Of a stretch of DNA of 24,111 bases, positions 1 to 24,111 are shown in pieces. The notes beneath the pieces were generated by a model. The model ran no database searches, was not told where the DNA came from, and saw nothing but the letters and a program-made list of their open reading frames with translations. Position 1 is the first letter of the stretch. Each line of letters begins with the position of its first letter. This stretch comes from a virus (taxonomy: Duplodnaviria > Caudoviricetes). A program made the translations under genes and the position numbers. The stretch is from positions 1 to 24,111 of IMG/VR virus record IMGVR_UViG_3300034684_000205. One strand, 5' to 3'.

Positions 1-2
1 TC

Positions 3-947
3 TATAGGTATGATAGGAATTCTACTGCTTCTGAAGATTTAGTATATAATACTATATTAGCTCCTAATGATAATAAAGGAAGATTTATCAAAATTAATGG
101 TATAAGTACTAATACATTTATAGATGATGCTGATACTTTAGATGGTTATCATGCCTCATATTTTGCAACTGCTACCGATTTGACTTCCCATACGTCTAAC
201 ACAAACAACCCCCATAATGTAACTGCTGCTCAACTTGGCGCTACTAATATACTGGAGCAAATCAAAACTGTGGATGGGTCAAGCAGCGGGCTGGATGCAG
301 ACACTGTAGATGGCTTTGATACAAGTCAGACACCTGCTCCAAATGTGATAGTGCCTTTAGATGCAAATGGGGCTTTGGATTTAAGTGTGACTTATGTGAG
401 AAGTAATGTTTATACATTCAGGCGAGTTGACTTGACTAACACAACGAGTGATTACATGTTGCAGGTGGGGGAGGAAGCTTACATAAGTTTTAGTAATACA
501 ACGAGTGTGCCGTTGAGAATAGCGACGCAGAGCGGGACTTATTACGAATGTCATTTGGTTTGTAGTAATACTGGTGGAACTTCGGGTGGAACTTCGGGTG
601 GAAAGGCAGCACATATTTTTTTAAATCCTAATAATACAACTTATAGCGATTCTTTTGTATATGCTGAAGTTTTTCGGGTGAGTCCAAAAATATATTCAAA
701 TTATTTCACTTATTCTGCTCTTAGATGTGGAACGGCGTTTGCAAGTTCTGCTTTTTATATAACAAATTTTGTCCAATATAAAAATGTAAAAGGAATTTAT
801 GATACATATGGATTGAGTTACAATTATCCAGGTTTGGTCAGTTTTTCCACAGATTGGCGAGATACGACGACTACTTGGACTTCTCTTGGAACAATAACAT
901 TTCCACAATTAACATCAGGTTATGTTTTGGTTAGGAGGTTAGTATAA
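3..947 (+). CDS. Tail fibre / receptor-binding protein, C-terminal part (5'-truncated by window edge)
   Basis: The frame of the 180..947 ORF is open back to position 3 (YRYDRNSTASEDL...), so the TTG start is an artefact. It has two DADT(L/V)DG motifs, an NPHNVTAAQLG motif typical of phage tail fibres, and a Ser/Thr/Tyr-rich C-terminal domain. Confidence 0.8.
   Translation, partial: YRYDRNSTASEDLVYNTILAPNDNKGRFIKINGISTNTFIDDADTLDGYHASYFATATDLTSHTSNTNNPHNVTAAQLGATNILEQIKTVDGSSSGLDADTVDGFDTSQTPAPNVIVPLDANGALDLSVTYVRSNVYTFRRVDLTNTTSDYMLQVGEEAYISFSNTTSVPLRIATQSGTYYECHLVCSNTGGTSGGTSGGKAAHIFLNPNNTTYSDSFVYAEVFRVSPKIYSNYFTYSALRCGTAFASSAFYITNFVQYKNVKGIYDTYGLSYNYPGLVSFSTDWRDTTTTWTSLGTITFPQLTSGYVLVRRLV
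573..603 (+). repeat. Perfect 12-bp tandem repeat (GGTGGAACTTCG x2 + GGTGGAA), encoding GGTS-GGTS-GG
   Basis: Read directly: 573-584, 585-596 and partial 597-603. Confidence 0.95.
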
Positions 948-1534
948 TGAAGATATTTGCATATTTACATCCAGAACTTAATATACTTTGTTGCGCTTTA
1001 CTTCCTGAAGCTGTCCCACAAGGAGTTAATGCTGTAGAATTGGAAGTAGAGAGTACTGATGATATTATCCTTGACAACGGACAAATCAGAGTAAAAACAG
1101 AACAAGAAAAGCTTCAAGACAAAAAACAAGAATTATTACAAAAACTATCAAATGAAGCAAAAGCTTATATAGAAAAATACTATCCTGAACTAAAACAAAG
1201 GTCAGATGTTAGTGATAAAGATAATGGTGAAAGTTATTTATCACTACAAAATATAGATACAATACAGTTAAGAAAAGATATAACAGACGAAACAATTAAA
1301 AACTATCCTGACTTCACTGCTGCTTTAGATAACATACTCATTAAATACCAATCATCTACAAATCAACTTATAAATTACTGGCTAACACAAGAATTGAAAA
1401 GTGCGTTCAGAAATTATTTTGCCTTTCTTGTTAAACAAGAATACTACAACCTTGAAACTCAAATTAACAACGCTACAAGCGAAGCAGAATTGCCAGCTAT
1501 AACCTTTACAACTATCTTTCCTGAATGGCTATAG
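947..1534 (+). CDS. Putative tail fibre assembly/chaperone protein
   Basis: TAATG overlap with the fibre gene. It has an 'EQEKLQDKKQELLQKL' helix and a C-terminal 'QINNATSEAELPAI...FPEW' ending typical of fibre-associated chaperones. Confidence 0.6.
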   Translation: MKIFAYLHPELNILCCALLPEAVPQGVNAVELEVESTDDIILDNGQIRVKTEQEKLQDKKQELLQKLSNEAKAYIEKYYPELKQRSDVSDKDNGESYLSLQNIDTIQLRKDITDETIKNYPDFTAALDNILIKYQSSTNQLINYWLTQELKSAFRNYFAFLVKQEYYNLETQINNATSEAELPAITFTTIFPEWL

Positions 1535-1560
1535 TAGAAAAATAAAGAGGCTATTAGAAA

Positions 1561-1974
1561 ATGTTTAATTTTATACCTGTTATAGGCACAGTATTAGATA
1601 AGGTATTTGGAGTAGTTGATAAGGCTATTCCTGATAAAGATTTGGCAACTAAACTAAAATCAGAGCTACAAACAAGCTTACTAATAAAAGAGTATGATTT
1701 GATTACAAGGGAGCTTGAAAGCAAAAGTAATGTAATAATAGCTGAGGCTAAGTCAGAGAGTTGGCTTGCTCGCTCTTGGCGACCAATAACAATGCTAACA
1801 TTCGTTGCTCTCATTACTGCCGATTGGCTTGGATTTACGGCAAGCAACCTTACCCATGAAATGAAACTAAAACTGTATGACATTATTCAGCTTGGTCTTG
1901 GTGGGTATGTCATTGGTAGAAGTGCCGAAAAGGTAGGCAGTGTAGTTGCTGAAACATTAAGGAAGGATAAATGA
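1561..1974 (+). CDS. Holin, 'holin of 3TMs' type
   Basis: N-terminal amphipathic helix followed by IPDKD, the EAKSESWLARSWRP motif, hydrophobic segments and LGLGGYVIGRSAEK. Lies near an endolysin gene. Confidence 0.85.
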   Translation: MFNFIPVIGTVLDKVFGVVDKAIPDKDLATKLKSELQTSLLIKEYDLITRELESKSNVIIAEAKSESWLARSWRPITMLTFVALITADWLGFTASNLTHEMKLKLYDIIQLGLGGYVIGRSAEKVGSVVAETLRKDK

Positions 1975-2027
1975 GATACCTTACAAATGGTAAATATGAA
2001 ATGTCAATAAGAAAAAAAGTTAGGTAG
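1971..2027 (+). CDS. Possible 18-aa basic micro-ORF (MRYLTNGKYEMSIRKKVR)
   Basis: ATGA overlap with the holin stop and purine-rich AAGGAAGGA upstream. It fills the gap to the next RBS and is not in the supplied ORF track. Confidence 0.3.
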   Translation: MRYLTNGKYEMSIRKKVR

Positions 2028-2035
2028 GAGGTGAT

Positions 2036-2425
2036 ATGGAGAAAGAGTTTTTAGACTTTAAGAATAAAATGCTAATGGAAATGGCAGAAGTAAGGGCAGA
2101 TATAAAGATAGTAACAGAAACACAAAAAGCACTTGCACAAACTATGGGAGAATTAAAAGAGCTAAATAAGAATTTTACCTCTGTTCTTACTCATCAAGAA
2201 AGACTACAACAAGATGTGCACGACTTATATTTAAAATATAATACTATCCAAACAGAAACAAATAAACAGTTCGCACAATGCCCTGTTCATAGTCTTACTA
2301 TGAAAAACTTGAAAGAAGAGGTGTATGAAATAAAGGATTTGATACGAAACAGAGATAAGACTTTAGCTGGTATAATTATAAGTATAGTAACATATGTAAT
2401 TTTACAAGTATTAAAAATAATATAG
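2036..2425 (+). CDS. Coiled-coil protein with C-terminal transmembrane helix (lysis-cassette accessory)
   Basis: Strong RBS AGGAGGTG, a heptad-like body and terminal hydrophobic LAGIIISIVTYVILQVL. Sits between holin and endolysin. Confidence 0.6.
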   Translation: MEKEFLDFKNKMLMEMAEVRADIKIVTETQKALAQTMGELKELNKNFTSVLTHQERLQQDVHDLYLKYNTIQTETNKQFAQCPVHSLTMKNLKEEVYEIKDLIRNRDKTLAGIIISIVTYVILQVLKII

Positions 2426-2434
2426 GAGAATAGT

Positions 2435-2785
2435 ATGTTTGATTACTTTAAGATAGAAGAATTTGCTTGCTCTTGTTGTGGTAAAAATGAAATAGACCCA
2501 CAATTTGTAAAAAAATTAGATGATGCAAGAAGATTAGCAAAAATTCCTTTTATAATTACATCAGGCTATAGGTGTGAAAAGCATAATAAAGAAGTTGGCG
2601 GAAGCCCTAATAGCTCTCATTTAAAGGGAATTGCTGTTGATATATCTTGTCAAACTTCTACAAGTAGATACTTAATAGTAAATGCTTTAATTAGAGCAGG
2701 GTTTAATAGGATAGGTATAGCTAAAGATTTTATACATTGTGATATTGACAAAGATAAACCACAAGAGGTTATTTGGGTATATTAA
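2435..2785 (+). CDS. Endolysin, peptidase M15A (M15_3) family zinc peptidase
   Basis: YFKIEEFACSCCG, ITSGYRC..HN..VGG, SSHLKGIAVD and FIHCD motifs (Zn ligands H, D, H). RBS AGGAG. Confidence 0.92.
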   Translation: MFDYFKIEEFACSCCGKNEIDPQFVKKLDDARRLAKIPFIITSGYRCEKHNKEVGGSPNSSHLKGIAVDISCQTSTSRYLIVNALIRAGFNRIGIAKDFIHCDIDKDKPQEVIWVY

Positions 2786-2796
2786 AGGATAGGAGT

Positions 2797-4332
2797 ATGT
2801 TAGTAAATAACTGTTTTCAAGGTTTAAATAAAAAGTTAGCTCCTCATTTATTACAACCTAATGAGGCACAAATATTAGTTAATACTGAAATAGACAGAGG
2901 AGTTATAGAATCTACTAAAGATTTAACTAATACTAATATTTCTGCTAACAAATATATCTATTATTTTGAAAATACTTGGCTATCAAGTAATAACTATAGA
3001 AATTATACTGAATACAATGAAGTTCTATACTATACTGAGGAAGGACAAAAGCCTAAAAAATATTCTAGTGGACAAGAAAATTTTATTGGTATTGAACCTC
3101 CAGACGCTGCACCTACTTTAACAGAGACTACTGGTTCAAATATAAAAAAAGGTTATATATATGATTATGTATACACTTATTATAATATTAATGATGGTAC
3201 TGAGTCTAAACCTTCGCCATCAGCTGAACTAAACTTAGCAGGTTCTGGTACAGCGGCAATTATTATAGGTAATATAAAGCAACCTATAGACCCACAAATT
3301 ACACATATAAAAGTATATAGATTAGGTGAGCATTTAACTGATTACTCATTAGTTGAAACGCTTGATATTAAATCATTAACTTGGACTAGTGGTGTTACTT
3401 CTTGGACTGATGATGTATCAGAAATTAATATAGAAGGAGATATATTAACTTCTTGGGATAACGATACTCCACCAGCAAATTTAAAGTATATTACTAAATA
3501 TCTAACTATGCTATTTGGTGCTGAAGGTAATACGTTATATTTTACTAAACCTGCTTATCCTAATTATTGGCCTAATTATATAATATTTGATGATATAATT
3601 ACAGGTATAGGCCCAACAGCTAATGGATTACTTATATTTACTAAATATGAAACTTATATATTAGTTGGAACTACTCCTGATAATATGTATAGATATTTAT
3701 TAAATGGCGCTTATGGTTGTATTGAGCATAATACCATAAAATATACTAATAATACATTATTATGGATGTCAGAAGATGGTATTTGTGCTTCTAATGGTGG
3801 TGAAATTATTATATTAACTAAAAATAAATTAGGTAAATTAGCTATAACACCTATAAATGCTGAAGTTTATGATGAGCAATATTTTTTACAACATTCTAAT
3901 GGTATAATTGTTATTGATTTTAGACTAAAAGAATTAGGGTTTAATATTAGGGAATATAGTATTAATTCAGAATATTTACATAAATCAGAGAATAAGCTTT
4001 ATTCTTATTATAATGGCTATATTTATGAATGGTATACTGGTAATGAGCTTCAATTACAGTATAAATCCCCGGCTTTAACTGAAGGCTTTATTTCTATGCT
4101 AAAACAATATAAAATTGTATATATTAGCTATAAGGGGGATTTTACCATAAATATTTATATCGATGGTAATTTAGTTAATTCATATATTATAAGTGCTCAG
4201 AATATTAAAACAGACGAGGTTAAAATTCCTACAGATTTACAAGAAGGCTATTATTTTGAAATTGAATGCATAGGTACTGGTGTTATATATGAAATAGAGT
4301 TTAAAGTAGCGGGGAGAGCAAATGGCAGATAA
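2797..4332 (+). CDS. Putative tail nozzle / packaged-DNA stabilisation protein (P22 gp10 / T7 gp12-like beta-propeller)
   Basis: N-terminal F.GLN...P..L.PNEAQ...N pattern, repeated beta-strand/Tyr motifs, 'GCI...TI' and a size of about 510 aa. The ATG at 2797 with RBS AGGAG is preferred over the TTG at 2773. Confidence 0.65.
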   Translation: MLVNNCFQGLNKKLAPHLLQPNEAQILVNTEIDRGVIESTKDLTNTNISANKYIYYFENTWLSSNNYRNYTEYNEVLYYTEEGQKPKKYSSGQENFIGIEPPDAAPTLTETTGSNIKKGYIYDYVYTYYNINDGTESKPSPSAELNLAGSGTAAIIIGNIKQPIDPQITHIKVYRLGEHLTDYSLVETLDIKSLTWTSGVTSWTDDVSEINIEGDILTSWDNDTPPANLKYITKYLTMLFGAEGNTLYFTKPAYPNYWPNYIIFDDIITGIGPTANGLLIFTKYETYILVGTTPDNMYRYLLNGAYGCIEHNTIKYTNNTLLWMSEDGICASNGGEIIILTKNKLGKLAITPINAEVYDEQYFLQHSNGIIVIDFRLKELGFNIREYSINSEYLHKSENKLYSYYNGYIYEWYTGNELQLQYKSPALTEGFISMLKQYKIVYISYKGDFTINIYIDGNLVNSYIISAQNIKTDEVKIPTDLQEGYYFEIECIGTGVIYEIEFKVAGRANGR

Positions 4333-5182
4333 AATACAAATACCATTTAACATTAAAAATGAGACAGAAATTAAAAGAGTATTAACTAATATTCTTACAA
4401 ATATGATTACAAATAGTGAGTCTAAAACTTTAAAAGATTTAACAGACGAGAACAAAGCTTTAATATTGGCTATTATTAAAGGTGCTGGATTAGAAATAGA
4501 TGGTTCATATAAAACTCCTGAGAATACTTATTATTTAGACTCTGCAACTTCACTAAAAATTGCTGATATATTATTAGACTCAGAACTTAAAATAGCTAAT
4601 GATAATATTACACAAAATGCTGCTGGTATATTAGATTTACAAAATAGAATTATAGATGTATATGAATCTATGGCTTTTACAGTAAATGATGTAGAATTAA
4701 ATATTACTCCTGATTCGCCTATTACTAAAAGTGTTGTTTATGATTATGATAGGCATGCTATATCTTTTACAAATGATGCGGATTTATCTGATGATTATAC
4801 TATTTATATGTCAGTACAAATTCCAAGAGGTTACAAATTAGGCACAGATATTATACCAGAATTATATTGGATTCAAGAAGTTCCTGGCGATGTTGTTTGG
4901 AATATAACTTATAGAATATATCATCCTGGAGAGGCTATACCAGGGTGGACTACTATAGCCTCTACTGGAACTAAATATACTTATAGTTCAGGAACTTTAT
5001 TACAAACTTCTACTTTTGAGGCTATAAGCGGTTCTGCAATAGTTGATACAGATGTGCAAATAGATATTAGAATTAGCAGGAATGCAAATAATGCTAATGA
5101 TACTCTTAATGGTAACGCTTATTTTAAATCCTTATTACTTTGGGTTTGCACTGATAAATTAGGTATAGATTCACACGCATAA
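4322..5182 (+). CDS. Putative virion/tail structural protein (helical N-terminus, beta-rich C-terminal domain)
   Basis: Overlaps the upstream tail gene. It has a 'YLDSATSLKIADILLD' stretch and short coiled coil followed by a beta-rich domain. Function is inferred from context only. Confidence 0.45.
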   Translation: MADKIQIPFNIKNETEIKRVLTNILTNMITNSESKTLKDLTDENKALILAIIKGAGLEIDGSYKTPENTYYLDSATSLKIADILLDSELKIANDNITQNAAGILDLQNRIIDVYESMAFTVNDVELNITPDSPITKSVVYDYDRHAISFTNDADLSDDYTIYMSVQIPRGYKLGTDIIPELYWIQEVPGDVVWNITYRIYHPGEAIPGWTTIASTGTKYTYSSGTLLQTSTFEAISGSAIVDTDVQIDIRISRNANNANDTLNGNAYFKSLLLWVCTDKLGIDSHA

Positions 5183-5209
5183 TGTATTAAATTAAAAAGG
5201 ATATGTAAA

Positions 5210-5626
5210 ATGTCAAAATTTAGCATATATTATATTAAAGAAGAGGACTTAGATAAATTAATAGATTTATATAAGAAAATGCATGAAAATATAAACTATG
5301 GGCTTTTACCAGCACAAATAGAGAAAGAATGTTTGCAATTTATTAGTAAGGTAGGAAGTATAGTACTTGGTTTATATAAAGAAAATGAACTAGTAGGTTT
5401 TTTTATAGGCCATCCATTAGACTCAGAAGTATTCTTTTGGTCAAGCCTATATATAGAACCTAAATACAGATTTAAAGCTAAGGATTTAATAGATACTGGA
5501 ATTGATATAATAAGACAAGCAGGATTTAAAAAGTGGAGGGCTGAAAGTGCCACTAAAGAAGGCCAAAATATTATATCTAGATATAAAGGTAAAATAATAG
5601 CTATACATTACGAAGCGGAGGTATAG
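5210..5626 (+). CDS. GNAT-fold acyltransferase-like protein
   Basis: Pattern 'ELVGFF...SLYIEPKYR...IRQAGFKKW' matches GNAT strands and motif A. Its position just before ejection-protein genes is common in podoviruses. Confidence 0.7.
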   Translation: MSKFSIYYIKEEDLDKLIDLYKKMHENINYGLLPAQIEKECLQFISKVGSIVLGLYKENELVGFFIGHPLDSEVFFWSSLYIEPKYRFKAKDLIDTGIDIIRQAGFKKWRAESATKEGQNIISRYKGKIIAIHYEAEV

Positions 5627-5725
5627 ATGAGAGAAAAGGTAGAACCTAAAGAACATAAAATAAAGAAGTCTAATTTAACTGAAGCTTTTGAAAATACTAA
5701 TGCAAAAACTCGTGGAGGTAAATAA
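5627..5725 (+). CDS. Unannotated 32-aa ORF (MREKVEPKEHKIKKSNLTEAFENTNAKTRGGK)
   Basis: GGAGGT at 5617-5622, ATG immediately after the GNAT stop, and a TAATG overlap with the next gene. It fills the intergenic gap exactly. Confidence 0.65.
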   Translation: MREKVEPKEHKIKKSNLTEAFENTNAKTRGGK

Positions 5726-6348
5726 TGGGTGGAGTTGTTAGAACTGTAACAGACGCTATTGGTCTAACAGACTATTCAGGTGCGGCAAAAGCCCAAGAAG
5801 CTGCTGCAGATGCTGCTAAAGCAGGCGTAGCTCTATCAGCTGAGCAAGTAGAGTTTATGAAAGAGCAATATAATGACTGGAAAGCTATATTTGGTGATTT
5901 AACTGAAACATTAGGTGATTATTTTAAATCTCTTGAACCTGATGATGTAATAGCACCTAAAATACAGTCTATAAATAAAGAATTAGCTAAAGCTAAGGAG
6001 AATATAGAAGTTACATTAGCTCAAAAAGGTTTAGACAAGAGCTCTATTGCAGAAAAAGCTTTAACCTCACTAGAAGTAGCAGGAGCCCAACAAAGAGCCA
6101 TAGCTAGAGCTACTGCTGAAGATGAAGTAAGAGCAAAACAAATGGGTTTCTTAGGATTAGGTTTAGGTCAAGGTACTCAAATGTTAGGTCAAATAAATAT
6201 GGCCGGACAAACAGCAGTTAATGCCACCGGAGCATTAGCAGGAGTTAATAGCCAATATGCTAATACACTATGGCAAGGTAGCCAAGGTGTTATTAATAGT
6301 ATTCTTCAAGGCGCTGCTACTGGTGGAACTTATGCTATGTTAAAATAA
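5725..6348 (+). CDS. Ejection / internal virion protein (P22 gp7-like position and composition)
   Basis: Ala/Gly/Gln-rich with 'GAAKAQEAAADAAKAG...QVEFMKEQYN' and a Gly-rich hydrophobic C-terminus. RBS GGAGGT. Confidence 0.65.
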   Translation: MGGVVRTVTDAIGLTDYSGAAKAQEAAADAAKAGVALSAEQVEFMKEQYNDWKAIFGDLTETLGDYFKSLEPDDVIAPKIQSINKELAKAKENIEVTLAQKGLDKSSIAEKALTSLEVAGAQQRAIARATAEDEVRAKQMGFLGLGLGQGTQMLGQINMAGQTAVNATGALAGVNSQYANTLWQGSQGVINSILQGAATGGTYAMLK

Positions 6349-6360
6349 GAGGAGATAGCT

Positions 6361-7827
6361 ATGGGTTTTGGTGAAGGTGTAGCGCAAGGTATACAATTAG
6401 CTTTAACTAAAAAGCAGATTGATATCCAAAGCCAATATTTAGATTTAAAAAGACAAGAGGTTGACGCACAAAATAAGAGAATAGAAGCTGAACTATTAGG
6501 GGCTGGCTATGTTAAAGATGACTCAGGTAAATGGGTTCCTGGTGAATTACTTAAAAATAAACAGCAGTTAGAAATTGAAAAGATTAATGCTGATTTAGAA
6601 ACACTAAAGCTTGAAAATAATAAATATAAAACATTATGGCAGCACGTAGCAGCTCAAACTACAGCAGATGCACTAGTTAAATCAGTTGAAGCTGGTGACC
6701 CAAGGTATATAAATGCTCTACCTGAATATACTAAAAATTTATTTGAATTCAAAAAGATAAGACCTTTTAATCCTGTAGACCCTAAGGCTGAGCAATATTT
6801 AAGAACTATACATAAAAGATTTTTAGAGAGTCCTTTAGTAGCTGAGTATTTAACACAAGCAGGAATAGACAAAGAGCAAATAAAAGATTTTAATAATTTT
6901 AAAGATATAGCTATACAAAATGCTAAAACATTAAATAAATTGGTAGGTATTTCTGAATTTTTAGATGGAAAAGAAGATGTAGTGTTATACCCAGAAATTG
7001 CTACTATAATAGGTGCTAAGCGTTTTGTAGCAGATAGTCAATTTAATTATATGGTTGATGCTTTTAAGTCTTTAACAAATGCTACTTCTAAAACATATCA
7101 GCCTTCTGTATATGAGCTTAAAAAAAGAGATATTGAAGCATATCAAAGAGAAATAGAGTCTTGGGGTAAAAATAAAGGCTTAAATGGGATAGAGCCTAAA
7201 GCATTAACACCTGAGCAAAAAGGTAAAGTATTTGACTATATGTGGACTAAAGGTATTAAGCTAGACTCACAAGATAAGAAAATAATAGAAAGTGTAAACA
7301 AAATGGTAAGCCTTGCTGACTCTGCGTCTAAGCTAACACCAGACCAATTAGGACCTATAGATAAAAAAGTATTTGATATTAAGAAATATTTAGGTATAGA
7401 CCCTGATAGTGCTGAATCTGTATTAGCTTATAATTTAATTAAGTCTACTTTAAGACATGCTTTATTTGGCTCTGCTTTAACAGAAGCAGAAATTAAGTCC
7501 TTTGAAGATGCTTTTGCTAATCTAAACCAAAGACCTGAGGTTATATTTAAAGGCTTAGCGAATATGTATAAGCAAATACATGGGCAATTACAATCTGTAA
7601 TTGATACTAATGACCCATATATTACTATTCCTTTATTTGGTGGTATGGTAAGTGATATTAATAGTATTATAGATAGACTTAATAATTTAGCTAAAAAATA
7701 TGGTACTAAAGCAGGCGCGAAACCGGAAACGCCTAGACTTGTATCACCTGATGCTATTAATGTTAATACTCCTACTGATACTCCTGCTGAATCAATAAAG
7801 AAAAATCCTTTTTATATACAAAACTAG
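6361..7827 (+). CDS. Ejection / internal virion protein (P22 gp20-like position)
   Basis: N-terminal MGFGEGVAQG amphipathic segment, predicted all-helical body and a C-terminal 'LFGSALTEAEIKSF' motif. RBS GAGGAG. Confidence 0.55.
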   Translation: MGFGEGVAQGIQLALTKKQIDIQSQYLDLKRQEVDAQNKRIEAELLGAGYVKDDSGKWVPGELLKNKQQLEIEKINADLETLKLENNKYKTLWQHVAAQTTADALVKSVEAGDPRYINALPEYTKNLFEFKKIRPFNPVDPKAEQYLRTIHKRFLESPLVAEYLTQAGIDKEQIKDFNNFKDIAIQNAKTLNKLVGISEFLDGKEDVVLYPEIATIIGAKRFVADSQFNYMVDAFKSLTNATSKTYQPSVYELKKRDIEAYQREIESWGKNKGLNGIEPKALTPEQKGKVFDYMWTKGIKLDSQDKKIIESVNKMVSLADSASKLTPDQLGPIDKKVFDIKKYLGIDPDSAESVLAYNLIKSTLRHALFGSALTEAEIKSFEDAFANLNQRPEVIFKGLANMYKQIHGQLQSVIDTNDPYITIPLFGGMVSDINSIIDRLNNLAKKYGTKAGAKPETPRLVSPDAINVNTPTDTPAESIKKNPFYIQN

Positions 7828-7837
7828 GGGCTAAAAT

Positions 7838-9643
7838 ATGAAAGCAACTATAGAAGATTTAAAAGATACGTTTAAGATAGGCTATGAGATTTATGAAGAT
7901 TCCAGAAAGGAAGCAATGGAAGTTTGGGACTTATTTCATAATAGACACTATACACAGGAACAGCTTTCAGTATTAGCAAATAGAGGTCAGCCTAAAGAAA
8001 CGTTTAATGTGTTTAAAATGTTTGGTAGAATGCTTATTGGTTACTATTCAACTGTTATAAACACAATTAAGTTTATACCAATACAACAACAAGATGTAGC
8101 AATAACAGAAATACTAAATAATTTAGTTAACTATGTATTGCGCAAGAATAATATGGACAGTGTAGGAGATGATATAAAATTAGGTGGGTTGCTTTCAGGG
8201 TTATTTTCGGCCTACATAGATGTAGTAGATAGTGGCAGAAGAGATGAGTTTGGCAGGCCTATCTATGATATAGAACTAGAATATGTGCCAGATTATGAAT
8301 TAGTTTTAGACCCTATGAGTCGCAAAGAAGACTACTCTGATGCAAGGTTTATTCATAGATTTAGGTGGCTAAATAAAGAACAAGTTATAAAACTATTTGG
8401 TAAGAGAAAGGTAGATGAGTTAGAAGCTAATTATAACTTCTTAAATGTAGAGGAAGCTGAGTTAAGTTATAAATATGACAATGCTTTTGCAGGTTACTAT
8501 AAGCTACATGATAATTACTTAATAGTCCACTCCATAATAGTTGATGATAAAGACGAAGTATGGTCAATTTATTGGAGTGGTGATACTATACTAGAAAAGA
8601 AAAAAGTAACGTTTAAAAAAGTAAGGTTTCCTTATAGAATTTTAAAACTTCATAAGAGTGATAAAGAAGAGTACTATGGCATAATGAGGGAAGTTATTGA
8701 GCCACAAAAAGCTATAAATCAAGCTTTATTAAAAATACAACTACTAGTTAATACTCAAAAAGCTCTTGTTCAGCATGGGGCTGTAGATAATTTAGCCGAG
8801 TTCACTGCAGCTTTTAATAGAGTTAGTGGTGTAATACCTGTAAATGACTTAAATGGTATTAAGATAGAAAATATATCTCCAGATATCCAGCAACAATACC
8901 TAATTATTAATAATGCTTTAGATAGGATACAAAAAATATTAGGTATTAATGATAGCTTTCTTGGTATGGCATATGCTTCTGATAGTGGTAAAAAAGTCCA
9001 GCTACAACAAAATGCAACTATATTAGCTTTAAGATTTGCTTCAGTTAAAATAGAAAAATTTTACAAATTACTTGGGATGGATATAGCTAATTTAATTCAA
9101 CAGTATTTTACAGCTCATCAAATAATAAATCTTAACGATGATGATATAGTTAGTAGATGGCTAGAAATTAATAAACCATTAATGAAGTATACAGGTAGAA
9201 TATTGCCAGATGGAACTCCTGAGCAAATCCCTGTATTTGTCGAGGCATTAAATCCTGACACAGGTGAGCCTTTAATTGATGAGGAAGGTAATTATATAAT
9301 GGTTCCTGTTACAGAGAAAGGCTCAGATATTTACTTTACTGATTTTGATGTAGAAGTGCAATCTGTTGCTTATAATGATACTAATGAACAGAATAGGCAA
9401 ATGCTTGAAACATTATTAGGTGGTCCTGTAGGACAACTATTAATGCAAATAGCACCTGCGCAATATTTTAAAATTGCTTCACTTACAGTTAAAAATATTA
9501 AGCTTAAAAATTCTAGTGAAGTAGCAGAAATTTTAAGCCAAGTTTCAGCTGCGTTAGGCGGAAGTCCACAGTTAGAACAGCAAGCTCAAATGATGGCTCA
9601 AGATGTTAGTCAATTAGCATCACAGCCAAATAGGGAGGGTTAG
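7838..9643 (+). CDS. Portal protein, P22-like
   Basis: 601 aa with 'L..RGQP..TFN', 'LDPMSRKEDYSDARF....W', 'YYGIMREVIEPQKAIN', 'SGKKVQLQQ', 'DFDVEV' and a Gln-rich helical C-terminal barrel. These are hallmarks of P22-type portals. Confidence 0.85.
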   Translation: MKATIEDLKDTFKIGYEIYEDSRKEAMEVWDLFHNRHYTQEQLSVLANRGQPKETFNVFKMFGRMLIGYYSTVINTIKFIPIQQQDVAITEILNNLVNYVLRKNNMDSVGDDIKLGGLLSGLFSAYIDVVDSGRRDEFGRPIYDIELEYVPDYELVLDPMSRKEDYSDARFIHRFRWLNKEQVIKLFGKRKVDELEANYNFLNVEEAELSYKYDNAFAGYYKLHDNYLIVHSIIVDDKDEVWSIYWSGDTILEKKKVTFKKVRFPYRILKLHKSDKEEYYGIMREVIEPQKAINQALLKIQLLVNTQKALVQHGAVDNLAEFTAAFNRVSGVIPVNDLNGIKIENISPDIQQQYLIINNALDRIQKILGINDSFLGMAYASDSGKKVQLQQNATILALRFASVKIEKFYKLLGMDIANLIQQYFTAHQIINLNDDDIVSRWLEINKPLMKYTGRILPDGTPEQIPVFVEALNPDTGEPLIDEEGNYIMVPVTEKGSDIYFTDFDVEVQSVAYNDTNEQNRQMLETLLGGPVGQLLMQIAPAQYFKIASLTVKNIKLKNSSEVAEILSQVSAALGGSPQLEQQAQMMAQDVSQLASQPNREG

Positions 9644-9646
9644 TAA

Positions 9647-12600
9647 ATGGCAGAAGTAAAACTTGTATCAAAACTTATTGAGGCTATAGATAACTTTATA
9701 GCTAAAAACCCAGAAATTAAAACAATTAAAAAAGAATCATTACTTAATGGTTTAAAAAATAGGGGTGTTAAAGTAGATGACCCTATTTATAAACCAATGC
9801 AAAAATTTATAGGAGATTCACAGCGAGTTGATATTAAAGGGCTTAAAAATTACCTTGAAAATAATTTAGATATTGAGAGAATAAATTCACCTCATAAAGA
9901 ATATATGGGCTATGCAAATGTTCCTAAAAAATCTGCTAATTTAGACTTTGATTATAATGAGGATGTTATAGTAGATAGTAGATTTCCTATTTATACTCCA
10001 CATTGGAGTTTATTAAAAACTAATAATGTTGAAAACTTTGGTCCTCATTCTAGATATATTTATAACCTACAAACACCACAAGGTAAAATATATTCATTAC
10101 AAGAAATACAATATGATGCTGCTCAGAGTATAAAAAATGCAGTGCCTATAGAAGACTTACCTGAGCGTTTTGTAGGAAAACCTACTATTAATTACACAGG
10201 TAAAGAAAATAAAAAGTTCCTAGAAATTGCAGATGATTTTTTAACTAAGTCAGATGATGCCAATCAATTCTTAAAAAATACTATAGGTAAAACTTATAAT
10301 GAATTAGCTGATTCTGATAAAACTAAAGTGTTATATTTTTTATCTGTATCTTTTACTAAATATAATCCTTATACACCTACACAGCAAAAATTTGCGTATT
10401 TAAGTTTTGACAATCCATTAGATACTAAATTTACTGTAGATAATCAGAGAGAATTGTTTGGAAAATTTAAAAATTATTTTATTGAAAATTTTGTTGATAA
10501 AAGTGTTAAAGACAAAGATGCTTTTGTGGATGCATTAGGTAGATATACAAGTACCCGCATAAAAGATGCAGATAAATTTATGAAAAATACTAAGGGTAAA
10601 GTACCTCTAATAGATAACTGGTGGAAATATGAATTAAATTATAACTTATCTAATGCAGCTAAAACTGGGCATAATATATTTGAGGTTATTTTAGACTCAA
10701 AAGATGTGCAACCTAGGGCATACCCAAGTATAAATACAGGTAAAGTTGAAAAAGTAGATAAATGGTACCAAGATGCAGTATATAAATATCTAAAAGGTAT
10801 AGCTAAACAAATGGGAACAGATGTAAAGATTGAAACTAATACTTTACTAAATGGAGACCCATTGGTAGCTAGGCTGTATTTTCCTAAAGATGTAGATATA
10901 AAACTATACAAACCATTAGTTGCTATGGCGACTGGTACTGGACTTACAGCAGCATTAGCAGATAATGCAGAAGCTGCTGATGCTATACCATTACAAGAAG
11001 CTGTCAATAAAGTTCCTGAATTATTAGAGCAAGGTTATACTAAGGAAGAGATAGATAAGTTTTTTAAGGAAGCTTATGGTGTAGATTTAAACGAGGCTAA
11101 AACTAAGTTTAAAAAACTTGATTTTAATGTGAATGAGCTTAAGTTTCAAACGCCAGAACAACTAGAACAAAACTTTATAGACAATAAGTTTGATACAGTA
11201 ACAACTTCTAATTATGAAGATATTTTAGCTCAGCAATTATATAAAGCTAAAGAAACATATTCTAAGCTAAAAAGAAAGAAATTTTCCATACTAGAGGAGT
11301 CTTTCTTTGCACCTTTAATTTATGATAAGATTGAATTAGCTAAGGCTAAATTTAAAGCTAATACTGAAATAGGTAAAATATTACAAGAACAAGGTTACGA
11401 GGTATTTGTTGATTCAGAAAGTGGTGATTTATATATAAATCCAACTGGACAGTCTGTAGAAGATTTAAAGAAAACTATGGGTGATGACTGGACACAAGCT
11501 ATGCAACCACTTGATGAATCTATACTAGATAGTATAATTAATTCATTGGGTGAAACTAGTGGAGCTATAACTGGTGCTGCAATAGGGGCTAGGGTTGGAG
11601 CCCCATTTGGATTTGGAATGCTAGCCGGTTCTGCAATTGGTGCCGGAGTGGGTTATTTAGTAGACTATTTAAAAGCTTCAATGGATACAAAAACTAAAAT
11701 AGACTATATTGAAGCATTAGATAATGCTAAAGACTCAGGTGCTTTAGATGTAGCATTTACTGTATTAGGTAGTGCAGCATACAAACTAACAGCTAAAACA
11801 ATTAAAACAGTGTCAGACTTAGTTAAGACTATTAAATATAATACAGGTAATGAAGCTAATAAAGCTTTAAAAGCCTTAAAAGATATTCTTAACCTAACTG
11901 ATGACCAATTAGAAGAAGTTGCTTTAACTATAGCACAGCAAACTAAGAATGACCCTGTAGCTAAATTTGTGCAAAATGGAAAGCTAGACCCTGATAAGGC
12001 TATAGAAAGTGTAATAACTACAATGCCAGGCGGTGAGGCTATAGTAAGACCCGCAGCTAGAAAAAACTTATTTACTATTGAATTAGCTTCTAATATAGAC
12101 AAAAGAGCTAAGGATTTAAAATTATTAGTTAATAACAGTTTACCAGAACAAATAGGAGATGTAGTAATAAAAGACCTTACTAATTATAGAACCTTAGTTA
12201 AAGAACTATATAGCTCTGTGAAGCAACAAGGTATTAAATCTGTGCCACCTGAACTTTATCAATTTGATATGAAAAAACTTGCTTTGCCACAAGTTTTGGA
12301 TAGCATAGAAAAGAATATTAAAGACCCAACTAAACTTGAACAATTTCTCAACTATATTAAAGTTATAAATAATAGAACTACAGACAGAAGTTTTGAAGCT
12401 TTGTTAGATTTAAGACAAGCAGTTAATGACTTTAAATATAGTAAAATTCTTGAAGATAAAAGAGACTTTGATGCAATTAATAGTGTCCTTAAAAATATTG
12501 ATGGTGAAATATCGACAGTAGTTAAAAATATTTTACCTGAAAATGAAGCTAGAGCTTGGTTAAATAATTGGAAAATGGCCAAGCAAAAATACGCCGAAAT

Positions 12601-13519
12601 GAAAATGCTAGAGAATAATGTTTTATTTAAAGCTTTAAATAAACCAGGGATTAGCGAACAAACAGTTAGAAGACTTGTATCTAAATATGCTAGTAGTTTA
12701 GATAATACTTTTAACGATGTAATGGTAAGACTTCCAGCTAATACTAGAACTATAGTTGAAAAATCTATTATAGACTATTATCTAGAAAAAAATATGAAAA
12801 AAATTGAAGGATTTAGTGCAATTGACTTTGAAAAATTAGCAGAAAATATTAATGCAGTTAAAATAGGCACTCCCGAAGGTAAAGAGCTAAAAGCAGTTAT
12901 TAATGAGATGGCTAAAATATATAAAAATGATGTGGCACTTTCAAGAGCTTCAAGAGGTTTATTCAATATGCAAAATAGTACTTATATTACTGATGACTTA
13001 GTTGCTAGAAGTAAATTTGAACTTGTCAATAGAGTATTTGATTATATTAAAAGAAAGATGCCTACTAAGAAAGGTAGTGCTTTATCTCTTATTCATAAAG
13101 TTAGTAAAATATTAGAAAATCCTATGGATGCAAAACTTCCTTCTGAAATTAAAAAGTTAGTTGTATCTGATGATTGGGCTATATTAGAAGATAGCATTTT
13201 AAAGCTAAGACAAAATGTTGCAAATACACCTAGTAAAAATGCTATTAATAAAATGCAAGCATATGCAGAAATAGATGAAAAAACAGGTAAAATACTTAGG
13301 TTTACTACTGAAAAACCTGCAGGTAAAGCGAAGCAAATTTTTGTAAATCCTGATAGAATTGCTTCTGAAGCACAACTAAAAGTAATATTTGAAAATACTA
13401 AGCTAAGTCCTAAAGATTTGAATAGCCCTATTATCAAGGCAGAGTTAAGACGTAAAGGCTATATAGGTTATAAATTAAGAGATAAGTTAGAGTTATTTAA
13501 AGAGGATATAGTGGAGTAG
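9647..13519 (+). CDS. Large (1290 aa) multidomain virion/ejection protein with glycine-zipper membrane segment
   Basis: Last gene of the structural arm. It has an N-terminal globular domain with H/R/EIQ motifs, an Ala/Gly linker, a GxxxG-repeat hydrophobic hairpin around 11550-11660 and a long helical remainder. Confidence 0.55.
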   Translation: MAEVKLVSKLIEAIDNFIAKNPEIKTIKKESLLNGLKNRGVKVDDPIYKPMQKFIGDSQRVDIKGLKNYLENNLDIERINSPHKEYMGYANVPKKSANLDFDYNEDVIVDSRFPIYTPHWSLLKTNNVENFGPHSRYIYNLQTPQGKIYSLQEIQYDAAQSIKNAVPIEDLPERFVGKPTINYTGKENKKFLEIADDFLTKSDDANQFLKNTIGKTYNELADSDKTKVLYFLSVSFTKYNPYTPTQQKFAYLSFDNPLDTKFTVDNQRELFGKFKNYFIENFVDKSVKDKDAFVDALGRYTSTRIKDADKFMKNTKGKVPLIDNWWKYELNYNLSNAAKTGHNIFEVILDSKDVQPRAYPSINTGKVEKVDKWYQDAVYKYLKGIAKQMGTDVKIETNTLLNGDPLVARLYFPKDVDIKLYKPLVAMATGTGLTAALADNAEAADAIPLQEAVNKVPELLEQGYTKEEIDKFFKEAYGVDLNEAKTKFKKLDFNVNELKFQTPEQLEQNFIDNKFDTVTTSNYEDILAQQLYKAKETYSKLKRKKFSILEESFFAPLIYDKIELAKAKFKANTEIGKILQEQGYEVFVDSESGDLYINPTGQSVEDLKKTMGDDWTQAMQPLDESILDSIINSLGETSGAITGAAIGARVGAPFGFGMLAGSAIGAGVGYLVDYLKASMDTKTKIDYIEALDNAKDSGALDVAFTVLGSAAYKLTAKTIKTVSDLVKTIKYNTGNEANKALKALKDILNLTDDQLEEVALTIAQQTKNDPVAKFVQNGKLDPDKAIESVITTMPGGEAIVRPAARKNLFTIELASNIDKRAKDLKLLVNNSLPEQIGDVVIKDLTNYRTLVKELYSSVKQQGIKSVPPELYQFDMKKLALPQVLDSIEKNIKDPTKLEQFLNYIKVINNRTTDRSFEALLDLRQAVNDFKYSKILEDKRDFDAINSVLKNIDGEISTVVKNILPENEARAWLNNWKMAKQKYAEMKMLENNVLFKALNKPGISEQTVRRLVSKYASSLDNTFNDVMVRLPANTRTIVEKSIIDYYLEKNMKKIEGFSAIDFEKLAENINAVKIGTPEGKELKAVINEMAKIYKNDVALSRASRGLFNMQNSTYITDDLVARSKFELVNRVFDYIKRKMPTKKGSALSLIHKVSKILENPMDAKLPSEIKKLVVSDDWAILEDSILKLRQNVANTPSKNAINKMQAYAEIDEKTGKILRFTTEKPAGKAKQIFVNPDRIASEAQLKVIFENTKLSPKDLNSPIIKAELRRKGYIGYKLRDKLELFKEDIVE

Positions 13520-13540
13520 CAGAGGGCAATTAGCCCTCTG
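13520..13540. terminator. Hairpin at the convergence of the two arms, probable bidirectional terminator
   Basis: CAGAGGGC-AATTA-GCCCTCTG is a perfect 8-bp stem directly after the + strand TAG and overlapping the - strand stop codon. U-tracts are weak. Confidence 0.65.
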
Positions 13541-13826
13541 TTAAATCCTTAATAAAGTCTAATACTTTTTCTAAACCTTCCTCACCATTAGCTACAAAAG
13601 CTATACCATTACTTTCTTTTATCTTATCTAGGTTTATTTTTTGTAACTCTGAAAGCTTACAGTAGTTCTGAGCTTTAACCTCAATAGCAAAAAATTTACC
13701 TTCGGGAGTGCAACCTATTATATCAGGAATTCCTTTCTTATTAGCTGAAATAACTTTAAAATGATATATCCCTGCAGTTTTAAGATAGTTTATTATCTTA
13801 TTTTGATAATACTTTTCTTGTCGCAT
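13530..13826 (-). CDS. VRR-NUC domain nuclease (putative Holliday junction resolvase)
   Basis: E..YQ..I, GIPD, FFAIEVK and LSELQ motifs. The start at 13826 is chosen because GGAGG lies at 13831-13835. Confidence 0.88.
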   Translation of the reverse strand: MRQEKYYQNKIINYLKTAGIYHFKVISANKKGIPDIIGCTPEGKFFAIEVKAQNYCKLSELQKINLDKIKESNGIAFVANGEEGLEKVLDFIKDLTEG

Positions 13827-13923
13827 AATGCCTCCAGTTAATGAATATTTCAATCCGTATCGCAATGTTTAATAAGGCCTAAGGTATTTATATACATATT
13901 TAAAATTAGCCTTTTGCCAATAC

Positions 13924-15132
13924 CTATTTATCAAACCTAACTTCTATAAATCTTGGAGCAAATAAACTATATTCTCCTGTCTCATTCATAATTATATGTG
14001 TATACCTAACCGTTATAGTTTTATTTAAATAATAGTCAAATGGCAATTGCCTATCTATATCGGTTAAACCAGAGCCTACTTTAACTTTAACAAAAGTATC
14101 ATCAACAAAACCTTCACAAGCTAATGCGCCAACCATACCTTTATATTTTCCTTCACCTTCAATAACATCAACACAAGTTAAGTCTGCATCTAATACAGGT
14201 TTTAGTTTTAGCCAAGCATTGCTTCTTTTAAAGCTATAAAGACTATCCCATTTCTTTAACATTAAACCTTCTTGGCCTTGATTAATAGTATTTGTAAATA
14301 AGTTATTTAATTCTTTCATATCACTAACTTCCCAAGTTTCTGCTAATTTAAACTTACTTGAGTTTAAAAATAATAAGAATTCTGTAGCTTTTTTATACCT
14401 TTCAGCATAAATTTTTGAGCAAAAAGTAGACTCAAATTCTTCTAAATCTAAGTAATCAAAAACATTAATAATAAGGTCTGAATCATCAATAATAGCGCCT
14501 TGTATAGCACTATTAATTTTACCTGCTAAAGCAGGTCTATCAATTTGTAACCCATCTTTAAAAGTTATTTCTCCATCTAAAACACCATTCATATACATAT
14601 TATAATTTTTAGAACAAAAAGTAGGTAAATATATAGCTTTACCATTTCTTGAAAATAGTGTTAGCTTACCATTTCTAAATACACAAATTACTCTAACGCC
14701 ATCAAATTTAATTTGAGCAATATAAGGAAATTTAGGTTTAACTTTATGAAAGTCCTTAGCTAATTGCACTTTAAATACAGGAATAAAATTAGAATATACA
14801 GAATTAAATAATGTTGCGGATACCCCGCATTCTAAATGCTTATTACAAATAAGTTTTATTAAATCACCATTTTTAAAAGCAAAGTCTTCAGCAGCTTTTC
14901 TAGCTTCGTTACCAGTAATTTTTCTATCTTTTAACTGATTTAATAAGCTAAACATTTCTTTAGTAGGTTCACCTAAATTATACCAGTCAATCACTGAAAA
15001 ATTAAGATAGTATGTATAATAAGGGTTGTAAGCATAGTAAAATACTTGCTTATCAATATTTGATAAATCACGTAAAATTAATTCTTTGCTTAACTTACTT
15101 GCTGTTGCTTTTAAATCTAATAATGCCTTCAT
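13924..15132 (-). CDS. ATP-dependent DNA ligase
   Basis: Motif I KFDG, SRNGK, LDGEI, VFD, EGLMLK, KRS..WLKLK and OB-fold GSG...PRF. Confidence 0.95.
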   Translation of the reverse strand: MKALLDLKATASKLSKELILRDLSNIDKQVFYYAYNPYYTYYLNFSVIDWYNLGEPTKEMFSLLNQLKDRKITGNEARKAAEDFAFKNGDLIKLICNKHLECGVSATLFNSVYSNFIPVFKVQLAKDFHKVKPKFPYIAQIKFDGVRVICVFRNGKLTLFSRNGKAIYLPTFCSKNYNMYMNGVLDGEITFKDGLQIDRPALAGKINSAIQGAIIDDSDLIINVFDYLDLEEFESTFCSKIYAERYKKATEFLLFLNSSKFKLAETWEVSDMKELNNLFTNTINQGQEGLMLKKWDSLYSFKRSNAWLKLKPVLDADLTCVDVIEGEGKYKGMVGALACEGFVDDTFVKVKVGSGLTDIDRQLPFDYYLNKTITVRYTHIIMNETGEYSLFAPRFIEVRFDK

Positions 15133-15133
15133 A

Positions 15134-16333
15134 TTAGCCTCCTAATGTATATCGTTCAAACATAGAATCCACAAAGTTTTTCTTATTAATACTAACAGTG
15201 TTATAAACTTGTTCACTTATAGCTTTTTTAACTAATAAATAATGCACTACTATATCTTCTTTTCTATGCATACTAGCTTGTCTTGCCCTACGTTGTGTCC
15301 ATCGTGCAGTAGAAAAATCTTGGGAATAAATAATTAAATGCTTTTTATGAGCGAGGTCTATACCTTCTGCATAACTAGTCGACTGAAGTATTAAAGCATG
15401 TTTAAAATAATTTCTTAACTTCATTCCTTCTGCGATATAATTATACATTATAACTATATCATCAGAGTCTCCCCAAGTGTTTAAAATATAGTCAATCTTT
15501 TCATTATTAGGTAAAATTAAATAATCGTTATCAATTTTAGCTACACCTCCTTCAAGCATATGTAAAGAAGTTCTTAATTTCATAGAGGTATCACAAATTA
15601 ATAATTTGTCATCAATTTCTAACATATTCTTTCTAACTAATTGATTATATTTTTTAGTTGTCTCTTCATTTAATTCTATATAATGAACACAATCTGTAGG
15701 TTCAAAAGGAAAACCCAGTTGTTGCCTAGTATAAATAATAAAAAAGTTCTCAACATCTTGCAGAACTTTATTCTCAATTGTATTATTATATTTAACTATT
15801 TTTCTACCAGCTATCCACTGCTCTTCAGGAACACCATAGTTTTTAAACCAATGATAAAAATTCTTATAACTTTTCCAAGGTGAATATTTAGTTAAAGCAA
15901 ATTGATGAAATAGCTGGGCATAACTCTGTGCGTGAGGAGTAGCACTTAAATATATTATTGGCTTGTTATAAGTAAAAGGCTTTAATTGTTTAAATGTTTT
16001 TGAAGGCTTAGGATAACCTGAAACATAATTATGAGCTTCGTCCAAAATAACTAATTCAAATTCATTGTTATTTAATTTGTGAAGGCTATGATAATTTATC
16101 AAAGTATAATTTTTAGCCGTTTTAAAATTTTCAAAATGCCATTGCCAACCATCCAAAGCTTTTTTCTTAGTTACAACTAGTATATTATTAGCTTTAGACT
16201 GCTCAGCTATAAGAATAGCAGACAGGGTTTTACCTGTCCGCTCTTGCATAGCTAAATAACAAATACCATAAGTTCTTAGCAATTGCAGTCCTTTTTCAGC
16301 AATTTTAAACTGAAAGTCTTTTGGTTCCAGCAT
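15134..16333 (-). CDS. SNF2-like superfamily 2 helicase (compact)
   Basis: RTGKT Walker A, ILDEAH, LSATP, EGIDL and QRRAR motifs. The start at 16333 has a TAATG overlap with the upstream gene and a GGAG RBS. Confidence 0.85.
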   Translation of the reverse strand: MLEPKDFQFKIAEKGLQLLRTYGICYLAMQERTGKTLSAILIAEQSKANNILVVTKKKALDGWQWHFENFKTAKNYTLINYHSLHKLNNNEFELVILDEAHNYVSGYPKPSKTFKQLKPFTYNKPIIYLSATPHAQSYAQLFHQFALTKYSPWKSYKNFYHWFKNYGVPEEQWIAGRKIVKYNNTIENKVLQDVENFFIIYTRQQLGFPFEPTDCVHYIELNEETTKKYNQLVRKNMLEIDDKLLICDTSMKLRTSLHMLEGGVAKIDNDYLILPNNEKIDYILNTWGDSDDIVIMYNYIAEGMKLRNYFKHALILQSTSYAEGIDLAHKKHLIIYSQDFSTARWTQRRARQASMHRKEDIVVHYLLVKKAISEQVYNTVSINKKNFVDSMFERYTLGG

Positions 16334-17133
16334 TATATTTCTCCCTTTACAAAAGGACAAGTATCATATAAAGAGCAATAGTTAGGACTACATAAGTACC
16401 ATTTAGGATTACCTCTAAATAATACTTCAGCTGGTACTGTATCTTTAAAAAATATACTTAAAGTTTTAAGCATAGATTCTAATAAATATTTAGCTTGAGT
16501 TGTGTCAACTTCAATATCCATTATTTGGCCACCTGCTGTAGTCTTAGATAAAACTATATTCTGAATATAAGAATAACTAATCTTTTTATTATTAACTTCA
16601 GCTAAATATTTATACACACTTTGCTGAGTTTTATAATGCGCAGTTGTAGCTTTTCTTTGAGTAGTTTTAATATCGCCTATCTCTTTATCAGTTATATAAT
16701 CTATAGTTCCTCCAATTTCCGCAACAACAGGATGAGTAATTTGTATAGCATACCTTTTCTCAACTGCTTCTGGAATATCTAAAAACGGCATAAGGTCTTC
16801 TATAAATATTTTAGCTCCTTTAACAATAAAATACTCAGCATTATCTTCTTTAATTGTCTCATCAAATTGCAAGCCTTTCTGTTTCTCTTCTTTAAAAGCT
16901 TCCATAGCTGCATCAAGAGCTACGCTTTCAGTTGTGACTTTTCTTTTTTCTTTCATACTTTCAGTCCATAAAACTTCCGCTGCTTTATGGATAGCAGTTC
17001 CTACCGCAGCCCTAGCTGACGGAATAGTTATTACCCCTTCTAAAAATACCTTAGCCCATTGATAAGGGCAGTTCAAAAATGTGTCTATAGCAGAAGGTCT
17101 AATAGTTATTTTACGCCCATCCCAATTAATCAT
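16333..17133 (-). CDS. Cas4/RecB-like PD-(D/E)XK exonuclease with predicted Fe-S cluster
   Basis: PS......CP, GTAIH, E, GTID, DIKT and Q..VY motifs, plus a C-terminal C-x4-C-x5-C cluster. Confidence 0.85.
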   Translation of the reverse strand: MINWDGRKITIRPSAIDTFLNCPYQWAKVFLEGVITIPSARAAVGTAIHKAAEVLWTESMKEKRKVTTESVALDAAMEAFKEEKQKGLQFDETIKEDNAEYFIVKGAKIFIEDLMPFLDIPEAVEKRYAIQITHPVVAEIGGTIDYITDKEIGDIKTTQRKATTAHYKTQQSVYKYLAEVNNKKISYSYIQNIVLSKTTAGGQIMDIEVDTTQAKYLLESMLKTLSIFFKDTVPAEVLFRGNPKWYLCSPNYCSLYDTCPFVKGEI

Positions 17134-17765
17134 CTTTTTCTCCTTTTAGCAAATAATTCAACCAAAAATATAGCATTAGTTGCAGCATGTGACAGGTGAT
17201 GTATACCACTTTCTTTGTCAAATTCCTCTCCTAATCTCCAGGCTTCTATATGACGATATAAAGCTGCAATGTATCTGTATGGGTCATCTACTAATTTCCA
17301 ATTATTTGGCTTATATTTCTTAGCTCCATAAGTAAGAACTCTAGCTAATTCTTTTAATGCAAATGGAGGTAGTAAATCATACCTAAGCTTATCTGCATCA
17401 AACTTCATAAATGCACCAACTATATGTAGCTTGCAACCAAATTTTTTAATTTCAGCTAAGCAATTTTCACAAGGTGGATGGGTTACAAACATAGTTAATC
17501 GACTAGTATCTATAACATTTTCATGCTCAGCTTGGCTAAAATTTTTAATACAAGCCACTTCAGCATGCACTACATTAGGCAGAGTAATACCATCTATCTC
17601 ACAAGGCTCATCCTCATTTGGGTTATGATTATAGCCTGAAGCCACTATAATATCATTTTCTACGTCAGCTAATATAGCCCCAACTTTTCTCTTTTTAGAA
17701 GGACTTTGTGCAGCAACTTTTAAAGCTTCTGCTTCAAATTTGTCTATATTTCTAATCTTACTCAT
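17130..17765 (-). CDS. Fusion of dCMP deaminase (N-terminal) and DUF5664 / dATP-dGTP diphosphohydrolase-like domain (C-terminal)
   Basis: Deaminase motifs are KVGA, GYN, HAE and PCENC. The second domain reads KFDADKLRYDLLP...LTYGAKKY..NNW...ALYRH...D.ESGIHHLSHAATN. Confidence 0.9.
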   Translation of the reverse strand: MSKIRNIDKFEAEALKVAAQSPSKKRKVGAILADVENDIIVASGYNHNPNEDEPCEIDGITLPNVVHAEVACIKNFSQAEHENVIDTSRLTMFVTHPPCENCLAEIKKFGCKLHIVGAFMKFDADKLRYDLLPPFALKELARVLTYGAKKYKPNNWKLVDDPYRYIAALYRHIEAWRLGEEFDKESGIHHLSHAATNAIFLVELFAKRRKR

Positions 17766-18123
17766 TTGACACCTCTTTCCATAATAATGTTAATCTTTCT
17801 GTAGGTGGGATATAAGAGTCACCTTTGTTAATGTTAGCTTTTATACTTGAGTCAACTTTCTCAACTTTTTTAGAATCATTAGAATCACAAACAATTTCAA
17901 TAGCTCTGTAAATTTGCTCTTCGTTTAATCCAAGCTTCCATAAAGCACCAGTAGCTACATAAATAATATCAACTAAAGCATCGATTTTATCTACTGGGTT
18001 TCTTGCAACAGTAAGCTCATTAACTTCCTCAAGCAGCAAATTACAAGTTAAATTGTGACTATACTCTTGCTCGTATCTGTTACTATTCCAATTAATTATC
18101 CTTTTGATTATAAGTGTATCCAT
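17758..18123 (-). CDS. All-alpha NTP pyrophosphatase (MazG / PRA-PH-like, dUTPase/dCTPase-type)
   Basis: EEVNE...DALVD metal-binding motif, 'V..SN.SK' and 'KG..Y.PP'. Confidence 0.85.
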   Translation of the reverse strand: MDTLIIKRIINWNSNRYEQEYSHNLTCNLLLEEVNELTVARNPVDKIDALVDIIYVATGALWKLGLNEEQIYRAIEIVCDSNDSKKVEKVDSSIKANINKGDSYIPPTERLTLLWKEVSNE

Positions 18124-18512
18124 AGTTCAACTCCTCTAATTTTATTTTGTAGCCTATAATTATTTAATAACCAATCTTTTTGCCATCTTTTGCCTTCAGT
18201 TAAAACTTGCTCACTTCTAACAATATACAACATAAATGGAGGGTATTCTTTAAAAGTTTTAATACCTAAATTAATGTGGTTTAGCATATAAATATCTTGC
18301 TCTTTAGTTAGTCTTGTAGTTATTTTCTTAATACTAGTAGGCAAATCATTATAGGTATTGTCACTACAAACTATATATTTGTCACACACTAAGTCAATTA
18401 AAAATTGTTTATCCCAATTAGGCCTATTTGGTAAATTACCTTCCTCATCAAGATAAAAATTATACGTATTATCTAGTAACACGCTACCAATTCCATTATA
18501 CAAATAGTTCAT
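18108..18512 (-). CDS. Highly divergent dihydrofolate reductase-like protein
   Basis: 'GNLPNRPNWDKQFL...IVCSDNTYNDLP' aligns by eye with DHFR 'N.MPW.LPADL.WF...VIMGRHTWESI', and 'MLYIVRS....EG' with 'LYLTHI....EGD'. It lies directly downstream of a TS-fold gene. Start at 18512 with RBS AAGGAG. Confidence 0.55.
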   Translation of the reverse strand: MNYLYNGIGSVLLDNTYNFYLDEEGNLPNRPNWDKQFLIDLVCDKYIVCSDNTYNDLPTSIKKITTRLTKEQDIYMLNHINLGIKTFKEYPPFMLYIVRSEQVLTEGKRWQKDWLLNNYRLQNKIRGVELWIHL

Positions 18513-19299
18513 ATTTGAAATCTCCTTTAGGTTCATAGTCAAATATTACAAGCAAGTCTTTAGTAAAAAATGTGCTAGATATACCTGGTAGTATATTAAG
18601 CATATAAGTAACAGGCTCAAACTTTGAACTATTAATTAGCTCTAATTGTTTAATTAAAGTTTTAACATGCTTTTGATAAATATGAGCATCACCTAACATA
18701 AAGATTATTTTCCTTGGTAATTTATTAGCAGCATTAGCAATAAGAGCTAATAATAGGCCAGCAGTTACAAAGTCTACAGATAAACCTAAAGCAACATCTG
18801 CACTTCTTTGATACCATATCATATCAACAAACTTATCTTCACAGTAGAATTGGTATAAAATATGACAGCAAGGCAGACTAAGCTTATTTAGCCTATCCGG
18901 GCGCCAACCAGAAATAATCATTCGTCTGTCTGTAGGATTTTCTTTAAGAGCCTTTTCAACTGCAAGTAACTGATTAACACCATTCCAGTCAAGCCAAGCA
19001 TTACCGTAATCTAATTCTAAATTTCCTTCAGCATCTCCATATTCAGTCCAATATTTGCAGCCTCTTGAAGTAAAATCCTCAACTTTTTTAGGCTTGTTAA
19101 GAAATGCTTCTAATTCACCTGCTGCAGATTTAAATGGTATTCGTCTACTTTGCATTATAGGGAAACCATTCATTGACATATCATAAGTGAAGGAATAGCC
19201 AAATATGCTAAAAACTTCACCATTTCTAACTTGCCTCTTATTACCAGTAGTTAGTATATGATTAGCTAAATCTTTAAAAGCATAGTCGATTAAAGTCAT
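18496..19299 (-). CDS. Thymidylate synthase-fold enzyme with Asn->Asp specificity substitution (predicted dCMP methylase/hydroxymethylase)
   Basis: TS motifs are present: R.G, EL, YG, NP.DRR, LPCCH (catalytic Cys), YQRSAD and GDAHIY. However, it reads LGLSVD where ThyA has LGLPFN. Confidence 0.9.
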   Translation of the reverse strand: MTLIDYAFKDLANHILTTGNKRQVRNGEVFSIFGYSFTYDMSMNGFPIMQSRRIPFKSAAGELEAFLNKPKKVEDFTSRGCKYWTEYGDAEGNLELDYGNAWLDWNGVNQLLAVEKALKENPTDRRMIISGWRPDRLNKLSLPCCHILYQFYCEDKFVDMIWYQRSADVALGLSVDFVTAGLLLALIANAANKLPRKIIFMLGDAHIYQKHVKTLIKQLELINSSKFEPVTYMLNILPGISSTFFTKDLLVIFDYEPKGDFKYELFV

Positions 19300-19553
19300 T
19301 GCTCTACCTCGTCATTGTCCTCGTCGTCATCTAATTCATCCAAATCATAACCATAAAATTCTAAATCGTCATAATCTAATACCTCATCATCAAGTAATGT
19401 TTGAATTTCTTTTTTAGTTAGATAACCATTTCTCAAATCCTTAATTGCCTTATCATACTCTTTTTTTCTACCACATAATGAGTCCGGCTCATTCCAATCA
19501 CCTGAGCATTCACCAAAATAATTCTCATATTTACATATTCCAGTATAACACAT
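19296..19553 (-). CDS. Small protein with 4-Cys N-terminus and highly acidic C-terminus
   Basis: RBS GGAGGTG and an ATGA overlap with the TS-fold gene. Cys at residues 2, 7, 16 and 27. 18 of the last 31 residues are D/E. Confidence 0.75.
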   Translation of the reverse strand: MCYTGICKYENYFGECSGDWNEPDSLCGRKKEYDKAIKDLRNGYLTKKEIQTLLDDEVLDYDDLEFYGYDLDELDDDEDNDEVEQ

Positions 19554-19563
19554 AAAACACCTC

Positions 19564-21195
19564 CTATAAATTTATTTCCCAAACAAACTTATCGCTTTCT
19601 ATATCACCCCAATTATAACCAACTCTAACATTAACAGGCATAGGTATATCTTTAGCTTTGACTCCAGTTCCATTAACTAATTCTTGCCAAGCTCTTTGCA
19701 TACATTCACCAACTTTCTTAGCCACTTCTTTATATTCAGCAGGCTTATCAGGGCCAGTTATATAAAAACTATCGTGGATATAATTATTTAATTCAAATTC
19801 AGAGCCTTGCAAAATCTCATCAATATATATTAAAGCTAATTTACTTATCTCTGCTCCAAAACCTTGATTCATAATATTTAATTGGTCCGTTAGTCGGGCA
19901 CCTAAATATTTTCTACCACAAGGAGTTGACCATAACTGCTGGTGTCTCCAAGCTGATTTACCTTGCTCCTGCCAAGCTGTTATACCTGAATATAAGTTAT
20001 GCCACTTTTGTTTCTTATCTCTTATCTCATCTTCAGTTAGCCATATGTTAGCATCCTTAATAAGCCTTGATTTAGCAACTCCAACACCTGCACCATATAA
20101 TAAACTAAAATTAAAAGTTTTAGCTATTTGTCTTTCTCGTTTCGTCCAGTCTTTACCAAATAATAGCTCAGCAGTATAACCGTGTAAATCTATACCTTCT
20201 TTAAATAATTGGCACATTATTTTATCTCCAGTTATTGCGGCTATTGTCCTTAACTCTAATTGAGAAAAGTCAGAATAAATAATAACATGCTCTTCAGGTG
20301 CTGAAAATAGTTTTTTCAAATTACGAGGAATTTGCTGTAAATTTTGGTCAAAACTAGCAAATCTACCTGAACGTGTTTTAGGTGAAAATTTACCATATAT
20401 TTTATTATCACTATCACAAGAATCTAAAAACTTTTGAATAAATGAGTTCTCTTTTAGCAATTTTCTAACTATTCTAACTTGCTCCGCTTTTTCATTACCT
20501 TGCAAAGCTAACTTAGCTAAAGCTAAATCATCAGATTCCTCACTTTCTATATAAGGTCTTACTTGGATATAACTATTAGGGTTAATTGGTAAATTGATTT
20601 TTTGGACTTTTTCTTTATTTAAAGATAGATATTCAAAACTTTTATTTATATCTAAATATAAACCATTATTTTGGAAATTTAATGCTATTTTTAACGTTCT
20701 AATATCTTGTTTATAAACAAATGAATCAGTAACAGTTTTACACTTTTCCCAAATTGGTGCTAAATAATAAGTATCTTTCTTTGCATACTCTATCTGCTCT
20801 TGTGAGTATAAGCCTTTTTTGAAAGATTTTTGCAAGTCTTTTTTATTACTTTCATAAGGATTAAAACCTAAAGCATATAAACAAACAGATTCTAAGTCAA
20901 AGTTTTCTTTTGCAGGCCACCTTAGCTTTGCTGCAATAAATGTGTCATCAAATTTATAAGGTATAAAATTAGTTTTAGTCTGCTTTTGCATTGTTGATAT
21001 GTCATAATGAATATTATGACCTATAATATATTTATCAAGCAAAAAACTAAGTAAATCATAAGAATTAGGTCTTTCTATAACTATTGCTTCAGGCCAACCT
21101 TTCTGATAAAATGAAGCTAATAATATTTCACCATATAAATCTTGAGTTTCTAAGTCAAAAAATAAAGGCTCTTCTTTATTGACATTTTCAATCAT
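19564..21195 (-). CDS. polA: Family A DNA polymerase with 3'-5' exonuclease, no 5'-3' exonuclease
   Basis: ExoI DLET, ExoII HN..YD, ExoIII YA..D, SGR, NLQQIPR, motif A DFSQLELR, motif B RQIAKTFNFSLLYG and motif C HDS. RBS AGGAGG. Confidence 0.95.
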   Translation of the reverse strand: MIENVNKEEPLFFDLETQDLYGEILLASFYQKGWPEAIVIERPNSYDLLSFLLDKYIIGHNIHYDISTMQKQTKTNFIPYKFDDTFIAAKLRWPAKENFDLESVCLYALGFNPYESNKKDLQKSFKKGLYSQEQIEYAKKDTYYLAPIWEKCKTVTDSFVYKQDIRTLKIALNFQNNGLYLDINKSFEYLSLNKEKVQKINLPINPNSYIQVRPYIESEESDDLALAKLALQGNEKAEQVRIVRKLLKENSFIQKFLDSCDSDNKIYGKFSPKTRSGRFASFDQNLQQIPRNLKKLFSAPEEHVIIYSDFSQLELRTIAAITGDKIMCQLFKEGIDLHGYTAELLFGKDWTKRERQIAKTFNFSLLYGAGVGVAKSRLIKDANIWLTEDEIRDKKQKWHNLYSGITAWQEQGKSAWRHQQLWSTPCGRKYLGARLTDQLNIMNQGFGAEISKLALIYIDEILQGSEFELNNYIHDSFYITGPDKPAEYKEVAKKVGECMQRAWQELVNGTGVKAKDIPMPVNVRVGYNWGDIESDKFVWEINL

Positions 21196-21217
21196 CGCAA
21201 CCTCCTAAAGTAGAGAA

Positions 21218-21235
21218 GAGAGGCTTAGGCCTCTC
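21218..21235 (-). terminator. Hairpin between ssb and polA, probable leaky terminator or mRNA stabiliser
   Basis: GAGAGGC-N4-GCCTCTC is a perfect 7-bp stem right after the ssb stop, followed on the - strand by TTCTCTACTTT and the polA RBS. Confidence 0.6.
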
Positions 21236-21236
21236 A

Positions 21237-21794
21237 TTAAATTTCTGGTAATGTATTTTCGTCAGGTGTTATAAAATCCTCTTCACCTGATGAGATATCA
21301 TCAAAATTATCACCGGGGTTATACTCAATAAATGTTTTTAACTGAATACCATTCAAGTACAAAGTAACCCCAGCTTGGCCTGCGGCTTCATAGATTCCCA
21401 TAAAGCCAGATATTCTACCAGTTGAACCATTTCCAATTTTCTTATCACCTAAATTAATTCTGTGCCCTTTGGCATTATAAATGTTTACTACTTTCTTTTC
21501 TCCGTTAGGAAATGTTGTGCTGGTTTTGAAAGTAAACAACGTTCTCCCAGTTTCATTTCCATCTGCGTCATATTCTGCTTTGAAGCCCAATGACTTAGGC
21601 TCTTTTTTACCTTTTTTGGGTTTATACTCTTCCCAAAAGTTGGTAATTTCCATTTTTAGCCCTTCTGCTTGCTCACCTTCAAGAGCAAGAGTTGCGACAT
21701 ATTGAAGTCGCCCTGATAAATCTTCTTTACCTTCGCCTGAATGTGTTACCCATAAAAGTTCTCCTACCGGAGTGATTACTTTTTCAAGTGCCAT
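21237..21794 (-). CDS. ssb: Single-stranded DNA-binding protein (T7 gp2.5 / DUF2815-like)
   Basis: TP.G.L.W, IGNGS.G and GVTLYLNGIQL motifs with an acidic C-terminal tail. Immediately upstream of polA, RBS AAGGAGG. Confidence 0.8.
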   Translation of the reverse strand: MALEKVITPVGELLWVTHSGEGKEDLSGRLQYVATLALEGEQAEGLKMEITNFWEEYKPKKGKKEPKSLGFKAEYDADGNETGRTLFTFKTSTTFPNGEKKVVNIYNAKGHRINLGDKKIGNGSTGRISGFMGIYEAAGQAGVTLYLNGIQLKTFIEYNPGDNFDDISSGEEDFITPDENTLPEI

Positions 21795-21812
21795 AATATA
21801 CCTCCTTTGTTT

Positions 21813-21865
21813 TTAGTCCAAATGGACTTATTTATTATAATATAATAATTTTTAAACTTTGTAAA
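21813..21865 (-). promoter_or_regulatory. Sigma70-like promoter for the ssb-polA operon with a small downstream inverted repeat
   Basis: On the - strand, TTTACA (21865-21860), a 17-bp spacer and TATTAT (21842-21837), with TATAAT overlapping 3 bp further on. AGTCC-N4-GGACT lies at 21815-21828 before the RBS. Confidence 0.6.
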
Positions 21866-21874
21866 TATAAAATT

Positions 21875-24082
21875 TCATTTTAATTCACCAAACTCTGTTC
21901 TGGTTTGTCTGTAATATTGCTCTAACCCATCTATTATATAGTAGAATATATTAACAGACTTATGTGTAGTATGGTACCTTTTAAAACCTACATCTTTAAG
22001 TGCTTTGACTAATACTCTAACAGAGCCTTGACCTTCAGTTAAATGATTATATAACTCAGCTAAAGGGTCATGCATAAGTCGGCCATTCTGCCAACCTGTA
22101 TCATAATCAGCTATATTATAATCTTTAAATAATTGGTCTAGCTCTTCAAATTTTTGCTGTGTAATTAGGTGTACTAACAGTTTATACGCTGGTTGGGAGT
22201 CTAAAACTATCTTTTGTTTCTGCGCTGTTTCAGGAGCAATCATATACTCATTCGATGATAAGTTTTCAACATTTGTAGCTAACCAATAACAAAAATCAGT
22301 TAGCTCTTCTTTTAAACTGCTAACAAATTGAGATATATCACTCACAAACGGTTGCCTATCTAATCTGTTAGGAGTTAAGAAAAAAGCAATTCGTCTATCC
22401 TCAATCTCGAGTGGCAATGGGTTATTATTAGCTGTTAGCACAAATGTGCAACTATGCCAATAATTAAAACCATCCTGTCTCATCGCCCTTATTTGTATTT
22501 GTGGCGAGCCTGAGTAAGATTTCAATTTTCCAAGAACTATATTACGTTCTGCATTAGAAGTTAGTTTATTACCATACTCATCTAATTGCACCAGAAACTT
22601 ATCCATTAACCAGCCATTATACTGTTCACAAAATACTTTAGTATCAGGCTTAGCAGTATATTCAATGCCTATTATATCAGTTAATAAGCTAAATAATGTA
22701 TCTTTACCTGAACCTTGCGCACCTATAAAATATAATATTATAGGGCTATATTTAAATGTTGTGAATTTAGTCCGTATAAATCGTAAAAGCCATAGCCTAT
22801 CTTTATCATTAGGCACAAGAGATTTGAGAAATTTAATTGTGTTTACCGGCTCTTTATAGTTATCCTTATGTAATGATGGGTTATTCAGTATTTCAAGATA
22901 ATAAGACCTTCTAAACAAATTAAACTGGGCATTCTCGAGGTGCCCAAATTCTCTTGTTGGCTCTATAACAGAATTAATTATTGACTTATACTTATCATAT
23001 TGCTCTTCTGTTAGTTTCCGCCCAGTTAATGCTTTAATTGTGCTAATACAAACACGTTTTTCTGTAAAAGCTTTAGTGTAGTTTTTAGTATAATTAATAA
23101 GGTAAAATATACCTTTTTGGTCGTCAAAAAATGACTCAATGAAGTCTCCATTAAGTGCAGTAGCCACAAAGCCAATTTGCTGCCAATATTCATCATAAGT
23201 CCAAATAGCTTCACCATTTATTTTAGCTTGCCCAGTTAGCATTGGTTTAATTATAGTAGCCTCTAAACGATGAGCAGGCATAGGATTTTCCCAAAGCTGA
23301 TTAATAAGTTTAATAGCTTTAGTATATAAATCCTCGTCAATGCTTGGGTCTGCACCAAGTATAGCACTTACCTGTGATAAATAGGCAGAGCCTTGACCCA
23401 TTGGTATTTCATTAGGATGCAGGTGGCCTATCTTTTTATAAGTAGAATGCTCCCTAAATTGTTTAGGTGTAATTATCTTAAACAATGCTGGAATATACTC
23501 TTTACTTTCCACAAATTCAATAACTAATGGAGCTAACCTATAATTAGTTGTGATTCGCTTATTAAGTGACACAGTTTGTCCAGCCATTGTTTTAGTTGTA
23601 GCTAACAATTTTAACAAAGCAACTACAGACTCAGGAGCTTCTTTTAATTCTGGGCAATTTTTAATATTATAATCCCAAGGATGCTTTGTTTGATTAGCTT
23701 TTGTTGGCAAATATATAAATCCACCATCAGAAAAGAAATCTAACCCTTCAGCTCTAAAACTTGGAATTCCTTCAATATATTTATATATTATAGTGCCACA
23801 CTCTTCACCTTTTCCTTTTGACCTGAATACAAATTCATAATTAGCATCAAGTGACCTAAACAAGTTCCAAGTTTTCTCTGTGTCACAATCTATTGCCACA
23901 ATTCCAGAGACTTTCCCAGTCATAGCTCCGCCAATGGGAGTAATTTTTGTATTGAAATTTTCAGTATAAATTTTATTCCAATTTTTTGGGAACAGCGGTA
24001 TTGTCTTTTTACCATCCTCTAATCGGCGGAGCTCTCCTTCAAGCGGAACAGTGTGCCAGCCCAAGTCAATAAATAACTTCAT
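21875..24082 (-). CDS. Bifunctional Prim-Pol (AEP) primase fused to SF3 helicase (NrS-1 / DUF5906-like)
   Basis: N-terminal GW..VPL, TG..SGIVAIDCD and GLD....GFI.LP. C-terminal Walker A GAQGSGKD, Walker B QLDE, motif C VLTAN and EDRR. RBS AGGAG. Confidence 0.88.
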   Translation of the reverse strand: MKLFIDLGWHTVPLEGELRRLEDGKKTIPLFPKNWNKIYTENFNTKITPIGGAMTGKVSGIVAIDCDTEKTWNLFRSLDANYEFVFRSKGKGEECGTIIYKYIEGIPSFRAEGLDFFSDGGFIYLPTKANQTKHPWDYNIKNCPELKEAPESVVALLKLLATTKTMAGQTVSLNKRITTNYRLAPLVIEFVESKEYIPALFKIITPKQFREHSTYKKIGHLHPNEIPMGQGSAYLSQVSAILGADPSIDEDLYTKAIKLINQLWENPMPAHRLEATIIKPMLTGQAKINGEAIWTYDEYWQQIGFVATALNGDFIESFFDDQKGIFYLINYTKNYTKAFTEKRVCISTIKALTGRKLTEEQYDKYKSIINSVIEPTREFGHLENAQFNLFRRSYYLEILNNPSLHKDNYKEPVNTIKFLKSLVPNDKDRLWLLRFIRTKFTTFKYSPIILYFIGAQGSGKDTLFSLLTDIIGIEYTAKPDTKVFCEQYNGWLMDKFLVQLDEYGNKLTSNAERNIVLGKLKSYSGSPQIQIRAMRQDGFNYWHSCTFVLTANNNPLPLEIEDRRIAFFLTPNRLDRQPFVSDISQFVSSLKEELTDFCYWLATNVENLSSNEYMIAPETAQKQKIVLDSQPAYKLLVHLITQQKFEELDQLFKDYNIADYDTGWQNGRLMHDPLAELYNHLTEGQGSVRVLVKALKDVGFKRYHTTHKSVNIFYYIIDGLEQYYRQTRTEFGELK

Positions 24083-24111
24083 TGTTAGCTCCTATTGTTA
24101 TTTTTTTCTCC

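Follow-up and report, generated by a model that had tools for sequence, protein, structure and literature searches.

The window considered here, meaning the whole 24,111-nucleotide stretch of phage DNA, carries five overlapping minus-strand genes between polA and a Cas4-like nuclease gene (positions 17130 to 19553). The initial annotation presented these as a five-gene cassette, and we confirmed that all five ORFs are open, that each begins with an ATG preceded by an AG-rich motif resembling a ribosome-binding site, and that they are chained by short overlaps. The polA gene (19564–21195, minus strand) encodes a family A DNA polymerase with a 3′-5′ exonuclease (PF00476, E 7.6e-43; PF01612) and ends 10 nt from the first cassette ORF, which specifies an 85-aa Cys-rich, acidic protein outside any Pfam or NCBIfam family (19296–19553). 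This ORF overlaps by 4 nt the gene for a ThyA-fold enzyme (TS; 18496–19299), which in turn shares 17 nt with the gene for a divergent DHFR-like protein (18108–18512; 134 aa from the ATG at 18512). A PRA-PH/MazG gene (17758–18123) follows with a 16-nt overlap, and then a deaminase-DUF5664 fusion gene (17130–17765), which shares 8 nt with the PRA-PH gene and 4 nt with the Cas4 gene.

The cassette stretch was also recovered in contigs from four other public runs, mostly at 95 to 99% identity and in two of the four in one piece. In these runs, C>T/G>A and T>C/A>G substitutions are about equally frequent, a pattern that is uninformative on 5mC. In most relatives polA adjoins the TS gene. The 85-aa ORF has only three close homologues and is a real, lineage-specific insertion outside the conserved cassette, and the DHFR-like gene occurs in only 9 of the 64 groups of relatives whose TS carries Asp at position 177 (Asp177 groups). 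Thus, the five genes are real, but the core that is conserved as a unit comprises three.

The TS (PF00303, E 5.8e-57) passes the NCBIfam TIGR03284 thymidylate synthase cut-off and lacks Asn177, the marker of canonical ThyA enzymes. Its Asp176 (codon GAC, 18772–18774, minus strand) aligns with the Asn of the GVPFN/GLPFN motif in solved TS sequences and is equivalent to N177D of the Escherichia coli enzyme, which bears out its earlier designation as an Asp-type TS. Residues L142, C145, H146, D168, and D176 correspond to E. coli L143, C146, H147, D169, and N177D, and the catalytic Cys146 as well as Arg21/126/127/166, Ser167, His207, and Tyr209 (E. coli numbering, used from here on) are retained. 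Among the 120 homologues listed, Asp occupies position 177 in 117, and L143 and D169 are invariant in all 120. An Asn-to-Asp change at this position shifts specificity to dCMP, and N177D combined with unchanged L143 and D169 is the published signature of dCMP methylases (PMC13326640; PMC8670742). The T4 dCMP hydroxymethylase and the RB69/DLP3 dCMP hydroxylases likewise combine the TS fold with Asp177, but hydroxymethylases are marked by L143D/E and hydroxylases by D169N, and these systems also include base-modifying transferases (PMC13326640); neither substitution occurs in the cassette TS, and no glycosyltransferase or other such transferase is linked to it. The enzyme is therefore predicted from its residues to be a dCMP C5-methyltransferase that makes 5mdCMP.

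The remaining Pfam matches uphold the identities first given to the other conserved genes. The PRA-PH protein (PF01503, E 6.5e-8) belongs with the DR2231-like all-alpha NTP pyrophosphohydrolases, retains the motif EEVNE...DKIDALVD, and is 32% identical over 56 aa to the PRA-PH protein of Xanthomonas phage Xp12. The fusion protein joins a Zn-dependent cytidylate deaminase domain (PF00383, E 5.7e-14; residues 7–116, 17418–17747) to a DUF5664 domain (PF18909, E 2.2e-31; residues 121–208, 17142–17405). The deaminase motifs are intact (HAE at 67–69 and PCENC at 98–102), and its best PDB match is 4p9c (E 2.5e-8). Searches of the PDB with the DUF5664 and PRA-PH domains returned nothing significant, so we infer the substrates of both: the PRA-PH protein is probably a dCTPase, and the DUF5664 domain, whose counterpart in phage Wayne hydrolyses dATP, dUTP, and dGTP (PMC12884076), may be a dUTP-removing pyrophosphatase. 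The deaminase domain, with its HxE and PCxxC motifs encoded in cis with an Asp177 TS as in mSCD-type contexts, is a candidate 5mdC(T)P deaminase. A literature search for DUF5664 together with a deaminase found no paper holding both, and the predicted fusion is a new detail of the cassette.

The designation of the 134-aa protein as DHFR-like holds at the level of fold. Its sequence had no match in Pfam, PHROGs (DHFR-type), NCBIfam, the PDB (phmmer), or the ESM Atlas, and comparison of its profile with those of the Xp12 DHFR and of a canonical phage DHFR gave a probability under 1% in both cases. Because these sequence searches failed, the assignment rests on a 71-row family profile and on fold comparison. 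The profile yields weak DHFR matches (best E 0.034), and 3 of the 71 family members match PF00186 (best E 0.0033). The AF2 model has a pLDDT of 95, all Foldseek matches listed to rank 50 are of the DHFR family, and superposition with VIA gives a Z of 12.6 (rmsd 2.7, 122 aligned), although RibD-type reductases share this fold (Z 11.2). An invariant Asp of the family aligns with the catalytic Asp of the DHFR structure 7k6c, as do a near-invariant Pro and Thr with their counterparts there; we take these positions to be Asp27, Pro21, and Thr46 of E. coli DHFR. The protein falls below the Pfam cut-off for PF00186, Trp22 is replaced, and the GRKT and GG cofactor-binding motifs are missing, with SDNT in place of GRKT and hence without its glycine. 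The protein would likely recycle dihydrofolate. It belongs to a minimal, unannotated DHFR-fold family of about 67 representatives (50% identity), which is a new detail.

The complete genome of this small, uncultured phage, of 37.6 kb and 32% GC, encodes one TS and no recognisable ThyX, dNMP kinase, glycosyltransferase, or carbamoyltransferase. A single TS is present in each of 49 genomes, and ThyX in none of the 37 Asp177 genomes, leaving the deaminase as the sole route to T that the phage encodes. A "bifunctional DHFR-TS" in MW202744 was considered as a second TS and rejected, as that genome has one PF00303 match. No post-replicative C5 methyltransferase was found in 50 genomes.

The cassette is an already described gene set. 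Phage Xp12 (MT664984; Bosavirus/Pamexvirus group), whose DNA is 100% 5mC, has adjacent genes for a PRA-PH protein, an Asp177 TS, a PF00383 deaminase, and a DHFR, with one TS per genome and no recognisable dNMP kinase. The same linked set occurs here, again with no second TS or ThyX. The two systems differ in that the TS proteins are 26% identical, with His147 here and Pro in Xp12 and a further difference at Gln165 across the clade; the deaminase here is fused to DUF5664; the DHFR-fold gene has no detectable profile relationship to the Xp12 DHFR; and a podovirus-like genome contrasts with one of 64 kb and about 68% GC. In a quick tree the cassette TS falls outside the Xp12 branch, which is long. 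The TS probably belongs to a clade distinct from that of Xp12, one that includes cultured phages, and this is also a new detail.

The domain set and the N177D rule are shared with the MetaGPA cassettes (eLife 2021, PMC8670742; Yang et al., bioRxiv 10.1101/2024.12.05.627091). Yang et al. describe modified contigs that carry TS, PRA-PH, deaminase, and PolA together, and the top five domains beside such deaminases are TS, MafB19-deam, PRA-PH, PolA, and its exonuclease. Five of seven such TS enzymes made 5mdC in E. coli and two made none. Selectivity for 5mC, a polyphyletic trait with no published sequence marker, was seen in 34 of the 56 active deaminases. The deaminase mSCD-B5, a single-domain 154-aa protein found with an Xp12-like TS, acts on 5mdCTP and is inactive on monophosphates. 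Neither DUF5664 fusions nor the present DHFR family is mentioned in the portions of these reports consulted.

Closer relatives are the Kafunavirus-like phages Edwardsiella KF-1, Vibrio VPMS1, Dickeya Amaethon, and Pseudoalteromonas PH1, in which the order PolA-TS(Asp177)-PRA-PH-deaminase/DUF5664-Cas4 matches that seen here. Their TS proteins, annotated as plain thymidylate synthases, are 38 to 40% identical to the cassette TS, and neither the 85-aa ORF nor the DHFR-like gene is present at their loci. The deaminase slot of VPMS1 holds a DUF6378 protein without deaminase motifs. A literature search found no report of modified DNA in KF-1, IW-1, ETP-1, VPMS1, or Amaethon.

When co-occurrence among related phages was checked, as the initial annotation had advised, the deaminase proved frequent and the DHFR-like gene rare. 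The deaminase is present in 56 of 64 Asp177 groups compared with none of three Asn177 groups, which favors a 5mC genome; a pattern scan for further Asn177 members of the clade returned four loci, namely the three already known and one unrelated TS. Two Asp177 genomes that are complete or 98% complete, VPMS1 and G032, lack the deaminase, suggesting that the methylated product is kept even where T supply is impossible. In two other relatives (L128 and L184) a hydroxymethylase-type TS and a carbamoyltransferase occupy the same slot, and L184, with no deaminase in the locus, has ThyX. The absence of a deaminase from the three Asn177 relatives and the slot exchange in L128 and L184 provide comparative support, from gene content, for modified DNA.

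Restriction-site usage points in the same direction across the family. Of the 58 Asp loci, 9 strongly avoid the sites that are blocked on Xp12 DNA, versus 7 of the 11 non-Asp loci (p 0.002), a contrast that derives from TS-less relatives. For the sites still cut on Xp12 DNA, the corresponding figures are 31 of 58 and 7 of 11 (p 0.74). In the two long Asn177 records, used as a control, 5mC-blocked G/C sites are not strongly avoided, and no clear contrast emerges. That Asp177 phages rarely avoid 5mC-blocked sites and often purge GATC is further comparative support for what would be modified DNA. Within the 37.6-kb genome the evidence is mixed. GATC, which is still cut with 5mC, is absent where 62 occurrences are expected, and GGCC, GCGC, CCGG, AGCT, and ACGT occur at normal frequency. 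Against a 5mC genome, CATG (27/74), CTAG (71/135), and TCNGA (64/95) are also depleted even though the enzymes tested for them are blocked on Xp12 DNA, and TCGA, cut on Xp12 DNA, is undepleted.

From gene identities, active-site residues, the DHFR fold of a predicted structure, and complete-genome gene content, all of which are demonstrated here, we consider it likely that the cassette builds phage DNA with 5mC replacing C and that it supplies thymine from the same nucleotide. The PRA-PH protein would hydrolyse dCTP to dCMP, which the TS would methylate to 5mdCMP, consuming methylene-THF and leaving dihydrofolate for the DHFR-fold protein to recycle. Host kinases would convert 5mdCMP to 5mdCTP for incorporation by PolA. 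Action of the deaminase on a portion of the 5mdC pool, probably on 5mdCTP, would yield dT, while the fused DUF5664 domain would destroy dUTP arising from deamination of residual dCTP. The phage would thereby gain protection from restriction enzymes blocked by 5mC. Points that count against this reading are the low identity of the TS to that of Xp12 and its His147, the two inactive TS enzymes and the non-selective deaminases of Yang et al., the lack of a recognisable kinase gene, and the missing Trp22 and GRKT glycine of the DHFR-fold protein.

The initial annotation had posed a 5mC genome and a uracil-free route to dTMP as two models. Both chemical steps are supported, but the choice is a false one, since a single pathway does both in Xp12 and in the cassettes of Yang et al. 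These authors already propose dTTP supply from 5mdCTP, so the route is known and the main claim is not new. Because the deaminase characterised there uses 5mdCTP and not 5mdCMP, T would more likely arise as dTTP than at the monophosphate level first suggested.

An unmodified genome, in which host kinases reject 5mdC and methylated dCMP is deaminated as the monophosphate to dTMP, strikes us as improbable. It fits the 32% GC content and the resemblance of the deaminase to dCMP deaminases, and no kinase gene accounts for phosphorylation of 5mdCMP: none was recognisable in the window or, as we found, in the rest of the genome, and kinase-like genes occur in only 5 of 64 Asp177 groups. The kinase argument, first raised in favor of this model, is weak, as Xp12 is fully 5mC and also has no kinase recognisable among its annotated genes or the 23 of its proteins that were scanned. 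Retention of the Asp TS in complete genomes without a deaminase, the carbamoyltransferase loci, the relief of Asp loci from site avoidance, and the inactivity of mSCD-B5 on monophosphates all argue against it, and a neighboring dCTPase would make little sense if the DNA needed dCTP.

Little weight also falls on modified DNA in which 5mC is partial or the product is a different C5 species (5hmC or 5hoC). The divergence of this TS clade from Xp12 at His147 and Gln165, the depleted CATG, CTAG, and TCNGA sites, and the use of 5hmC by two family members are consistent with it. Against this stand the invariance of L143 and D169 in the homologues listed, retention of the hydride-transfer pocket (E58, W80, and Y94 equivalents), a DHFR-fold gene suited to a folate-oxidising methylase, and the lack of a recognised glycosyl- or carbamoyltransferase in the complete genome. 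Ordinary dTMP supply, with deamination to dUMP, methylation of dUMP despite Asp177, folate recycling by DHFR, and pyrophosphatases clearing dUTP, is the reading given to the same genes in phage AXL1 (PMC9206674) and agrees with the TIGR03284 match, but is very improbable given the specificity switch at 177, the resistance of AXL1 DNA itself to G/C-site enzymes (PMC9206674), and the Asn177 relatives that lack the deaminase this model needs.

A broader view can be put forward tentatively, at somewhat short of even confidence. The Kafunavirus-like podoviruses may form a large 5mC-DNA lineage with its own His147-keeping dCMP methylase, separate from that of Xp12, in which KF-1, VPMS1, Amaethon, and PH1 would be unrecognised members. 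Cytosine chemistry would have switched repeatedly, either back to Asn177 with deaminase loss or to a hydroxymethylase with a carbamoyltransferase, leaving a signature in restriction-site usage, and folate would be recycled by a Pfam-invisible DHFR of 120 to 135 aa without the usual cofactor motifs. The predicted 5mC in these cultured phages bears on their restriction resistance and on their sensitivity to methyl-dependent nucleases, and the family gives natural on/off comparisons among Asp, Asn, hydroxymethylase, and TS-less members. Methylome sequencing makes use of 5mC-selective deaminases, and the deaminase-DUF5664 fusions are candidates for this type of enzyme. Finally, a TS 97% identical to that of the cassette occurs in a Francisellaceae bin, on a contig of 2.7 kb that may be phage DNA binned there in error.

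The phage is podovirus-like, with genes for a P22-type portal, PolA, primase, and ligase. Flanked by polA and the gene for a Cas4-like nuclease, five open, chained genes on the minus strand (17130–19553) encode an 85-aa Cys/acidic protein, a thymidylate synthase (TS) of 267 aa, a 134-aa DHFR-like protein, a PRA-PH/MazG protein of 121 aa, and a 211-aa deaminase-DUF5664 fusion. Contigs from four further public runs span this stretch, mostly at 95 to 99% identity, and thus the cassette is not an assembly artefact. The window is contained in G001, a 37,571-bp genome record with terminal repeats that is rated complete. The initial annotation had proposed a five-gene unit, and all five chained genes are indeed open and present, but the 85-aa ORF is incidental to the cassette. 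A 2.7-kb contig from a Francisellaceae bin (L090; DITK01000032.1) carries a TS that is 97% identical, plus the 85-aa ORF and the DHFR-like gene, and represents either a host link or mis-binning.

Alignment with solved TS sequences bears out the proposal that the enzyme is an Asp-type TS, wherein the catalytic set is intact and Asn177 (E. coli ThyA numbering) is replaced by Asp176. Among the 120 homologues listed of 334 found, residue 177 is Asp in 117 and Asn in 3, and Leu143, Cys146, His147, and Asp169 are retained in all 120. By published rules, N177D shifts TS preference to dCMP, L143D/E marks hydroxymethylases, and D169N marks hydroxylases (PMC8670742, PMC13326640). Because Asp at 177 is combined with Leu143 and Asp169, the enzyme is predicted from its sequence to be a dCMP methylase. 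The closest cultured phages (KF-1, VPMS1, Amaethon, and PH1) share both Asp177 and the gene order. In a quick tree (no bootstrap), the family TS proteins form a single 81-row branch (SH-aLRT 99) with Xp12 outside on a long branch, and Asn177 rows emerge at three separate points inside the family branch, one of them set off by a branch with a value of 95. Two loci (L178 and L180) encode a TS with Asp177 but Trp at His147.

A 5mC genome and a route from dCMP through m5dCMP to dTMP had been posed as alternatives. In the work of Yang et al. (bioRxiv 10.1101/2024.12.05.627091), 104 of 149 deaminases from cytosine-modified contigs and 17 of 277 from unmodified ones are close to a TS, with TS, PRA-PH, and PolA as the commonest neighbours. 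Five of seven TS enzymes tested produced 5mdC, and the deaminase mSCD-B5 acted on 5mdCTP and not on monophosphates. By their account, such phages obtain dTTP from 5mdCTP and can therefore do without a second TS. Xp12, whose DNA is 100% 5mC (PMC7653180), encodes the same gene types consecutively (PRA-PH, Asp TS, deaminase, and DHFR). The two models therefore collapse into one described pathway, and membership of the cassette in the Xp12/MetaGPA 5mC module is real and well supported. The modest, testable additions are a TS clade apparently set apart from that of Xp12 and having cultured members, a minimal DHFR family, and the deaminase-DUF5664 fusion.

Family loci were collected via TS (including the best 80 of 158 matches), Cas4, and PolA, a sample biased towards TS-selected loci because the Cas4 and PolA profiles were built from those. 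Among the matches listed, 144 loci make up 81 groups, of which 64 are Asp, 3 are Asn, 2 are of the hydroxymethylase type, and 12 have no TS in the locus. The suggested test of co-occurrence finds a deaminase in 56/64 Asp, 0/3 Asn, and 1/2 hydroxymethylase-type groups, some loci being short, and in 1/12 groups lacking TS, where the locus is cut at the contig start. The 64 Asp groups listed include PRA-PH/MazG in 54, DUF5664 in 38, DUF6378 in 20, the DHFR-like gene in 9, and canonical DHFR in 3. Whole IMG/VR records at least 90% complete have the deaminase in 17 of 19 cases (absent from relatives G013, Asn, and G032, Asp), as do five of six GenBank records. The exception, Vibrio phage VPMS1 (Asp), has no deaminase elsewhere in its genome; its deaminase-slot protein (L011:9357-9887) lacks HxE/PCxxC and ends in DUF6378. 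A single TS is present in 49/49 whole records, and ThyX occurs in 0/37 Asp, 0/2 Asn, 1/2 hydroxymethylase, and 4/9 TS-less records. In L128:6115-9898 and L184:7279-12339, the TS slot holds a hydroxymethylase-type TS, GNAT, and carbamoyltransferase; L184 additionally encodes ThyX, and its locus lacks a deaminase. We read these patterns as a deaminase that accompanies the methylase, a methylase that can survive without it, and a TS slot devoted to cytosine modification. A small helical domain (DUF5664, DUF6378, DUF1599/Nmad1, or DUF3310) adjoins TS in most loci, and these domains are apparently interchangeable (e.g. L018, L031, L053, and L056).

We consider the following mechanism quite probable as a whole. 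PRA-PH would hydrolyse dCTP to dCMP, which TS, judging from its residues, would convert to 5mdCMP, and the DHFR-fold protein would recycle folate. Host enzymes would phosphorylate 5mdCMP, PolA would incorporate the methylated nucleotide, and a share of the methylated pool would be deaminated to dT, as suggested by mSCD. DUF5664 would clear dUTP, or perhaps act on purines; a DUF5664 protein of phage Wayne hydrolyses dATP, dUTP, and dGTP (PMC12884076).

G001 has one TS and lacks ThyX and a C5 methyltransferase. The genome-wide search proposed earlier revealed no dNMP or other kinase and no glycosyltransferase among the G001 proteins scanned (24 from the window and 21 from elsewhere, covering part of the small ORFs). 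Kinase absence had been taken to favour the dTMP route mildly, an argument that fails because Xp12 likewise has no dNMP kinase named in its annotation or found in 23 proteins scanned. A P-loop kinase-like gene with no Pfam match adjoins TS in 5/64 Asp groups among the matches listed (e.g. L071:10771-11403, L024, L065, and L093) and is a candidate 5mdCMP kinase. Across 50 genomes, its profile strongly matches three, two being profile sources, and matches neither G001 nor Xp12.

Site usage moderately supports the view that the DNA is modified. DpnII, MboI, TaqI, and BstNI digest Xp12 DNA and RsaI and CviQI do so in part, whereas HaeIII, HhaI, AluI, MspI, HpyCH4IV, HpyCH4V, BstUI, Fnu4HI, Sau96I, NlaIII, BfaI, and Hpy188I are blocked on it (Table S3, PMC7653180). 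Over 37,523 bases of G001, observed/expected counts for cut or partly cut sites are GATC 0/62, GTAC 33/70, and CCWGG 18/29, and for blocked sites GGCC 39/40, GCGC 24/24, CCGG 26/20, AGCT 279/273, and ACGT 26/28. Counting against this simple reading, CATG (27/74), CTAG (71/135), TCNGA (64/95), and GGNCC (16/27) are blocked yet low, and TCGA is normal though cut (29/30). Among loci of at least 11 kb (nine shorter groups and the cut L143 left out), strong avoidance of one or more blocked sites, out of 17 considered, is seen in 9/58 Asp versus 7/11 Asn or TS-less loci (p 0.002), a contrast that comes from TS-less relatives among related loci whose hosts differ. The values are 2/58 versus 6/11 for an 11-site blocked subset picked after a first look, and 31/58 versus 7/11 for six cut sites (p 0.74). 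The Asn genome G013 has mild dips only (GGCC 0.79, GCGC 0.74).

The DHFR-like gene directly follows TS. Its product has no family match by sequence and is not a member of PF00186, but its fold vindicates the label. A full-library search yielded 69 proteins at E ≤0.001 (two apparently spurious long ones), and a model from a 71-row alignment reached pLDDT 95. All Foldseek rows listed to rank 50 are DHFR-family structures. VIA-align gave Z 12.6 with DHFR (rmsd 2.7, 122 residues), Z ~11 with RibD-type reductases, and at most 4.4 with unrelated folds. The family's invariant Asp and near-invariant Pro and Thr align with DHFR counterparts; the DHFR Trp and GRKT glycine have none in the family alignment. 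Fold and context thus predict that the protein works like DHFR. Phage AXL1 has an active DHFR of the Xp12 type (PMC9206674), and no relatedness to that type is detectable.

Elsewhere, a GNAT acetyltransferase gene (window 5210-5626, plus strand) lies between tail and ejection-protein genes, and the G001 early region has two paralogues of PHROG 10459, of unknown function (L015:3925-4422 and 5725-6261). Outside the window, a 132-aa ORF (L015:2255-2653, minus strand) matches NCBIfam Csx20 (E 3.7e-9, 37 bits, cut-off 70). Since Csx20 degrades cA4 (bioRxiv 10.1101/2024.09.24.614671), this ORF may encode a ring nuclease with which the phage counters type III CRISPR. An AT-rich gap (~1.8 kb) ahead of the terminase gene contains a tandem array of six to seven copies of a 45-bp unit (L015:7349-7754) and several duplications of 43 to 78 bp (L015:7223-8243), and is possibly an origin or packaging region.
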